Under the pieces are notes generated by a model that was given only the letters and a program-made list of their open reading frames with translations, was not told the DNA's origin and searched no databases. Of a stretch of 64,000 nucleotides of DNA, positions 1-64,000 are shown in pieces. How positions within the stretch are numbered: position 1 is the stretch's first letter; each line of letters opens with the position of its first letter. This DNA comes from an uncultured Acidobacteriota bacterium (GTDB lineage: Bacteria; Acidobacteriota; UBA6911; RPQK01; JAPXNP01), in contig CAVZRV010000010.1 of NCBI GenBank assembly GCA_963777605.1, forward strand, positions 96,001-160,000, in the 5' to 3' direction. The position numbers and the translations under genes were made by a program.

Positions 1-834
1 AGCTTCGACAAGGAGTAAAGCGCCGACCTTCCTCCGTCGAGACCATGGGCGGCAGAGATCTCGTTGAATCACGAGGAAAGCCCCGGTGACGCCCAGCAAC
101 AGCAGGATCGCCGCACCCAGGTTGATCGCCTCATGTTCGAGGGGCGAATCGACAATATCGATGAAGCCATCAAGGAGATGCGCAGACAGTACTCTTCCAT
201 CAACTCCGATGAGGCTGTTTCCGTCCTTCACGACATCGTCCGGTACAAAGATGATCCCAACGCGTCCACTATTGCCTGGAGCGACCGGAAAGCTGATCAC
301 GGCAACCAGCAGCCGCTCATTTGGGGATGTCCTGAACAGCAAGGGGCTGCCCACGGCCTGGAGCTCGAGCCGGGAGGTTGCCGGGTTGACCGACTCGGTG
401 ATGGAGACAACTTGCGAGTCGCCCTGGGCAAAGAGCAGTTCCCGGTCCCTGCCCAGGACCCTTGAATTGATAATCCGTACCCGCTCCCCATTGAAGGCAT
501 CCGCGGAGTGACTCGGGAGGGCCACAGGAGTCTCGCTGAGCCCCACGACCGGACCGGAAAAGTCGGAAATTCGAACAAAAGGATGACGGTACAGGACCCC
601 TTCGCGACCCCGGTAGCTCAGGGTCATATTCAGCACGGACCAAGCCATGGGTTCGGGGCCCCGGTAGGTCAGAAAGAGTCCAACCTGGACGCACTGTCTT
701 TCGGAGCCTTCGCGGACCTGAAGTTCCTCGGTCTCGAAGAGCAGACTTTCACTACTAGCGTAAGCGGGGACAAGGATCCAAAAGAAAGGCAGAATCAGCC
801 CAGCCACCACTCGCTGACAGCCATCACTCGGCAT
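1..834 (-). CDS. Partial exported protein (runs off the left edge): signal peptide, cohesin-like beta-sandwich, C-terminal TM helix plus basic tail
   Basis: Not in the ORF track. Manual translation from ATG at 834 is open to base 1: MPSDGCQRVVAGLILPFFWILVPAYAS...VAVISFPVAPGNSGRVGIIFV...DGFIDIV...INLGAAILLLLGVTGAFLVIQRDLCRPWSRRRK. Confidence 0.7.
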   Translation of the reverse strand, partial: MPSDGCQRVVAGLILPFFWILVPAYASSESLLFETEELQVREGSERQCVQVGLFLTYRGPEPMAWSVLNMTLSYRGREGVLYRHPFVRISDFSGPVVGLSETPVALPSHSADAFNGERVRIINSRVLGRDRELLFAQGDSQVVSITESVNPATSRLELQAVGSPLLFRTSPNERLLVAVISFPVAPGNSGRVGIIFVPDDVVKDGNSLIGVDGRVLSAHLLDGFIDIVDSPLEHEAINLGAAILLLLGVTGAFLVIQRDLCRPWSRRRKVGALLLVEA

Positions 835-856
835 TCCAACCGGCATTTCCAGGCCC

Positions 857-1051
857 TCAGGCCACTTTCCGAATCAGGCGGGCCGGCGTCGTGACAATGG
901 CCCAGACCAGATCGAGCACGGCGCTGACCGTGATCCCGACGATACGAAACGGAAGCAGAATCAACCAGACCAGCGGATACAGGATCAGCGCCAGGATTGC
1001 CAATGGCCAGGACAGGATGAATAAAATGCACCAGAGTAAGAACTTAACCAT
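857..1051 (-). CDS. Small hydrophobic membrane protein (64 aa)
   Basis: GGAGG RBS upstream; almost fully hydrophobic with a basic C-terminus. Confidence 0.75.
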   Translation of the reverse strand: MVKFLLWCILFILSWPLAILALILYPLVWLILLPFRIVGITVSAVLDLVWAIVTTPARLIRKVA

Positions 1052-1121
1052 TCCGCAACCTCCATTCGCAGTAATGACTACGGAGGCTGGGCATCAAATG
1101 TTCATCCTGCCCAGGCCCGAC

Positions 1122-1925
1122 TCACTTTTTCTGCCAGATGACCGGGATAATCGCTGCGCCATCCAATACCTGGAAGGTGAAACTCTCCGTCAGGTAGAGC
1201 TCCACTTTCTCAGTCGTGTGCGAGTGGTAGCCAACAGCAAAGTCCTGTCCCAGGGTCAGCTTCATGTCTCCGCCACGCAGTGAGATCAGGAAGGATTCCT
1301 CCACGAACGGGTTCAGAATCAGAGAACTGGCCAACAGTCGCTCCAGTTGCGTCCTCAGCGGATAGCACTGGTCGTGCTCCGATATCGCCTGCCAGAGCTT
1401 CGAGCCGGCGAGAAGAACATAAGGCCCCTCGACGGCGGAGTGGGTGAACTCTGTCAGTCCCCGGGCCACCGTTTCGAGCAAGTTACCGGGTTCACCGGAA
1501 AACTTCAGAGCCTTGTGGCCGGCACTTTCCTTCAGGCCCTTGATTCCCCCTGGAGAGAAACCCTTGTAGATGGCCGATTCCTCGAACATTGCGATCTTTC
1601 GAGCCGCCTCTTCCAGCGGACCCAAATCGACCGCGCCGGCTCCTCGGGAAGCGTTGTCCAGTTCCCAACAGTCGAGACTGAACATGATCCGGGATTCGAT
1701 TAGCGGGAGGACCGCTCGAATCCCGTACCCAACCTCTCCTGCCTCCTGCCGGGTCTTCTCGAGCCTGCCCAAATTCACGGCCGAGTGCTCCCATCCCTTG
1801 GGGCCTTCGATATCGACAACGCGGCGCGCTGAGAGGCAAGCTTGCAAGGTCCGCTTTGCGGTCGTTTCAATCTGATCCCAAGCCTCGTCGGCAATCGGGG
1901 CAAGTCCTCTTCGTAGTAGATCCAT
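1122..1925 (-). CDS. Family 1 encapsulin shell protein (Linocin M18 type)
   Basis: MDLLRRGLAPIADEAW, ARRVVDIEGPKGW, SLRGGDMKLTLGQDFAVGY and LYLTESFTF motifs; AGGAG RBS before ATG 1925. Confidence 0.95.
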   Translation of the reverse strand: MDLLRRGLAPIADEAWDQIETTAKRTLQACLSARRVVDIEGPKGWEHSAVNLGRLEKTRQEAGEVGYGIRAVLPLIESRIMFSLDCWELDNASRGAGAVDLGPLEEAARKIAMFEESAIYKGFSPGGIKGLKESAGHKALKFSGEPGNLLETVARGLTEFTHSAVEGPYVLLAGSKLWQAISEHDQCYPLRTQLERLLASSLILNPFVEESFLISLRGGDMKLTLGQDFAVGYHSHTTEKVELYLTESFTFQVLDGAAIIPVIWQKK

Positions 1926-1961
1926 GCTCAACTCCTTTTCGTGATCGGGTCTCCCCGGATG

Positions 1962-2315
1962 TCAACTGCGACCGGTCCCTCGAAGACTTCCAATTGCCAG
2001 GTCGCCACGAGTTCCCTCTCCTTCTGATTCCTTCTCGAGCATCGTGATGTCGCCTTCGCTGAAAAGATAGGTTCTCAGTTTCTCGTCCCAGCCCGGCATA
2101 TTCCGCCTCAACCATTCGAGCGTCATGCAGGCATGTTCCATCTCCTCATCCCGGTTATGGGCAAGGATTGCCTTCAATTCCGCGTTCTCCGAAACGGCGA
2201 TTCGCTGCTGGTACCAGTCGACCGCGTCAATTTCCTCGATCAGGCTCCTCAGGGCCCTGACAAAATTGCGATTCTCTTCGCTCATTTGATCTACGGGCTC
2301 GTGGTAGTCGCTCAT
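1962..2315 (-). CDS. Encapsulin-associated ferritin-like protein (EncFtn/Flp) with cargo-loading peptide
   Basis: YHEP, SLIEEIDAVDWYQQR, AHNRDEEMEHACMTLEWLRR; C-terminal GDLAIGSLRG targeting peptide; GGAGG RBS before ATG 2315. Confidence 0.95.
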   Translation of the reverse strand: MSDYHEPVDQMSEENRNFVRALRSLIEEIDAVDWYQQRIAVSENAELKAILAHNRDEEMEHACMTLEWLRRNMPGWDEKLRTYLFSEGDITMLEKESEGEGTRGDLAIGSLRGTGRS

Positions 2316-2480
2316 CACTTCCTCCAAATCGGCAACGCCCTCCCAGCACCAGATCGCTTCGGTCCAGATCTCGAGCGGGCCGTCCAAACTGTTTTTCTAC
2401 AGACACTTATTGTTAGATTGTATGTGGGCACACGGTAAGCTTCAAGGCAACGCGAGCGACATCCGGCTCGAATCCCGCGA

Positions 2481-3875
2481 CTACTTTTCTTTCTCCACAC
2501 CGTGTCTCTCAAGGATCCGGTAAATCGTCCGGCGGTCAATTCCCAGGACCTCGGCAGCGCGCGTGACGTTGCCATCCTGCGATGCCAGAACCCTCTGCAC
2601 GTATTCCAGTTCCTTTTCAGCAAGGCTCTTGTAGATAATCGGTCCGGACGGTTCCTTTCCTGCAACGCTCTCGGATGATCCATTCCGAATCTCGTCCGGG
2701 AAATCGTCCGGCGTCAGGACTCCGCTGCGGTTGAGCGCGATGGCACGCTCAACCGCGTTCTCCAACTCCCGCACGTTGCCCGGCCAGGAGTAAGAGGCGA
2801 GCAACCGGTAGACCGCATCTGCGACCGCGATTGACTTGGCTGCGACCGCGGCAAAGTGCCGCACGAAGTGGTCCAGGAGCAAAGGCAGGTCCCCGCGACG
2901 TTCCCTCAAGGGAGGCAGTTCGATAGTCACGACCTTGAGGCGATAGAAAAGATCTTCCCGAAACGCCTTTTCTTCCACGAGGTCCGGCAATGGCCGGTTG
3001 GTCGCCGAAACGATCCTCACGTCAACCGGGACTGTTTCGGTTGCTCCGACCGGCAGAACCTCCCGCTCCTCCAGCACGCGAAGAAGCTTCATCTGAAGAG
3101 CCGCACTCGTGTCCCCGATTTCGTCCAGAAAACAGGTGCCTCGATTAGCAGCCTCGAAGACGCCTTTTTTCGGCGCCGATGCCCCTGTGAAGGCACCTTT
3201 GACGTACCCGAAGAGCTCGCTTTCCAGCAAGCTCTCCGCGAGGGCCCCGCAGTTTACCGCCCGAAAGGCTCCGCTTCGCTTGCTCAAGTGATGGACCATG
3301 CGCGCGACCAGTTCTTTTCCTGTGCCGCTTTCGCCCTGGATCAGTACCGTAGTCGGCAAAGGGGCCACCCGGGCGATCATTTTGTAGACCTCGACCATCT
3401 CGGGACTTCTCCCAACGATTCCCGACTGGGCCTCCTGGGTCTCGAGTTCCGACTTCAGCTTCACGTTCTCACGGTGAACAAAACTCTGCTCAAGAGCGCG
3501 TCGGACCACGAGGCGGAGGTGGTCCAGTTTGAACGGCTTGCTCAGGTAGTCGAACGCTCCCTGATTGATCGCCTCGACCGCGCTTTCCATGTCGGCGAAG
3601 GCCGTCAAGATGATGACCGGGACACCCGGCATTTGGGCGCGGACCTTGTGGAGTACTTCCAACCCACTGGCCTCCTTCATCCGAAGGTCGGTCATAACCA
3701 GGTCGAATCCCTGGCCTCCTTCCTGAATCAGGAAGAGTGCCTCGCGGCTGCTCGTCGTAGGCTGAACCTCGTACTCTTCCCGGCGCAGGACATCGGAAAG
3801 CGATTCGAGAGCAGAACGGTCATCATCGATCACGAGGATCTTTGCGTCAGTCACATCCTTCATTGTCAAACTCAC
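2481..3875 (-). CDS. Sigma54-dependent response regulator (REC-AAA+-Fis HTH; NtrC/AtoC/ZraR family)
   Basis: REC (VIDDD, TDLRM, KPF), GESGTGKE, GAFTGA, FLDEIG, WPGNVRELEN, C-terminal AAEVLGIDRRTIYR. Confidence 0.95.
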   Translation of the reverse strand: MSLTMKDVTDAKILVIDDDRSALESLSDVLRREEYEVQPTTSSREALFLIQEGGQGFDLVMTDLRMKEASGLEVLHKVRAQMPGVPVIILTAFADMESAVEAINQGAFDYLSKPFKLDHLRLVVRRALEQSFVHRENVKLKSELETQEAQSGIVGRSPEMVEVYKMIARVAPLPTTVLIQGESGTGKELVARMVHHLSKRSGAFRAVNCGALAESLLESELFGYVKGAFTGASAPKKGVFEAANRGTCFLDEIGDTSAALQMKLLRVLEEREVLPVGATETVPVDVRIVSATNRPLPDLVEEKAFREDLFYRLKVVTIELPPLRERRGDLPLLLDHFVRHFAAVAAKSIAVADAVYRLLASYSWPGNVRELENAVERAIALNRSGVLTPDDFPDEIRNGSSESVAGKEPSGPIIYKSLAEKELEYVQRVLASQDGNVTRAAEVLGIDRRTIYRILERHGVEKEK

Positions 3876-5446
3876 CCAATCCCATTACCGTGGTTTGTGC
3901 CGGAAATCAAGGGCAGCAGAACCGTAAACCGTGTTCCTTCGCCCACTTTGCTCTCAACCGATATCCTTCCACCATGCCGGCGGACGATTTCCTGGCTCAC
4001 TGCCAGCCCCAGTCCGGTGCCCTCGACCTCTTGCTTACTCGTGAAGAAGGGTTCGAAAATCGACTCCAGGTTCTCCTGAGGGATGCCGACACCGTCATCC
4101 TGAACCTCAACCCGCAGCTTGGCGGCTTCACCGGGCAGCTCAGGCTTGGGAGTGTCCACAAGGACCTTGATGTGTCCGCCCGGCTTGACCGCGTCGAGGG
4201 CGTTGTTCAAGAGGTTCAAAAAGACTTGCTGGAGCTGGTTCGGGTCCCCTCGAACCAGGACGTCCCCGTTTTCGGACTCCATGTCCACCCCGCAGGAAAT
4301 ATGGCGCTGGGCAAGAGACGGGGCCAGCAACTGCACAACCTTGTCGATCGATGTCCGGATGTCGATCTGCTCTTTCTTGGACCTTGCCCGGGTCGTCGAG
4401 AGGAGACTTTCCACGATCCCGCAGACGCGGTCGATCTGGTCGGTCGCTAGCTTGAGACGTTTCCTCGCGTCCTCACTCAAATCGTCGTCCTCGAGGATCA
4501 ACTGGAGATGGGTGGAGACAGCCCCCAGCGGAGACCCGATATCGTGCGCGAACGAGGCCGTCAACTGGCCGACGAGAGCCAACCGCTCCGCCTGGAGCCG
4601 GCGCTTCTGTGCTTCGAGTAGTTCGAGGTTGATCAACTCCAGTTGCTGATTCCGGGTTTCAAGCTCTGCGGTCGCGGCATCGATCTGTTCCTGCATGTGC
4701 CGGTTCAGCCGTTCGATCTCTCCCAGCATTTCATTCAGCCGGGACGCCAGGGCGCTGAACTCGGCGGGGTAGTTCTCGACCGCCCTCGCATCCGACTGCC
4801 CTTTCGCGAAGTGTTCCATGACGCCGGTCAACTCGTCCACGTTTCGGGTGACGCTGGTCTGGAAGAGCCAGGCGATACCCCCGACCAGGAGAACGATGGT
4901 GATTGCCATCAGGAACAGTCCAATCCTGGAATGGGTAGCCAGGAGCGAATCCACCAGGTCGAGGGAATTCATGATCGTCATGAAGCCCGGGCGCCCATCC
5001 GCGAAATGAAAGGGGTGGACGTTGAAGAGGAGGCGGGCGTCTCCCTGTTCTACTACAAAGGAACGGATCCGCATCTCGGTCAGGGCCTGCCGCTCCCCGG
5101 CGATTGGCTCGCGGATGCTCCGCGCGGAACTGGTGGCGATCAGTTCGAGCCCATCTTCGTTGGCTGCAAAGATATCGATCCGCTCGATGCTCGGCTCGAG
5201 TTCAAGCATCTCCCGGACCTGGAGGATGATGTCAAACGGTATGGCCGCTTCGGGTACCTGCTGAAGTTGGCTCGTGAAGCGCTGCAGCGCCTGGAGGCTC
5301 CGGTCGGACATCACCCGCTCAACCTCGATAGCTGAACGGTCAGCCGTAAGCCAGGCCATGAGTACCAGGACCGAGGTTGTGATGAACCCGGTCAGAACGA
5401 CAATTCGAGCTTGCAGCGACCACCGCCGTACCCTTGATGGTTTCAT
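3872..5446 (-). CDS. Membrane sensor histidine kinase (2 TM, HAMP, HisKA, HATPase)
   Basis: FAHDIGSPL H-box, NLLNNALDA, DDGVGI, FEPFFTSK, GTGLGL; overlaps the regulator start. Confidence 0.95.
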   Translation of the reverse strand: MKPSRVRRWSLQARIVVLTGFITTSVLVLMAWLTADRSAIEVERVMSDRSLQALQRFTSQLQQVPEAAIPFDIILQVREMLELEPSIERIDIFAANEDGLELIATSSARSIREPIAGERQALTEMRIRSFVVEQGDARLLFNVHPFHFADGRPGFMTIMNSLDLVDSLLATHSRIGLFLMAITIVLLVGGIAWLFQTSVTRNVDELTGVMEHFAKGQSDARAVENYPAEFSALASRLNEMLGEIERLNRHMQEQIDAATAELETRNQQLELINLELLEAQKRRLQAERLALVGQLTASFAHDIGSPLGAVSTHLQLILEDDDLSEDARKRLKLATDQIDRVCGIVESLLSTTRARSKKEQIDIRTSIDKVVQLLAPSLAQRHISCGVDMESENGDVLVRGDPNQLQQVFLNLLNNALDAVKPGGHIKVLVDTPKPELPGEAAKLRVEVQDDGVGIPQENLESIFEPFFTSKQEVEGTGLGLAVSQEIVRRHGGRISVESKVGEGTRFTVLLPLISGTNHGNGIG

Positions 5447-5644
5447 TGGAAGTACTCATTCTGACAGAGGGTTCAAAAAAGGTACAAGTCGGGGCAAGTC
5501 CCTACGGCTCCACCGAGATCCGGAATTACCAATGAGGCAGAAATGTCATCCCGAACAAAGCTGCCACGTGATCGCTCCCTCAATAAAGCCTCTCGAGAAC
5601 TCGCAGCCCTTATATTCTCAACACTTCCACGCACAGTGAATTTG

Positions 5645-5660
5645 TGGCACAGGGCTTGCT
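5645..5660 (+). promoter_or_regulatory. Sigma54 -24/-12 promoter of the DegQ protease
   Basis: TGGCAC-AGGGC-TTGCT matches the consensus, 60 bp before the ATG. Confidence 0.85.
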
Positions 5661-5720
5661 TAAGGATCTAGTGTCTGGAAATGAAATCCGGGCCTACAAA
5701 CCAATGAGGAGCACATTGCT

Positions 5721-7208
5721 ATGAAATACGGAAAGAAAGCAGGAGCGATCACTTCGATCCTGTCGATACTTACTTTGGGAATCCTGGTCGGGTTCCTGGT
5801 TGCGTCAAAGACTGACTCGGTACCGCCGCTTCAGACGTTGCCGGCTTTTGCCGCAACTACGCCCGCAGCAGACAACACCCTTACTACAAATGACAGTGCG
5901 ACTGCACTGGAGGCTCAGTTCTCAACTGCCGTCAAGCATGCCATGCCGGCGGTGGTCAGCGTTCTGTCCTCCAAGACCGTGAAGGTTGAGAGCAACATCC
6001 CCAACGACCCATTCCTCCGGAGATTTTTCGGCCAGATGATGCCGCAGAATGAGCCTCCTGAGAAAGAGCGGGGACTTGGCTCGGGTGTTGTCCTTTCTCC
6101 TGACGGCTATATCGTCACCAATAATCACGTGGTCGATGGAGCCGACCATGTTGAGGTGCGTCTTTCCGACAAGACCAGTTACAAGGCCAAGGTGGTTGGA
6201 GCCGACGGTGCTACTGACCTGGCTTTGCTTAAGATAGATGCGGAAGATCTGCCCTACCTCAATGTTGCCAAGGGAGGGAACCTGGACGTCGGGGACATTG
6301 TCTTCGCGATCGGGAACCCGTTCGGAGTGGGCCAGACCGTGACGATGGGCATCGTCAGTGCGACCGGCCGTGGAAACCTGGGCATTGAGGATTACGAGGA
6401 CTTCATCCAGACGGATGCCGCGATCAATCCCGGTAATTCCGGAGGAGCCCTGATCAACACCCAGGGGCAGCTCGTCGGAATCAACACGGCGATTATCGGC
6501 CGCAGCGGCGGCAACAACGGCATTGGTTTCGCGATTCCTGTCCAGATGGCGGAGAAAATAATCACGCAGCTACGCCATAACGGAACGGTAACGCGTGGTT
6601 ACATCGGTGCCTACATTCAGGACGTGAGCCCTGAGATCGCCTCAGCGTTCAACGCCAACGGGACCAACGGTGCTCTGGTTTCTGATGTCTCGGCCGACGG
6701 TCCGGGTGCCAAGGCCGGACTCAAGAGAGGTGACATCATCACCGCAGTTGATGGGACGCCGATTCCGGATGGTCGCCGGTTGCGGCTGCTGGTTGCAGGA
6801 ACCGCTCCTGGAACGACGGTGAAGATGACCGTCATGAGAAACGGCAGTGAACTGCAGGTTCCGGTCACCTTGGGCAAGCTGCCCGGGAGCCAGGAAGAAC
6901 AGGCCAACACGCCGGGTGCGGAGAATGATTCTCTGCGCGGACTGAACGTCCAGCCTCTCACTCCTGACATCCGCGACCAGCTCGGCCTGGAAGCCGGAAC
7001 GACCGGTGTGGTGATCTCGGGTGTGGACGGTGGACCAGCCGCGGATGCGGGCCTCCAGCGAGGCGACGTTATCCAGGAAGTCAACCGCGAACGGGTTGGG
7101 ACACCCGCCGAACTGCGGTCGGCATTCCAGCAGGCAACCGGCAAGTCGGCCCTGCTCCTGGTTAACCGTGGTGGAAAGACCTTCTTCGCGGTACTTCCCG
7201 CGGAGTAG
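5721..7208 (+). CDS. degQ: Do/DegQ (HtrA) serine endoprotease with two PDZ domains
   Basis: GLGSGV, TNNHVV, TDLALLKI, QTDAAINPGNSGGAL, two PDZ repeats. Confidence 0.93.
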   Translation: MKYGKKAGAITSILSILTLGILVGFLVASKTDSVPPLQTLPAFAATTPAADNTLTTNDSATALEAQFSTAVKHAMPAVVSVLSSKTVKVESNIPNDPFLRRFFGQMMPQNEPPEKERGLGSGVVLSPDGYIVTNNHVVDGADHVEVRLSDKTSYKAKVVGADGATDLALLKIDAEDLPYLNVAKGGNLDVGDIVFAIGNPFGVGQTVTMGIVSATGRGNLGIEDYEDFIQTDAAINPGNSGGALINTQGQLVGINTAIIGRSGGNNGIGFAIPVQMAEKIITQLRHNGTVTRGYIGAYIQDVSPEIASAFNANGTNGALVSDVSADGPGAKAGLKRGDIITAVDGTPIPDGRRLRLLVAGTAPGTTVKMTVMRNGSELQVPVTLGKLPGSQEEQANTPGAENDSLRGLNVQPLTPDIRDQLGLEAGTTGVVISGVDGGPAADAGLQRGDVIQEVNRERVGTPAELRSAFQQATGKSALLLVNRGGKTFFAVLPAE

Positions 7209-7240
7209 TACGTGCCCGGACTCCGTCCCGGCACGCCACA

Positions 7241-7304
7241 AAACCGCATGAGCCCCCTACCGGGGCGGGCGACGAACGCCGCCCGCCCCGGTTGCATGCG
7301 GTTT
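7241..7304 (+). terminator. Strong GC hairpin after degQ
   Basis: ACCGGGGCGGGCG...CGCCCGCCCCGGT nested in AAACCGCATG...CATGCGGTTT. Confidence 0.55.
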
Positions 7305-7384
7305 CGGGCAATCGCCTGGTGAAGGGGTTGACGGCCGGACATCCGTCGCTGCTCACCAGCGTCGAAGGAAAGGAGCATCTGCAG

Positions 7385-7822
7385 ATGGGAACGACGGCCA
7401 CTCGATTCTGGACCTTTCAAACACGAATCATCCTTCTGGCCGGGTTCGTCACTCTCGTGGGTTGGTGCTCCTGGCCTGGCTTACGCCAACCGATCCGCCG
7501 TCCACGTTGAACATCCTGATCCCGTTTGAGATATCCTCCAGGTCCGGGAGATGTCGAACTCGAACCGAGGTTCAGCGCATCGAATTTAAAAAATTCCGCG
7601 GGAGTATCCGGGAATCGTCTAGGCGGAACCTATCCTCGTGAAACAGGGGCGCAACCGACTCCTTTTCAACGTCCTCCGTTTTTCAGACGGTCGCCCTGCC
7701 TTCATTACCGTCGTTTCTTGCACTGGCCGATACCCTGATCGCAACCCACTTCCGAATCAGCCTCTATCTGATACCGATCACGCTCGTTCTGCTGATCGGT
7801 GGAATCGCCTGGCTCTTCAAGC
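7385..7822 (+). pseudogene. Degraded paralogue of the N-terminal sensor region of the 3872-5446 kinase
   Basis: Collinear pieces across several frames: FWTFQTRIILLAGF, LVLLAWL, ILQVREM, QGRNRLLFNV, FSDGRPAFITV, LIATHFRISLYLIPITLVLLIGGIAWLF; each matches the intact kinase. Confidence 0.85.
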
Positions 7823-7865
7823 GAAAAACCACGGCGATCGCCTGACTGGAAACTTCAAATTACCG

Positions 7866-8033
7866 GAGACAGGAGACCGAGACACGAGACCGGGAGGAAT
7901 CGGGAATCGCGAAGCGAGCATCGAGAATCGTTGTGAATCACGAAAATCGGCTGCTTCCAACGCCAGCGTGACCTATCTCGCCCAGGTGTAGGTTCATTCC
8001 CGATCCTCGCTACCCGCTTCTCGATTCTCGATT
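7866..8033. repeat. Imperfect 7-bp tandem repeats arranged as an inverted pair
   Basis: GAATCGG GAATCGC GAAGCGA GCATCGA GAATCG versus CCCGATC CTCGCTA CCCGCTT CTCGATT CTCGATT; preceded by GAGAC repeats. Confidence 0.55.
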
Positions 8034-8332
8034 TGAACACAGTTTCACTCTGCGAATGGTCTCCGCAGCGCGGAGGGGCGGGGCTGGCTTGAAACGCAAG
8101 GCAGGACATACATCCCTGCTTGTCCCACGTCCGGAGCCACCGAACAGAAGACAGGAGAGCGTGATCCGGGGAGGCCTTGCCTGGTATGGCGCAGGGGCAG
8201 CCTGCCCGGCGAGTTCCGCTCCTGGTACAGCAATTGAAGACCTGACTTCGACTGGGATTCAGGAGCTTCTTCCAAAGAATTCTTACGCCTGCTCTTGAAT
8301 CCGTATCCCGTTGTGGTTTTTGATGGGAGACT

Positions 8333-9511
8333 ATGAAGTTCGTTTCTTCCCGGGTAGTCGTCGCACTGATCATGAGTATTGGAATTTCCGGTCTTGGGTG
8401 GGCCTTATCGCAGGCTGCGCCTCAGGGAAACACGAATAAAGGAGGGGACACCAAAGTGAGATTCTACGTTGGTACCTACACGAACACCACCAGCAAAGGA
8501 ATCTATCGCTGCGATCTCGACCTCGAGTCCGGTCGCCTGGGCAAGCCCGAACTGGCGGTTGAGGCCCCGAGCCCGTCATTCCTCGTCTTCGATCCTCTCT
8601 GGTCAATCCTTTACTCCGTCAACGAAGTCAGCGAATACCAGGACAAACCGACCGGATTCGTGAGTTCCTATGCGATCGACGCGGACTCGGGTGATCTCCG
8701 GCTTGTGGGTCGGGCTTCGTCGGGAGGCACCGGCCCCTGCCACTTGGGCGTGGGGGCATCCGGCCAAATGCTCGCGACAGCGAACTACGGCGACGGCGCG
8801 GTCGCGATCTCTCCCTTGAACACGAACGGTGCGATCTCGCCTCCTCAGGATATCGTTCGCCATTCAGGATCGGGCCCGAATCCAAGCCGCCAGGAAGGAC
8901 CCCATGCGCACAGCGCCACCTTCGGTCCCCGGGGACTGCTCTACGTGGCCGATCTCGGTCTCGACAAAGTCTATTTCTACATCGTCGATGTCGAGCGCGC
9001 CCGCATCGAGGACTACGATACGCCATTCGTTGAAGTCACTCCCGGATCCGGACCGCGGCACGTCGCTTTCGATCCGTCCGGAGAAGAGATGTATGTTGTC
9101 AATGAAATGGCTTCGACGGTGACGCGGTTTCAGCCCTTCAGCCGCACTCCGAACGAACAGCTACAGACGATCAGTACTCTCCCTGCTGCTTTTACCGGGA
9201 AGAGCTGGCCGGCGGAAATCGCGGTTTCCCCCGACGGCCGCTTTCTCTATGTCTCCAATCGTGGCCACGACAGCATCGCGATCTTCCGGATTACCGAGAA
9301 GGGACTCGTATCGGCCGGTTTCGTTCCCACCGGGGGGGAGAATCCTCGACACTTCAGCATCGACCCGTCCGGCAAGTTCATGATCGTCGCAAACCAGGAC
9401 AGCGACAACCTGGTCCTGTTCCGGGTCGATCCTAAGACCGGGCAGTTGACGAGGACGGACTCCGAAGTTTCGGTGGCACGTCCGGTCTGTGTTTGTTTTA
9501 CTGCGAAGTAG
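8333..9511 (+). CDS. pgl: Exported lactonase family protein (6-phosphogluconolactonase-like beta-propeller)
   Basis: FYVGTYT, GPCHL, ANYGDG, RQEGPHAHS, DLGLD, GSGPRH, SNRGHDSI, PRHF, ANQDS; signal peptide. Confidence 0.88.
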   Translation: MKFVSSRVVVALIMSIGISGLGWALSQAAPQGNTNKGGDTKVRFYVGTYTNTTSKGIYRCDLDLESGRLGKPELAVEAPSPSFLVFDPLWSILYSVNEVSEYQDKPTGFVSSYAIDADSGDLRLVGRASSGGTGPCHLGVGASGQMLATANYGDGAVAISPLNTNGAISPPQDIVRHSGSGPNPSRQEGPHAHSATFGPRGLLYVADLGLDKVYFYIVDVERARIEDYDTPFVEVTPGSGPRHVAFDPSGEEMYVVNEMASTVTRFQPFSRTPNEQLQTISTLPAAFTGKSWPAEIAVSPDGRFLYVSNRGHDSIAIFRITEKGLVSAGFVPTGGENPRHFSIDPSGKFMIVANQDSDNLVLFRVDPKTGQLTRTDSEVSVARPVCVCFTAK

Positions 9512-9612
9512 CCCGTCCGGGAGTACCCGGTCAGGTTCAAAGATAGAGGACTTCACAACTCGCCAGGAAGGTCGTTGCGATTCCCGTCACTGCCTGCCCG
9601 GGATCGCCTGTC

Positions 9613-10878
9613 TCAGGAACTGCGCCCTTTCACCACCCAGTCCGGGATCTTGCCCGAGTCGAGCCAGTCGGGGACCTGCCGAAACGTGCGCAACGAGCCG
9701 AGGATCGTCTGGTAATGCTGAATCGAGTGCCTCCGCAGAAAGCCCCGGTAGAGTTCTTCCTTTGAAATTGCCAACTGCTGGGCCGCCTGACCGGCCGTAA
9801 TGGTGTTCATCAGGTCCAGCGTCGCAACAGTCGGATCGAGGTTAAAATCCCGAAAAGGCATCTGCTGGAGAACATCCTTGAAGGGAGCCAGAATCCGGGA
9901 GGCCTGGCCGAAGGACATGAAATCGGCCAGTGTGAAGCTCCACTCCACCGGATCGAGAGTCAGGTTCACGATCTTCTGAGGCTGGTCGGAAACGAACGTC
10001 ATCTTCACCCGGACCTCGCCCGTTTCCAACACCCGGAAGTTGATCGTCTGAAAAGCGACTTCGAATTCACCCGGACCGTAGGCGAACGGCCCCCGCTGAG
10101 GATTTTTCACGAACGCGTAGCCAAATCCATATTCGCCCAGAACTCCGGGCTCAGGATTGTCGAGGTTGGTGATGAACTCGGGAGTCACAACGAGGTAGCT
10201 CTCTTCTTTGAGCGGAACCATCAGTTGTGGCGTGCTCGAACCCAAAGGGCGCATGCTGACGTTGAACTGATAGACCTTCAAGCGAAGAACGAGCCATTCG
10301 CAGTTCTTCTGAACCTCTCGAAGATCGATCACCTCCGACTGCAGTTCCTCCGAGATCTCATCCACCTCTTCGCTGCCCGTCCGTTTCAGGAACACTTGGC
10401 TGAAGCCCATTCCTTCCCGCTCGACTTCCGGCTTGGCCCTCAGGCTGAACGGGCCGAGCAGGCTGGACAGCCAGTTCTCATCACCATTGCCCGGGCTCTG
10501 GGGTCGCCGAAAATCGCTCACGCGGAGGAAGTAGCCGAGCACGAACTCACGGATCTGGTCCCGCATCCAGGACGCGAGTTCGGGCCGATCTTTGTTGGGA
10601 GATTTCGGCTGGTCGTAAAAGACCTCGTCGATAACTCCCATCACCGGAAGGTCGCGTCCTTTGAGCGGTGCCGTCGCGAAGAAACCACGGCTTTGGTCCG
10701 GGCGGTTCAGGGTCTGGACGAGATCAAAAGGGTTGATTTCCCCTTCCCTTTGAGCACGGTCATACCACCGCCTCAGTTCAAGGCCCTCATCCAGGAACTT
10801 TCCCATCATTTCTAGAACGCCGCAGTCTTCGCCGGCTGCGCCTACCGGGCGAAACTCAGGTTTCGAGGATGCTCCCAT
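9613..10878 (-). CDS. Hypothetical cytoplasmic protein (421 aa)
   Basis: Long ORF, GGAGGTGG RBS, natural composition; family not recognised. Confidence 0.8.
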   Translation of the reverse strand: MGASSKPEFRPVGAAGEDCGVLEMMGKFLDEGLELRRWYDRAQREGEINPFDLVQTLNRPDQSRGFFATAPLKGRDLPVMGVIDEVFYDQPKSPNKDRPELASWMRDQIREFVLGYFLRVSDFRRPQSPGNGDENWLSSLLGPFSLRAKPEVEREGMGFSQVFLKRTGSEEVDEISEELQSEVIDLREVQKNCEWLVLRLKVYQFNVSMRPLGSSTPQLMVPLKEESYLVVTPEFITNLDNPEPGVLGEYGFGYAFVKNPQRGPFAYGPGEFEVAFQTINFRVLETGEVRVKMTFVSDQPQKIVNLTLDPVEWSFTLADFMSFGQASRILAPFKDVLQQMPFRDFNLDPTVATLDLMNTITAGQAAQQLAISKEELYRGFLRRHSIQHYQTILGSLRTFRQVPDWLDSGKIPDWVVKGRSS

Positions 10879-11080
10879 CCAGCCACCTCCACGTTATTTT
10901 ATGGACTTGATCACCACAAGGCGGGTGTTGGGGTGATCTTAATCTCATCTCGCTGGCCAGTGCAAGCAGAAGGGAGCCGCAACCTGATACGGCAAGGTCC
11001 GGTCGATCCTCTGGAACCGGCAGGTAAACCGCTTCAAGCCAATCAAGAGGAATTGACGAGACCGGGGAGAAAACCTGGAG

Positions 11081-11443
11081 TCACTCCCGCCGGACCCGAC
11101 GAACCACCGAGTAGACGAGAGCGCCCCCTAGAAAGGCTCCCGCAACCCAGAATGCCCGATTGTTTCGCACCACATTCCAGGCATCTTCAGCGATGTCCGA
11201 CGTCCGCCGATAACGCAGATAGTCGGCTGTCTTCTCCAACTCCCGCGCAATCCGGCCTGCCTCCGAAGAACTCTCCAGTTCGTCGCCAAGGCGTCGAATC
11301 TGCGCGGCCAGACTCTCGATCCGGCGTCCACTCTCGGATTTCAATCCCGAGGTTCCAGTTTCAATTTGTTCGCCGACACGACTGATTCTTTCCTTCGTCA
11401 CGCCGCGAATGACAGTTCTACCGGTATTCTTAAGAATGCTCAT
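11081..11443 (-). CDS. Hypothetical coiled-coil protein with C-terminal membrane anchor (DUF883/YqjD-like)
   Basis: GGAGG RBS; helical body then VRNNRAFWVAGAFLGGALVYSVVRR. Confidence 0.7.
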   Translation of the reverse strand: MSILKNTGRTVIRGVTKERISRVGEQIETGTSGLKSESGRRIESLAAQIRRLGDELESSSEAGRIARELEKTADYLRYRRTSDIAEDAWNVVRNNRAFWVAGAFLGGALVYSVVRRVRRE

Positions 11444-11537
11444 ATCGATCCTCCGCTGTCTCTAAATCTACATCCTGCCGGTTCCAACAGCAAAACCGCG
11501 GTATAGTTTTCTACCGGAATCAGAGGAGGAGAGAGAG

Positions 11538-12663
11538 ATGGCCTACATCGCCGTTCTTGGTGCCGGCCTGGTCGGCCGCACCATCGCCCGGGACCTTGCC
11601 GGCTCCCATACCGTGGTTTCTTTCGATAAAGACCCGGCCGCCCTTGAATCGGCATTCTCAGGTACGGAGTTGCGGTTCGTTGCCGGGGACCTTTCCGACC
11701 CCTCACTACTGTCCTCCGCGCTGGAACCCTTTGACCTGATCGTAAACGCCCTCCCCGGTCACCTCGGGATGCAGACGCTGAAAACCGTCCTGGAGTCGGG
11801 CAAGAACACGGTAGACATCGCATTTTCACCGGAAGACGCGTCTTCGCTGGGAGAACTCGCGCGGGACAAAGGCGTCGTCGCAATCGTCGATATGGGCGTT
11901 GCTCCAGGGATGAGCAACGCAATTCTCGGCCACCACGTCGCTACCTTCTCCAGGGTAGACCGATTCGAGTGCATGGTCGGTGGACTTCCCTGCGAACGCC
12001 ACTGGCCCTTTGAATACCGGGCTCCATTCTCACCGGCCGACGTCCTGGAAGAATACACGCGGCCCGCCCGCTTTCGGATTCGCGGAGAGGAGCGCTGGGT
12101 CCCCGCGCTCTCAAACCGGGAGAGAGTCGCATTCCCCGGGGTCGGCACACTGGAGTCGTTCGACACTGATGGTCTCCGCAGCCTCCTCCAGAGCTACCCC
12201 GCCATCCCGACCATGCGGGAGAAGACTTTGCGCTACCCTGGCCACGCCGCTCTCATGGAAGTCTTCCGGGAGGCCGGTTTCTTTTCGAGCAAAGCCGTAT
12301 CGGTGGCGAGGCGCCGAGGTCCGCCCGCTCGATCTCACCTCGCGACTGCTCTTTCCGCACTGGCAGTTGACGGAGGCCGACGATGAGTTCACCGTGATGC
12401 GTGTAATTGTGGAGGGAACAAACCATGCCGGGAAGCCCGAGTCCGTGCAATGGGACCTGCTCGATCACACCGATCACGAGCGAAGGGATTCGTCGATGGC
12501 CCGGACCACCGGCTTCGCATGCAATGCCGCCGTGAACCTCCTCCTGAGAGGAGACGTCGAGCCGGGACTCTGGTTCCCGGAAAAGGTCGCCGAAGATCGC
12601 TCCAGATTTGATTTTCTTCTCGACTACCAGCAACAGCGGGGCATCAATTACCGGCGTTCTTGA
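11538..12663 (+). CDS. Saccharopine/lysine dehydrogenase family protein, frameshifted near 12305
   Basis: GAGLVG, DMGVAPGMSN, VGGLP, EEYTRPAR, TDGLRSL, EKTLRYPGH; continues in another frame as GAEVRPLD...SSMARTTGF. Confidence 0.88.
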
Positions 12664-13144
12664 TCCGGACAAAGACACCGGTTTCCCGGTTCTTCCGGAC
12701 TTCGTCCCAGTTGAAGACCCGGCCATTCATCACGATGTAGACCCCGGGCGGCAGAACCTGGGCTGCAGTAATGGCACCTCCCAAGTTGAAGAGGCCGTCC
12801 GAACTCCCGAATGCGAACGGAATCATGGCCCCGGTGAGAACGATCGTCTTGTCCTGGACCCTTCCCGCCAGGACTCGAGCCGTGTCCACCATCGTGTCTG
12901 TCCCATGAGTGATGATGATTCGGCTTTCCGGAACGCTAAGGCAGTTCTCCGCAATCAGGTTGCGATCCTGCTCGGTCATCTCGAGCGAGTCGATCAACAT
13001 CAACGTCCTCACTTCGACATCTACGCGACACCGGCCGAGGGCAAGGATCTCCTGCATATGAGAATCCTTGAAGTAGAGCCGCCCCTGGATTTCGTCGTAT
13101 TCCTTGTCAAATGTGCCGCCGGTAATGAGAATTCTTACTGCCAT
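12644..13144 (-). CDS. Short asparaginase-domain protein
   Basis: ITGGTFDKEY, THGTDTM, VLTGAMIP, SDGLFNLG, YIVMNG. Confidence 0.92.
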   Translation of the reverse strand: MAVRILITGGTFDKEYDEIQGRLYFKDSHMQEILALGRCRVDVEVRTLMLIDSLEMTEQDRNLIAENCLSVPESRIIITHGTDTMVDTARVLAGRVQDKTIVLTGAMIPFAFGSSDGLFNLGGAITAAQVLPPGVYIVMNGRVFNWDEVRKNRETGVFVRIKNAGN

Positions 13145-13653
13145 CGTTTCGTCTCCACTCATAACTTTACAAGGGAGGTGATGACCGGGAGAAGAGCAGC
13201 CCTGGAGAATTTTCCCGGGAACCGGGGAGAAACGGCCCCGCCTGTGAGCCGGTTTGGAGTAGCGTCCCTGGGTTTCCCTCCCAATGGACAAAACTACGAC
13301 GGGGCCATCTCACCTTTGCTTCGAACCCGGCCGGTTCGGAACCTCCTCCGCTACGGGAAGCGGAGGCTTCCGTGACTCGCCTTCTCTGGGGGGATTCAGC
13401 GCCCGGTTGATCCCTCCCGGCCTGTTTTGAATTCGAAGCCGTTGTACTTCCCAATATCGCCATCGCCGGAACGGATGGCAACATGAAAAAGGCGCAAAAG
13501 TGCGCAAATGCGCAAGATTGCATCAAACTGCGCGATCCTGCGTCAGTCTGGGCCGACTTTTCCTGCCCTAACCGCGCCCGACTCCGGTTCCTGTGGAGAT
13601 GCTGCTTCCCAAAAATGGATGAACAAAACTCCCGGGGCCTTCGTAGAACTGGC

Positions 13654-14037
13654 ATGAACACAGGTATCGACAAGCACTACACGGTTCTTGCGGCTCTCTT
13701 CATCGGCCTTGGGATTCTCGGAGTCATCGGAATCCTGGTGCTGATCTTCATCTTTGGGATCGGCAGCGTCATCATGGGAAGCGCCGCCGCTCACGATCCG
13801 TCCGTACCGGGTGCCGTAGTTTTGATCCCGGTCACATTCGGCCTGGTCATTGCGTCGTTCATCGCCATTTCGATAATCCCAGGTTTCGTGGCCGCCTACG
13901 GGCTTCTCGGCCGGCGTTCCTGGGGTCCCATAATGGGCCTCATTGCCGGCATAATCTGCCTCCCGAACGTACCGTTGGGAACCGGAGTCGGTATCTATGC
14001 GATCTGGCTATTCCTCCAGACGCAGCCTAGAACGTAA
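13654..14037 (+). CDS. Membrane protein (about 3 TM)
   Basis: Hydrophobic ORF ending PLGTGVGIYAIWLF; start codon uncertain. Confidence 0.75.
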   Translation: MNTGIDKHYTVLAALFIGLGILGVIGILVLIFIFGIGSVIMGSAAAHDPSVPGAVVLIPVTFGLVIASFIAISIIPGFVAAYGLLGRRSWGPIMGLIAGIICLPNVPLGTGVGIYAIWLFLQTQPRT

Positions 14038-15574
14038 TGTGAAGGGTGTACGCGTTCTGACAGGGAGGACTGGCGGGAACCTTGACCTGCAACCCCTCGC
14101 TGTTCTGTTGCCACTTGACTGGCTCGTCGGCACCAAGGAGCCGCACGCCTTTGATCTGTCGATCCAGCAGGTCGGAATTCGAAGCCAGCGAACGAACCAG
14201 GAATTCACCGTTTTCCGGCCAGCCCAGGGCAACCGCGTAGAGTGAATCGTCTTTCGACGTAAATCGAAAATCCTTCGCTGAAAAAGCTTCCCGCTTGGTG
14301 TCGTTGAACGACCCTTCCACAACCTGGGTCGGGCCCTCACCGTAAATCTTCCAGGGACGGGTCCCATAGATTGAGTCACCATTAACCGCCAGCCAGTCTC
14401 CGATCTCCCGGAGAATCTCCTGCTCGGCCTCTGGAATCGTCCCGTCGGGCCTGGGTCCGATGTTGAGCAGGAGGGCACCGTTCTTGCTCACGATGTCAAC
14501 CAGGTCGTCAATGATCGAATCCGCGGTCTTGTAGTCCTGCTCGCTGACGTAGCCCCAGGAATTCTTTGAAATCGAGGTGTCGGTCTGCCAGAAGAAGGGT
14601 CGGATTTCGGCCAACTGGCCGCGTTCGATATCCAGCACCGCCGAACCCGCGGGGAAGGTCTTCAGCTTGTAGTTGATTGCGACACCCTTCCCCCACTCCC
14701 GTCCGCGATCGTAGTAGTAGGCGGCAAACTTCTTGAGGTAAGGCTCGAAGGCGGGCTGTTCGATCCACCAGTCAAACCAGATCAGTTGTGGCTGATACTG
14801 GTCCACGAGTTCGACGGTGCGGGCAAGCCAATCATCGAGGTAGGCGGCGTCGGGTGGGCGAGTTCCGTCTTCTGCCGCCTTCTGACTTTGCGCGGGGCCG
14901 TAAAAGGAGAGGTTGGCCGGGTCCCGGACGTCGGAATCAAAGGTCATCCCCGCGTCGTAAAACCACCAGTGTTCGGCGCGGTGCGACGATGCCCCGAAAA
15001 CCATCCCATTGGCCCGGACCGCTTCCGCCAGGGCGCCGATTACGTCCTGGTGCGGCCCCATTTTCGCGGCAGTCCAGTTGGAAAGAGAGGTGTCGTAGAG
15101 GGCAAACCCGTCGTGGTGCTCGGCGACCGGGACTACGAAGCGGGCTCCGGCATCCTTGAACAGGGCGGCCCATTCCGCCGGATCGAATCTCTCAGCGGTG
15201 AAATCTTTGATGAAATCCTTGTAGCCGAACGTTGACTGGGGACCAAACGTCGCCACATGGTGCTCGAACTCCGGCGTCCCCTGCCGGTACATGTTCCGCG
15301 GATACCATTCATTTCCAAATGCCGGGACCGAGTAAACACCCCAGTGGATGAAGATCCCGAACTTCCCATCCACATACCACTCGGGAGGCTGGAACTGTTT
15401 GAGTGAGTTCCAGTCCGCTTTGAAGGGGCCGGCCTGAATCACCGGATCGACACGAGAGAGCACCTCCTGTGCGGGCTCTCTCCCCGAGCACGAAACAAGC
15501 AGGACCGCCGCGAGTCCGAGCGCATAGGATTTCCAGGATCCTGACCATCCCCAGTCAAAAGGAAGTAACCTCAT
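14027..15574 (-). CDS. Alpha-L-fucosidase (GH29), probable lipoprotein
   Basis: KFGIFIHWGVYSVPA, EHHDGF, IWFDWW, SKNGALLLNIGP, IYGTRPW; lipobox LVSC. Confidence 0.93.
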   Translation of the reverse strand: MRLLPFDWGWSGSWKSYALGLAAVLLVSCSGREPAQEVLSRVDPVIQAGPFKADWNSLKQFQPPEWYVDGKFGIFIHWGVYSVPAFGNEWYPRNMYRQGTPEFEHHVATFGPQSTFGYKDFIKDFTAERFDPAEWAALFKDAGARFVVPVAEHHDGFALYDTSLSNWTAAKMGPHQDVIGALAEAVRANGMVFGASSHRAEHWWFYDAGMTFDSDVRDPANLSFYGPAQSQKAAEDGTRPPDAAYLDDWLARTVELVDQYQPQLIWFDWWIEQPAFEPYLKKFAAYYYDRGREWGKGVAINYKLKTFPAGSAVLDIERGQLAEIRPFFWQTDTSISKNSWGYVSEQDYKTADSIIDDLVDIVSKNGALLLNIGPRPDGTIPEAEQEILREIGDWLAVNGDSIYGTRPWKIYGEGPTQVVEGSFNDTKREAFSAKDFRFTSKDDSLYAVALGWPENGEFLVRSLASNSDLLDRQIKGVRLLGADEPVKWQQNSEGLQVKVPASPPCQNAYTLHITF

Positions 15575-15685
15575 CCATACACCGTCCTTTCAGCACGGCT
15601 ATTCTGACGTCCGACACCAGCAGTTGCAATGCCCGGGTTGCCCGCAGGAGCGCCCGCAATCTTCGGAAAGAATAGCCCGGGGCGA

Positions 15686-16288
15686 CTAACGCCCCGATCT
15701 GAAGGGCGGTTGAAAAACCACCCGGTCGGCAATGAATCCCGAGACAATCACCGCCAGAAGGACTCCGACAATCACCGAGAGAAAGTTGACGAACTGCGAT
15801 CGCGTGGCAACCGAACTGAATCGATCGGCGGTCGTCTGCCGGATCTCTCGAATCAGCGTTTCACACTCCCGTGCGACAGCAATCATCTCCAGAACGGAAT
15901 CATCCTCGGTCTGCGGGTTCCGCTTTCCCGCGAGAATCTCTGTGACCAATGACGAGAACCGTTGCCCATACTCGGCTTCTTTTTGCAGCAGCATTTCGAC
16001 GCGGGTGCCAATTTCCTGGCTTCCCCGCAGCTGCCTGGTGGCATCACCAAGCCTTTCGAGGTAGTCGCTTTGCAGGCTCAGGTATTCCTCCCCACCACGC
16101 ATGAAGAAGTTCTTCTCGTAACGGCGGGCTTCCAGCAGGTATTCTTCGAGGTAAGCACAGGTGGTCATGTTCTCGAATTCCTGCTGGATCAGCGACTGGT
16201 TCCAGATGATGACGCAGGGGGCGATCGCCATGATCGCAACCACCACGAGAACGTTCAGACGAATTCTCTGTCGCCAGTCCATCGCCAC
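15686..16288 (-). CDS. Two-TM protein with helical-bundle sensor-like domain and no output domain
   Basis: TM - LLEARRYEKNFFMR helical domain - TM - 14-aa tail. Confidence 0.75.
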   Translation of the reverse strand: MAMDWRQRIRLNVLVVVAIMAIAPCVIIWNQSLIQQEFENMTTCAYLEEYLLEARRYEKNFFMRGGEEYLSLQSDYLERLGDATRQLRGSQEIGTRVEMLLQKEAEYGQRFSSLVTEILAGKRNPQTEDDSVLEMIAVARECETLIREIRQTTADRFSSVATRSQFVNFLSVIVGVLLAVIVSGFIADRVVFQPPFRSGR

Positions 16289-16417
16289 CCCCGTTTCCCC
16301 TAACCTCCCTTCATCATACCTGTCGGTATCAGGGGGAGTACAGCCCGCAACGCGGCCCCGGTCCTGCCCAGGGTCAGGACACTAGGCAGATCGCGCCAAG
16401 ATGGAGAAAATATAGGT

Positions 16418-17080
16418 ATGCATATGAATCGAATCCTCCTTGGAGTCTCCCTGGTTCTTCTTTCCGCCCCCGGGTCCCTGAATGCGATTCAGGCAGGCCG
16501 ATCGTTCACGGTGTCGCTTCCCGAAGCCCAGAAGCAGGGTGGCATGCCCTTGATGGAGGCCTTGGCGGAACGCCACAGCACGCGGGAGTTCGCGGACCGC
16601 GAACTCCCCCTGGAGATGCTCTCCAACCTGCTGTGGTCCGCAGACGGTGTCAACCGACCGGAGACAGGAAAACGGACGGCTCCGTCGGCCCACGATCGAC
16701 GCGAAGTCGATGTTTATGTGGTCACGCCCGAGGCGTTCTACCTCTTCGATCCCAACAACCACTCGCTCGAGCTTCTCGGACGCACTGATATTCGGAAACT
16801 GGCGGGAACCCAGGATTACGTCGCGACGGCCCCTGTCAACCTTGTCTACGTGGCGGACTTCTCCAAGGTATCCGACAATGCCAGCGAGGAGCGCACGATC
16901 TATGCCGCTGCCGCAACCGGATTTATCGCACAGAACGTGTACCTGTTCTGCGCGTCGGAGGGTCTGGGCACGGTCGTGCGGGGCAGCATTGACCGCGAGA
17001 AGCTCTCAAGTGCTCTGGAGCTTCGTCCCGATCAACAAATCATCCTGGCCCAATCCGTGGGTTACCCGAAAGAGGATTGA
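16418..17080 (+). CDS. Nitroreductase / SagB-ThcOx family protein with signal peptide
   Basis: GGMPLMEALAERHSTREF, LLWSADGVNR, RTAPSA, AQNVYLFCASEGLG, AQSVGYP. Confidence 0.92.
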   Translation: MHMNRILLGVSLVLLSAPGSLNAIQAGRSFTVSLPEAQKQGGMPLMEALAERHSTREFADRELPLEMLSNLLWSADGVNRPETGKRTAPSAHDRREVDVYVVTPEAFYLFDPNNHSLELLGRTDIRKLAGTQDYVATAPVNLVYVADFSKVSDNASEERTIYAAAATGFIAQNVYLFCASEGLGTVVRGSIDREKLSSALELRPDQQIILAQSVGYPKED

Positions 17081-17199
17081 CACCGGCGGGGGCTCGGCCG
17101 TTGATGGTGCAACCGGCACAGCTCGATATTGGGCCTAAACGGAGTTCGCCCGGGTCCCTTGTTCTCAGCCGACTTCCCCACTAAGCTTGCAGGATCATT

Positions 17200-18132
17200 A
17201 TGAGCAAGAAGAAAGTTCTTTTTCTGGGCGAAATCAACGTTGACCTGATGCTCGGAGGCCTGGAGTCCTTCCCGATCCGGGACCGCGAGATCAGTTGTCA
17301 GTCTTTTGAAATCACCGTGGGCAGCTCGACGGCAATCTGTGCCTGTGCCTATTCCTCACTTGGGGGCGACACCTCCTTCATGGGGCTGGCAGGTTCAGAC
17401 GCCTACGGCGACTTCATGATCGACGGGATGCACCGATTCGGGATTGACACGACTTATGTGGCGCGCACGTCCGCCGTCAAGACCGGGGTGACCGTTAACC
17501 TGATCCACGAGAACAGCCGGACACAGGTCACCTACCCGGGCACCATCTCCGCCTTCAGTCGCAACGAGGTGGCGATCGATGCCCTGGGTAAGTTTGATCA
17601 CGTTCACCTCGCCGGACTCTACCTTCAGCACGCCCTCCGGCCGTCAGTAGCAGAGGTCTTGAGTGAAGCTCGAGCGCAGGGCGCCACGACGTCGCTCGAT
17701 CCGCAGTGGGACGCGACCGAAAAGTGGGAGTTCATGGATCGCTGGCTTCCCTTGCTCGACTATTTCTTCGTCAACGCCGACGAAGCCTGTTCCATCGTCC
17801 AGGGCTCCGACCCGGAAGCGGCTTGCCTGGAACTTTCGCGGCGCACTGCCTTTGCCGTGGTGAAAGACGGAGCTCGCGGGATTATCTTCAGCTCCGGCGG
17901 CCAGGTCCGCCGGATTCCTGCCATCCCCGTCAAAGTTGTCGACACCACGGGCGCCGGCGACTCATTCAACGCGGGGTTCCTCTGCGGCCGTCTCGATCAC
18001 GACATGCCCATCGAGGAAGCCCTCCGCTTCGGAATCGGCGTCGCGGCCCGCAGTTGCACGTTCGTAGGAGGCGTGAATGCTCGGTCGAGCTATCAGGACG
18101 TGCAAGATTTCATCAAGAAAGGACAGTCATGA
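17200..18132 (+). CDS. PfkB family carbohydrate kinase
   Basis: GEINVDL, GSSTAI, NADEA, VDTTGAGDSFNAGF. Confidence 0.93.
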   Translation: MSKKKVLFLGEINVDLMLGGLESFPIRDREISCQSFEITVGSSTAICACAYSSLGGDTSFMGLAGSDAYGDFMIDGMHRFGIDTTYVARTSAVKTGVTVNLIHENSRTQVTYPGTISAFSRNEVAIDALGKFDHVHLAGLYLQHALRPSVAEVLSEARAQGATTSLDPQWDATEKWEFMDRWLPLLDYFFVNADEACSIVQGSDPEAACLELSRRTAFAVVKDGARGIIFSSGGQVRRIPAIPVKVVDTTGAGDSFNAGFLCGRLDHDMPIEEALRFGIGVAARSCTFVGGVNARSSYQDVQDFIKKGQS

Positions 18133-19313
18133 ACGCCTTTGAGAAGCTCCTGGCACTCGATCCGGCGGAAAAGTCGAGGCTGGGAATCGAATACACGGCG
18201 GCCGAGATCTTCCAGCAACCCGACACCTGGTCGAAGATCGCACCGATGTTTCGTGACCAGGTGATCGAGATTCGTAGTTTTCTCTACGACGCGGGCTTGA
18301 TGGGTGACAGGTCGAGTGTTGTTGTCACCACCGGGGCAGGCTCCTCGGAGTTCATCGGCAGTGCAGTCAGCGGCTTGCTCAAGGAGCGGCTGGGGCGTGA
18401 AGTGGTCTCTATCCCCACCACTCACCTGGTCACTCATGCCCGTTCTTCGTTTGCGTCGTCCGAGTCTTACACGGTCATCTCGTTCGCACGATCGGGAAAC
18501 TCGCCCGAATCGGTGGCAACCCTCGATCGCATTCGCCGCTACCGGCCCGACGCGAGGCACATCATCATCACCTGCAACGGCGAGGGCGAACTGGCGCATG
18601 CGGCCGGCGGCGATCCCCGGACCCTTTGCCTCGTTTTGCCGGAAGAGACCCACGATCGATCTCTTGTGATGACCAGCTCATTTTCGACGATGGCCCTGAC
18701 GGCCGCGGCACTCGGCTATGTCGATTCACTGGACGAATTCGAGTCCATCTCATCGCGCCTCTCCGCGGGAGCACGCCGGATCTTTGAATGTTCTGACGAC
18801 CTTAAGGCGTTTGCCGAGCAGCCGTTCAGCCGAGCCTGTTTCCTGGGTTCCGGGACACTCTTCGCAACCATGCAGGAGTGCCAGCTCAAGCTGCAGGAAA
18901 TGACGGAGGGTCGGGTAACGTCCCGCTTCGAGTCCTTTCTCGGATTGCGTCACGGTCCCCAGGTCTTCGTAAACCAGGAGTGCGTGGTCGTCGCCGGGCT
19001 GGCTTCGGATCCCCTCGTTCGCCGCTATGAACTCGACATGCTTCGGGAGTTGAAGTCCAAGCAGCAGGGTCGGTCCACTCTGGTCATTTGCGACCAGGTT
19101 TCACCGGGAATCGAATCGGCCTCCGACTTCAGAATCGACCTGTTTCCGGATGGGAACTCGGTACCCGATTCCTTTCGGATCATGACCGACGTCGTCGCCG
19201 GCCAATTGCTGGGGATGTTCAAATCGATGGCGGTCGGTCTCAAGCCGGACAATCCGAGCACGAGCGGTGTGATCAACAGGGTGGTTCAGGGGGTCGTGAT
19301 TTATGACAACTGA
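18129..19313 (+). CDS. agaS: Double-SIS AgaS family isomerase/deaminase
   Basis: TAAEIFQQP, TGAGSSEFIG, SFARSGNSPES, MTSSFS, LRHGP, PDNPSTSGVINRVVQGV; ATG 18129 overlaps the pfkB stop. Confidence 0.88.
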   Translation: MNAFEKLLALDPAEKSRLGIEYTAAEIFQQPDTWSKIAPMFRDQVIEIRSFLYDAGLMGDRSSVVVTTGAGSSEFIGSAVSGLLKERLGREVVSIPTTHLVTHARSSFASSESYTVISFARSGNSPESVATLDRIRRYRPDARHIIITCNGEGELAHAAGGDPRTLCLVLPEETHDRSLVMTSSFSTMALTAAALGYVDSLDEFESISSRLSAGARRIFECSDDLKAFAEQPFSRACFLGSGTLFATMQECQLKLQEMTEGRVTSRFESFLGLRHGPQVFVNQECVVVAGLASDPLVRRYELDMLRELKSKQQGRSTLVICDQVSPGIESASDFRIDLFPDGNSVPDSFRIMTDVVAGQLLGMFKSMAVGLKPDNPSTSGVINRVVQGVVIYDN

Positions 19314-20622
19314 ACCGCTCCACCCCGTTCAACGGATGGTTCGCAACCACAAGTCGGGCTCCCCAGTGGGCATCTACTCAGTCTGCTCAGCCAACGAGTT
19401 TGTCTTGAGGGCTGCCATGCGACAGGCGATCGAGGACAACTCGGAGTTGCTGGTCGAGGCGACCTGTAACCAGGTCAACCAGTTCGGTGGGTACACCGGA
19501 CAGACCCCAGCGCAGTTTGCAGCGTCTTTCAAGGAACTGTGCGGGGCCGAGGGGTTGCCGGTCGATTCGCTGATTCTCGGTGGTGATCACCTGGGTCCGT
19601 CGGTCTGGCAGGGAGAACCGGCCGAGCAGGCCATGAACAAGTCCAGGGTCATGGTTCGAGACTTCGTCCGTGCCGGATTTACGAAGATTCACCTTGACGC
19701 CAGCATGTCGTGCGCCGATGACCCGACCCCTGTTCCCGACAGTATAGTCGCCGAGCGCGCGGCAGAGCTCTGCCGGGTTGCGGAAGAGGCGTCCGTGGAG
19801 CGCCCCGACGGCTCTCCGGCACTTGTCTACGTGGTGGGAACCGAAGTCCCGACTCCGGGCGGAGCGCTGGAGGAACTCGACCAGCTGCAGGTGACCCGCC
19901 CTTCGGAAGCACTTGAAACCCTGGCCAACGTCCGAAAGGCGTTTGAACGGCGAGGACTCCAACAGGCCTGGGAGCGCGTAGTGGCGCTGGTGGTTCAGCC
20001 TGGTGTCGAATTCGGCGCTGACTCGGTCGTGGCCTATGATCCAGCGGCGGCCGGAGAACTCTCCCGCGCGATCGAGCCATTTGACCATCTCGTCTACGAG
20101 GCCCACTCGACCGATTACCAGCCGGCGAACGCTTTAGAGGCTTTGGTGAAAGATCACTTCGCCATTTTGAAAGTGGGTCCATGGCTCACCTTCGCGCTTC
20201 GGGAGGCGGTCTTTGCTCTCGCTCGGATCGAGGAGGAACTCCCTTCCCTTCCTCCCGATTCCAGGTCCCGGGTGCGTCAGGTCCTGGAAGAGGAAATGAA
20301 CGGAAATCCGGGTCACTGGCGCAACCACTACCACGGCGATGCCAGTCAGATTACGCTTCAGCGCGGCTTCAGTTTCAGCGACCGGATCCGCTATTACTGG
20401 CAGCGTCCCGCGGTTCAGAACGCCCTCGGGCGGTTGATTGAGAACCTGAGATCGGTGTCTCTTCCCTATACCCTTCTTCACCAGTACTTACCGGTGGAAT
20501 CCGAGGCGGCCGGCCAATCGAAGCGCCTGGCCACGCCGGAATTCTTGATCACGCTCAAAATCAGGGGGGTACTGCAGGTCTACAGCGAAGCCTGCGGAAT
20601 GGCTGAAATGCGGCAGTCCTGA
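19303..20622 (+). CDS. gatZ: GatZ/KbaZ family protein (tagatose-bisphosphate aldolase subunit / tagatose-6-P epimerase)
   Basis: GIYSVCSA, EATCNQVNQFGGYTG, GGDHLGP, KIHLDASM, GTEVPTPGG, YEAHSTDYQ, SDRIRYYW. Confidence 0.92.
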   Translation: MTTEPLHPVQRMVRNHKSGSPVGIYSVCSANEFVLRAAMRQAIEDNSELLVEATCNQVNQFGGYTGQTPAQFAASFKELCGAEGLPVDSLILGGDHLGPSVWQGEPAEQAMNKSRVMVRDFVRAGFTKIHLDASMSCADDPTPVPDSIVAERAAELCRVAEEASVERPDGSPALVYVVGTEVPTPGGALEELDQLQVTRPSEALETLANVRKAFERRGLQQAWERVVALVVQPGVEFGADSVVAYDPAAAGELSRAIEPFDHLVYEAHSTDYQPANALEALVKDHFAILKVGPWLTFALREAVFALARIEEELPSLPPDSRSRVRQVLEEEMNGNPGHWRNHYHGDASQITLQRGFSFSDRIRYYWQRPAVQNALGRLIENLRSVSLPYTLLHQYLPVESEAAGQSKRLATPEFLITLKIRGVLQVYSEACGMAEMRQS

Positions 20623-20653
20623 TCTCATTCAGTTCCGCCGAAAGGAGTTAACG

Positions 20654-22693
20654 ATGAGATACAAACTCGCTCGAATAGGCCTGCTGGGCCTGCTTTTCCC
20701 GCTGCTCGTGCTCCTCACTGCCTGTGGGCAGCAGTCAAAGATCGAATCCTCCCAAATGCGAATCGACTTCGACTCGCAGATGAAGAGCAGGGTGGTGGTT
20801 AGAAACGGAGCGGAGGACAAGGTCCTCGGCCAGTTTCGCGCATCGGAGTACCTGATCGAAAACGGCGAACCCAGGCAGGATTTCGAACTCAAGTCCTCGC
20901 GCGTCGAGTCCATCCAGGACGGTCTCGGGAAGGGTGTCCGAACGATACTCCTGGGTTCCGCCGGGGAACTCGAGAAGGAGGTGTCGGTCGATCTCTACGA
21001 CGACTTTCCGGAGATGGCCGTCTTCCGCGTGAGCTATACCAACCGGGGTCCGATCGAGCTTCCCGTCGAAGCATGGGTCAACAATGAATACGCCATCGAT
21101 TCCAACAACGCCGAACCGCCTTTCTGGTCCTTTCAGGGCTCTTCCCACGAGGACCGCAGAGACTGGGTAAGGCCGCTCGAAGTGGGGGCTTCAGAACGCA
21201 ATTACATGGGGATGAACGATTCCGACTACGGAGGGGGAATCCCGGTGGTTGCCGTCTGGCGGCCCGACGCGGGAATTGCTGTCGGCCACCTGGCCCAGGT
21301 GCCGAAGCTCAATTCCCTTCCCGTTGCTGTGCCCGACCCGAGTCACGCCGAACTGGGCGTTCGGTTCGACCTGGATCAGAACCTTCAACCGGGACAGACC
21401 CTGGAGACTCTCCCAACCTTTGTCACCACGTTCAAGGGGGACTACTTTTCCGCGCTTGAGACGTATCGCCACGTCATGATGCGAAGGGGAATTCACTTCG
21501 AGGGCTTCCCTGAAACCAGCTACGAGCCGATCTGGTGTGCCTGGGGCTACGAGCGCAATTTCACCATGGATCAAATCTACGGGACCCTTCCGAAAGTGAA
21601 GGAACTTGGGCTGAAGTGGGCCGTGCTGGACGACGGGTGGCAAACTGCCGAAGGAGACTGGTACCTCGATCCAAAGAAGTTCCCCCGGGGCGACAAGGAC
21701 ATGCTCCAGCTCACCTCGACGATTCGCAAGGCGGGCCTCCGCCCGAAACTCTGGTGGGTTCCGCTGGCGGTCGATCCTGGAACTGATCTCATCACGCAGC
21801 ATCCCGACTACGTCCTGCTCAACCCCGATGGAAAATACCAGGACATCAGCTGGTGGAACTCATACTACCTCTGCCCGGCCTACCCCCCGGTCAGAGAGTA
21901 CACCATGAATCTGGTCCGGAAGATCCTTTCCGACTGGGACTACGACGGACTCAAGATCGACGGCCAGCACCTCAACGCCGTCCCGCCCTGCACGAACCCG
22001 GCGCACCATCACGCCCGCCCCGAAGAATCGGTCGAGGCGGTCCCCGAGTTCTTCCGCGAGATCTACGAGACCGCAAAATCGATCAAGCCCGATGCCGTAG
22101 TCGAAATCTGTCCGTGCGGCACAACCTTCAGCTTCTTCAACATGCCCGGGATGAACCAGCCGGTTTCATCCGACCCGCTCAGTTCATGGCAGATCCGCCT
22201 CAAGGGAAAGACCTACAAAGCCCTCATGGGTTCTGACGTTCCCTACTACGGAGACCATGTCGAACTGAGTGACCGGCGTAGCGATTTCGCTTCGACCATT
22301 GGCATTGGCGGAGTGCCGGGAACCAAGTTCACCTGGCCGGTTGGGGCAATGAAGAAATCCCGGATCGATCTGACCCCGGAGAAGGAGGAGATCTGGGCAC
22401 ACTGGCTCGACATCTACCGGACAACTCAACTGCCCAAGGGAGAGTACCTCGGCAAGTTGTACGACATTGGCTACGATCGACCCGAAACCCATGCGATCCG
22501 TAAGGACGATCGAATGTACTATGCGTTTTACGCGGACTCCTATTCCGGCCCGGTCGAACTCCGAGGCCTCAGCGAGGGGCAGTACAAGGTCCGCGACTAC
22601 GTCAACTCGAAAGACCTTGGTACGGTCGAGGGTCCGACAGGACGGTTGGAAGTCTCCTTCGAACACAACCTCCTGATCGAAGCGTCCCAGTGA
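20654..22693 (+). CDS. GH36 alpha-galactosidase family lipoprotein
   Basis: WCAWGY, AVLDDGWQ, GLKIDG, VEICPCG; lipobox LTAC. Confidence 0.88.
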   Translation: MRYKLARIGLLGLLFPLLVLLTACGQQSKIESSQMRIDFDSQMKSRVVVRNGAEDKVLGQFRASEYLIENGEPRQDFELKSSRVESIQDGLGKGVRTILLGSAGELEKEVSVDLYDDFPEMAVFRVSYTNRGPIELPVEAWVNNEYAIDSNNAEPPFWSFQGSSHEDRRDWVRPLEVGASERNYMGMNDSDYGGGIPVVAVWRPDAGIAVGHLAQVPKLNSLPVAVPDPSHAELGVRFDLDQNLQPGQTLETLPTFVTTFKGDYFSALETYRHVMMRRGIHFEGFPETSYEPIWCAWGYERNFTMDQIYGTLPKVKELGLKWAVLDDGWQTAEGDWYLDPKKFPRGDKDMLQLTSTIRKAGLRPKLWWVPLAVDPGTDLITQHPDYVLLNPDGKYQDISWWNSYYLCPAYPPVREYTMNLVRKILSDWDYDGLKIDGQHLNAVPPCTNPAHHHARPEESVEAVPEFFREIYETAKSIKPDAVVEICPCGTTFSFFNMPGMNQPVSSDPLSSWQIRLKGKTYKALMGSDVPYYGDHVELSDRRSDFASTIGIGGVPGTKFTWPVGAMKKSRIDLTPEKEEIWAHWLDIYRTTQLPKGEYLGKLYDIGYDRPETHAIRKDDRMYYAFYADSYSGPVELRGLSEGQYKVRDYVNSKDLGTVEGPTGRLEVSFEHNLLIEASQ

Positions 22694-22829
22694 GAGTCGT
22701 TCTGCCTCAGGGCACCAGGCAAACCCCGCTGAGAACCGGCTTGGGCTGGCATTTGTAAACGAATCTCATACTGGTTTCTGACTTTCGACTCACAGCGACG
22801 GTGTGACAACACCTCGAATGGCGACGCCT

Positions 22830-25583
22830 TCAGAACGAGAAATCGTCAGAATGTGGGTCCACACGAACAACGTAGTTGGTACCGGCCGGGACGGTTAGAG
22901 AGTAGTTCCCCTGCGCATCGGTCGACGTTTGCAGAAGCAGCAAAGCCGCGTTTGGAGCACCCACCAATCCTCCGCTGCCAGTCGCTTCAATCGAGGCATC
23001 CGGAACCGGCGCTCCATCCGGGCCAGTGACCTTACCGGAAATCGTAACCGGCTGTGGAAGAGTCGGGACTTGGAGGTCCAGATTGGCGTCGGCATCGAAA
23101 CTGTGCGGATTGGCGCCCAGCAGCGGAGAGACGATTTCGGTCGAGTCACCCGGAATGCCGGGAGCGCCCAGCGAGGCAAAATACGTGTAGGTCTCGCCCC
23201 GAGGAACGACCAGGCTGTAGGCTCCACTCGCGAAGACATTCGTGCCGCTGAATCCAAGACTCTGTACAGGAAGACACTGGTGAAAACTCCGGAAGGTTGG
23301 GAATTTGAGGTTTGTTGCGCCGGCCTGCGATCTCGCAAAGTTGGCCGTCTGAGGCTGCTTGACCTGTCCGCTCACCACCACCAGGTCAGGCACGCTAAAG
23401 TTCAATCCGGAGGCGCCTCCGGGGCCAACATCGAAGGTTCCAATATCCTGAACGATACCGAATCCATTGAAGGTCACGTCGTCGACAACCTCGCCGAAAA
23501 GGAGGTTCGCGCGGTAGCTCCCCGGAGCGAGAGCGGCCGTAAACGAACCGTTTGAATTGATGCTTGCTATCGACTGAGTTGCGGAGTCGTTGGCGACCAA
23601 GTAGAGCGCTGTTCCGGTCGGAAAGACTCCAGCGGGCAGCTTACCCGTGTCGCTTAGCGTCCCGGTCACTCCGACAGTCTCGGGGTTCGGGATTGTCAGA
23701 TCATGGGTTGTCTCCCCTTCGACAGCCACCCCCGGTTCGAGATGGGTAACAATGGTGTAATAAGGCTCCCCGGCTTGCAAGGGTACAAACCGGGACGCCA
23801 GACTGGACCCCTTTCCTCCAGCAGACGCAAAGGCAACGTTTAATTCCGTACAAAAGCCCAGGTCGTAGGTACCCTTCGGAACGATGATCGAGAAGTCACC
23901 CAGTTCGCTCGTGAAAATGCCCGCATAAGAATGGCCCGAGCCGTCGACTGCGGTGATCCGGGACGTCACGTCCGATCCGGATTCAAGGGTGAGTCTGCCT
24001 TTCAACTCATAACCGGCATCGAGCTGAATGTTCTGAGCGAGATTCGAAGTCAGGTCGATTCCAGTCAGGGTCTTGGGCAGAAGATTCCCGGGATCGGGAT
24101 CCGCTCCGGCGAGACCGTCGAACAGGTCGGTGAGAACCGGCAGCGTGGTCAAAGTCGAAGGGCCTTGACGAAGGCCGACAGCAGCCAGTTCCACATCGGA
24201 GGAGACCGCCAGTTGACCGGTTGTGTTGGAGATGGAGCCGGCATCCTTCAGTTCCGTGATGAACTTGGCGAGATGTCCGAACGGGACGAGAGCTTCCGGG
24301 CCGATTCGGTATTTGAAGCTAGCGACGCCAGTCCCGGAGTTGTCAAAGAAGGTGAAGTTGACGTGGGCCGTATCCGTCCCAGAAGTGTTCTGGAAGGCAA
24401 GCCCGGTATTGAATCCGGAAGTCAAATCAATTGGGATCGTGAAATCGCGACTTACGGGAGATTTCCCGACGCCGGCCTCGACCGTGATATTCCCGTCGCC
24501 GTCGAAGAGACTGAATATTGCTGAGACGCCGATCGGAGCGGTGGATTCGATTCGAGCCGATCCCGTCGTCAACGCGCCGGTGCCGTTGGTCTCGGTAAAG
24601 ATTGCGCCGTTGGCCGGCAGTTCGAACTCGAATGTGCTCCCTGACTCACCCGTGGAAAGAGTCGTCTCGAGATCTGCGCCATCATCGTCTGTCAAAGTCA
24701 AGTCGATGGTCGCGCTGAATCCGAGGCTGAAAATCACGAACTGAGTCTTGATGCCCCCGTTGTTACCGGCGGCCCCGTTGGCAATATGAGGCAGTTTGAA
24801 TGATGTCGTCTCGGCCCCGCTCTCATCCCCAATGATCCATCGAGTAGGTACCACCGGGAGGGTCGTCAACGGAGTTGCCCTGGCTGAATTCTGGCGCAGA
24901 GTGAGAGCAGAAACCGGACCGGTGGCGGAGACCCTCAAGCACCCCTTGAAGTCACCCAACTGAGGAAACAAGCCGCCCACTTCATCGACAAAAACCGCCA
25001 GATGACCCCCTTCGGGAATATTTCGAGTCGTTGCCCCACGGAGCACTCCGTCTTCGCCGTAAAGCTCGAAGGTGACGGTTGCTTGACCCTTACCCACGTT
25101 GGCCATGGCGAGTCCGGTATTGAAGGGTCCGACCGTATTGACGGCCAGCGCGAAGGCCGACATCGCCTGCGACGTCGAAATGCCTGCCTCGGTCAGGATG
25201 GCGGTTCCTCCGTCTTTGAGGATGGTGAAGATCCCAGATATCCCGATGTCGGCATCCTCCGACAGAACGGTGGCCGACCCGACCACGAGGTCGCCCTGCC
25301 CATCGGTCTGAAGAAACCGGGACTCACCGGCGCCCAGGGAAAGAGTTTTTGCAGGTCCGGCGCTCAGGCCGGGAATATTGATCGAAACCGGGTCCCCCGA
25401 GTCATCGAAGAAGCTCAACGTGACGGTTGTATCGGTGGTGGTGCTGTTGACCAGGATAAACGTGGTTCGAATTGCATTGGCTCCGTTGGCAATATGCGGC
25501 AGTCGATATTTCAGCTGTCCCCAAAGACCACAGCAGAGGACGCCGCCAAGGATTGGCAGCAGGAATGCGTAGCGATACTTCAT
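22830..25583 (-). CDS. Large secreted protein: two ~220-aa beta-rich modules plus carboxypeptidase-regulatory-like domains
   Basis: Signal peptide MKYRYAFLL; duplicated LPHIANG...FNTGLA...LTTLPV; C-terminal ISGKVTGPDGAPVPDASI...TDAQGNYSL. Confidence 0.85.
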   Translation of the reverse strand: MKYRYAFLLPILGGVLCCGLWGQLKYRLPHIANGANAIRTTFILVNSTTTDTTVTLSFFDDSGDPVSINIPGLSAGPAKTLSLGAGESRFLQTDGQGDLVVGSATVLSEDADIGISGIFTILKDGGTAILTEAGISTSQAMSAFALAVNTVGPFNTGLAMANVGKGQATVTFELYGEDGVLRGATTRNIPEGGHLAVFVDEVGGLFPQLGDFKGCLRVSATGPVSALTLRQNSARATPLTTLPVVPTRWIIGDESGAETTSFKLPHIANGAAGNNGGIKTQFVIFSLGFSATIDLTLTDDDGADLETTLSTGESGSTFEFELPANGAIFTETNGTGALTTGSARIESTAPIGVSAIFSLFDGDGNITVEAGVGKSPVSRDFTIPIDLTSGFNTGLAFQNTSGTDTAHVNFTFFDNSGTGVASFKYRIGPEALVPFGHLAKFITELKDAGSISNTTGQLAVSSDVELAAVGLRQGPSTLTTLPVLTDLFDGLAGADPDPGNLLPKTLTGIDLTSNLAQNIQLDAGYELKGRLTLESGSDVTSRITAVDGSGHSYAGIFTSELGDFSIIVPKGTYDLGFCTELNVAFASAGGKGSSLASRFVPLQAGEPYYTIVTHLEPGVAVEGETTHDLTIPNPETVGVTGTLSDTGKLPAGVFPTGTALYLVANDSATQSIASINSNGSFTAALAPGSYRANLLFGEVVDDVTFNGFGIVQDIGTFDVGPGGASGLNFSVPDLVVVSGQVKQPQTANFARSQAGATNLKFPTFRSFHQCLPVQSLGFSGTNVFASGAYSLVVPRGETYTYFASLGAPGIPGDSTEIVSPLLGANPHSFDADANLDLQVPTLPQPVTISGKVTGPDGAPVPDASIEATGSGGLVGAPNAALLLLQTSTDAQGNYSLTVPAGTNYVVRVDPHSDDFSF

Positions 25584-25830
25584 TATTGTGACTCCCTCCC
25601 AAATTGTCGAAGCAAACCTCGGGGCAGGTGGAACACGAGGTGATGGGGCCATTGTAGCGGATCGGGAAGATAGTTTCAGGTCTGTGGGCAGGGTTGCCGG
25701 ACTGAGCGTCTGCCGTTCGCGTTGCCGAGCTCTTTGGTGGGAGACGTTGGCTCGGTTGTTTTCGTATTGACCCGTCTCGTGTGGAACTGAAGGGAGTAAT
25801 TCTCAACACGCGGCAAGGCTAACTGACTAG

Positions 25831-25998
25831 ACCTGGGATCAGCTCATCGCGGACCGCGATGCCCTTCGCGCTCATCTCGGACAAGGGAAGGTCTGGGTGG
25901 CGGGGCATTCCGAAGCCGGTACCCTGGCCCTGCGCTATGCCTGCCGGCACCCGGATCGCCTCAACGGACTCCTGATCATCGACAGGCTCCTGTGCTAA
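25831..25998 (+). pseudogene. Internal fragment of an alpha/beta hydrolase
   Basis: TWDQLIADRDALRAHLGQGKVWVAGHSEAGTLALRYACRHPDRLNGLLII; no start codon, stops on both sides. Confidence 0.75.
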
Positions 25999-26533
25999 TC
26001 AGTGGTCTCGCGTCACTCGTGGATCTTGGTGCCGTTTTGTCAATAACTAAAGCGTGTCCAGCCAAAATGCAAGTTTAAGAGTGACGGTACTTATGTATAT
26101 TCTCTAGGTGGTTACGAAACCACGCTCCAGGACTCATAATCCTGCGATGTTCATTAACCTCGTGCGGGCTCACTGAAAAGTGTGATCTGAGATCTTTGAA
26201 TTCGAAGTAGTTCGAAGTTCTAATCTCTCAGATCTCAGTTTCCATTTGTGTCCGCGAGAAACTCGCTTTGTCCAACTTCAGCCAAGATAGGGGTATATTC
26301 CTGAGGCCTGAAATAGTAGGAAGAATGGTTCGAACCAGGTCATGAATGTCGCGCATCTTTCACAGAATACTGATTCATGAAACGCTGAACAAGAATTGCA
26401 GCAGTCATTGCGATTCAGGGTGGATAGAATTTTCCGTGGAGACAGCATCTTATTTTAAGGGCTTGATTGTCCCATTTCCGCTGATGACGTACATACCCCT
26501 GCATTTCTCGGAGTCCCGGTACGCGTAGAATAC

Positions 26534-26563
26534 TTGACATACAACTCGCTGCCTAAGTAACAT
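26534..26563 (+). promoter_or_regulatory. Possible sigma70 promoter
   Basis: TTGACA-18 bp-TAACAT about 80 bp before 26645. Confidence 0.4.
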
Positions 26564-26644
26564 CAATTCTTCCTCAGCTAGCAGTCGCCCAGTGGTGCTG
26601 GTTAATGATTCCGAAACGGCTAATCACCATGGAGAGAAAATACT

Positions 26645-27670
26645 ATGTACTCCGACTTCACCAGACGCAAGTTTGTGATCAATGCAGGAGCCGCCGCCGC
26701 GTTAACTCTAATTCCAGTCGGCGCGCTGGGGAGCGAGACGACCAAGCGGCGAAATACGTTTTCAGTGAGCCTGAACTCCTACTCGTATGGGCAGTTTGAC
26801 TTGGCCCAGTGTCTTGAGCAGATCAGGAAGACGCCGATCCGCATGTTGGAGTTGCCCGTCGAGCAGGCTCGCCCCAACTCTCTGATTCCCGAGTTGATGG
26901 TGGAAGCTCCCTTGGGCGGCGAGTGGCAATACAGCCTGTCGGATCTGAAGCAACTCCTGGCGAAGGATGGTTTCCAGGCCGAGAGCCTGGATGTCTTCGG
27001 CTTCATGGGCTATCAGGGCTCGGAACCCATTATTAAGCGGCGAATCGACTTTGCGGAGCGGCTCGGGGCAAAAACCATCGTCCTCGGTTGCTACCACAAG
27101 GCCTTTGATCACAAGGCCAAAACGTCTGCAGGCGGCGAGTCCCTTGAAGCGAAAGAGGCTCGCGCCTACATTTATTCGATGCTTCGCAACGTCGCCGATT
27201 ACGCGGCAAAGAAGGACATCCGCATTGCACTGGAAATCCACGGCGGCATCACCGCGAATGCGGCGGAAGCGCTCCGTACTATGAATGAAGTGAATCGGGA
27301 GAATCTTGGTATCAACTTCGACGTCGCCAACATCCTCATTTACAACCGCGACATGGATGCCGCGGGCGCCGCACGGGAACTCCAGTCGCTTGCCAAACAC
27401 GTGTTTCACGTCCACCTGAAGGACGTTGTACGCTTGCCGGGCGAGGAGAAACCGGGCGAGGAAAAATTCGTCAACCCACGGCTTGGCCAGGGCGAGGTTG
27501 ATTTCCGCAAAGCCTTCGACATCCTTCACGGCGTCGGCTTCTACGGCCCGTTCAGCTTCGAGATCGAGACGTTTCAAAGCGATACTACTTCGAACGACAT
27601 TCGCGCCTACCAGCAGGACATGGAGGCCTCGATCGAATACTTGCGGTCGCTTGGCGAATTTGACCTTTAG
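26645..27670 (+). CDS. Tat-exported sugar phosphate isomerase/epimerase (xylose-isomerase-like TIM barrel)
   Basis: TRRKF Tat motif; IALEIHG, INFDVAN, HVHLKD, LGQGEVDF, FSFEIE. Confidence 0.9.
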   Translation: MYSDFTRRKFVINAGAAAALTLIPVGALGSETTKRRNTFSVSLNSYSYGQFDLAQCLEQIRKTPIRMLELPVEQARPNSLIPELMVEAPLGGEWQYSLSDLKQLLAKDGFQAESLDVFGFMGYQGSEPIIKRRIDFAERLGAKTIVLGCYHKAFDHKAKTSAGGESLEAKEARAYIYSMLRNVADYAAKKDIRIALEIHGGITANAAEALRTMNEVNRENLGINFDVANILIYNRDMDAAGAARELQSLAKHVFHVHLKDVVRLPGEEKPGEEKFVNPRLGQGEVDFRKAFDILHGVGFYGPFSFEIETFQSDTTSNDIRAYQQDMEASIEYLRSLGEFDL

Positions 27671-28023
27671 CTCATTGTACCCGGGCTTCGCCCAGGGAAG
27701 ATCCCCTTAGCTGCGCTTCGGAGGAAGCACTAAGCACCAAATTGGAAATCCGAAACAGGACACCCTGGACATTTCGCTCCATGTAGATTTCTTTTTATTT
27801 AATCTCCGAAAATCACCTTTCGTCGGCACTTCGGGATGAACACCACGTGATACTTACACTCCCAGTTCGTGTGCTGTAGACTGCTGTAGTTCGTCATTGA
27901 ACTCCCTTTCGTGCGGCTTTGGTCGGCTCACGAAGGGGAGTTCTCAATCAGATTTCCGCAGTTGTAAGAGTGAGACATCGGTTCCTCGACCCTGGATTAA
28001 CGGATTGGATCAGCGAAACCCAT

Positions 28024-28132
28024 GCCGTCCCGCCGAAGCGGGACTCAACGCAGAGGCGGTCGGTGATCCCAGGATTTCGCCTGCGGCTCATCCTGGGCTA
28101 CATACATTCCGCCCCGCTCGAAGCGGGGCTCA
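28024..28132. repeat. REP-like triple-hairpin extragenic element
   Basis: GTCCCGC-CGAA-GCGGGAC, CCCAGGAT...ATCCTGGG and GCCCCGCT-CGA-AGCGGGGC; first and third hairpins are related. Confidence 0.6.
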
Positions 28133-28272
28133 AAGCAGCTTACCGCCGAACCGGAGACAAACAACTTCGTCCAGGAACTTGAGGCCTTCTCGCCGATCCC
28201 CCAGTATTTGTCGGCATCCGGGTTTCCCTGAGCACCCGGATTCAGGGATACTGACCTTTCGGGAGCTACCGG

Positions 28273-28947
28273 GTGGAGAGAGGAACAGCAAACGAGGTCA
28301 GGAGAATCCAGACCGACGCCGATCTGGCCGAGGCCCTTTCGGTCCTGGACGAGGTCTACCGGCGGGAACAGGGCTGGGTTGCGGACGCAGGGAAGCTCCT
28401 GTCCGTCGAGGCGCTCTCTCCCGGGCGGGGGGCCTGGTATGTCGCGGTTCGGGACGGCCGGGGCGTCGGAGTGGTCCGGTTACTGTTCGATCTGCCGCTG
28501 GATCGTTGGCGGGAATACCCCCTGGCCGGGTTAGTGGAGTGGTCTCAACTGGAGGCGCTCGTGGCGGCCGGCCGGATCGCCGAACTCGGGAGGTTCGCGG
28601 TGCGGCCGGCATTCAGGCGGCATTCCGGGGTCGCCGTCTCGCTCCTGAGGGAAGCTTTGACTGAGGTGGTGCGACGGGGCGGCACGCACTTGCTCACCGA
28701 CGTTTTCGAGGGTGGCGCACACAACCCGCTCCGATTTCTTCTCAAGGTGGCAGGATTCGCCCCGGTAGCCCGGCACCAGTCGGGAGAACTGTCCTGCTCT
28801 CATCCTCGCGTGGCACTGATCATGGACCTGGTGGCCGCCTACGGCCGGGTGCGGAAAGACAATCCGGCACTCTTCCGAATGTTCACAAGAATGTGGACTG
28901 CGGAGCTTCATGCCAGTATGCTAGAGAGCGCCCGGGAGACCGAATAG
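28273..28947 (+). CDS. GNAT-fold acyltransferase (FeeM / acyl-homoserine-lactone-synthase-like)
   Basis: VYRREQGW, VGVVRL, IAELGRFAVRPAFR. Confidence 0.75.
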   Translation: MERGTANEVRRIQTDADLAEALSVLDEVYRREQGWVADAGKLLSVEALSPGRGAWYVAVRDGRGVGVVRLLFDLPLDRWREYPLAGLVEWSQLEALVAAGRIAELGRFAVRPAFRRHSGVAVSLLREALTEVVRRGGTHLLTDVFEGGAHNPLRFLLKVAGFAPVARHQSGELSCSHPRVALIMDLVAAYGRVRKDNPALFRMFTRMWTAELHASMLESARETE

Positions 28948-28980
28948 GCTGTCCTTTCGGGATGACGAGAGGATAATCGC

Positions 28981-31900
28981 ATGGAACTGCGCCTTCTCCG
29001 CTTCCGCAACCGCCCGATCATCAACCGGTTTCGACTAACCTACCTCGTCGCCGCCACCTTCTGCGTTTTGGCGTCGACTGGTGTGCCCATCCCGGGAGCA
29101 TCGACTCCGGCCGGGCCCTGGCGATCGGACCTCCTGCGTCAGCCCCCGGCTTTCGAGCTGAACCGGGGACTGGCTGACTCCTCCGTCCGCTACATACTGC
29201 GGACCGGTGCCCAGTTGGTGGCACTGGAAGAGCGCGGCTTCTCGGTCTACCTGGCGGGCGGCCCTTCCGGCTCCACTCCGGTTCGTTTTCGCTTTGAGGG
29301 CACCCTTCCCGGGGCACGTCTCGTCGGTGAGAGCACTGCTGAAGGCGTGACCAACGTCCTGGCGGGCGCCGATGGCGGAACCTGGCAAACGGGAATTCCC
29401 CGCTTCAATTCGGTCCTGTACCAGGGGCTCCTACCTGGCGCAGAGATTCGTTTTCGAACCGGAAGCCGCAGCGTGGCCTTCGACTTTCTAATGAAAGCGG
29501 GCGCCGACCCAAAAGCTGCCCGCCTTCGAGTGGAGGGAGCAAGGCGCCTCACTCTGCGCGCCGACGGCGCTCTGGAAGTCGAATCCCTGTCGGGCCGGTT
29601 TTCGCTTCTCAAGCCGACGGTTTTTCAGGAGGAAAAAGGCAAGAGAACCGATGTCCCGGGAGAGTTCGTGCTTCTCTCGGAGAACCGGGTGGGATTTCGA
29701 CTGGGGGAATACGACCGGGCGGCGCCGCTGGTCATCGACCCGACCCTGGATTTCTCGACTCAGTTTGGAGGCGGCAGTTACGAGTATGTTAAGGCGATTG
29801 CCGTTGACGCCTCCGGAATCTATTTGGCCGGCACCACTCGTTCCTGGGACTTCCCGGTCCTGAACCCGGTCCACGGATTCAACTCCGGCGGAACGGCCAA
29901 CCGGACCGACGCTTTCGTCACCAAGTTGACTCCTGACGGACGCTCCCTGGTCTATTCCACCTATCTCGGGGGATCCGACACCGACGAGGGACTGGCCATG
30001 GCGGTTGGCTCCGGCGGCGAGGTCTGGGTTGCCGGAAAGACCCGCTCCGAGAACTTTCCGACGCAGGCACCCTTTCAGGGGGCACTGAAGACCGCCGGGA
30101 AGGAAGACGGCTTTCTGGCCAAACTTCGTTCCGACGGTCGGGCCCTGCTATTTTCAACCTACCTGGGGGGCGACGAAACCGACGACATTCGAGCCATCGC
30201 ACTCGACGGGCAGAATAATCTCTTCGCCACCGGAATGACCCGCTCCGCCAACTTCCCCCTGGTGGGCGCCTGGCAGAGCACTTACGTAGACGCCTCCAAC
30301 GCCTGGACCGAGGGTAACGCCTTCGTCTGCAAATTCCCGGCCGCCGGAGGCGCTCCGGCCTTCTCCACCTACCTCGGCGGAGACGATGGGGAAATCGGCT
30401 GGGCCATCGACGTCGATGCCAACGGGGCGGTGATCGTGGCCGGGCAGACCTGGTCGCTTGATTTCCCGCTGGTGGCGGCGCTTCAGGACCGAAAGGGGGA
30501 CGGCGGACGGGTCAGCCCCGACGCATTCATCGCCAAGTTCCCTTCCAACGGCGCGGCGCCTCTCTTCTCCACCTACCTCGGGGGAAGTTTCACCGATGCG
30601 ATCTACGCCCTGACGGTCGACACCCAGGGGAACATCTACGTCACCGGGGAAACCGCTTCGACGAATTTCCCCGTCAAGAACGCATTCCAGGCCAAATACA
30701 CCGGCCCCTACACCGATGCCTTTCTCGCCAAAGTCCCTTCGAACGGTTCCTCTCTGACCTTCTCCACCTACCTGGGCGGAGACACAACCGACGAGACCGC
30801 GCGAGCCATCGCGGTGGACGGCCAGGGTGGAGTCTACGTTGCGGGTGACCTCACCCTGGTCTCGAATTATGAGGACGAGGGAAGCCTGAGAATGCACCGA
30901 AAAGGAAGCTTTCCGCTGGCCGACCCGCTCCAAAGCAACATGGCCGGGACCTCGATCGGGGCCGATAGCGCCGCCCGGTTCATCGCCACCGACGGTTTTA
31001 TTTCCCGGTTCAACGCCTCCGGCGATCGGCTGACCTTCTCCACCTACCTGGGTGGTTCCAGCGCCGACTACTTCAGAAGTGTTGCCCTGAGTTCGAACTT
31101 CGCCTATCTCTACGTCGCCGGAGACACGCAATCGACCGATTTTCCCAGCACCGGGCCTCCTGACCTGCAGGGGCCTGCACCGGAGGGCTTCGTGGCTCGA
31201 ATCGCGACCGCCCCGGGGCCGGGAGGAATGCTGGGGCCCCCGGGAGGCGCCGATTGGACGCGCTTCATCCTGGTCGACACCAACGGCAATCAGAAGCCCG
31301 ATTCCGGGGATGAACGTCTCTATTCCTCCCGGGATGGGTCGCGGGCGCAGTTCGCCAGTCCGATCTGGCCAAAGGCCTCCCAAGCTGGAACAGTGGAACT
31401 TTCCAACCCCCACCCGGTGACCGGGAAATTTCAGACCTTCACTTCTGAATACCGTTCCATCGCCGGGTCGGACGCCTCTGCTTCGGCCGCCCCCCAGAGC
31501 GGGCCGTCCCCCGCGACCTTCAACAAGGGGGAGAACCTGCTTCGGATCGTCGGCAGTGTGGCGGGCTACGACGCTGACCTGCGACCTGAACGCTTCAGCG
31601 TAATCATCGACCGGATCTCCAGCACCGGCGAAGAGGACCACTACTCAGGAATCCTCAGCGCTCTGGACGTGAACGAGGACGGCGTCTTTGACAAAGGCCA
31701 CGTGGACAGTGATTCCATCAGCATCACTTCCATGGGGCCGCTGGTCCAACTCGGAGCCGGACTGCTGAATCTCTTTCCCTCCGCCATGTCGTTGGACGTC
31801 CCCTTTCAGCGCTTCGACGTCAACGGCGACGCGAAAGACGACTACATCGGAATCGACTGGACCAACGTCTCCTCAACCCTGGCGGCCCTGGGGTTCTTCG

Positions 31901-33459
31901 GCGACTTCACCCGCCGGGTGTTCATTCCTCTCGGGGACACCAACGGCGACGGCATCGCCGATTCCCTGGCGGCGGACTTCAACAGCGACGGCGTTCCCGA
32001 CGCCGATCTTCCCGTTGGAGCCCCGCTGGCCGGACCCGCACATCCGCTGATCGAGCACTCCCTGTACTTCGCTCAATTCGGCGACGGCGTGGTGACGGGA
32101 GCGCAGATTCAAAGTCAAATCATCCTGTACAACCTTGATTCCTCCTCCGTTGCGGCCGCCCGCATCAACTTCAGGGACGGCCAGGGGCGTTCGATGACGG
32201 TACCCATCGGCGGCAGCAACGTTGCGGGCGAGACCATTCGGAACATTCCAGCCGGCGGGCTGATTTCGCTCCGTACGGACGGGGGGGCATCGCTGAAAAT
32301 CGGCTCGGTGACGGTCGCTTCGGATCGTCCGCTGGCAGGCGTCATCCTTTTTGACGGCACCATCGGCGTCTGCGGCGTAGGAAGCAGCGCAGCCAACGAC
32401 GGCGGCTTCGTGACGCCCATCGAGCGGGCAACATCTTCCGGCGTCAATACCGGGATCGCGGTGATGAACCTAGCGAATGCCGCGACCGATCTCGTCGCGG
32501 AACTCCTGGACGAACAGGGCCGGACCCTGGCTCGTTCCAGCCTTCAGCTGGCGGCACTGGGTCAAAGAGCCCTGTACGTTAACGAGTTCGACTGGGACAC
32601 GCCAGTCAATCTCGCCGACTTTTCCGGCCTGCTGCGAGTCAGTTCCTCCGGCCGGCTGGCGGCCACTGCTCTCCACAGCCGGTCCGACGAGATCGCAACT
32701 CTCCCCGTGGCCCCCAACTACGTGCCGTATGTGATGAATCCGGCGCTGGCGATTCCGGCCGTTCCGGAAAGCCGGCTGCAGCGCAGCAAGCGGCTGGCGT
32801 TCGCTCAGTTCGGCGACGGGGCCGGCGGCGGGTACACGTTGCAGAGCCAGATCCTGCTGGCCAACCTGGATCCCAACCGGACGGCTTCCGTGAGGCTGCA
32901 GATCCGGCAAGGGAACGGCACTCCATTCACCGTGGATCTGAACGGCCAGACCGTAAACGGCACCAGCGACTTCACGGTCAGTCCCGGGGGCTTGAGCGTC
33001 CTCCGAACCGATGGCTTGGGGACCCTGAGCGCCGGGTCGGTGGTGGTCGACTCGGACCAGCTGCTCGCAGGGGTGATTCTGTTCGGGGGCACCACCGGAC
33101 TGGCCGGAGTGGGAGCGGTCGGGGAACTGCCCAACGGGTTCCTGGCCCCGATCGAAACCGAGGCCGCCCGTCAGGTCGGTTCGGGAATCGCCGTCACTAA
33201 CCTGCAGGACCAGCCCGTCGACCTTACCCTCCGCCTCCTGAGCCAGACCGGACAGGAATCGGCCCGGGCATCGGTTCGGCTCGACCCGCAGGGGCATCGG
33301 GCACTGTTCGTAAACGAGCTGACCTGGAGCCGCCCGGTGAACTTCTCCAGTTTCCTGGGACTGCTGGAAGTCACGACAAATGGCCCGATCTCGGGCACCG
33401 TGTTGCGAACCCAGCCCGGCCGGCTGGCGACGATGCCAGTGACCCCGATCGGGAATTGA
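28981..33459 (+). CDS. 1492-aa secreted protein: SBBP beta-propeller repeats, DxNxDG motifs, two C-terminal ~220-aa modules
   Basis: FELNRG and PLVIDP; repeated STYLGG...IAVD..G..Y..G.T.S.NFP; DVNEDG, DVNGD, DTNGDG, DFNSDG; duplicated FAQFGDG...ATLPV. Confidence 0.92.
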   Translation: MELRLLRFRNRPIINRFRLTYLVAATFCVLASTGVPIPGASTPAGPWRSDLLRQPPAFELNRGLADSSVRYILRTGAQLVALEERGFSVYLAGGPSGSTPVRFRFEGTLPGARLVGESTAEGVTNVLAGADGGTWQTGIPRFNSVLYQGLLPGAEIRFRTGSRSVAFDFLMKAGADPKAARLRVEGARRLTLRADGALEVESLSGRFSLLKPTVFQEEKGKRTDVPGEFVLLSENRVGFRLGEYDRAAPLVIDPTLDFSTQFGGGSYEYVKAIAVDASGIYLAGTTRSWDFPVLNPVHGFNSGGTANRTDAFVTKLTPDGRSLVYSTYLGGSDTDEGLAMAVGSGGEVWVAGKTRSENFPTQAPFQGALKTAGKEDGFLAKLRSDGRALLFSTYLGGDETDDIRAIALDGQNNLFATGMTRSANFPLVGAWQSTYVDASNAWTEGNAFVCKFPAAGGAPAFSTYLGGDDGEIGWAIDVDANGAVIVAGQTWSLDFPLVAALQDRKGDGGRVSPDAFIAKFPSNGAAPLFSTYLGGSFTDAIYALTVDTQGNIYVTGETASTNFPVKNAFQAKYTGPYTDAFLAKVPSNGSSLTFSTYLGGDTTDETARAIAVDGQGGVYVAGDLTLVSNYEDEGSLRMHRKGSFPLADPLQSNMAGTSIGADSAARFIATDGFISRFNASGDRLTFSTYLGGSSADYFRSVALSSNFAYLYVAGDTQSTDFPSTGPPDLQGPAPEGFVARIATAPGPGGMLGPPGGADWTRFILVDTNGNQKPDSGDERLYSSRDGSRAQFASPIWPKASQAGTVELSNPHPVTGKFQTFTSEYRSIAGSDASASAAPQSGPSPATFNKGENLLRIVGSVAGYDADLRPERFSVIIDRISSTGEEDHYSGILSALDVNEDGVFDKGHVDSDSISITSMGPLVQLGAGLLNLFPSAMSLDVPFQRFDVNGDAKDDYIGIDWTNVSSTLAALGFFGDFTRRVFIPLGDTNGDGIADSLAADFNSDGVPDADLPVGAPLAGPAHPLIEHSLYFAQFGDGVVTGAQIQSQIILYNLDSSSVAAARINFRDGQGRSMTVPIGGSNVAGETIRNIPAGGLISLRTDGGASLKIGSVTVASDRPLAGVILFDGTIGVCGVGSSAANDGGFVTPIERATSSGVNTGIAVMNLANAATDLVAELLDEQGRTLARSSLQLAALGQRALYVNEFDWDTPVNLADFSGLLRVSSSGRLAATALHSRSDEIATLPVAPNYVPYVMNPALAIPAVPESRLQRSKRLAFAQFGDGAGGGYTLQSQILLANLDPNRTASVRLQIRQGNGTPFTVDLNGQTVNGTSDFTVSPGGLSVLRTDGLGTLSAGSVVVDSDQLLAGVILFGGTTGLAGVGAVGELPNGFLAPIETEAARQVGSGIAVTNLQDQPVDLTLRLLSQTGQESARASVRLDPQGHRALFVNELTWSRPVNFSSFLGLLEVTTNGPISGTVLRTQPGRLATMPVTPIGN

Positions 33460-33605
33460 CGATCAGCGGCAACACCGCTCCGGCTATTTCGGAACATCGA
33501 CGGGTCCTTCGACAACAGGTCCCGGGGAAGGAGCGTGGAGGAGGAATGGAGCAGATGCTCGACCTCCAGGCCCACCCCTGATTCACTTTCCTGCCGCGCA
33601 GACTC

Positions 33606-34571
33606 CTAGCCCAGGTACCAGGTTTCGCTTACCGCCTCGGGAACGAAAAAGTCGGCAACCGGTCGAGCCAGCGCGTTGCAGGCCGATCGCAGCCGCTTCA
33701 TTCTCCGGCAGGCGACCGTGGCAAGGAATTCCTGTCTGGCGCCGGGGTCCAATCCGACGGCTTCGGCCCAGACCGCTCTTCCGGCGGCGACTCCGGAACA
33801 GCCCGATTCACAGGCCACTACCACCTGACGGAGGTAGGTTTCGTAGCCGACTCCGGCTGATAGCAGGACCCAGGGAACCGGCGAGGCTTCGGAAAGTTCT
33901 CTGCAGGCGTCGGCCCAGGCCGCCTCTTCCGGCTGCCAGGAGATGTCGGCCGGGAATTCGGCTTTCAGTACGTCCACTCCATCGATCGCCAGGTTGCGTG
34001 CCGTTTCGATAACGACCCGCCTACGCTCCTCCCCGGTCACTTTGCGCGAATCAGGATCGATGGAATAGGAGAGCGGCTCCAGCATCAGGAGCACATCGTG
34101 GCGTTTGCACTCCTCGGCAACCTGTGTCACCAGATTCACGATTCCGTCGGCGGCAGGTGATTCAGGATGATAGTACACCAGCAACTTGACGGCGTCGGCC
34201 CCAGCCCGGCGTGCCTTCTCAACGCTCCACCCTTCCAGGATTCTGCTCTCACGAGCAGAGGCCGGCCCGGTATAGCCAGTCGCTTCGACGGCTACGACCA
34301 GGCCGGTGCGCGAGGGCACTGAACCAGACCTGACGCACTGTGCCACGCCAACCTCGGGGTCGAGCAGAACTGCGCTCGCGCCCGGAGCCAGACGGGATAC
34401 CAATTCTTGTTTGAAAACGGACATTTCAACCGGCGTCACGGTTTCCGGACTCGTTGGCCGCAAAGCCTTCCGCAGATTGTTTCGATGGTCCAGAGCCAGC
34501 ACGGCCACCGCCTGACGGTCCGTAGAACAGCGCTGAAGCCCTCTCAGTTTTCCAATCGTCAGAGTTCTCAT
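33606..34571 (-). CDS. lacD: Tagatose-1,6-bisphosphate aldolase, class I (LacD family)
   Basis: LALDHR, AVLLDPE, AVKLLVYY, VDVLKAEFP, PWVLLSAGV, AAGRAVW. Confidence 0.85.
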   Translation of the reverse strand: MRTLTIGKLRGLQRCSTDRQAVAVLALDHRNNLRKALRPTSPETVTPVEMSVFKQELVSRLAPGASAVLLDPEVGVAQCVRSGSVPSRTGLVVAVEATGYTGPASARESRILEGWSVEKARRAGADAVKLLVYYHPESPAADGIVNLVTQVAEECKRHDVLLMLEPLSYSIDPDSRKVTGEERRRVVIETARNLAIDGVDVLKAEFPADISWQPEEAAWADACRELSEASPVPWVLLSAGVGYETYLRQVVVACESGCSGVAAGRAVWAEAVGLDPGARQEFLATVACRRMKRLRSACNALARPVADFFVPEAVSETWYLG

Positions 34572-34724
34572 TCAGGTGCCTTCTTTCAAGCAGAATCCGC
34601 GACCCCGCGGATCCGGTTTCGTTTGAGGCCATGATATGGATCGGCGCAACCGAGTCAACTGCTGTACATCGCTCAAGGGAGAACCTATGATGGCCGACGG
34701 GAGACCAAGAAACGGAGTAACACC

Positions 34725-36170
34725 ATGAATCGAAGCATCTCGTGGGCCGCCGTAATCATATGCCTTCTACTTGGTTGCGCTTCCTGTGCGAGCCAGGATG
34801 AGTGGATCAGCCTCTTCGATGGCCGCACATTGGACGGCTGGCGAGTGGGCGAAAGCCCTGAATCCTTCCAGGTCGAGGACGGCGCCATAGTCTGTAACGG
34901 CCCCCGGGCCCATCTCTTCTACATGGGAGAAGACGGAAATGCCGCCTTCAAGAATTTTGAATTCGAGGCCGAGGTTCGCACGGATCCCGGTTCCAACTCG
35001 GGAATCTACATCCACACCAGCTATCAGGAATCCGGTTGGCCGACGACAGGATACGAAGCCCAGGTTCTGAACTCCAACCGCCCTGAAGAGAACCCGGATG
35101 ATGCCGAACACAAGATGACTGGAAGCCTATACGCAATCCGGAACATCTGGAAACCGGTCGTCCCGGATAACGAGTGGTTCAAGTATCGAATCCTGGTCCA
35201 GGGCAAGACGATCAGGATCTACATCAATGACCACCTGCTTGTCGATTACACCGAACCCGAGGAACCGTTCCGTCCTGCAGGAATGGAAGAAAGGCTCCTG
35301 TCCACGGGCACGTTTGCCTTACAGGCGCACGACCCGCGAAGTCGAGTTTCCTATCGAAACCTTCGGGTCCGTCCCCTGGCAGACGATCTCTCCACCCCGG
35401 GGAAACCACTCGACGACCCCGAACTCGGACGAACACTCATCGAGTACTCCGCCGCGAATATTCCCCTCGCCGACCTTCATGTTCATCTGAAGGGAGGCTT
35501 AACCGCCGAAAAAGCTCTCGAAAACGCTCGCAAATACGGATTTACTTACGGCTTTGCTGTCAACTGTGGCCTCGACATGACGATTCCCAGTGAGGCGGCG
35601 CTGAAGGATTTCCTGACCAACTATGAACGCATCCCGGAAACCTGGTTGGCCATGCAGGCTGAAGGCCGGGAATGGCTGCAAATCTTCGAACCTGTCTCCA
35701 TCGCACGGTTCGACTACGTGTTTACCGACGCCATGACCTGGACCAGCGATGAGGGCAAGCGGATGCGGCTCTGGATTCCCGACGAAGTGGAAGTCGGTGA
35801 ACCCCAGCATTTCATGGACATGCTGGTAGAACGGATTGAAGGTATTCTCAACAACGAACCGATTAATATCTATGTCAATCCGACCTACCTCCCCGAGGAG
35901 ATCTCCGCGAGGTACGACGAACTCTGGACCCCTGAGCGGATGGACCGGGTCATCAAGGCCCTGACCGCAAACGGAATCGCCCTGGAAATCAACGACGCCC
36001 GCAAGATTCCGAGTGCAACTTTCATCAAGCGTGCCAAAGCGGCCGGTGTGAAATTCACTTTCGGGACCAACAATGCGGGTAAGGACGATCTGGGCCATCT
36101 CGCCTACCCGCTCGAAATGGTGAAGGAGTGTGGCTTGCAGTCGGCCGACATCTGGCTTCCCAAGCCCTGA
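34725..36170 (+). CDS. DUF1080 (3-keto-glycoside hydrolase-like) domain fused to a PHP-like domain; exported
   Basis: WISLFDGRTLDGW, NSGIYIH, GYEAQV, TGSLY, ALQAHDP; then DLHVHLKGG, ALEIN, FTFGTNN. Confidence 0.88.
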   Translation: MNRSISWAAVIICLLLGCASCASQDEWISLFDGRTLDGWRVGESPESFQVEDGAIVCNGPRAHLFYMGEDGNAAFKNFEFEAEVRTDPGSNSGIYIHTSYQESGWPTTGYEAQVLNSNRPEENPDDAEHKMTGSLYAIRNIWKPVVPDNEWFKYRILVQGKTIRIYINDHLLVDYTEPEEPFRPAGMEERLLSTGTFALQAHDPRSRVSYRNLRVRPLADDLSTPGKPLDDPELGRTLIEYSAANIPLADLHVHLKGGLTAEKALENARKYGFTYGFAVNCGLDMTIPSEAALKDFLTNYERIPETWLAMQAEGREWLQIFEPVSIARFDYVFTDAMTWTSDEGKRMRLWIPDEVEVGEPQHFMDMLVERIEGILNNEPINIYVNPTYLPEEISARYDELWTPERMDRVIKALTANGIALEINDARKIPSATFIKRAKAAGVKFTFGTNNAGKDDLGHLAYPLEMVKECGLQSADIWLPKP

Positions 36171-36269
36171 TCGAACTTGTTGCGAGCCGGTCGCCGGCAG
36201 AAGAGTGCCCCCGACCGGTGACCCGCCTCACAGAAGGTTGTCCCCTGCCCGGTCGAAAATGTTCCGGAT

Positions 36270-36614
36270 ATGAACAGGAAATCGAGAGAGGGAGGTTTCA
36301 GCATCCTTTCGGTGCTGCTGGCGCTGCTCGTGATCGGACTTCTCTACGTCTGGCTTGCGGGCGGGATGCCGTCAACGGTGAATTCGGTGTCGCAGGCGCA
36401 GGTCGTCAAGAAGGCTTCCGTTGTCCTCTCCTGCCGGATGAATCTCCAGGCCGTGGACAAGGAGATTGTGACCTGGTGTGCGACCCACCCAGGCATGAAA
36501 CCCACGCTTGAGGACCTCAAGAAGTCGGGAGTCGTGATTCTCGGCTGCCCCGAAGGAGGCCAGTGGAGCATCCGGGATGGGCACGTCCGATGTTCAGTTC
36601 ACTCGACGCCGTAA
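36270..36614 (+). CDS. Small prepilin-like protein
   Basis: KSREGG|FSILSVLLALLVIGLL class III-like signal; C..NL and CPEGG.W...CSVH motifs. Confidence 0.7.
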   Translation: MNRKSREGGFSILSVLLALLVIGLLYVWLAGGMPSTVNSVSQAQVVKKASVVLSCRMNLQAVDKEIVTWCATHPGMKPTLEDLKKSGVVILGCPEGGQWSIRDGHVRCSVHSTP

Positions 36615-36620
36615 ACCGCT

Positions 36621-37364
36621 CTACTCAGGCTGGTCGATCAACTCGGCCTTGACGATGTAGTCCATCTCGGGAAACTGGAGGCGCAGGTACTCGTTTCCCC
36701 GGAGGCCGAGAAGGCGCGTCCGCGGCCCTTCTCCGATTGGGTAAAGCTCTCCATAGCTGGTATTGATCGCCTCCACGACGTCCATTCCGTCAACCACCTT
36801 CGCGACAGGAACAAACTCCCGGTCGAGGTCCTTGTTGTCTTGCAGGTTGATGAACAGCTGGCTGGTCCGGCTGTCCGGTCCCGACATGGCAAAGCTCAAT
36901 GTGCCTCGGAGATTCGACTGCTGGTTGCGAGGGTCGTCGTGAATCCACTGTTCCGACCAGATCCGGTTGATCTCAGGGTTCCCGTTGACTCCGAACTGGA
37001 CAATGAAGTCCTTGACAGCGCGGAAGAAGGCGTTGTCGTCATAGTAGCCGATTCGGACCAGGTTATAGATGCGGTCCGCGCCAATCGGCCCCCATGCACG
37101 GCGAACCTCGATCGTAAAGGCCCCCTTGGTCGTCTCAAATCGGGCCTGAAACGATTCAGGAGCCTCCTCACGGGCCAGCGTCGGGATGAGCAGGGCCGAA
37201 TTCCCAGTCCCGGGCCCTTCAGCCGGTGGAACGATCTCAACCGCAGGTGCTTCTGAAATCGGCCTGGAGGCCGGCTCCGGTGTACAGGCTGCCGCCCCCG
37301 CGAGGAACAGGAGGAGAAATAGCCAGCCCGGTTCGGCTTCTAACCAACGACGACGACTGTTCAT
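36621..37364 (-). CDS. Cyclophilin-type peptidyl-prolyl isomerase, probable lipoprotein
   Basis: FETTKG, FFRAVKDFIVQFG, SNLRGTLSFAM, SQLFINL, VVDGMDVV; AAAC lipobox. Confidence 0.92.
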   Translation of the reverse strand: MNSRRRWLEAEPGWLFLLLFLAGAAACTPEPASRPISEAPAVEIVPPAEGPGTGNSALLIPTLAREEAPESFQARFETTKGAFTIEVRRAWGPIGADRIYNLVRIGYYDDNAFFRAVKDFIVQFGVNGNPEINRIWSEQWIHDDPRNQQSNLRGTLSFAMSGPDSRTSQLFINLQDNKDLDREFVPVAKVVDGMDVVEAINTSYGELYPIGEGPRTRLLGLRGNEYLRLQFPEMDYIVKAELIDQPE

Positions 37365-37398
37365 CGGAGTCCTCCTGGATACGGGGCGTCGATCGCAT

Positions 37399-38266
37399 TT
37401 ACTGGTAGATGCACTTCGAGTTGTCCGACTTGCGATAGTAGCTCTTGAAGTTGTTCGCGTTCTTGTCGGTGCACCCTTCCAGCGCCAGGATTTCGACCTT
37501 CCGAAACTCGATCGGATGACTTTCGCTCTGCAGCGAGATCGAACCTCCGGTGAGCATCTCCCCATCCTTCTTCACACCAGGGTCGAAGTTGTCCACGTTG
37601 CCCCCGCCGATCTGCGGCTTCTGGTAAACCAACACCGTCTCTCCATTGACAATGTGCCGGATTTCCTCATTGCCCAGGACGACCGCTTCGACGCGGACCC
37701 ATTCATCTCCCCTGAACGTCTTCGACGAGGAGGTGACACAGTGCTGGGTAATCAGCTTCCCGTCCATGACAACGTTCGTACCCGGGGTACAAAGGTTGGC
37801 GTTGGGCCGATCCCCGGTTTCGTGGCCACCCAACAACTGGACTTCAATCGAAATCGGAAAGTCCTGGTCCTTCATCATGCTTTCGGGAGACTGCCCGTGA
37901 ATCATTATTCCGCTGTTCCTGTAGGCCCACTCAGGTCCCCCGGGAGCCTGCTCGCCGACAAACCGGTATTCAACAGCTATCCGGTAGTAGGAGAAGGGCT
38001 TCTCATAAAAAATGTGGCCGAACCGGTTATTGAAGGTGTCGTAGGCACCATAAGAGACCTTCATTACGCCGTCCTCCACTCGGAACGTGTTCCCGAAGTT
38101 CTCGTCGAGTGGGTATCCCGGTAATCTTCGGATGCCAACCCTTAAGCGACTTTCCGTCGAACAGCTGGATCCACTCCTCGTCATCCGGGCCCGCCCACAG
38201 GAAAGCGGCGCAGTTGAGCAGGCACAACACGATCGCAAACGTCCCAAACAGTCTGATTGGTTTCAT
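37399..38266 (-). CDS. DUF1080 family secreted protein, frameshifted near 38117
   Basis: Signal peptide + EEWIQLFDGKSLKGWHPKITG in one frame; YPLDENFGNTF...NSGIM...SLQSESHP in another. Confidence 0.88.
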
Positions 38267-38285
38267 AATCACTCCATGGAAGAAG

Positions 38286-39545
38286 TCAATGGCCCGGCGT
38301 CGGGGGAGCTTCATGGGGAATTCGGGATCGGAGGTCCCCCAGCCATTCCCACAAGACACGTTGCTCAAGGTCGATCCTGGCGGTCGCCAGGGTGCCGTTT
38401 TGAGTCGTTTGTGCGACCGGTTTCCCCTCGAGATTCCATATCCCGCTGGGCGAATCGAAACTCGATGTCACGAGGTAAACCTGATTCTCAATAGCCCGGG
38501 CGGGAAACAGTGCATCGATCCCTCCCCAAATCGGCAGCAGAATGATCTCTGCCCCCTGTTCGGCAAGCCTGCGGGCTCCTTCCGGAAACTGAATATCCCA
38601 GCAGATCAGGATTCCGACCCGGCCAAAGTCGGTATCGAACACCGGGAAATCGACCCCGGGGGTCAACCCACCTTCGATCTCTTCCCTGGGAAGGCTTACC
38701 TTTCGGTAACGCCCTTCCACTTCGCCGTTCCGGCCGATCAGCACCGCCGTGTTATAAAACGTCGCCCCGTCTTTCTCGACCAACCCCGCGACAATGTAGG
38801 CATGGTTCTTTCGGGCCAGTTTCCCAAGGAAGTCGGTGCTCGGCCCGGGCACCGTCTCGGCGATTTCCAGGTAACTCTTGCCCGTTCCGACCATGGTGCT
38901 TCCCTCCGGCAGCAGGACCAAGTCGGCGCCTTCTTTTCCAGCCTTCTCAATGTACTCTCCAAATAATCGAAGGTTTTCCTCCGGACCGGACGAATTCTTC
39001 GGTCTGAAGTTCACGGCGGAAATGACAACAGGTCGGCTTGGAGTGTCTGTAACCGGCCCGAAGGTCAGGTTGCGCCACTCCACCCGCCCATTTTTGTCCC
39101 AACGGAGGTTCAGTTCCACAACCGCCGTGACCGCACCCTTTGGTGCGTGCACGACGTCGCTCAACCGGCTCCAGGTCTCTCGGGCGTCTTTCGGGAACCT
39201 CGGGTAGTCGGGATAGCCGACCCTCCTGCCTGCCTTGTCCAGCCAGTCCACCTTGACGACCACTGAACGACCAGAATGTTCGATGTCCCAAGTGCGGTAA
39301 TCGACCGTGCAACGGTAGAGTCCGTCTTCCTCGGCAGCAAACCTGTGCCTCCACGACCCATCGACACGCCGATCACCGAAACCCTGCAACCAGAAAACGT
39401 CCCGCCCCTGGTCAAATCCGCTCTCCGGTGCCAGCGCCGGCCGTTGGGAGTAGACATCCCAGCCGTCCGGAGTCTGGCCGGAAAGTACCGACACTGAAAG
39501 AAGCCCCAGCAATAGCCCAGCAACCCACCGCAGATTCACCGACAC
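38286..39545 (-). CDS. Secreted carbon-nitrogen hydrolase with an extra N-terminal beta-domain
   Basis: Catalytic triad LLPEG / YRKV / ICWD, ARAIENQ; signal peptide. Confidence 0.9.
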   Translation of the reverse strand: MSVNLRWVAGLLLGLLSVSVLSGQTPDGWDVYSQRPALAPESGFDQGRDVFWLQGFGDRRVDGSWRHRFAAEEDGLYRCTVDYRTWDIEHSGRSVVVKVDWLDKAGRRVGYPDYPRFPKDARETWSRLSDVVHAPKGAVTAVVELNLRWDKNGRVEWRNLTFGPVTDTPSRPVVISAVNFRPKNSSGPEENLRLFGEYIEKAGKEGADLVLLPEGSTMVGTGKSYLEIAETVPGPSTDFLGKLARKNHAYIVAGLVEKDGATFYNTAVLIGRNGEVEGRYRKVSLPREEIEGGLTPGVDFPVFDTDFGRVGILICWDIQFPEGARRLAEQGAEIILLPIWGGIDALFPARAIENQVYLVTSSFDSPSGIWNLEGKPVAQTTQNGTLATARIDLEQRVLWEWLGDLRSRIPHEAPPTPGH

Positions 39546-39712
39546 ACCCTCCCTGATTTACCGGCTCTCCTGGCACCCTGCAACCTTCACACGATCCTAA
39601 GCCGACCGGAGCCGTGGATCAAGGGATTCGTGAAAAGGAGACTTCAGAATGCAGTCACTCTGACTCACGGGCCCACATGGTAACGGAGATTGAAAGGGGG
39701 GAACGAAAACTG

Positions 39713-39740
39713 AAAAGGCCGTCCTGTCGGGCGGCCTTTC
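39713..39740 (-). terminator. Rho-independent terminator
   Basis: Minus strand GAAAGGCCGCCC-GACA-GGACGGCCTTTT downstream of the 39769 stop. Confidence 0.7.
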
Positions 39741-39768
39741 GAGGAGTTTAAGGATGGAGTTTCGATTA

Positions 39769-40188
39769 TCAGGAGCGCTTTTGGAAAGTGCCCATCACGC
39801 GCCGTGTGTGATGCTCAACCTTGGCCAGGTCAACAGCCTTCAAAGGAACATCCCAGCCTTCGGTGTTTCCCTCGATCTCAATTCCGGAGAGATAGTGCTG
39901 GCCGGCGACGTCTTCAAACCTCAGGGCGGTGTTCTTGGCAGGGTTGAGGGTTTCGGACTGCTCTGTCACGAAGACGGCCTCATGCGTGCCATCGGCACTG
40001 CGGATGACCCATTCACTTGCTGCACTGGAGAGTTCTTCGGCCTCATACTTGCCCGCCGGGAGGACCTTCTGGTCCACCTTGAACGAAAAGGGAATATTGG
40101 TCTGGACTAGCCTGTCTGTATCTCCAGCAAAGAGCGCGAAAACCGACGTTGCGAAGATCACTGCGACAATCAACAAGTTCTTTCTCAT
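39769..40188 (-). CDS. Small secreted hypothetical protein (IPFxF...LPAGxY family)
   Basis: GGAGG RBS, signal peptide, NIPFSFKVDQKVLPAGKY, LRFEDVAGQHYLSGI. Confidence 0.85.
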   Translation of the reverse strand: MRKNLLIVAVIFATSVFALFAGDTDRLVQTNIPFSFKVDQKVLPAGKYEAEELSSAASEWVIRSADGTHEAVFVTEQSETLNPAKNTALRFEDVAGQHYLSGIEIEGNTEGWDVPLKAVDLAKVEHHTRRVMGTFQKRS

Positions 40189-40250
40189 TTTAGGTTCCTC
40201 CTTAATTGGAAGTTCGTTGTATTTATTAGCCCGTTCACGTCTTCCAATCA

Positions 40251-40296
40251 AGCAAGGGACGTGCCAATCCAGAAAGAACTCGGTAACCCGTTGATT
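40251..40296 (-). promoter_or_regulatory. Sigma54 promoter with adjacent IHF-like site
   Basis: Minus strand TGGCAC-GTCCC-TTGCT (40266-40251) and AATCAA-CGGG-TTA (40296-40284), matching WATCAA-N4-TTR. Confidence 0.85.
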
Positions 40297-40428
40297 TCAA
40301 ATGCCCTGCGCACAAATCAGCAATCAAACGGCGCAGAAGAGGTGTGGCCTTTTTGAGGCCAACTTCAAAACTGCCCCACCCTTTCGGCGCTGAAACCCCG
40401 GGGTGCGGAGACACCCCTTTCGTGACAC

Positions 40429-40983
40429 CTAGTAGGGACGAATCCGGCGGAGTTCCTCGATCTGGAAGACTCCGACGTCGATCCCCTCGGCAGCCGGGTC
40501 AAGCGGATTCAAGCCGACGGGGTAGAGATATGCGTGGAGAGTCCCCAGCATGACGTCCGGATCGGTTGTGCTGATCCTGCCGTTGAGAACCACCTTGAAG
40601 GTTCCCTCGAAACCGTTCGAACCTTCGGCCGAGAGGTTCATCCAGACGAAGACGGCCCGCATGGTTCCCAGACCGGTTGTAACCCAACTCCCGTGAGCCG
40701 TAGCGTGCGGGTGGGTCAACTCATGGGAATCGTTGGCGATGACGTTTCCGTCAGCGAAAAAGGTCGGGGTCATGATCACTTCTGGAAAAGGAGACGTTTC
40801 GGGGCTTAATGGAATGGCTTTTCCATACCAGGAACCGATGCAGACCGGGCCGGCAGCCAACCCCGGCATGTACTGTGCCGACGGCTTGACATTTACGGAA
40901 ACCCGGTCACCCGCACCGAAAACTGCAATCGCCAGAACAAGAACTATCCCAACCAAGACGAGATATGAACGCTTCGACCCCAT
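40429..40983 (-). CDS. Secreted hypothetical beta-rich protein
   Basis: GGAGGTG RBS, signal peptide, GSW motifs. Confidence 0.75.
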   Translation of the reverse strand: MGSKRSYLVLVGIVLVLAIAVFGAGDRVSVNVKPSAQYMPGLAAGPVCIGSWYGKAIPLSPETSPFPEVIMTPTFFADGNVIANDSHELTHPHATAHGSWVTTGLGTMRAVFVWMNLSAEGSNGFEGTFKVVLNGRISTTDPDVMLGTLHAYLYPVGLNPLDPAAEGIDVGVFQIEELRRIRPY

Positions 40984-41296
40984 GACTTCACCTCCTGTCC
41001 CCAATGATGAAGGGACGGTTAAAGATACCTTCCGAATGATTTCAGGCTAACAAAAATCCTCAACTTAGCAATCCCTTAAGTTGATATTTTCAAGTCCTCC
41101 GCCTTGCCCGCTGCATTGGAGCCCCGGCTCTATTACACGGGGCTGACGGCAAAGGCAACCGTTCGTGATCCGGGAGGCGAATCACGCATTCTGCCCCTGG
41201 ACCGAGAGTTCCAGGCCAAAGTTCACGTTGAAATTCCAGCTCAAAGTTTCACCTGGCTCTCGATTGGAGATACCTTCGCCAGAGTAGAATCGGCCC

Positions 41297-41733
41297 ATGA
41301 GAAAAACACTTTTGTTCGTGGCCGTTCTGCTCTCGGTGTCGCTGGTTACCTACGGCTCAGGATGAGGCAGCGGTCCGACAGGCCGAAGCTCAATTGGGCC
41401 AAGGCGGCCGTCGCGAACGACTTCGATGCCCTGGAGTCGATTTTCGCCGACGACCTTTATTACTCGCACTCCGATTTCCACGTCGACACCAAACGTAGCT
41501 ACATCGACGCCCTGAAATCAGGCAAGTCACGCTACTACGCGGTCGATGCCGAATCCACCCGGGTGCAGGTTCTGGATGACCGGACTGCTTTGGCCATGAC
41601 GGTTGCTGTCTATGTCACCAAGGCCGCCGACGGGAGCCGCCAGACTTCCAATCTGAAAACACTTCACGTGTTTCGAAAGAACAATGGGCGCTGGCAATTG
41701 ACCGCACACCAATCCGCGCGAAAACCTGATTGA
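41297..41733 (+). CDS. NTF2-like / DUF4440 secreted protein with two apparent indels near the 5' end
   Basis: MRKTLLFVAVLLSVSLV / AQDEAAVRQAE / LNWAKAAVANDFDAL...YYSHS...GRWQLTAHQS in successive frames. Confidence 0.75.
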
Positions 41734-41825
41734 CGGACGTCTGGCACCGACAGCAGGGAACACGATTCGGCGTGGTGCCCGGCTTCGCTGTTTGAGTTCT
41801 GTTTCTCACGTTCTACAATCGGTTT

Positions 41826-44253
41826 ATGAACACTCGCCTTGCCCGTCCATGCGGGGTCCTTCTGGTTGTTGTCTGTTTGCTTGGTCTGCTTTACGTCTCA
41901 GCGGCGGTTTCCGCCTCGGAACCGGTTGACTCTTCCTCGAAATGGGAAATCATCGGTCCCGGCGGCGGAGGCGCCCAATACATCCCCACCATCAATCCGT
42001 CCGATCCCGACCATGTCATGGTGCGCTGCGACATGACCGGCGCCTATCTCACCGAAGACGGCGGCGAGAGCTGGAGGATGTTCAACCTCCGTTCCGTTGT
42101 CCGGGACTTCGAATTTGATCCCCTCGATCCCGACACCGTCTATGCCGCCGGCACCGCCCTGTACCGGTCCTCGGACCGGGGACGCACCTGGATGCTTCTC
42201 TACCCGGACCCGGCCGATCTCGTTGGGGAGGTCATGAGGGGAGACCACGCCTCGCAGGCGTTTCGAACGCGGGACGGCGTCCTCCAATTGGACGTTTCAC
42301 AGGTGCGGGTCGATCCCGCAAATACCGACGTAATCTTTATGGGACTCAGGAAGGGGCCCGGCTCCAATCAAGTCGTCGAGTTGCTTCAGTCGACGGATCG
42401 CGGATTCAGCTGGACTGAACTGGCGGAACTCCCCGGACGGGAGGTGCTTGGGATCTTTCCGGGCTCCTGGACTTCCCGGCCCGACGAGATCACGGTTGTC
42501 ACCGACCGCTCGGTCTCCCGGGTCAGCACCCGGGACCGGTCGGTCTCTCAACTGCCCGCGCCGGCGACAAACCTCACAAACGTAGCCGGTGGGATCGCAC
42601 CGGGCGGATCGATCCTCTACCTGCTCGCCGGGGACAACGAGCGCGGCCGGCGTCCCGGTTCCAGCCTCTTTCGCTCCCGCGACCAGGGAGAGAGTTGGAA
42701 GGAAGTTTCGATCGTCCCGGTCCTTGCCGGGGTACCCGATTCCCTTCCCGCTTCCGGATTGGAATCTCTGGCAGCCAGTGAGGGAAAAGGCATGGTGGCC
42801 TATCTTTCCGTCAGGGAGGCGAGAACGATGGAATCGCGGCTTTCCCCAGCGCCGTTCCGGGATCCTCAGGACTGAGGATGGAGGCCAGTCGTGGAAGTGG
42901 GTCCTGTGTGTTTCGGGCGGCTCCATTCTGACGGAAAACTTCACTGGAGGATGGCTCTACCGCCAGCTTGGCTGGCTCGGAAATCCCTCTCATCTCGGTG
43001 TGAGTGCAAGCGATCCGAATGTCGTCTACGCTACCGACTCGGGCCGTACAATGAAGAGTGAAGACGGCGGGGAGAGCTGGAAGCAACTGATCAGCAGAGA
43101 CTTCCCCGATGGGGCTTCAACGACCCGAGGACTTGACGTTACGACGACATACGGCGTCCATTTTGACCCTTACGATCCACAACACCTGTTTATTACCTAT
43201 ACCGACATCGGTCTTTTCCACTCCGTTGACGGGGGACAGTCATGGACGGAAGCGATTGCCGGAATTCCCCGCCAATGGCGCAACACCTGCTACTGGCTGG
43301 AATTCGATCCCGCCGTCAGGGGGCGCATTTTCTCGGTCTGGTCCAACGTTCACGACCTGCCACGTCCGAAGATGTACCGATCCGGTAACCTGGTTAACGG
43401 AAACCAGCAGGGCGGCGTCGCGGTCTCGGGCGACGGCGGACGCTGGTGGGAATTGTTGAATCGCGGGATCCTTCAGCCCGACGGTTCGAACGCGCAGGGA
43501 ATGCGCGCCGGGGCGGTCTGCACTCACATCGTTCTCGATCCGGAAAGCCCGGCTAATTCGCGTACGCTGTACGTTACCGACTACGGCTACGGCGTCTGGA
43601 AGAGTACCGACGCGGGACGCACCTGGGCTCTCAAGAATCGCGGTCTTGACTCGAAGAATCTCTACTGCTGGCGAATCACCCGTCTGCCTTCCGGTCGACT
43701 CATCCTGCTCGTGGCGAGAGGCGGCATTGAAGGCCAGGAGGTAATTCCCGGAGCGCTCTACTCGAGTACAGACGGTGGAGAACTCTGGAATCCGCTCCCG
43801 CTTCCACCAGGCGTTACCGCCCCTAACGACCTCGTCTACGATCCGACCGACCCAGATCGACTCTACCTCAGTTGCTGGCCGCTGGCCGTCAACGGTGCCG
43901 AGAAAGGGGGCGGACTGCTGCGATCAGAAGACGGAGGCACGACCTGGGAACGGGTATTCCCCGAAGGGATGCACGTCTATGCTGCAGCCGTCAGCCCGGC
44001 GGACCCAAAAACGGTATTTCTCAACACATTTGAAGGGGCAGCCTACCGAAGTGACGATCGGGGAGAATCCTGGACGCGACTCGGAGGATATGACTTCAAG
44101 TGGGGCCACCGTCCCGTCCCCGATCCTCTGGACCCGTCTCGAATCTACCTGACGACTTTTGGGGGCAGTGTCTTCCGGGGACCAAGCACGGGAGATCCGC
44201 GAGCGAGACCGACCATCTTGAACATCCCGCCGTCGCCCTGGAATCTTCCGTAA
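41826..44253 (+). CDS. Secreted BNR/Asp-box beta-propeller protein (GH74/sortilin-like), frameshifted near 42820-42850
   Basis: Many SxDxGxTW repeats in both consecutive ORFs; IGPGGGG and CDMTGAY. Confidence 0.85.
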
Positions 44254-44277
44254 ATCAATAATCCGCTCGGCCCCAGG

Positions 44278-45552
44278 TTAAACGGTACTGGGGTCCACGA
44301 CCCGGCCCATGAAGAGCATCGCGCCGGTGGCCCGGTCATAGATTACGAAGAGGAACGGGCGATCGATTCGAATCGTTGGAGGCATCGAAGTGACCCCCAT
44401 CGTGATTCCGGTGGCGGCAGCCGCCTCGGTGCCCCGCTCATTCACATCGATATAAGCTCCTTGAAAAACCCTTTGTATAAAGAGATCGGCCTGGTCCGAG
44501 ATTCCCGAAAAATCGGCCCGTTCAGGATTGAACGCCAGCGCCATTCCCATTTGCTTCAGAGCCCCGGACAACTCCAGGTCACTCTTGATCCTGAATCGCG
44601 GCATGCTGAGTTCGATATACGTCGATTCCAACCTGCTGAGGCGCTCCCGAAACCAATCCGAGGATATCGTCCGGCTCATCTCCGGGAAGTCCTCCATGCG
44701 CGAGGGGAGAAAGACCGCCATCGCAATCCTCTCGCCACGATAAGGAAGGTCCACGACCGTCCCATCTTCTGACGATTCAACCCGGTAAGCTCCGGTCCGC
44801 CGCATGAAAGGCACCTGAACGGTGTCGCCGCCGAGCCTGAGAAAATCACCCGGACGGGTGGCCCTTTCGTCAAAGGGATCCTTCCAGGTGCCCAGGAAAT
44901 AGATGGCATTGGTCAAAACCAGGCGGGTGTCCCGATTCAGGCTACCTGGAGGCAACAGTGGGTCGATCTTTCCTCCTGTCCGTTCTGCTGTCCAACGGTT
45001 GATCTGGTTCCTCGCATCGTCGAACTCCGAGGCAAAATCGAGCGGGTTCAAATCGGCATCGAACTCGCGCTTCAGGAGAGAAACGAAGTCGACCTTCAAC
45101 TGGAGCCCCTCCTGGACCCAGAGGGCATTCGCAATCTCGAGAGCAATATCTCCTGACTCCGAGGCTTGTCCCAGGGAGTCGAACAGGTTGTGGACAGCGC
45201 CGGCGATCACTTCAGAATCCGCGGCCTGCTCCTTCTCCTCGCCAGGTGCCAGAACCGAGGTCATTTCCGCCCTGGTTTTCCCATCCGCTCCGGCAGCGGT
45301 CATTGCGAGCGCGGCGTACACGCTGAAGGGCGAGCTGACGCTATCTTTATCGGTAGTTCCGGTGCGCTGAAAGAGTTCGATTGCAAACCGGTTCACGGCG
45401 TCACCGATGTTCAAAGCTGGTGGTTTTCCAGCCGGGTCCTGGCCGGTTGTACCCGGTCCCGGTGTCAGGGCGGCGCCGACCTCCGGTCGCTGACACCCCA
45501 ACATAAGGATGCTTATCAGAATCAGGGAGAGTGGATTATATAATTCGATCAC
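44278..45552 (-). CDS. Serpin, probable lipoprotein
   Basis: SPFSV, INRW, LTNAIYFLGTW, VNERGTEAAAAT, DRPFLFVI, LFMGRV; lipobox MLGC. Confidence 0.95.
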   Translation of the reverse strand: MIELYNPLSLILISILMLGCQRPEVGAALTPGPGTTGQDPAGKPPALNIGDAVNRFAIELFQRTGTTDKDSVSSPFSVYAALAMTAAGADGKTRAEMTSVLAPGEEKEQAADSEVIAGAVHNLFDSLGQASESGDIALEIANALWVQEGLQLKVDFVSLLKREFDADLNPLDFASEFDDARNQINRWTAERTGGKIDPLLPPGSLNRDTRLVLTNAIYFLGTWKDPFDERATRPGDFLRLGGDTVQVPFMRRTGAYRVESSEDGTVVDLPYRGERIAMAVFLPSRMEDFPEMSRTISSDWFRERLSRLESTYIELSMPRFRIKSDLELSGALKQMGMALAFNPERADFSGISDQADLFIQRVFQGAYIDVNERGTEAAAATGITMGVTSMPPTIRIDRPFLFVIYDRATGAMLFMGRVVDPSTV

Positions 45553-45672
45553 GGCGAGACCTCCTCGGTCCTTAGCTTGCTGACTATTATTGCATCGAGA
45601 GGAAGCGGGGATGAAACGGATATTCGAGTTCCCGCTGCCGGAAATACGAACTCAACGATCGGATCAAACAAC

Positions 45673-45888
45673 ATGCCTGAATGGGTGAGGTCTTACGTTA
45701 CCGCGGCGAGCCTGATCCTGCTCCTGTCCGGGTCGGGAGTTGCCGCCGAGACAGTGTCGGAAGTTCCCAATCCCCGCATCACGAGGGGCTCATACGTCGA
45801 GGATTCTGCCGGCGTTCTCGGAACTGACTACGCTTCCCTAATTAATCAGGTCTCCTCGGGGATCGTGATCTGCCGTAGTCAATGCTAA
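45673..45888 (+). pseudogene. Truncated N-terminus of a TPM-domain protein
   Basis: Signal peptide then TVSEVPNPR...YVEDSAGVL, stopping after 71 aa. Confidence 0.55.
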
Positions 45889-45897
45889 GCTGATTGA

Positions 45898-48800
45898 ATG
45901 CCCAATTTCACAACGCCCGGCTTCCCGGTACCGTCCCGCTCCCGACACCGCATTCTGATGTGCGCGTCGATTGTTTTTGCCGCCCTCGTTGCAACGGCCG
46001 CGCTTGCCGGAAACGCGACGCAGGTCAGCGTCGAGGTCGGCCAAATCACCGTCCCGACTTACACGTTCGGTGAGGCTCCGAACACCGCACCGCTGTTTGA
46101 AGTCGGGAATGGCAAAGGGATCTATCCTTACGGGCCACTCGATCGCGACAGCTTGAGTGCCAGCCCGCAGCCGATAAGCTACCAGTCGATCACGATCGAG
46201 AACGATTACCTCCGGGTCGTGTTTCTACCCGAACTGGGCGGGCGAATCTGGTCCGCGTGGGACAAGCAGACCCAACGCAACCTGTTCTATACCGACTCCG
46301 TCATCAAGCCGAGCGCCTACAACCAGAGGGGTGGATGGCCCGTTGGGAACCTCGAGGTCTACGGGCCGTTCGATGCCCACATGCTGACCTGGCCTGGCGA
46401 GCCATGGCCCTGGACGATCCAGCACCATTCGGACGGGAGTGCCACCGTGATCCTGTCCCATATCGACCATTTCTTCCGGGACAAACTGTTCATGGAGGTC
46501 ACGCTTCGTCCTGGTCGTTCGTTTGTCGAGCTCACCCTTCGCCTCCACAATCGGAACCAGCTTCCAAACCGGTATCTTCTCTGGACCAACGCCGGGATTC
46601 CAGCCACTGAGGGCACCCGCTTTGTTTATCCAATGACCCGCACGATCGGGCACGACACGGAAGACTTCGGTTCCTGGCCGGTATACCGCGGGGTCGATCT
46701 CAGCTGGTACCGCAACAACAAGACTATGCTGGGTGTCTTCGGGTTGGACGTCTATGATGACTTCCTTGCCGCCTACGACTACACTGCCGACCACGGTACG
46801 GTCTGCGCCAAGAACCACCAGATTGCACGAGGAATCAAGACCTGGACGTGGGGAACCGGACAGACCGGAATGCGCCACCTGGAAAGCTATGCCGATTCCG
46901 GTCTGCCCTACATCGAAGTCCAGAGCGGTCGTTTCGTCTGGGACGGCAACTACGAGTTCATTGCACCTGGCGAAAGCGACGGATGGACCGAGTACTGGTA
47001 TGGGGCCAGCGGCCTCGGAGGGCTGACCACGGCTACCCCAGACCTGGCCGTCCGCCTGGCGACCGGTCCAGACGGCGTCGAAGCCGTCCTGTTGCCAACC
47101 GGGGACTTCTCCGATGCGTCGTTCTCCTGGGCTCCCGACGGGAGGCCAGAGTATGCCACCGAGCCGATCAACCTCCGGGCCGGCCAGCCTCTTCGAAAAC
47201 TGGTCCCCGTTGAGACATCCGGGCAAGTCAAGAGCATCCGGGTGCGAGTTACTTCAGGTGACGCGACCCTGCTCGACTATCGCTTCAACCTGGACGGCGA
47301 ACCTCCGAAGGGCGAATTTGCAGCCGATGCCATCCCGCGGGATTTTGGTCCCTCCGACTCCCTGACGCTCGAAGAACTATACCTGAAGGGGCTCACCGAG
47401 GAGAAACTCGGCCGCGCAGACCGTGCCGAGGCGGCGTACCGGGAAGCTCTCCAGCGGGATCCATTGTATGTTGCGCCCAACCTCCGCCTTGGATTGATAG
47501 CCCTGTCCCGGTTCCAGGAAGAAGAGGCTCTCAAGTTCTTCAACCAGGCCCTCGATCGGGCCCCTTCCGACAGCGAACTCCACTACCTGATCGGAGTCAC
47601 CCTGACCCGAATGGGCCGGGACGAAGACGCCCGCGAACACTTTTACCGAGTGATCCCTTCGGCAGCCCAGTTCGATCAGCGCGACTTCAACCTGGGACTG
47701 ATCGCCCTCCGAAAGGGTGACGTCGGCCAGGCCCTGGGCCTCCTCCAGACCGCTGCCAAGCGGCTGCCGGAACAGTCATCGGCCCAACAGGCGTATGCCT
47801 TTTCCCTTCGAAGAGAGGACCGCCGCACTGAAGCTGAGCCGGTCATCGCCCGCCTGGTGTCAGCAGATCCAACAAGTGCATTTGCGGCCGCAGAACTGGG
47901 CTTTTGGGACTCCTGGCCCGAGGCCCGGGTCGAGGCCCTGGATCAGGTGCTGGCAAGCCATCCGCAGGGTTACCTCGAACTCGCCACCGAATACATGAAA
48001 CTTGGTGCCTGGAAAGAAGTCCAATTCCTGGCCGACCTGGCAATTCGGGCTGCCTCCCGTAATGGAGGGTCCCCCTACCCGATCCTGCTCTATTATCGGG
48101 CCGACGCACTCGATCACCTTGGAGAGACCGACCAAGCCAGGGCGCTGCTGGCTGACGCCTCCAGGACTGACGTGAAGATCAGTTTTTTCCCGTTCCGTCG
48201 GGAGACCGTCTCGGTACTGGAGGCTTGCCTCGAACTCCTCCCCCGCGATTCAAACGCGGCCTCCTTACTGGGCGACCTCTACTACTCGCGGCAGCGGCAC
48301 GACGAGGCGATCAAATTGTGGGAGGCCGCCGCCGATTGGAATCCGGCCCACTTCTCCTCACTTCGGAACCTGGGCTGGGCATTCCTTGCCCGCGGAGATT
48401 CGGAACGCGCCGTGGGATTCCTGGAACGTGCACTCCAGGTCCGGCCCGACCACCTCGAGACCGCCACAAGCCTCACCCAGCTTTACGCACGGCTGGGCAA
48501 AACCGACCAGGCGCTTGCCGTGATTGAGCAGTTGAACATCCGCAACCCGAAGAACGACCAGGTTGTCGAACTCACGGCCCGGATTCGTGCCCTGGCCGGT
48601 GACGTCAACGGATCTCTTTCTCTGCTGAACGATCACCAGTTTGGCATCCGTCATCAGTCCTATTCCCTGCTTCATCTCTACCAGAGCGTACAGCTTCTCA
48701 AGTCAGTTGAGGAATTCCGGAAAGGGGCGATCCAGGAGGCCCTCCTTCACGTCGATGCCGCCGCCCACGTTCCCGCCAACCTGGGGGTTGACGACTTCGC

Positions 48801-49221
48801 TGCATTGAAGAGCAGCCGGCTGCTTGCCTTCCGGGCGCTTCTGCTCGAGGCGTCCGGGGACCGAGACCGGTCATTGGAGGCCTGGAATGCCGCCGCCGAA
48901 ACGGTGGACCAGGACTTCGACGGCGAAGGACTTTTCCGAGCCATTGCCCTCGCTCACATCGGCAAGCGGGAAAGTGCGGCCCGGTGGTTTACTGAATTCG
49001 AGCAGGTCAATCCGACAAGGCAGAAGGACAACGACGCCGCCGTTCGCATCCACGCTACTTACCTCGCGGGCATCTACGCAATCTACCGCGGGGAATCCCG
49101 GAAAGGCCTTGAGGGCTTCAATCGAGCCCTCGACGGTGACGCATCCGATATGATGGTGAGACATGCAATAGCTGCCTTTGACGCCGGGATCCTTTCCGGA
49201 CTGCCGCTTCCCACGCGCTAG
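45898..49221 (+). CDS. DUF5107 domain + TPR repeat protein (YphG-like), exported
   Basis: IENDYLRVVFLPELGGRI, WTNAG, KTWTWG, YIEVQSG, WTEYWY, followed by TPR helices. Confidence 0.88.
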   Translation: MPNFTTPGFPVPSRSRHRILMCASIVFAALVATAALAGNATQVSVEVGQITVPTYTFGEAPNTAPLFEVGNGKGIYPYGPLDRDSLSASPQPISYQSITIENDYLRVVFLPELGGRIWSAWDKQTQRNLFYTDSVIKPSAYNQRGGWPVGNLEVYGPFDAHMLTWPGEPWPWTIQHHSDGSATVILSHIDHFFRDKLFMEVTLRPGRSFVELTLRLHNRNQLPNRYLLWTNAGIPATEGTRFVYPMTRTIGHDTEDFGSWPVYRGVDLSWYRNNKTMLGVFGLDVYDDFLAAYDYTADHGTVCAKNHQIARGIKTWTWGTGQTGMRHLESYADSGLPYIEVQSGRFVWDGNYEFIAPGESDGWTEYWYGASGLGGLTTATPDLAVRLATGPDGVEAVLLPTGDFSDASFSWAPDGRPEYATEPINLRAGQPLRKLVPVETSGQVKSIRVRVTSGDATLLDYRFNLDGEPPKGEFAADAIPRDFGPSDSLTLEELYLKGLTEEKLGRADRAEAAYREALQRDPLYVAPNLRLGLIALSRFQEEEALKFFNQALDRAPSDSELHYLIGVTLTRMGRDEDAREHFYRVIPSAAQFDQRDFNLGLIALRKGDVGQALGLLQTAAKRLPEQSSAQQAYAFSLRREDRRTEAEPVIARLVSADPTSAFAAAELGFWDSWPEARVEALDQVLASHPQGYLELATEYMKLGAWKEVQFLADLAIRAASRNGGSPYPILLYYRADALDHLGETDQARALLADASRTDVKISFFPFRRETVSVLEACLELLPRDSNAASLLGDLYYSRQRHDEAIKLWEAAADWNPAHFSSLRNLGWAFLARGDSERAVGFLERALQVRPDHLETATSLTQLYARLGKTDQALAVIEQLNIRNPKNDQVVELTARIRALAGDVNGSLSLLNDHQFGIRHQSYSLLHLYQSVQLLKSVEEFRKGAIQEALLHVDAAAHVPANLGVDDFAALKSSRLLAFRALLLEASGDRDRSLEAWNAAAETVDQDFDGEGLFRAIALAHIGKRESAARWFTEFEQVNPTRQKDNDAAVRIHATYLAGIYAIYRGESRKGLEGFNRALDGDASDMMVRHAIAAFDAGILSGLPLPTR

Positions 49222-49418
49222 AAAGCGACTCCACCCGCCGAGTCGATCTGGGTCCAAGCCGGGTCGAATTGACCCGGCAGCGGGGAATTTTTTCCCTGCC
49301 CGCCGAAATCTCGGCATTGCTCCCTTTCGGCTTCACATCCCATTTTCCGCCCGAATTTGCCCTTCGCAACCTGCAATTGTTGCAAGTATGCAAATTTTCC
49401 ATCCTTCCAGGCCCTGAT

Positions 49419-49434
49419 TGGCACCTTGTATGCA
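49419..49434 (+). promoter_or_regulatory. Sigma54 -24/-12 promoter of the cytochrome operon
   Basis: TGGCAC-CTTGT-ATGCA; palindromes TGCAA-TTG-TTGCA (49372-49384) and GCCGAAATCTCGGC upstream. Confidence 0.72.
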
Positions 49435-49554
49435 TAACACGGCAGCACTTTAGATTTTCGTCAATGAAATGACTGGGGACTACCTGTGGCGTTAGGTGGC
49501 TGTTGCCTTTCCTGTGGCAGTCTCCAAACGGACACAGTTGCTTATGAGGAGTTT

Positions 49555-50445
49555 GTGATAAGAAGCTCAGCCGGGCGGCAGTTCAACCTCTTTGGAGTCT
49601 GCCTTTCAATCATCATAGCCGGCTACGTGACAGGACTCCTGGCTGTCGCCTATCGAGGCTATGACTACTACTTGACCCCGCTCAACGATCGGGCTTTTCA
49701 CCAGGGGCACTCCGAACTGAAACCGTCCGGAAAAATCGGGCATCGGCTTGGAACGGTCGGCGGAATCCTGATGCTGCTGACTTTTGCCTACTCGATCCGA
49801 AAGCGTTCATCTCTCCTGCAGCGAATTGGCACCCAGAAGCAATGGCTCCAGGTCCACATCTGCTTCGGACTCGGAGGTCCAATCCTGGTGGTCTTTCACA
49901 CCACCGGGAAACTCGGCGGCCTGGCGGCAATCGGTTTCTACTCGACCCTTGCCATGGTCGTCTCCGGCATCTTCGGGCGCTACCTCTACTCCAAGATTCC
50001 ACGCACGCGCAAGGGAAACGAGATGTCCCTGATCCAGATCGAACAGGAGTTTGCCGACCTGGTAAGCCGACTGGGCGGAGATCACGGAGGGAACGAACTC
50101 CTCGATGCCGTCGAATCATACCTGTCACAGGTCAGGAAACGCTCCCTTGGCCTCGGACAGGCCCTGGCCGTGGCACTCTGGGACGATCTCAAGAGTCCGC
50201 TTCGGGTTATCCAGGCGTGGAACATCGCCGCTCACCAACACGCCACGTTTAGGATCCAGTTCAGGACAACCCGACTCATCCTGAAACAGAGACGATTGCT
50301 GAAGAAATTGACGGTGATCGAGGCAAGCCAGCGCCTTTTCTCCTACTGGCACATCTTCCACCGACCTTTTACGATCCTCGCATCGGTACTCATCAGCGTT
50401 CACGTCGCGGTGGCCACTTACTTCGGGTACGGAGTCGGCTTGTGA
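49555..50445 (+). CDS. Polytopic membrane protein, ferric-reductase / cytochrome-b-like
   Basis: GAGGAG RBS + GTG; 5-6 TM with His in GHRLG, WLQVH, VFHT, YWHIFHRP and ISVHV. Confidence 0.8.
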   Translation: MIRSSAGRQFNLFGVCLSIIIAGYVTGLLAVAYRGYDYYLTPLNDRAFHQGHSELKPSGKIGHRLGTVGGILMLLTFAYSIRKRSSLLQRIGTQKQWLQVHICFGLGGPILVVFHTTGKLGGLAAIGFYSTLAMVVSGIFGRYLYSKIPRTRKGNEMSLIQIEQEFADLVSRLGGDHGGNELLDAVESYLSQVRKRSLGLGQALAVALWDDLKSPLRVIQAWNIAAHQHATFRIQFRTTRLILKQRRLLKKLTVIEASQRLFSYWHIFHRPFTILASVLISVHVAVATYFGYGVGL

Positions 50446-52310
50446 TCATTGCCCGGCTCTTTCCTGCCCTGTTGATTCTCTCAACCGGGCCTCTCGCCGC
50501 CCAAGGCCTCGAGTCTCTGGTTTCCCCCGGCACGTTGAGCCGGGCCCACGCAAACCTCTCTGGACTCGACAACTGCCAGCGCTGTCACACTCCCGGTGAA
50601 GGAGTCACCTCGAGCAAGTGCCTTTCCTGCCACACCGAGATTGCCGAGCGAATTCGTGAAGGGCGAGGTCTCCACCGAGAGGAACATTCCGACAACTGTC
50701 AAAGCTGCCATCCTGAACACCGGGGTGAAGAAGCCCAGATGACTCCATGGGATCCGACCAGCTTCGATCACGCCGAGACCGGCTATCGGCTGGAAGGCTT
50801 TCACTCCGAGGTGAAGGCATGCGATCAGTGCCACACGCCAGAACGATCACAGAAACGAGAAACGACCAAGTCCTTTCTGCTCCGATCGGACTCCTGTACG
50901 ACCTGTCACAACGACGCCCACAAAGGGGTGCTTGGACCGGGTTGCGAGCGCTGCCACAGCGTCAAACGGCACTTCAAGTCGGTCGACTTCGACCACTCAC
51001 GGGCCGCCTTCCCGCTCAGAGGCGCCCACGCTAAGGTGGCCTGCTCCCGCTGTCACGTGGACAGCCGCTGGAAAGGAATCGCCTTCTCGCAATGCCTCGA
51101 TTGCCACGCCAACCGACATCGTCCATCGCTGGGCAGCGACTGCACTCAATGCCACACGGTCAGCTCCTGGAAGATTGCGGATGCCTCAACAAGGTTTCAC
51201 CAGGCCGGCTCCGCCTTTCCCCTGCGAGGCGGACACGCAGAGGTGGCCTGCTCCAAGTGCCACCTCAACGGCCAGTTCAAAGGCATCGCCTTTCAGGAGT
51301 GCCGGAACTGTCACACCAGCAGCCCTCACCAGGGGCAGTTCAGTCAAGATTGCAAATCGTGCCATACCGAAGACAACTTCACGAAGACGACGTTTCGGCA
51401 CGAATCGGCTCGGTTTCGCCTCAACGGGAAGCACCTGGGAGTCGCATGCAGCAAGTGCCATCCTAGGGAGAAGGTCGAATTCGCCGAGAAGACGGTTGCG
51501 TTCACCCGCTATCGCCCACTTTCGACCGAATGCCGTGCCTGTCACGATGACATCCACCTTGGGCAGTTCAGCCAACCCTGCGCCAAATGCCATTCGACCG
51601 GAGGCTTCGGCTTGAGCCAGATCTCCTTCTCGCACAACACCGACTCCGACTTTGTTCTCAAGGGAAGTCACATCGGCCTCGTATGCGGGCGCTGCCACAA
51701 ATCGGAGAGGGGTACGTTTCCTGCCGGGTTTGGACAGGCGGTCCGGTTTCTCCCCATCTCTCCTACCTGTGAGACCTGTCACCCAGACCAGCATGGGGGG
51801 CAACTGGGCGATCAATGCGCATCCTGTCACACGGTTGAACACTTCAAACCGGCATCGGGGTTCAACCATCGAATGGCGCGCTTTCAACTCACCGGCAAGC
51901 ACCAGGATCTCCCCTGCGCCGACTGTCACCCGAGAGTAAAGCGTGTGCCGTCCTCGGGAGAAACCTTGATGCGGACCCTCTACCGGCCCTTGCGCAAAGA
52001 GTGCAGCAGCTGTCACAAGGATCCTCATCGCCGGGCGGACCAAGCCTCATGTGACGAGTGCCATACCTCGAAAACCTTCGAGGTTAGAAACTTCAACCAT
52101 TTTGAGACGTCGTTCGCGCTGATGGGACGACACGCCAGCCTGGCCTGCGAGCGCTGTCACACCCAGACGAACTGGAACGGCAAAGTGGTGCTTACCTTCG
52201 CCCACGTTCGCCGTGAATGCCAGGATTGCCACAAATCCCCCCATCGGTCTCGTTACGGCGAGTGTGGTCGCTGTCATGTCACGACAACCTGGGTGATCAG
52301 TGATTTTTAG
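50442..52310 (+). CDS. 24-heme c-type cytochrome (8 triheme modules)
   Basis: 24 CxxCH counted; signal peptide; repeating FxH...FxLxGxH. Confidence 0.95.
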   Translation: MIIARLFPALLILSTGPLAAQGLESLVSPGTLSRAHANLSGLDNCQRCHTPGEGVTSSKCLSCHTEIAERIREGRGLHREEHSDNCQSCHPEHRGEEAQMTPWDPTSFDHAETGYRLEGFHSEVKACDQCHTPERSQKRETTKSFLLRSDSCTTCHNDAHKGVLGPGCERCHSVKRHFKSVDFDHSRAAFPLRGAHAKVACSRCHVDSRWKGIAFSQCLDCHANRHRPSLGSDCTQCHTVSSWKIADASTRFHQAGSAFPLRGGHAEVACSKCHLNGQFKGIAFQECRNCHTSSPHQGQFSQDCKSCHTEDNFTKTTFRHESARFRLNGKHLGVACSKCHPREKVEFAEKTVAFTRYRPLSTECRACHDDIHLGQFSQPCAKCHSTGGFGLSQISFSHNTDSDFVLKGSHIGLVCGRCHKSERGTFPAGFGQAVRFLPISPTCETCHPDQHGGQLGDQCASCHTVEHFKPASGFNHRMARFQLTGKHQDLPCADCHPRVKRVPSSGETLMRTLYRPLRKECSSCHKDPHRRADQASCDECHTSKTFEVRNFNHFETSFALMGRHASLACERCHTQTNWNGKVVLTFAHVRRECQDCHKSPHRSRYGECGRCHVTTTWVISDF

Positions 52311-52313
52311 AGC

Positions 52314-54032
52314 ATGCATGAGGAGAATCCATTGAACCGCAATTTGATTCGCTTTGCCGGACAGGCCCGGGTTCGCCTCTCGGGCGTGATTCTTGGACTT
52401 CTCGGGCTGCTGGCCTGCCCTCTTCTGGCCGCCGAAACCAGGCCCAAGTCGCCAGCTATCTCAGGAGTCGTGAAGGATCCCTCCGGATTCCTCATCCCCG
52501 GCTGCTCCGTCTCGCTAGTCACAACCGAGCTCCAACAGCTGAACCAGACGCTGACCAGCGACCTTGGACAATTCACCTTTGAAAACGTTCAGCCGGGTAG
52601 CTACGTTGTCGATGTCCAAGCAGCGGGATTCAAGGACCGGCGTGTCGAAAATGTCCTCCTGACCTCAGACCAGGCAGTCAAGCTCGAGATTGTCCTTGAA
52701 CTGGCGAGCCGGACCGACCAGGCGGAAGTGGTCGCCCAACGGGAAGAGGCGGGAGAGGAGACCAAGCTCAAGCTGATCGACCATCCCCTCGATCCCCCTG
52801 AATTCATGCGGCAGGAACTTCCTCGTCAGCCGTTACTGAAGCGGGGTCGCCTTTACTCCGACTGGTTCGGGATTCGGACCGGCGATCGATTTGTGAACCA
52901 ACTCAGCAACCGTGCCAAGATGGAGTTCGGAGAACCCGGCCTGGGCTGGAACGCCCGTTTCGATTTTCGCGATCGGGTCACCCTCGGGGGCAGCACATCC
53001 CACATCCTGAGCGTTTACGATGCCCGCCTGGTCTATGACAATGTTCGGCATCCGCTCTATGCATCCGTCGGCCAGATGAACCTTTACGATACGGCCGGCA
53101 TCGGGGAACTCCTGGGGGGCCTCTTCGGAGTGAGACCAACCACCCGGCTCCTGGTTGGGGGCTACGGGGGACTTAAACCCGACCTTTACCGAACCCAGGT
53201 AGACCCGGCATTCAGAAAGTACGGCCTCTTCGCTCGCTACGTCGGCCCCAAGGCCCAGAGTTTCTCGATCAGCTACAATCAGTTGCGATACTCGGGGAAC
53301 ACCGAACGGAGTTATCTCTATTTCAACGGACTGACCAACGTCGGTGACCGGGCGGTCCTCTACGGGAACGCCGAGTTCGAACTCGGGTCCCACATCCGGT
53401 CCTCGGACCGCCTTTCGCGCTTGTTTCTGAACGGTCGCTTCGACCTGAGCCGGCGGTTCGACCTGATCGCGAACTACAGCAGCGGAAAAGGCCTCGACTT
53501 TCACCGGTTTCTCCTGGAGCGGGCTCAGGATCCTTTGGGCAACCAGAACGAACTGGAGCGCTTCTATTACAACTCCCAGTACGGCATCCGCCTCCGCTAT
53601 CGCCTGTCCGACAACTGGCGTGTGTTCTTCGGTCAACGGATGAGCGAGCGGAAGGATATCTCGATCCAGAACCGGACCACTCAGCTCGGAGTCACGGCTT
53701 CGCGGATTCGCGATCTCGGACTATCTCTCTATGCCAACTACAACATCAACCGGGGCGATGCCTCGGAGTCCGATTCGTTCTACCTTTCGATCTCAAAGAC
53801 ACTCGGGAAACATTCTTGGAGCACGAGTTACTCGACATCGTTTAACGGCCTGCGATTCAACAGTGCGGCTGGCGTTCCCGAGGTGGTCCACCTGGCGTCG
53901 CGAAGCACGCTTTTCAACGAACTCTTCTTCGTTATCAACCGGACTCTTGCCCTTTCATTCCAGCACGAACACACATTTGGTCTGATCCAGGGGGAGGACC
54001 TCTTCTTCGTCCGTTTCATTTTGAGGATGTAG
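52314..54032 (+). CDS. Probable outer-membrane beta-barrel with N-terminal carboxypeptidase-regulatory-like domain
   Basis: Signal peptide; ISGVVKDPSG...GQFTFENVQPGSY; then aromatic/Gly-rich alternating strands ending LFFVRFILRM. Confidence 0.75.
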   Translation: MHEENPLNRNLIRFAGQARVRLSGVILGLLGLLACPLLAAETRPKSPAISGVVKDPSGFLIPGCSVSLVTTELQQLNQTLTSDLGQFTFENVQPGSYVVDVQAAGFKDRRVENVLLTSDQAVKLEIVLELASRTDQAEVVAQREEAGEETKLKLIDHPLDPPEFMRQELPRQPLLKRGRLYSDWFGIRTGDRFVNQLSNRAKMEFGEPGLGWNARFDFRDRVTLGGSTSHILSVYDARLVYDNVRHPLYASVGQMNLYDTAGIGELLGGLFGVRPTTRLLVGGYGGLKPDLYRTQVDPAFRKYGLFARYVGPKAQSFSISYNQLRYSGNTERSYLYFNGLTNVGDRAVLYGNAEFELGSHIRSSDRLSRLFLNGRFDLSRRFDLIANYSSGKGLDFHRFLLERAQDPLGNQNELERFYYNSQYGIRLRYRLSDNWRVFFGQRMSERKDISIQNRTTQLGVTASRIRDLGLSLYANYNINRGDASESDSFYLSISKTLGKHSWSTSYSTSFNGLRFNSAAGVPEVVHLASRSTLFNELFFVINRTLALSFQHEHTFGLIQGEDLFFVRFILRM

Positions 54033-54040
54033 GTGTCTCG

Positions 54041-55495
54041 ATGAACTACCTCGTTTGGTTTGGAATATTCCTGGTACTCGCCATTCTCGCCACCGTTCCG
54101 GTGCACTTTCACCTTTCCTCCATGAGTAAGAAGGAGTCCGGATCGGACCGCGGGCCCGGAAGCGGAGTTAAACTTCGGGATTGCCCGGGCTGCGGCAGCC
54201 CGACGCCGGTCGATGCGGCGTTTTGCGACAAGTGCGGCGTTCCGATGATGCTCTGGTCGTTGAAGCAAGCTCGGGAGGTCCAGGGAGAGCAGCAGAACCA
54301 GGGAAAAGCGGTACCCATCATCGATCAAGATGTCTGCATCGGATGCAGTGCCTGTGTCAACGCCTGCGATGAAGCCGTGCTGGAAATCGTGGCCGGTAAG
54401 TCCGCCGTCACCAATGTGAGTGCCTGCACCAGTGCCGGGACCTGTGTCGAAGTCTGCCCGACCGGCGCTTGCCAGCTTGGGGGCGGCGGTGCCGCCCGTC
54501 GAGTCGAGGTGCCGCAGATCGACGGGGACTTCCAGACCAACCAGGCCGGTGTCTATGCCGTCGGCGAACTCGGTGGCCTGGGACTAATCAAAAGCGCAAT
54601 CGCGGAAGGCCAAATGGTAATCGAGCGGATCGCCCCCAACCATGAACCGCGAGAGGGGGTGCTCGACCTGGTGATCGTCGGATCGGGACCTGCGGGACTG
54701 TCGGCGGCCCTGGCGGCCAAAACCAAGGGCCTGTCGGCCATCATCCTTGAGCAGGGGAACCTCGCCAACACCATCCGGAAGTACCCCAATCGGAAGATCG
54801 TCATGGCGGAACCGATCAAGATCCCCATGTACGGCTCGCTCTGGATCTCGGACGCACCCAAGGAAACTCTCCTCGGAGTCTGGCAGACCATCATCGACTC
54901 ATCCGGGATCGCCGTGAACGAAAACGAGAAAGTCCTTTCCATCCAGCGCCAGGACGATGGAACCTTCGTCACTGGAACGCCCAAAGGCACATACCACAGC
55001 CAGAAGGTCATTCTCGCCATCGGGAAGCGCGGAACTCCCAATGAACTCCCGGCGCCCGGAGCCGGGTTGCCTAAGGTCCTTTACACCCTGACCGACACGG
55101 CCCAATACCGTGACAGCAGGATCCTTGTCGTCGGCGGGGGAGACTCGGCGGCCGAGGCAGCGATTACGCTGGCTCGCCAGCCCGGCAACGAGGTGGTCAT
55201 GTCCTACCGGCGCGCTGAGTTCACTCGCCTGAAGCCCAAGAACCTGGAGGGAATCGAGTCAAGCACTGCATCCGGAGAAGTTCGCCTGCTGCTCGGAAGC
55301 CAGGTTACAGAGGTGACCCCGTCCACCGTCTCAGTTCTGCTTTCGTCCGGAGAAGTTCAGACCATTGAGAACGATTACGTGTTCGCTTTTCTGGGCGGAA
55401 CCTCGCCGAAGAGCTTCCTGGCAGAGATCGGTGTCGAGATGGTGACCAAGGAAGTCGCAATGGAGCTTCAGAAAGGGCATCATGAAGCGGTTTAG
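54041..55495 (+). CDS. Membrane-anchored zinc-ribbon / ferredoxin / FAD-NAD(P)H oxidoreductase (TrxR-like fold)
   Basis: N-terminal TM; CPGC..CDKC; CIGCSACVNAC; CTSAGTCVEVCP; VYAVGE; GSGPAG; GGGDSA; SYRR. Confidence 0.9.
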   Translation: MNYLVWFGIFLVLAILATVPVHFHLSSMSKKESGSDRGPGSGVKLRDCPGCGSPTPVDAAFCDKCGVPMMLWSLKQAREVQGEQQNQGKAVPIIDQDVCIGCSACVNACDEAVLEIVAGKSAVTNVSACTSAGTCVEVCPTGACQLGGGGAARRVEVPQIDGDFQTNQAGVYAVGELGGLGLIKSAIAEGQMVIERIAPNHEPREGVLDLVIVGSGPAGLSAALAAKTKGLSAIILEQGNLANTIRKYPNRKIVMAEPIKIPMYGSLWISDAPKETLLGVWQTIIDSSGIAVNENEKVLSIQRQDDGTFVTGTPKGTYHSQKVILAIGKRGTPNELPAPGAGLPKVLYTLTDTAQYRDSRILVVGGGDSAAEAAITLARQPGNEVVMSYRRAEFTRLKPKNLEGIESSTASGEVRLLLGSQVTEVTPSTVSVLLSSGEVQTIENDYVFAFLGGTSPKSFLAEIGVEMVTKEVAMELQKGHHEAV

Positions 55496-58400
55496 ACCTT
55501 CCCAGTGGGCCGTCCTTCTGGTACTTCCGGTGCTTCTCTGCTCGGTGGTTCCAGCCCAGGAGGGTTCGCGGGGCCGGGTTTTCGAGCACGACAAAACGAA
55601 CTTTCCGCTCACCGGCCGGCACCGGACAATAGCTTGCGCCGAGTGCCACCTCGGCGGGCAACTTGAAGGCACTCCGGTCGCGTGCGAAGCCTGCCACTGG
55701 GACCGCCGCCAGGACGACCGTTACAACCTCCAGCTTGGAATCAACTGCGCCGAGTGTCACACCACGGAAGGCTGGAAGGCGGTTTCAGCAGACGCCTGGA
55801 ACCACGAGGCACGCACCGGGTTCCGCCTCGAGGGCTATCACCGGTCAATCGAGTGCACCGACTGTCACACAGACGGATTCGAGGGACTCTCCCCTGATTG
55901 CATTTCCTGTCATCAAGGCGACTTTGAGCGGGCAGAGAGCCCCAATCACGTCGCCCTGGCCTTCCCGAATGACTGCGTGCTCTGTCACACCAGCCAGACC
56001 AGTTGGGGCGGCGCAGTTTTCAATCACGCGAATTTCCCCTTGCGCGGGCAGCACCAGACGGTGGCCTGCGTGACTTGTCACAAAGACGGCGTCTTTGAGG
56101 GCTTGGCCTCGGAGTGCATTGCCTGTCACCGTCCCGATTTCGAGTCCACAACCGACCCGAACCATGTCACCGCTGGCTTCCCCACCGATTGCGTCAATTG
56201 CCACGGAGATTCGGCAACCAGCTGGGACAACGCCGACTTCGATCACTCCAGCTTTCCCCTCCGCGGCAAGCACGAGACCGCATTGTGCAGTTCCTGCCAC
56301 GCCGATGGTGTCTTCGCCGGCCTTGCCTCGGACTGCATCTCGTGTCACCGATCGGAATTCGAATCAACAACCGATCCGAACCATGTCGCCGCCGGATTCT
56401 CCAACGATTGCGCCTCCTGCCATGGCGGCCAGGCAACCGCCTGGGACGGCGCAACCTTCGAGCATGACAACTGGCCACTGCGCGGCCAGCACCAGGCCAC
56501 CGCCTGCGCCACCTGCCACAAGGACGGGGTGTTTGCAGGCCTGGCCTCGGAGTGTATCTCTTGTCACCGTCCCGAGTTTGAAGCGACGACCGATCCCAAC
56601 CACGTCACCGCGGGCTTTCCCACGGATTGCGTCACCTGCCACGGAGATTCGGCAACCAGTTGGGACAATGCCGACTTTAATCACGACACATTCCCTCTGC
56701 GCGGCAAGCATGAGACCGCATTGTGCAGTTCCTGCCACAAGGATGGTGTCTTCGCCGGGCTGGCCTCGGACTGCATCTCGTGTCACCGATCGGAATTCGA
56801 ATCAACAACCGATCCGAACCATGTGGCGGCCGGATTCTCCAACGACTGCGTCTCCTGTCATGGCGACCAGGCAACCGCCTGGGACGGCGCAACCTTCGAG
56901 CATGACAACTGGCCACTGCGGGGCCAGCACCAGACCACGGCGGCCTGCGCCACCTGCCACAAGAACGGCGTCTTTGCGGGTCTCGCCTCCGATTGTGTCT
57001 CCTGCCACCGGTCCGAGTTCGATTCCACGACGGACCCGAACCACGTCACTGCGGGATTCCCCACGGATTGCGTGACCTGCCACGGGACTCCGCCACCCGG
57101 TGGGACAAGGCCACCTTCGATCACGACTCCTGGCCTTTGAAAGGACAGCACCAGACGGTGGCCTGCGCCACCTGTCACAAGAACGGCGTCTTTGCGGGTC
57201 TCGCCTCCGATTGTGTCTCCTGCCACCGGTCCGAGTTCGATTCCGCGACGGACCCGAACCAGTCAGTTGCTGGATTCCCCACGGATTGCGTGACCTGCCA
57301 TGGAGACTCCGCCACCACCTGGGACAAGGCCACCTTCGACCACGACTCCTGGCCTTTGAAAGGACAGCACCAGACGGTGGCCTGCGCCACCTGTCACAAG
57401 AACGGCGTCTTTGCGGGTCTCGCCTCCGATTGTGTCTCCTGCCACCGGTCCGAGTTCGATTCCGCGACGGACCCGAACCACGTCGTTGCTGGATTCCCCA
57501 CGGATTGCGTGACCTGCCACGGAGACTCCGCCACCACCTGGGACAATGCCACCTTCGACCACGACTCCTGGCCTTTGAAAGGACAGCACCAGACGGTGGC
57601 CTGCGCCACCTGTCACAAGAACGGCGTCTTTGCGGGTCTCGCCTCCGATTGTGTCTCCTGCCACCGGTCCGATTTCGATTCCGCGACGGACCCGAACCAC
57701 GTCACTGCGGGATTCCCTACGGATTGCGTGACCTGCCATGGTGACTCCGCCACCCGGTGGGACGGGGCCACCTTCGATCATGACTCCTGGCCTTTGAAGG
57801 GACAGCACCAGACGGTGGCCTGCGCCACCTGTCACAAGGATGGAGTCTTCGCCGGACTGGCCTCGGAGTGCGTTTCCTGCCACCGATCCGATTTCGATTC
57901 TGCGACGGACCCGAACCACGTCACTGCTGGATTCCCCACGGATTGCGTGACCTGCCATGGTGATTCCGCCACCCGCTGGGACAGGGCCACCTTTGATCAT
58001 GACTCCTGGCCTTTGAAGGGACAGCACCAGACGGTGGCCTGCGCCACCTGTCACAAGAACGGCGTCTTTGCGGGACTCGCCTCCGACTGTGTCTCCTGCC
58101 ACCGATCCGAGTTCGATTCCGCGACGGACCCCAACCACGTCAGTGCGGGATTCCCCACGGATTGCGTGACCTGCCATGGTGATTCGGCAACCCGGTGGGA
58201 CGGGGCCACCTTTGATCATGACTCCTGGCCTTTGAAGGGACAGCATCAGACGGTGGCCTGCGCCACCTGTCACAAGGATGGAGTCTTCGCCGGACTGGCA
58301 TCGGAGTGCGTTTCCTGCCACCGATCCGAGTTCGATTCTGCGACGGACCCGAACCACGTCATGCGGGATTTCCTACGGATTGCGTGACCTGCCATGGTGA

Positions 58401-58848
58401 TTCGGCAACCCGGTGGGACGGGGCCACCTTTGACCATTCGGTTTGGCCCCTGCAGGGCGCACACCGGACCCTCAGTTGCCAGACTTGTCACAGCGCTGGA
58501 TACAACCTGCCTCGAGACTGCTACGGCTGTCATGCCGCCGATTACAACTCGACACAAAGTCCCAATCATTCGGCCTCGGGATTCCCGACAACGTGTGACT
58601 CCTGCCACTTCCCCGAACATGTCTACTGGAACCAGGCCGTTTTTCAGCATGACTTCCCGATCACTTCTGGGGCCCACAGGAATGTTGAGTGCCAGGAATG
58701 TCACCTCACCGCCAACTTCCTCGAATTCAGCTGCATCGACTGCCATGAGCACGCAAAAAATGAAACCGATCGACACCACCGAGAGGTCGGCGGCTACGTT
58801 TACAACAGCCAGGCGTGCTATTCCTGCCACCCCAATGGGCGCGAGTAA
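55482..58848 (+). CDS. Giant 45-heme c-type cytochrome (about 1120 aa; 15 triheme modules), split by 1-bp deletions near 57086 and 58362
   Basis: 21+17+7 CxxCH in three consecutive frames; neighbouring repeat copies show the missing bases (cacgg[a]gactcc; gtca[c]tgcggga); signal peptide. Confidence 0.9.
56020..58440 (+). repeat. About 11 tandem copies of a 219-bp (73-aa) triheme unit
   Basis: Near-identical DSATxWDxATFDHDSWPLKGQHQTVACATCH...CVSCH...CVTCHG; shadow ORFs recur at 219- and 438-bp offsets. Confidence 0.95.
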
Positions 58849-58859
58849 AGGAAACAACT

Positions 58860-59711
58860 ATGAGAAATACAGCTCTGATTTTGGTTGCGTTACTTGTCCT
58901 AACCACCTGGACTGCTTGCAACTCCCAGGCCGATCTGGTGACTGCAGAAACAGGCGCAACAGGAATCCAGGTGGTTGCGGCTCACACCGCGGACACTACG
59001 CAGGCGCCACAGCCCGCATCTACTTCAATGCCGCCTGAAACGGAAGATCTTCCCAAGAGCGAGGGCCAGGATCAGTTGATCCGTGGAACGGTCACCGAGG
59101 TGATCGAAGCGAGCCAGTACGTCTACGTCTGCGTAAATTCCGGAAGCGAATCTCGATGGGTCGCCACCAACTCGCTCGACGTAAAATCTGGAGACTCCGT
59201 GGAGTTCGAGCAGGGCCTCCTGATGAGAAACTTCAAGAGCCCCTCAATGGGCAGGGTCTTTCCGGCGATCCTCTTTGTTCAGGGTCTGCAGGTCACCAGT
59301 CGCCCGACTGTCCAGGTCACAGCAGTGAAAGGACTCCCCTCCGGGCACCCCTCCGTCCCCAAGAGCGCGCGTACCGCGGCCCGGGAGGTAGCCCGTCCCA
59401 ACCCGGGTTCGATTCCCCGGCTGAAGGATACGCTGACAATTGAGGCAATCCAGAAAGATCAGGAGGCTCTCAACGGAAAGGCGGTGTCGGTGGTCGGAAT
59501 GGTCACGAAAGTCAGCGCCAACATCATGGATCGTAACTGGATTCACCTGGTTGATGAAGACGGGCGCGAGCTGGTGGTCACCTCCAGCGCTACCGCTGTT
59601 CCCGGCTCCATCCAGGTCGCCCGGGGAACTCTCGTTGTCGGCAAGGCTTTTGAAACCGGGTACTACGTTCCACTTCTCCTCGAGAATTCAACGTTGGATT
59701 CCGCTTCCTGA
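58860..59711 (+). CDS. NrfJ-like double OB-fold lipoprotein
   Basis: Lipobox WTAC; GTVTEVIEASQYVYV...WVA...MRNFKSPSMGRVF; LPSGHP; IMDRNWIHL. Confidence 0.7.
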   Translation: MRNTALILVALLVLTTWTACNSQADLVTAETGATGIQVVAAHTADTTQAPQPASTSMPPETEDLPKSEGQDQLIRGTVTEVIEASQYVYVCVNSGSESRWVATNSLDVKSGDSVEFEQGLLMRNFKSPSMGRVFPAILFVQGLQVTSRPTVQVTAVKGLPSGHPSVPKSARTAAREVARPNPGSIPRLKDTLTIEAIQKDQEALNGKAVSVVGMVTKVSANIMDRNWIHLVDEDGRELVVTSSATAVPGSIQVARGTLVVGKAFETGYYVPLLLENSTLDSAS

Positions 59712-59812
59712 GTCCGCTGCGGATACAGGCTCCCCCCAGAAGCGATTCGGGGACGGCGCTTGCGGGATCAGGATTGGTGAACAGGGAACAAGCCGCGATC
59801 TACTCACCCAAC

Positions 59813-59945
59813 CCGATCATCATGGGCGAGATTCCTCGCCATTCCATCGTCAGCGCGGTCCTCGACCACACGGCCCACCATCGGGGAGCCCTTACGGTTT
59901 ACCAGCGATTACCCGGCCTCACACCCCTGATACCCCTACATGGAA
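59813..59945 (+). pseudogene. C-terminal fragment of a DinB family protein
   Basis: IMGEIPRHSIVSAVLDHTAHHRGALTVYQRL; no recognisable N-terminal part. Confidence 0.65.
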
Positions 59946-60034
59946 ATGCGAGTTCGCACATTAGCACGGAGAATCCGGCCCATGCCAATCTTTCCTGGCT
60001 TGTCCGGAAAAGCGCAATTCGGTAGTATCCATTG

Positions 60035-61405
60035 ATGTCTCGCCGGTTTCGTTCCGTCCTTTGGGCGCTGATGGTCCTCGGGTTCGGCCCCGCCCCGGTT
60101 GCTCGAGCCCAGGTCGCCAAAGCAGGCGAGAACCCCCCAAATGTCATCCTGCTGGTCCTCGACGCGACTCGCCTCGACCACCTCTCGACTTATGGCTGCC
60201 CCCTCAAAATTACCCCCAGGATTGATGAAATTGCCGCCCGTTCAACCGTGTACGAGCAATGCATAGCGGCGGCTCCATGGACGCTGCCTTCCGTTGCCTC
60301 CCTGATGACCGGACTCTTTCCCCACAGACATGGAGTGAATTGCCAGAACCTGAACCTGCGGGACACCTACACGACCCTGGCCGAGAGACTCCGCGATTCT
60401 GGATATCGGACCGCCGGCTATTCAGGAAACCCCTGGATTGGCTCGTTCTCGGGAATGGCCCAGGGTTTCGAAATCTTTGAGGATATCTGGCGGGAACTGG
60501 GAGACGATCCAGTTGACGCTGGTGCCACAGAAGCGAATCGGCGCGCACTTCAGTGGATTGATTCCCTTCCCGGCGAAGACCCGTTCTTCCTTTACATCCA
60601 CTACATGGAACCCCACTTTCCCTACCGGCCTCCTCGCCCCTTCGATCGCGCGTTTGAATCGCAGCCACTGGATGATGCCGTCCTGGAGCGGGTCCGGAGT
60701 TGGAAAACTCCACGGGAACTCGGATACATCCTCAAAGATCCCAGCAGCCTGATTTCTCCGGAGGAAATGCGTGCTCTTCAGGTCGAATACAAAGGCGAGG
60801 TAGGCTACCTCGATATGCAGATTGGCGCACTGATCGACGCCCTCACCAGCCGTGGCCTGCTCGATAGGAGCCTGCTCGTCATTACGGCCGACCACGGCGA
60901 ACACCTGGGCGATCACCAACTGCTCGATCACAAGTTCTCCGTCTATGAGAACCTGATTCGAGTTCCTCTGATCATCCGCTATCCTGACGGCCACCTGGTG
61001 GGAACCCGGGTGAAACGGCAAGTGCAGAACATCGACCTGGTCCCGACGGTCATGCGCTACACAGGACACGCGGATGTTCCCTGCGACGGAACCGTGCTCC
61101 CTCGACAGGATGACTCGGAGACCCCTGTCCGCATAGCGTTCACGGAGTTTTCCCGGCCCCTCCTGTTCACCGACGTCATCGAGGAGCATTTCCCGATGGC
61201 GGACTATTCCTTCATCGACCGGGCTCTTCTTTCCCTGCGAACCGACCGTTACAAGTTGATCTGGGCGTCCGACGGAAAGAACCAACTCTACGACCTGGCC
61301 AACGATCCGGGAGAGCAGGAGAATTTGATCGGCAGACAGCCTTCAATCGCGAAAGACCTGCTGGAGAGGGCCCGGAAGTTCCAGGAAAAAGGCTCCGGGC
61401 ACTAG
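60035..61405 (+). CDS. Secreted sulfatase-like hydrolase (alkaline phosphatase superfamily)
   Basis: PNVILLVLDATRLDHL, APWTLPSVASLMTG, HYMEPHFPY, TADHGE, LYDLANDPGE. Confidence 0.9.
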   Translation: MSRRFRSVLWALMVLGFGPAPVARAQVAKAGENPPNVILLVLDATRLDHLSTYGCPLKITPRIDEIAARSTVYEQCIAAAPWTLPSVASLMTGLFPHRHGVNCQNLNLRDTYTTLAERLRDSGYRTAGYSGNPWIGSFSGMAQGFEIFEDIWRELGDDPVDAGATEANRRALQWIDSLPGEDPFFLYIHYMEPHFPYRPPRPFDRAFESQPLDDAVLERVRSWKTPRELGYILKDPSSLISPEEMRALQVEYKGEVGYLDMQIGALIDALTSRGLLDRSLLVITADHGEHLGDHQLLDHKFSVYENLIRVPLIIRYPDGHLVGTRVKRQVQNIDLVPTVMRYTGHADVPCDGTVLPRQDDSETPVRIAFTEFSRPLLFTDVIEEHFPMADYSFIDRALLSLRTDRYKLIWASDGKNQLYDLANDPGEQENLIGRQPSIAKDLLERARKFQEKGSGH

Positions 61406-61415
61406 TGACAGGACA

Positions 61416-61703
61416 CTAGCGCCGGTCTCTTCGATATCGGTACCCCTGGTGGCTTCCTCCCCCGAGCAGTCCAAGGTCGATCAAAACCGCGACGACAAAG
61501 AGGATCAGGTAGATACCGTTCACGGAGTGGTTTTCGTTCATCGAAAAGGCATAGGCAATCGTGGTAGTCGGGAAAGCAATGAATCCGAGGAGCGGCCATA
61601 TCGTCGTCATGTAGGCACGCCCCAGGTAGTCACTGAAGAGGAAAAGCAACACGATCACCAACCGGGGAACGGCGAGCGCCAAACACCCAAGCAGACAAGG
61701 CAT
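61416..61703 (-). CDS. Small membrane protein
   Basis: MPCLLGCLALAVPRL...WPLLGFIAFPTTTIAY; 3 TM. Confidence 0.8.
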   Translation of the reverse strand: MPCLLGCLALAVPRLVIVLLFLFSDYLGRAYMTTIWPLLGFIAFPTTTIAYAFSMNENHSVNGIYLILFVVAVLIDLGLLGGGSHQGYRYRRDRR

Positions 61704-61750
61704 GGTTTAATTCTAGCGCAATAATCCTCAAATCGGTATCTTTCTCCGGG

Positions 61751-62560
61751 ATGATCAGAGAAATCAGCGAGAGGCGGAAAATCCAGAATTTCCTCCAAGG
61801 GGATCCATTCCTCCACATCTACGAGATTGGGGATCTCGACGACTTTTTTTGGCCCCTCACCCGCTGGTTCGGCTGGGAAGCAGATGGTGAACTGCAGGCC
61901 CTCTTCCTCCTCTACAGCGGAGACCCCTCCTGCCCCACGCTGCTTGCATTCGAGGAAAAGAATCTGGCAGCCTCGCGGGCATTGTTACAGGAGGTCGCCG
62001 ACATTCTCCCGTCCCCACTCCAGATCCATTTTTCCGTTCATTTACAAGACCTTATAACCTCCCTTCTAGAAACCACGGAATCTATTCAGATCATCAAAAT
62101 GGGAGTCTCCGGGCAGGAAATCAAGGAGGGACCAATCGGCTTACCCGAACCGGTCCTGCTGGGTCCGGTCGATGAACCGGAGATCCTCGAGTTCTACGAA
62201 ACCGCCTACCCCGACAACTGGTTCGACCCACGGATGCTCGCCACCGGGTGTTACCTGGGGGCGCGAATCGATCGCCGGCTGGTCGCCATAGCCGGAATTC
62301 ACGTCTACTCTCCGCACTACCGCGTAGCCGCACTCGGGAATATCGCCACCCATCCGGCGTACCGGGGACAGGGATTCGCAGCACACTTGACAAGCCGGCT
62401 CTGCCGCCGGCTCTTCCGCACGGTTGACTACATTGGCCTGAATGTTCGGGAAGACAACCTCGCCGCTCGTCGATGCTACGGCGGGCTGGGATTTCATGAC
62501 TGCTCCCGATTTGCCGTCGTGACTGCCCGGCGGGCATCCCGCCGGCCCGGGAAGGCGTAG
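61751..62560 (+). CDS. GNAT family N-acetyltransferase
   Basis: LGNIATHPAYRGQGFA, LNVREDN.AA..CY..LGF. Confidence 0.9.
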   Translation: MIREISERRKIQNFLQGDPFLHIYEIGDLDDFFWPLTRWFGWEADGELQALFLLYSGDPSCPTLLAFEEKNLAASRALLQEVADILPSPLQIHFSVHLQDLITSLLETTESIQIIKMGVSGQEIKEGPIGLPEPVLLGPVDEPEILEFYETAYPDNWFDPRMLATGCYLGARIDRRLVAIAGIHVYSPHYRVAALGNIATHPAYRGQGFAAHLTSRLCRRLFRTVDYIGLNVREDNLAARRCYGGLGFHDCSRFAVVTARRASRRPGKA

Positions 62561-62567
62561 AGAGTCC

Positions 62568-63587
62568 TCAGGCCGGCCTCGATCCTGACACGATGTGATG
62601 GGGGGAATTGGGAATCTCCCTGATTCCGACATCCGACAACCCGGCGGCGGAAAACATCGCCTTGTACTCCTGGAAGGTATAGGCATCCCCGGCGATTGTT
62701 GTTGCCAACATGGTTAGCGCAAATCCGGCCGCAAATGGAGGGCTGACTCGGTCCGGGTTGGGCACAAATTCGAGAGCCGCAACTAACCCACCCGGACGAA
62801 GCGCGGCGAAGCACTTTTCGAGCAACCGGGTGTTCGTAGGCGGATCGAAATGGTGCAGAAAGTTGGTCAGCAGTATCGCATCGTACGGGCCGGAAAAGTC
62901 GACTTCGAATGCATTACCCGGCTTCAAAGAATACCGATCTTCAACTCCCGCCTCGACCGCATTCGCTTGTGCAACATTCAGTACCGGTGCCCAATCCACA
63001 GCCACCACCTGGGCCTCCGGGTTCTGCCGGGCGATCTCAATCCCGAACAGACCATGACCGGCGGCGATGTCAAGCACCCGCATCGGTCCTTTCCGGCCGT
63101 TCAGGACAGCGGCTCCCAGTGGCCCGGCCATGGGAGCCATCATCGGTGCCATGTTGTGGGCGAAGTCGACCCAAATCGGATTCTCCGGCTCCACGCTTCC
63201 GAGCCCTGGAAGTACGGTGTGCCCCTGCCTAACCACTTCGTGCAGGCGTTCGAAAGGTTCGGCCATCTGGGGATTGTTCATGAATCGAATTGTCGATGCA
63301 ATGCAGGAAGGGGATCGGCGATCCAGGAATGCGGCACTGGTTGGAGAGTGCAGGTATCCATCGCCGTCCTTGAGGATCAATCCCACCAAGGACAGATAGT
63401 CGCAAAGGATTCGCATGCCTCGTTCTGTCGTTTCGCACCGCTCCGCCAGCTCACGGGCCGACGCAGGGGAGAACTCCAAGACCGAGAAGAGATCCAGTTC
63501 GACGCCTGCCCGAAGCGCAGCCGTCTGCTGAAATGCATTGATAAGCTGAAACACCAAGCCGGGGTTCGGCCCCTGAGCCGTTGACAT
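62568..63587 (-). CDS. SAM-dependent O-methyltransferase (family 2 with dimerisation domain)
   Basis: VLDIAAGHGLFG, LTNFLHHF, ALRPGG. Confidence 0.92.
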   Translation of the reverse strand: MSTAQGPNPGLVFQLINAFQQTAALRAGVELDLFSVLEFSPASARELAERCETTERGMRILCDYLSLVGLILKDGDGYLHSPTSAAFLDRRSPSCIASTIRFMNNPQMAEPFERLHEVVRQGHTVLPGLGSVEPENPIWVDFAHNMAPMMAPMAGPLGAAVLNGRKGPMRVLDIAAGHGLFGIEIARQNPEAQVVAVDWAPVLNVAQANAVEAGVEDRYSLKPGNAFEVDFSGPYDAILLTNFLHHFDPPTNTRLLEKCFAALRPGGLVAALEFVPNPDRVSPPFAAGFALTMLATTIAGDAYTFQEYKAMFSAAGLSDVGIREIPNSPHHIVSGSRPA

Positions 63588-63715
63588 GACGGATTTCCAC
63601 CTTCCTGAGCTGGGAGATTACAAGGTGATCAATATCTTGATCTTATTGTACTCCGGCGGAAACTCAGTTCAAGCTCCACGACCAGGTTTGGAAGTTGCCG
63701 CAGCCGGATTTCGCG

Positions 63716-64000
63716 TCACGGATCCTTCGAAGCATGGAAGTGCACCAACTTCCAGTCACCATCTTTTAGAAAGTAGAGTTCAGTCCATCGACCACTTTCA
63801 CGGATGCTCTCCCCGTTCAACCGGTAGGTCCAAAGGTAGAGCGACGTGATCCAACCCATGGGTTCGGTGACTTCGATCTGGATGTTCGAGGTCGTGAACG
63901 TGACTTCACTCAGGTTCGAGAAATACTGCTGTAACGTGTTTTCGAACGTCTTGAAATCACCGAATCGGGATGGAGGGGCGGTTCCGAAAATCACTGCTTC
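63716..64000 (-). CDS. Partial SnoaL / NTF2-like protein (start beyond the window)
   Basis: GRWTELYFLKDGDWKLVHFHAS C-terminal motif. Confidence 0.8.
   Translation of the reverse strand, partial: EAVIFGTAPPSRFGDFKTFENTLQQYFSNLSEVTFTTSNIQIEVTEPMGWITSLYLWTYRLNGESIRESGRWTELYFLKDGDWKLVHFHASKDP

Follow-up and report, generated by a model that had tools for sequence, protein, structure and literature searches.

A PCC3-type porin-cytochrome cassette with a putative cytoplasmic NAD(P)H input in an Acidobacteriota-like bacterium

The porin-cytochrome conduits that have been characterised are, to our knowledge, fed by quinols. A cassette within 64,000 nucleotides of DNA from an uncultured Acidobacteriota bacterium (the window) raises the question of whether such a conduit could draw directly on cytoplasmic NAD(P)H, as a sequence-only reading had proposed. 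The cassette consists of six + strand genes encoding, in order, an inner-membrane protein (IMP), a 24-heme cytochrome, a beta-barrel, a flavoprotein (FLV), a large repeat cytochrome, and a lipoprotein-like protein. Its junctions (a 4-base overlap, gaps of 3 and 8 bases, a 14-base overlap, and a gap of 11 bases) confirmed the tight packing and common orientation claimed in that reading, and recounting gave the same 69 CxxCH motifs, 24 in the 24-heme protein and 21 + 17 + 7 in the large cytochrome. The nearest named relatives, at 65% identity, are consistent with the Acidobacteriota-like host suggested earlier.

Four of the six genes correspond to PCC3, a porin-cytochrome cluster predicted by He et al. 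2017, whose description has four genes, a quinone link, and an inner-membrane protein of ~300 aa with WX3HX13H on transmembrane helices (TM) 3 and 5 and SGXXG on TM4 (PMC5566968). The IMP (49555..50445, + strand; 296 aa, with the start taken from database protein P0001 and a GAGGAG ribosome site upstream) has five predicted TM helices, SGXXG in TM4 (S137-G141), and two WX3HX13H pairs (W97-H101-H115 and W265-H269-H283). The four His are invariant across 104 homologs, 99 of which carry both WX3HX13H motifs; H101/H115 and H269/H283 would ligate two b-hemes. A basic, helical insert of ~110 residues probably faces the cytoplasm, judging from loop charges. PF01794 scored 21 bits against the IMP (cut-off 28) and matched 18 of the 104 homologs at E<=0.01. 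The AlphaFold model is all-helical (pLDDT 89.6), and fold searches with it mostly returned helical bundles: Foldseek found nothing at E<=0.001, and structural alignment placed the NOX5 TM region (Z 7.5, with 154 residues aligned at rmsd 5.3) and E. coli superoxide oxidase (Z 7.5, with 134 residues aligned at rmsd 3.3) level with helical bundles that are unrelated. The IMP profile had no PDB sequence match.

The second gene (50442..52310, + strand) encodes a c-type cytochrome with a signal peptide, 24 CxxCH, 52 His, and 25.9 aa per heme. PCC3 clusters pair a periplasmic-type cytochrome of ~21-27 hemes with a larger, T/S/A/G-rich one of 10-85 hemes and 22-39 aa per heme. Comparison with two loci of 21/46 and 21/63 hemes (L146 and L149) revealed 29-32% identity between the 24-heme protein and their 21-heme proteins over ~560 aa (E 1e-71 and 3e-68), and 28-29% identity between the IMPs (E 2e-25 and 8e-22). 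The named Sideroxydans founders of PCC3 were compared through the literature and listed peptides; the single listed Slit_1447 peptide has, by eye, the same FDH...TG-F/Y-x-L repeat as the 24-heme protein, for which there was no PDB sequence match. The IMP has the motifs that define PCC3, and the 24-heme protein shares homology with the 21-heme type found there; this is therefore not a new architecture. Judged from its sequence, the cassette is a PCC3-type cluster, and the earlier description of it as distinct has to be withdrawn.

The third gene (52314..54032, + strand) encodes an outer-membrane beta-barrel of ~22 strands, preceded by a carboxypeptidase-regulatory-like beta-sandwich (PF13620 at residues 49-129). 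A model of residues 150-572 (pLDDT 86.2) has 22 long strands, and 43/43 among the Foldseek matches listed were outer-membrane barrels, bearing out the assignment as a barrel. He et al. 2017 also predict 22 strands for the Leptothrix cholodnii porin (PMC5566968). A BLAST comparison of the barrel with the adjacent ORFs of L146 and L149, truncated at the locus edge, gave no match at E<=1e-3. Our barrel profile matched 28/80 loci, mostly with weak scores, and is so narrow that it does not measure barrel presence.

The large cytochrome (55482..58848, + strand) had been presented as one 45-heme gene. All 45 motifs are there, but the assembly spreads them over three frames. Each of the two breaks, one near 57086 and the other near 58362, is a deletion of one base inside tandem 219-bp repeats and is probably an assembly error. 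Of the eleven 219-bp units, six are 75-97% identical to one another; one unit has lost a His to a compensating indel, and another carries a 3-base insert. Because of these irregularities, 45 is the assembly's motif count. In a search of one run for reads over the frameshifts (8% of words), no piece spanned either break. Relatives have 36 motifs in one frame (L001) or 26 + 13 in a split gene (L091), and we provisionally rejected programmed frameshifting because the breaks differ among relatives and the L001 gene is intact. The protein is built of 73-residue three-heme repeats with six His each (7/8 repeats checked) and has 91 His for 45 motifs, ~25 aa per heme, and 35% T+S+A+G, suggesting a bis-His wire with no evident active site. 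By position and make-up, it would be the predicted "extracellular" PCC3 cytochrome, a location that is a prediction in the defining papers too. It has an ordinary signal peptide and no clear lipobox.

The last gene (58860..59711, + strand) encodes a putative lipoprotein-like accessory protein with a Cys after a hydrophobic N-terminus. It had been labelled NrfJ-like, for which we found no support: there was no Pfam or PDB match and a single NCBIfam row at E 0.049. Its Atlas neighbours were "GW dipeptide domain" and "OB-fold" (0.95), and the gene recurs in 3/80 loci, in L091, and in the Emticicia locus L099. Upstream of the cassette, 136 bases 5′ of the first start, lies a candidate sigma54-type -24/-12 promoter (49419..49433, + strand) with GG and GC separated by 10 bases. 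When the 450 upstream bases were shuffled 5000 times, 0.8% of the shuffles contained this pattern, and sigma54 (RpoN) is encoded in the same genome. The box itself stands, but it is not conserved, being present in 1/76 related loci and 1/2 same-family genomes. A promoter and terminator scan, with counts below those of shuffles, detected neither a + strand sigma70 site nor a terminator after the cassette, and Rfam had no match in the window, L091, or L092.

The fourth gene (54041..55495, + strand) encodes FLV, identified from domain, family, and structure matches and motifs as a membrane-anchored flavoprotein. Its N-terminal part comprises a TM helix, a four-Cys ribbon, and a two-cluster ferredoxin domain in which one Cys is absent from the second cluster motif. 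The body is a circularly permuted YpdA/TrxR-like FAD/NAD(P)H fold: on the YpdA-like protein that the genome also encodes, profile positions 163-198 fall at the C-terminus and positions 210-470 at the N-terminus. FLV also carries GGGDSA and an invariant Arg390, which we take to resemble the NADPH site of TrxR/YpdA enzymes. The best structural relative is YpdA/Bdr (PDB 7A76 and 7A7B, E 8e-35), and TrxR-type ferredoxin-NADP+ reductases are also among the relatives. FLV scored 167 bits against TIGR04018 (cut-off 340), it has no CxxC active site, and Ala218 replaces the YpdA Cys of GGGPC, as Ala does in 100/101 homologs. Lacking an active Cys, FLV was rejected as a bacillithiol or thioredoxin reductase. 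A prediction of the IMP-FLV complex (score 0.01, mark 0.32) spoke neither for nor against contact.

FLV and the IMP are linked across genomes. The locus sets used here are the top matches to profiles of our own, and genomes that are related do not count as independent cases. FLV lies <=10 kb from the IMP in 68 of the top 80 genome loci, and 12/12 misses end at a contig end. In 61 relatives, a strong IMP (E<=1e-38) and full-length FLV each occur in seven genomes, which are the same ones, and lie <5 kb apart. Metagenome loci anchored on FLV contain an IMP in 57/80 cases, and in 23 of the 25 that span at least 12 kb. A phylum sample of 251 genomes contained 34 with an IMP, 30 of which had an NAD(P)H flavoprotein partner: FLV in 22, a long-form FLV relative in four, and an FNR-type reductase in four. 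FLV and the IMP share a contig at <~6 kb in 18 of these 22, with one more cut by a contig end, and the long-form relative is <3 kb from the IMP in its four genomes. The FNR-type enzyme, an unrelated FAD/NAD(P)H/[2Fe-2S] reductase, is directly upstream of the IMP in its four genomes and also precedes distant IMPs on two plasmids. FNR is the fold used by NOX enzymes. That one slot is filled by two unrelated folds suggests that the requirement for a cytoplasmic NAD(P)H reductase is conserved. In the four IMP genomes where no flavoprotein was found, the IMP is at a contig end (G080), is fused to a protein kinase (G089), or lies on a short contig (G131 and G172).

A gene matching FLV also adjoins one founding cluster of Sideroxydans ES-1, Slit_0867-0870: Slit_0866 encodes a 430-aa FAD pyridine nucleotide-disulfide oxidoreductase, and 4/5 of its listed peptides match FLV by eye (PMC12016527 and supplements). 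The second Sideroxydans cluster (Slit_1446-1449), whose proteins are those detected, has an HD hydrolase and an aldolase as flanking genes; Slit_1448, the counterpart of the large cytochrome, was not detected. Both records of large phages with sufficient reach encode FLV and a 149-aa IMP with both His pairs, ~49 kb apart, and neither had a match to the 24-heme protein. In Emticicia oligotrophica DSM 17448, the whole cluster is on pEMTOL02. At a single locus (L177), FLV is fused to the IMP in a topologically compatible order; the linker holds a Met, and the fusion could be a merged frame. Long-form FLV relatives without an IMP also occur, in a glycosyltransferase cluster.

We propose, with a probability of about 0.6, that a split NOX-like NAD(P)H-oxidising module feeds a heme wire outward, parallel to an Mtr/CbcL-type conduit of the same genome. 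The trans-envelope conduit with cytoplasmic NAD(P)H input put forward earlier is still the reading that fits best, and its NAD(P)H input gains strength from comparative genomics. Electrons would pass from cytoplasmic NAD(P)H, probably NADPH, to the FAD of FLV and through its [4Fe-4S] and three-Cys clusters; anchored FLV would then contact the IMP and reduce its cytoplasm-side heme b and, through this, its periplasm-side heme b. From there, a 24-heme periplasmic rod would pass electrons via the barrel to the large repeat cytochrome, and oxidised minerals, humic matter, or another cell are candidate acceptors outside. Flow would most likely be outward. The quinone pool would be bypassed, and the wire alone would conserve no energy; it may serve as a valve for surplus reductant or as a reductase at the surface, alongside the respiratory Mtr-type conduit.

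In the published PCC3 model, the IMP would be a quinone-active cytochrome b, as section 17 of He et al. 2017 proposed from the same motifs (PMC5566968). The wire would pass electrons to and from the pool of quinones, for export or uptake, and the flavoprotein would be an accessory or second input, for example in an NAD(P)H:quinone branch. Weak PF01292 matches in 10/104 IMPs fit this model, as do one Sideroxydans cluster with no adjacent flavoprotein and the 4/34 genomes where no partner was found. We nevertheless consider it unlikely, given the near-obligate linkage of the IMP with two unrelated NAD(P)H reductases, the IMP-FLV pair in phages that lack the cytochromes, and the quinol-side proteins that the genome already has. 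Contig C29 encodes CbcL-like and NapC/NirT-like proteins beside an MtrC-MtrC-MtrA-MtrB-like cluster that passes TIGR03507 twice and TIGR03508 once; its barrel scored 23.6 against PF11854 (cut-off 23) in a direct scan, while a genome-wide PF11854 search found none above cut-off. The sequence-only reading had noted no MtrA-like decaheme or quinol dehydrogenase. This holds for the cassette but not for the genome, where C29 has both, and the argument from a missing quinol dehydrogenase therefore fails at genome level.

The same wiring could run inward, with electrons from an outside donor reducing NAD(P)+ directly. Such flow would have to climb in redox potential and work against the membrane potential, the cassette has no energy-coupling subunit, and the hosts found, among them the isolates Emticicia and Flectobacillus rivi (L071), are mostly Bacteroidota, Ignavibacteria, and Acidobacteriota. 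The TrxR-type ferredoxin-NADP+ reductases among the relatives of FLV would suit inward flow, as would the presence of PCC3 in Fe(II) oxidisers (PMC5566968). In Sideroxydans, Slit_0866 was higher on magnetite at the late time point (differences of 2.35 and 2.55 with q values of 0.018 and 0.003; 5 peptides; PMC12016527 and supplements), a rise that could be read as an uptake role. Both Sideroxydans PCC3 clusters are transcribed less on Fe(II) than with thiosulfate (PMC8788666), which argues against uptake there. We give inward flow little credence.

We likewise regard it as improbable that the chain stops at the periplasm or surface, where it would store electrons or act as an envelope reductase, with the barrel exporting or anchoring the large cytochrome and no outside respiration. 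Variants include a capacitor, assimilatory metal reduction, and NOX-like superoxide formation. The 22-strand barrel is narrower than MtrB, which has 26 strands, the signal peptide of the large cytochrome is an ordinary one, and phages retain the inner module alone, all of which would fit. Table S6 of He et al. 2017 also lists IMP clusters that are porin-less (PMC5566968). Against this, the barrel and two giant cytochromes are kept together across phyla (65/80 loci have two proteins with at least 10 hemes), the number of repeats differs greatly, as one would expect of a rod whose reach can be adjusted, and a type II secretin is present.

A wider reading, which we hold at even odds, is that PCC3 is a widespread NAD(P)H-to-outside wire that avoids the quinone pool and whose core, a two-gene split NOX, is extended by 20-70-heme rods in bacteria and occurs alone in large phages. 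This split NOX would comprise a diheme membrane protein and an interchangeable cytoplasmic NAD(P)H/Fe-S flavoprotein. If this is true, many heterotrophs could dump reductant outside by a route missing from current models of extracellular electron transfer. PCC3, for which there is no biochemical test to date (PMC12442390), has been weighed as an iron oxidase candidate, to which expression data fit poorly (PMC8788666, PMC12442390). An NAD(P)H input would reverse the expected direction, make PCC3 unfit as a marker of iron oxidation, and give soil and sediment Acidobacteriota, Bacteroidota, and Ignavibacteria an uncounted route of electron export.

The cassette shares with published PCC3 (PMC5566968; Hoover et al., PMC9900912; Slit_0867-0870 and Slit_1446-1449) the IMP motifs, two cytochromes with 25-26 aa per heme, and a barrel. 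Unlike published PCC3, whose model of four genes has no cytoplasmic NAD(P)H/FAD/Fe-S partner, it has such a gene inside the operon and also a lipoprotein-like gene; its barrel probably belongs to a different, short family with an N-terminal beta-sandwich, the gene order differs, and the host is Acidobacteriota-like. PCC4 and the porin-less clusters of multiheme cytochrome, IMP, and "other redox protein" resemble it in their HX13H membrane protein, redox protein, and multiheme cytochromes, and sections 16 and 18 of He et al. 2017 do not name the redox protein as an NAD(P)H input. PCC4 has 4-10 hemes, the Table S6 clusters mostly 7-10, and neither has a large repeat cytochrome. Membership in PCC4 was rejected, as its 4-, 5-, and 10-heme cytochromes, none extracellular, differ from the 24 + 45 hemes here. 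MtrCAB and Geobacter Pcc likewise combine a porin with periplasmic and outer multiheme cytochromes; the cassette proteins fall far below the MtrA, MtrB, and MtrC family cut-offs, and we rejected this assignment too. FLV resembles YpdA/Bdr (TIGR04018; 7A76, 7A7B) and TrxR-type ferredoxin-NADP+ reductases in its FAD/NAD(P)H body and, unlike YpdA/Bdr, is permuted, membrane-anchored, fused to a ferredoxin domain, and below the TIGR04018 cut-off, with Ala for the GGGPC Cys. With NOX/FRD enzymes, the cassette shares two His pairs 13 apart, which would place b-hemes across the membrane, and a probable cytoplasmic FAD/NAD(P)H donor. Unlike in NOX/FRD, where an FNR-type dehydrogenase is fused, the dehydrogenase is a separate gene of TrxR/YpdA fold with Fe-S clusters, the IMP has five helices and a helical insert, and the acceptor would be a cytochrome wire.

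The cassette comprises six tightly packed, co-oriented genes on the + strand (49555-59711), encoding, in order, a PCC3-type inner-membrane protein (IMP), a 24-heme cytochrome, a barrel, an NAD(P)H/FAD/Fe-S flavoprotein (54041-55495), a large cytochrome, and a lipoprotein-like protein. The junctions are overlaps of 4 and 14 bases or gaps of 3, 8, and 11 bases. The gene coordinates and the total of 69 CxxCH motifs bear out the cassette that a sequence-only reading had described as a candidate trans-envelope electron conduit fed by NAD(P)H. The sigma54-like box placed before it (49419-49433) stands less firmly, as such a pattern is improbable by chance (0.8% of 5000 shuffles) and the genome encodes RpoN, but just 1 of 76 related loci shares it. 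Two same-family loci (L091 and L092) have a similar non-coding leader ~260 bases upstream of IMP, which has no Rfam match and is not evident in the window. A DUF5107-TPR protein gene (45898-49221, +) lies directly 5′ of the cassette, and a serpin gene occupies 44278-45552 (-).

In the available text of He et al. (2017; PMC5566968), PCC3, a porin-cytochrome c cluster type, combines a porin with two cytochromes, one periplasmic (median 21 hemes) and the other extracellular (median 34, maximum 85); its IMP measures about 300 aa and carries an SGXXG motif and a pair of WX3HX13H motifs. The cassette has these features, its large cytochrome being the putative extracellular one. Its IMP starts at 49555, is 296 aa long, and carries W97-H101-H115, W265-H269-H283, and SGIFG; the four His are invariant across 104 aligned homologs (from 120 matches listed), and the predicted model is all-helical. 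Charge bias points to a cytoplasmic location for the N-terminus, loop 2, and the long insert, which would place one heme close to each membrane face. For the product of the third gene (52314-54032), the model of residues 150-572 shows a barrel with about 22 strands, and each of the 43 rows shown by Foldseek was an outer-membrane barrel, supporting its assignment as a beta-barrel. Two metagenome loci with 21 + 46 and 21 + 63 hemes, the latter being counts that He et al. report for one PCC3 host, encode IMPs 28-29% identical to that of the window. Their matches to the 24-heme protein (29-32%, E ≤ 3e-68) and the flavoprotein (40-42%) were also clear, with no detectable homology to the window barrel. 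Thus, the cassette is PCC3-type by all features examined except barrel homology, and the earlier proposal of a distinct architecture falls.

The large cytochrome, earlier called a 45-heme protein, does contain 45 CxxCH motifs, but they are spread over three frames (21, 17, and 7) rather than a single open frame. Single-base deletions near 57086 and 58362 split the gene within an array of 219-bp units, in which one more unit has a compensating indel costing a His and another has a 3-base insert. The corresponding counts are 36 motifs in one frame in a named Acidobacteriota relative (L001) and 26 + 13 in a same-family genome (L091). The likeliest cause of the frame breaks is assembly error in the repeats; among the reads examined over the two breaks, none spanned either. 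At 41826-44253 (+), a pair of ORFs that overlap in different frames resembles a single frameshifted gene and hints at more indel errors in the assembly. Related clusters L052 and L055 encode single-frame cytochromes with 72 and 70 CxxCH motifs. Both cassette cytochromes have ~2 His per heme (52 for 24 hemes and 91 for 45), as expected of bis-His wires.

Behind its N-terminal helix, the flavoprotein has a ribbon with four Cys, a ferredoxin domain for two clusters, and a body resembling YpdA. It differs from YpdA in the circular permutation of this body: against the YpdA-like protein encoded by this genome, profile positions 163-198 match the C-terminus and 210-470 the N-terminus. Another difference is that Ala replaces YpdA's Cys in 100 of 101 rows (drawn from 120 matches listed). 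The flavoprotein has no CxxC site. Its second Fe-S motif is one Cys short, the position being His in 56/101 rows and Ala in 29/101, including here, which suggests an exit cluster that is His-ligated or [3Fe-4S]. Since no twin-arginine signal is evident, we take its domains to be cytoplasmic.

Among the best 80 of 588 genome loci, the flavoprotein lay ≤10 kb from IMP in 68, and all 12 loci without it stop at a contig edge. Of 61 relatives, 17 had some IMP match and 7 a strong one; these 7 are exactly those with a full-length flavoprotein, close by. Anchoring on the flavoprotein instead, we found IMP in 57 of 80 metagenome loci and in 23 of the 25 that were at least 12 kb. In a phylum sample of 251 genomes, the flavoprotein was detected at E ≤ 1e-100 in 23, with IMP in 21 of these, and IMP in 34. 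We examined the 13 leftover IMP genomes one by one for a partner. One had the flavoprotein at a contig edge, four had a long-form relative within 3 kb, and no partner was found in four. In the last four, whose clusters are otherwise typical, the gene directly upstream of IMP instead encodes an FNR-type FAD/NAD(P)H/[2Fe-2S] reductase, unrelated to the YpdA-like flavoprotein that it replaces (L207:6615-8108, L208:6603-8099, L209:11430-12782, and L210:4005-5621). FNR-type reductases also take this place directly upstream of IMP at L100 and L101; plasmids of Methylophaga and Sphingobium carry them ahead of distant IMPs. In Emticicia, EMTOL_RS21090 and RS21095 encode the IMP-flavoprotein pair. In Sideroxydans ES-1, the available text of PMC12016527 places Slit_0866 (D5CPG3), a 430-aa FAD pyridine nucleotide-disulfide oxidoreductase, beside PCC3 copy 1; four of five of its peptides given there match the flavoprotein by eye. 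Copy 2 has no flavoprotein-like neighbour. A flavoprotein-IMP fusion at one locus is possibly an artefact.

In genome G089, one open frame (L213:9998-12232) joins an N-terminal Ser/Thr protein kinase domain to IMP between 33-heme and 8-heme cytochromes, with no flavoprotein nearby. In Pseudoalteromonas, a long permuted flavoprotein relative (L111:7971-10325) sits in a glycosyltransferase/DUF2064 cluster without any IMP.

Full flavoproteins were present in 7 of 12 viral loci. The phage proteins (L192-L198, L170) are membrane-anchored and encoded near ribonucleotide reductase and glutaredoxin-like genes. We searched five of the seven flavoprotein-bearing viral records for IMP and the 24-heme protein. 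In the two longest, G062 (328 kb, 92% complete) and G064, a minimal diheme IMP of 149 aa that retains both His pairs (L205:1462-1911 and L204:1003-1452) lies about 49 kb from the flavoprotein, and the 24-heme protein had no match in either. The remaining three records are fragmentary (5-17% completeness). The phage IMPs lie among tRNA-like sequences, preceded by a small secreted barrel-like ORF. Large phages possibly carry the pair as a NOX-like module.

In the genome, the IMP, flavoprotein, barrel, and lipoprotein are single-copy, and 36 ORFs have at least three CxxCH motifs. It encodes a type II secretin and cytochrome c assembly proteins, the latter left for confirmation by the sequence-only reading (three PF01578 matches; no ResB match in the genome). 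The same reading's statement that no quinol dehydrogenase or MtrA-like decaheme is present holds for the cassette but not for the genome. Contig C29 (G000:C29:210685-232380; L103, L104) carries an MtrC-MtrC-MtrA-MtrB-like cluster, in which two OmcA/MtrC and one DmsE/MtrA decaheme score above the cut-off and the MtrB-like barrel scores at it. It also encodes a NapC/NirT-like protein and two multiheme-cytochrome b fusions (19 and 11 hemes), which we take to be CbcL-like. Because of this cluster, a conventional quinol-fed route would run parallel to that of the cassette. Other multiheme clusters lie at C11:76221-86388, C48:328-3187, and C30:20950-25583, in one of which a GSU2204-family protein comes after a decaheme.

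We favor, at a probability of roughly 0.6, a model in which the cassette is a wire from NAD(P)H to an outside acceptor. Electrons would pass from NAD(P)H through a predicted FAD to the predicted Fe-S clusters of the flavoprotein, and by a putative contact to the two b-hemes of IMP. From there they would follow the 24-heme rod to the barrel and leave through the repeat cytochrome, presumably surface-exposed, to a presumed acceptor. Outward electron flow is downhill and helped by the membrane potential. The opposite direction, with reduction of NAD(P)+, is improbable, as it would call for a donor of very low potential and no coupling subunit is encoded in the cassette. A quinone-linked IMP, as in the published model, is rather unlikely, and we give little weight to a periplasmic store or envelope reductase. 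The NAD(P)H-fed wire would consume reductant without energy conservation, which fits a redox valve or a surface reductase.

The four-gene definition of PCC3 is retained in the available texts of PMC9900912, PMC12442390, PMC8788666, PMC11429942, and PMC13386937, the second of which calls PCC3 function untested. The accessible part of PMC13013709 describes a cluster from Lentimicrobium (61 and 20 hemes) as lacking synteny to known modules; that cluster may be of PCC3 type. The Acidobacteriota conduits in the available text of a 2026 peat preprint (8-13 hemes; 10.64898/2026.05.27.727921) are a different set from this cassette. In the open-access texts and readable tables searched, we found none that names NAD(P)H as the input of PCC3. 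For PCC4 and for clusters without a porin, the accessible text of He et al. (PMC5566968) does note "another redox protein" next to the IMP, so the link between IMP and a redox protein has not gone wholly unnoticed. Compared with published PCC3 models, the form in this cassette includes a cytoplasmic partner, the flavoprotein, that those models omit.

Follow-up and report, generated by a model that had tools for sequence, protein, structure and literature searches.

Three consecutive open reading frames (ORFs) on the forward strand of a contig from an uncultured Acidobacteriota bacterium very probably form one gene for a long, 45-heme electron-carrying protein that is split by sequencing slips alone. 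Judged from the sequences of its genes, the surrounding operon, comprising an inner-membrane protein (IMP), a 24-heme cytochrome, a probable porin, an FAD/4Fe-4S oxidoreductase, the long cytochrome and a lipoprotein, probably encodes a PCC3-like conduit. The reading we favour as the probable one is that assembly or polishing indels have broken a single gene, whose product is the long cytochrome, variable in length, of a PCC3-like electron conduit through the cell envelope. In coordinates of the window (the whole 64,000-nucleotide stretch analysed), the features are as follows.

49486..50445, + strand: inner-membrane di-heme cytochrome-b-like protein of the PCC3/PCC4 IMP type, start uncertain (two WX3HX13H motifs, SGIFG; weak PF01794; 30% to the Gallionellaceae-type IMP, E 4e-20)
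50442..52310, + strand: 24-heme cytochrome of the same repeat superfamily as the 45-heme chain, basic (net +16), periplasmic judging by its signal peptide (motif count, sequence comparison)
52314..54032, + strand: probable outer-membrane beta-barrel carrying a carboxypeptidase-regulatory-like domain at its N-terminus (PF13620)
54041..55495, + strand: membrane-anchored 2x[4Fe-4S] + FAD/NAD(P)H oxidoreductase resembling YpdA/TrxR, with scores under the family cut-offs (profile searches, motifs)
55482..58848, + strand: 45-heme c-type cytochrome of ~1122 aa with a signal-peptide-like N-terminus and 15 triheme modules; two 1-nt gaps split its annotation into three ORFs (motif counts, unit alignment, intact 36-heme orthologue in genome G014)
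55581..55796, + strand: module 1, with the subfamily motif CHWxRRQDD replacing the P-x-H linker; it may serve in docking or as a junction, and in relatives it is the fusion point of the 24-heme partner (residue conservation, fusion junctions)
57085..57087, + strand: first frame break, one base missing relative to sister units (DNA alignment of units)
57260..57268, + strand: apparent compensated indel pair (-1/+1) that replaces a conserved distal His with Gln (unit alignment)
58360..58363, + strand: second frame break, one base missing (DNA alignment of units)
58860..59711, + strand: predicted lipoprotein that closes the operon and belongs to no Pfam family (homologous genes in G010, G014 and Emticicia)

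The region 55482-58848 holds 45 CxxCH motifs (21 + 17 + 7) spread over three successive forward frames, against a mean of 0.12 and a maximum of 2 in 200 base shuffles of the same region. Alignment of its 219-nt units places one missing base at ~57086 and another at ~58362, and restoring both yields 1122 codons, with ~25 aa per heme and a calculated holo-mass of ~146 kDa. The first-pass annotation of this DNA had already joined the three frames at these breaks and counted 15 triheme modules with 45 hemes at about one per 25 aa, all of which we reproduce; it overlooked the indel pair at ~57262-57267 and the adjoining genes, from which the system can be recognised. The modules are ~73 aa long and share the ligand order H,H,CxxCH,CxxCH,H,CxxCH. 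The earlier assertion of three extra His per module holds for the overall total (46 non-motif His for 45 hemes), not uniformly among modules: the first lacks its third non-motif His and the C-terminal one has additional ones. W41, R43, D46 and D47 of module 1 are invariant across 50 aligned rows, and T, S, A and G make up 34-37% of the long cytochrome. We infer heme loading, bis-His ligation, a linear shape, an outside location and the function of the chain discussed below. The repeat units are all distinct (62-97% pairwise identity; longest exact repeat 140 nt), which makes a copy-number artefact unlikely, and a collapsed or duplicated repeat number was rejected on this ground.

Downstream of the first break, all 16 invariant positions are intact in each of the four fully in-frame modules, and the sole deviation in the fifth, the His to Gln change in the module at 57116, arises from the apparent compensated pair. 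In total, the damage amounts to four single-base indels within 1.3 kb, lying among units of 82-97% identity, the most uniform repeats of the gene. That these indels are real, the product of recent slipped-strand mutation whose outcome is either a truncated 21-heme protein or a newly arisen pseudogene, possibly as a reversible length switch, appears improbable to us. Slippage is common in tandem repeats, indels are far denser here than across the contig at large, and 4 of 67 complete relative loci are broken too, several directly after the P-N-H motif; against this, neither nonsense nor Cys/His substitutions accompany the indels, long homopolymer runs are absent at the breaks, the conserved C-terminal module is intact, and consensus errors typically produce compensated -1/+1 pairs as close as this one, with six bases between its members. 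The remaining 63 of the 67 relatives are single ORFs, so that a single chain, as first annotated, is likely rather than proven, and programmed frameshifting was rejected for the same reason. G014, a member of the same family, carries a single 36-heme ORF in identical gene order, and G010 has a 1-nt insertion of its own within its repeats. Genome-wide, the large contigs contain 68 frameshift candidates in 1.03 Mb, with one in 82 kb over the rest of the contig studied here. Since that contig is otherwise clean, and rpoB and rpoC are unbroken, so dense a cluster of indels (four in 1.3 kb) calls for a cause tied to the repeats, and genuine slippage could equally provide one. Contigs of one DNA run (share 0.07; no RNA run listed) cover the region in scattered fashion; none of the 8 pieces listed, of 11, spans a break, which bears on neither reading. 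On our favoured reading, the breaks would be assembly or polishing indels in the most uniform repeats.

The six genes of the operon are separated by -4, 3, 8, -14 and 11 nt. The IMP (319 aa) carries its two WX3HX13H motifs at residues 120 and 288 and SGXXG at residue 160; a crude hydropathy scan finds three segments above threshold, where PCC3 IMPs have five transmembrane helices. The 24-heme protein matches the 27-heme protein of a Gallionellaceae cluster at 31% over 638 aa. For the putative barrel, the closest Atlas clusters that bear a name are outer-membrane proteins (0.91-0.98), while OMP_b-brl matches at E 0.24, the strand count (5 vs a shuffle mean of 3.6) is no better than in shuffles, and a PDB search with the porin profile found no match. 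A promoter and terminator scan of the locus returned sites no more frequent than in shuffles, and a CCP_MauG search added nothing. The genome also encodes cytochrome c assembly genes and a type II secretin.

PCC3 clusters encode an IMP of ~300 aa with two WX3HX13H motifs and SGXXG, a periplasmic cytochrome of 21-27 hemes, an outer-membrane protein, and a second, repeat-built cytochrome rich in T/S/A/G, with a median of 34 and up to 85 hemes at 22-39 aa per heme, for which AlphaFold models are reported to be long and mostly linear and a wire or capacitor has been hypothesized (He et al. 2017, PMC5566968; Hoover et al. 2023, PMC10734462). The present locus resembles them in its IMP motifs, its 24-heme partner and its 45 hemes at 25 aa per heme, but it belongs to Acidobacteriota whereas PCC3 was described from Proteobacteria, and its FAD/4Fe-4S and lipoprotein genes fall outside the four-gene definition. 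Gallionellaceae-labelled loci nevertheless share the IMP (30%), the FAD protein (40%), whose gene also adjoins Gallionellaceae-type IMPs, and the 24/27-heme protein (31%); with the sole Gallionellaceae-type porin compared (L128), hhalign detected no homology to the present porin (probability 0.1%). Of the two PCC3 cytochromes, the periplasmic one matches the long cytochrome better, at 31-33% (E 1e-49 to 1e-57), than does the extracellular one with its 11 hemes, at 26-27% (E ~1e-11). For S. lithotrophicus, PCC3 is reported as down-regulated on Fe(II) (PMC8788666), and proteomes did not reveal the extracellular cytochrome of the cluster (PMC11429942). The Burkholderiales S13 porin cluster, with cytochromes of 24 and 49 hemes, is likewise described as having a constant 24-heme protein, a larger one varying by insertion or deletion of heme domains, and an adjoining porin (Arbour et al. 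2020, PMC7399161); its porin is OmbB-like, the available part of the account mentions neither IMP nor flavoprotein, and the likeness is one of description. The PCC4/ptd operon also unites a porin, a ferric-reductase-like IMP, an FAD/NAD(P) oxidoreductase and a 4Fe-4S protein, but has cytochromes of 4, 5 and 10 hemes and no long repeat chain (PMC5566968; 10.1101/2023.11.21.568154).

The modules had initially been likened to the c7-type triheme domains that form elongated polymers in Geobacter, a link that closer comparison did not support. GSU1996 and the other c7 polymers likewise string triheme modules in tandem along a single chain, with roughly one spare His for each heme, PF14522 scores 89.8 against a gathering score of 24.8, and Atlas neighbours are labelled c7; yet c3 models pass as well, and the module sequence differs, with no significant profile or structural match. 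The triheme domain TIGR04257 scores 28.9 against a cut-off of 40 (24 of 107 slices at E<=0.01, best 6.5e-5), the repeat profile matches GSU1996 at E 0.011, ranked below unrelated multihemes, and a two-module model (pLDDT 83) superimposes on the GSU1996 structure 3ov0 with a TM of 0.18 and an rmsd of 9.7 A. The c7 ligand order is H,H,C,H,C,C, as opposed to H,H,C,C,H,C here. This c7 order was looked up in PMC8163978 and not found there. A polymer of true, PpcA-type c7 domains is thus exceedingly unlikely and was rejected on the cut-off, the TM and the ligand order. A four-module AlphaFold model (pLDDT 59.8, pTM 0.27) has no fold match, and a PDB sequence search with the repeat gave motif-level similarity only (best E 0.0034).

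Homologues number in the thousands, and the rarity implied by the first annotation is not borne out: among the best 120, the median is 51 hemes and 93 carry at least 45, with longer homologues reaching 137 CxxCH motifs. The 45-heme protein is therefore of ordinary size for a widespread type of gene cluster. The homologues include a 112-heme protein from Bryobacterales and proteins from Saprospiraceae, and the giant secreted multihemes of Saprospiraceae and Paludibaculum, for which the available part of the report gives counts but not repeat, partner or operon (PMC11495043), probably belong to the same family. Separately, the EET1 gene lists of a peat preprint could overlap with the long-cytochrome family. 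Length differences are steps of three hemes in 55 of 56 cases. The relatives being kin, counts among them are not independent. A partner cytochrome lies near 46 and a porin homologue near 40 of 48 well-flanked loci, whereas the IMP is absent nearby in 29; it accompanies long partners in 17 of 20 loci and short ones in 2 of 24. An IMP tree sets the Gallionellaceae type apart from the Acidobacteriota and Emticicia types, its long branches making it no test of origin. In the open-access text examined, we found neither three-heme length steps nor a linked NAD(P)H flavoprotein for such clusters, and no report of fusion behind exactly 24 partner hemes, of the cassette in Emticicia oligotrophica or of counts above 116 hemes.

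In the conduit we favour, electrons would move between NAD(P)H or quinol and the FAD/4Fe-4S protein, from there to or from the di-heme cytochrome b, across the periplasm via the fixed 24-heme cytochrome, and through the putative beta-barrel to the 45-heme chain of bis-His triheme modules, which would reach ~35-45 nm if straight (8-10 A per heme) and double as a charge store. The wire-or-capacitor role proposed at first is favoured by the intact orthologues and the operon, and earlier publications have put it forward for PCC3-type clusters (PMC5566968, PMC10734462, PMC7399161). Rather less likely is an intact chain that remains periplasmic, or is suspended from the barrel, and stores charge or buffers redox instead of acting as an outward wire, with capacity set by the number of modules. 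Its ordinary signal peptide, the repeat type shared with the periplasmic partner and the capacitor role proposed elsewhere (PMC10734462, PMC11495043) would suit this. In 11 of 80 loci, moreover, such a chain follows seamlessly on exactly 24 partner hemes in one polypeptide, so both halves must be exported together, which would suit it too. A further point in its favour is that the cassette occurs, complete and intact, on a plasmid (pEMTOL02, EMTOL_RS21085-RS22055, with 23- and 40-heme proteins) of the cultured Emticicia oligotrophica DSM 17448, an aerobe not known for metal respiration. Opposed to such a store are the porin-like gene at 40 of the 48 loci and the contrast between a partner constant near 24 (or 6) hemes and a chain that ranges from 12 to at least 39, as if the former were sized to the periplasm and the latter were unconstrained outside it. 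We entertain, as an unlikely reading, a covalent, genetically length-tuned wire, in which a 24-heme ruler would cross the periplasm and a tail would extend end to end in three-heme steps, fed directly by cytoplasmic NAD(P)H via the flavoprotein and a ferric-reductase-like cytochrome b so that quinones are bypassed; with ruler and tail on one polypeptide, the tail would be threaded through the barrel, not secreted separately, and the triheme module may represent a fold without a solved relative. If true, the up to 137 motifs would correspond to ~100 nm, provided that the chain is straight and correctly assembled.

A 45-heme protein is by itself unremarkable, proteins with 85, 112, 113 and 116 motifs having been published. 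For PCC3-type clusters, whose conduit function is putative, the locus yields testable statements, namely length variation in triheme steps, a fixed 24-heme partner and a linked NAD(P)H flavoprotein. The locus also shows that cytochromes of this kind can be undercounted when an assembly splits them. The natural fusions constrain how a wire would cross the outer membrane, and the complete plasmid cassette of the cultured Emticicia strain offers a useful lead.

Three reading frames of the region at window 55482-58848 (+) hold, one after the other, 21, 17 and 7 CxxCH motifs; 200 shuffles of the region average 0.12, and Tandem Repeats Finder returns a period of 219 nt. When the repeat units are aligned, a single base is absent at ~57086 and another at ~58362; restoring both joins the three ORFs into one protein of 1122 codons with 15 triheme modules, as the first-pass annotation had proposed, and a computed mass of ~146 kDa with hemes. 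The internal module order is F-x-H, [FW]PL-x-G-x-H, CxxCH, CxxCH, P-N-H, CxxCH and W. The three extra histidines that the annotation had assigned to every module hold in total, with 46 spare His for 45 hemes, and fail in two places: the third is absent from module 1, and Gln replaces it in the module at 57116 through an apparent compensated -1/+1 pair. The long chain has a strongly acidic composition, with a net charge of -38 in the first segment and -30 in the second.

The damage itself suggests sequence errors in an intact gene, as it consists of four single-base indels restricted to units of 82-97% identity, with no nonsense change and no Cys/His substitution outside the compensated pair. 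In G014, a genome of the same family, the gene is one 36-heme ORF with the gene order of the window, and in the related genome G010 it encodes 39 hemes and has its own 1-nt insertion; among 80 related loci, a set that possibly overlaps these family relatives and is not independent, 67 were called complete, with a single ORF in 63 and a broken one in 4. A paralogue-based screen for frameshifts, part of whose candidates would be true pseudogenes, returned 232 in 2.05 Mb when lenient; the strict version, on large contigs totalling 1.03 Mb, returned 68. The error reading sits less easily with the window's own contig, which has just 1 candidate in 82 kb, with the unbroken state of rpoC and rpoB in this genome (the latter cut by a contig end), and with the fact that neither break was seen spanned by read evidence. 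We consider a single chain very likely. The breaks in three relatives (L031, L033, L098) and at window 57262 and 58362 lie a few codons past the P-N-H motif, a possible hot spot of error or slippage.

The gene belongs to an operon of six same-direction genes, with gaps of -4, 3, 8, -14 and 11 nt.

Genes of the operon, in order
Gene 1: inner-membrane di-heme cytochrome-b-like protein (IMP), with two WX3HX13H motifs and SGIFG
Gene 2: 50442-52310 (+), 24-heme cytochrome
Gene 3: probable outer-membrane barrel
Gene 4: membrane-anchored 2x[4Fe-4S] FAD/NAD(P)H oxidoreductase
Gene 5: 55482-58848 (+), 45-heme cytochrome
Gene 6: predicted lipoprotein

Gene 2 encodes a basic protein (net +16). The flanking genes, encoding a DUF5107-TPR protein (45898-49221, +) and a sulfatase (60032-61405, +), are not conserved beside the operon in relatives, except for a weak TPR match at L025; a bacterial serpin with a lipoprotein-like N-terminus (PF00079, E 6e-106) lies at 44278-45552 (-). 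In the source genome, 35 ORFs contain at least four CxxCH, and two further multiheme ORF clusters lie at C29:210685-232380 (19, 10, 10, 10, 11 and 5 motifs) and C11:76221-88147 (13, 4, 5, 11 and 4). In G014, the lipoprotein gene (L021:6296-8660) is split by ~1.3 kb of other sequence.

The IMP motifs are those given for PCC3/PCC4 in the available text of He et al. (PMC5566968). A metagenome search with the window IMP returned 24 loci, several with a pair of 24/27-heme and 10-14-heme cytochromes and a porin gene; clusters of proteins from such loci include Gallionellaceae-named members, and the heme numbers of these pairs match those in the accessible part of Hoover et al. (PMC10734462) for PCC3. 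Against one of these, L128, the window shows 30% identity for IMP, 40% for the FAD protein, 31% for the 24-heme protein and, between its long chain and the 11-heme protein, 26-27%. The FAD gene is found in 13 of the 14 IMP loci of at least 5 kb (10 shorter ones were left out). Five Gallionellaceae-type PCC3 loci (L125, L126, L128, L131, L133) carry it divergently, adjoining IMP, as a fifth gene that the four-gene definition of PCC3 lacks; L133 has an additional 849-aa gene between IMP and cytochrome. Judged by gene content, the window locus would work like PCC3; membership in the strict sense is less certain, as its porin showed no homology to that of L128, the single example tried. PCC3 is treated as functionally untested in the available portions of the literature (PMC5566968, PMC10734462, PMC11429942, PMC8788666, PMC13386937, PMC11495043, PMC7399161, PMC11492766, PMC11475568, 10.1101/2023.11.21.568154, 10.1101/2025.02.27.639646, 10.64898/2026.05.27.727921), where it is also described as lowered in S. 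lithotrophicus ES-1 on Fe(II) (PMC8788666) and where modelled EET cytochromes have 8-13 hemes (10.64898/2026.05.27.727921).

Flank was sufficient at 48 of the 80 cytochrome-centred loci, for which the patterns are descriptions rather than statistics, since kin share traits. Beside the long chain, these 48 have a partner cytochrome (46), porin (40), IMP (19), FAD gene (7, all with IMP) and lipoprotein (2). Free partners carry 6 (29 cases), 23-24 (15) or other numbers of hemes (4), and IMP accompanies 17/20 partners of at least 20 hemes, 2/24 shorter ones and 0/4 loci without partner. In 11/80 loci partner and long chain are a single fused protein, with exactly 24 partner hemes preceding the long chain and no break in the module register; a partner-like start occurs in 15/240 homologous proteins, 13 of them with 24 hemes ahead of the junction. 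Complete unfused orthologues (n=56) have 12 to 39 hemes, a multiple of three in 55, and the 45 hemes of the window gene prolong this three-step series; module gain and loss is noted in the available text of Arbour et al. (2020, PMC7399161). A minimal version at 29 loci among L032-L095 (mostly labelled Aminicenantes) comprises a 6-heme partner, a porin and a 12-24-heme chain, usually with neither IMP nor flavoprotein nearby. Several porin-type clusters labelled Eubacteriales or Clostridia (L034, L035, L039-L041 and others) fall together with Aminicenantes, as L039 does in the IMP tree; their labels or bins may be wrong.

The intact G014 protein matches 4988 of 8000 scored candidates; the best 120, by a ranking biased towards long proteins, have a median of 51 hemes, with at least 45 in 93 and a maximum of 64. 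It also matches 296 longer proteins, and the 120 listed of these have a median of 79 hemes, nine having at least 100 and the largest, P0121, 137. P0121 (3415 aa) has the 24-heme partner fused to its repeat tail, and its count, which exceeds the 113 (PMC11492766) and 116 (peat preprint) among the maxima in the accessible literature (also 85, He 2017, PMC5566968; 112, PMC11495043), may be inflated by an identical 274-aa run between repeats, possibly duplicated during assembly. Among the named hosts are Acidobacteriota, Bacteroidota, Ignavibacteria, Gemmatimonadetes, Zixibacteria and Eisenbacteria; the repeat was found in 7/65 genomes of the window's own order.

A single plasmid record of 72,556 matched: the 100-kb pEMTOL02 of Emticicia oligotrophica DSM 17448, a cultured Bacteroidota strain. 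It holds the entire cassette and ccsA (L134:2930-15514), with IMP (34%), FAD protein (37%) and lipoprotein (21%) compared to the window, a 23-heme protein and an intact 40-heme protein; in BLAST its outer-membrane candidate does not match the window porin, and a gene for an ECF sigma factor adjoins. A literature search that took in few subscription papers returned nothing published on the fusions, on length steps of three hemes across lineages or on the cassette in Emticicia.

The relatives' patterns would fit two halves set end to end, one of fixed length that spans the periplasm and one whose length is free. The ten hemes of MtrA cover ~100 A in the available text of He 2017 (PMC5566968); at 8-10 A per heme, 24 hemes would extend ~19-24 nm and 45 hemes 35-45 nm, the periplasm being given as ~17 nm in the accessible part of PMC11492766. 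A covalent wire that is tuned in length, threaded and fed by NAD(P)H is a rather doubtful prospect. The 45-heme finding is real and probably represents one chain; the protein is probably an ordinary member of the long cytochromes in PCC3-like clusters, which are proposed to form trans-envelope electron conduits.
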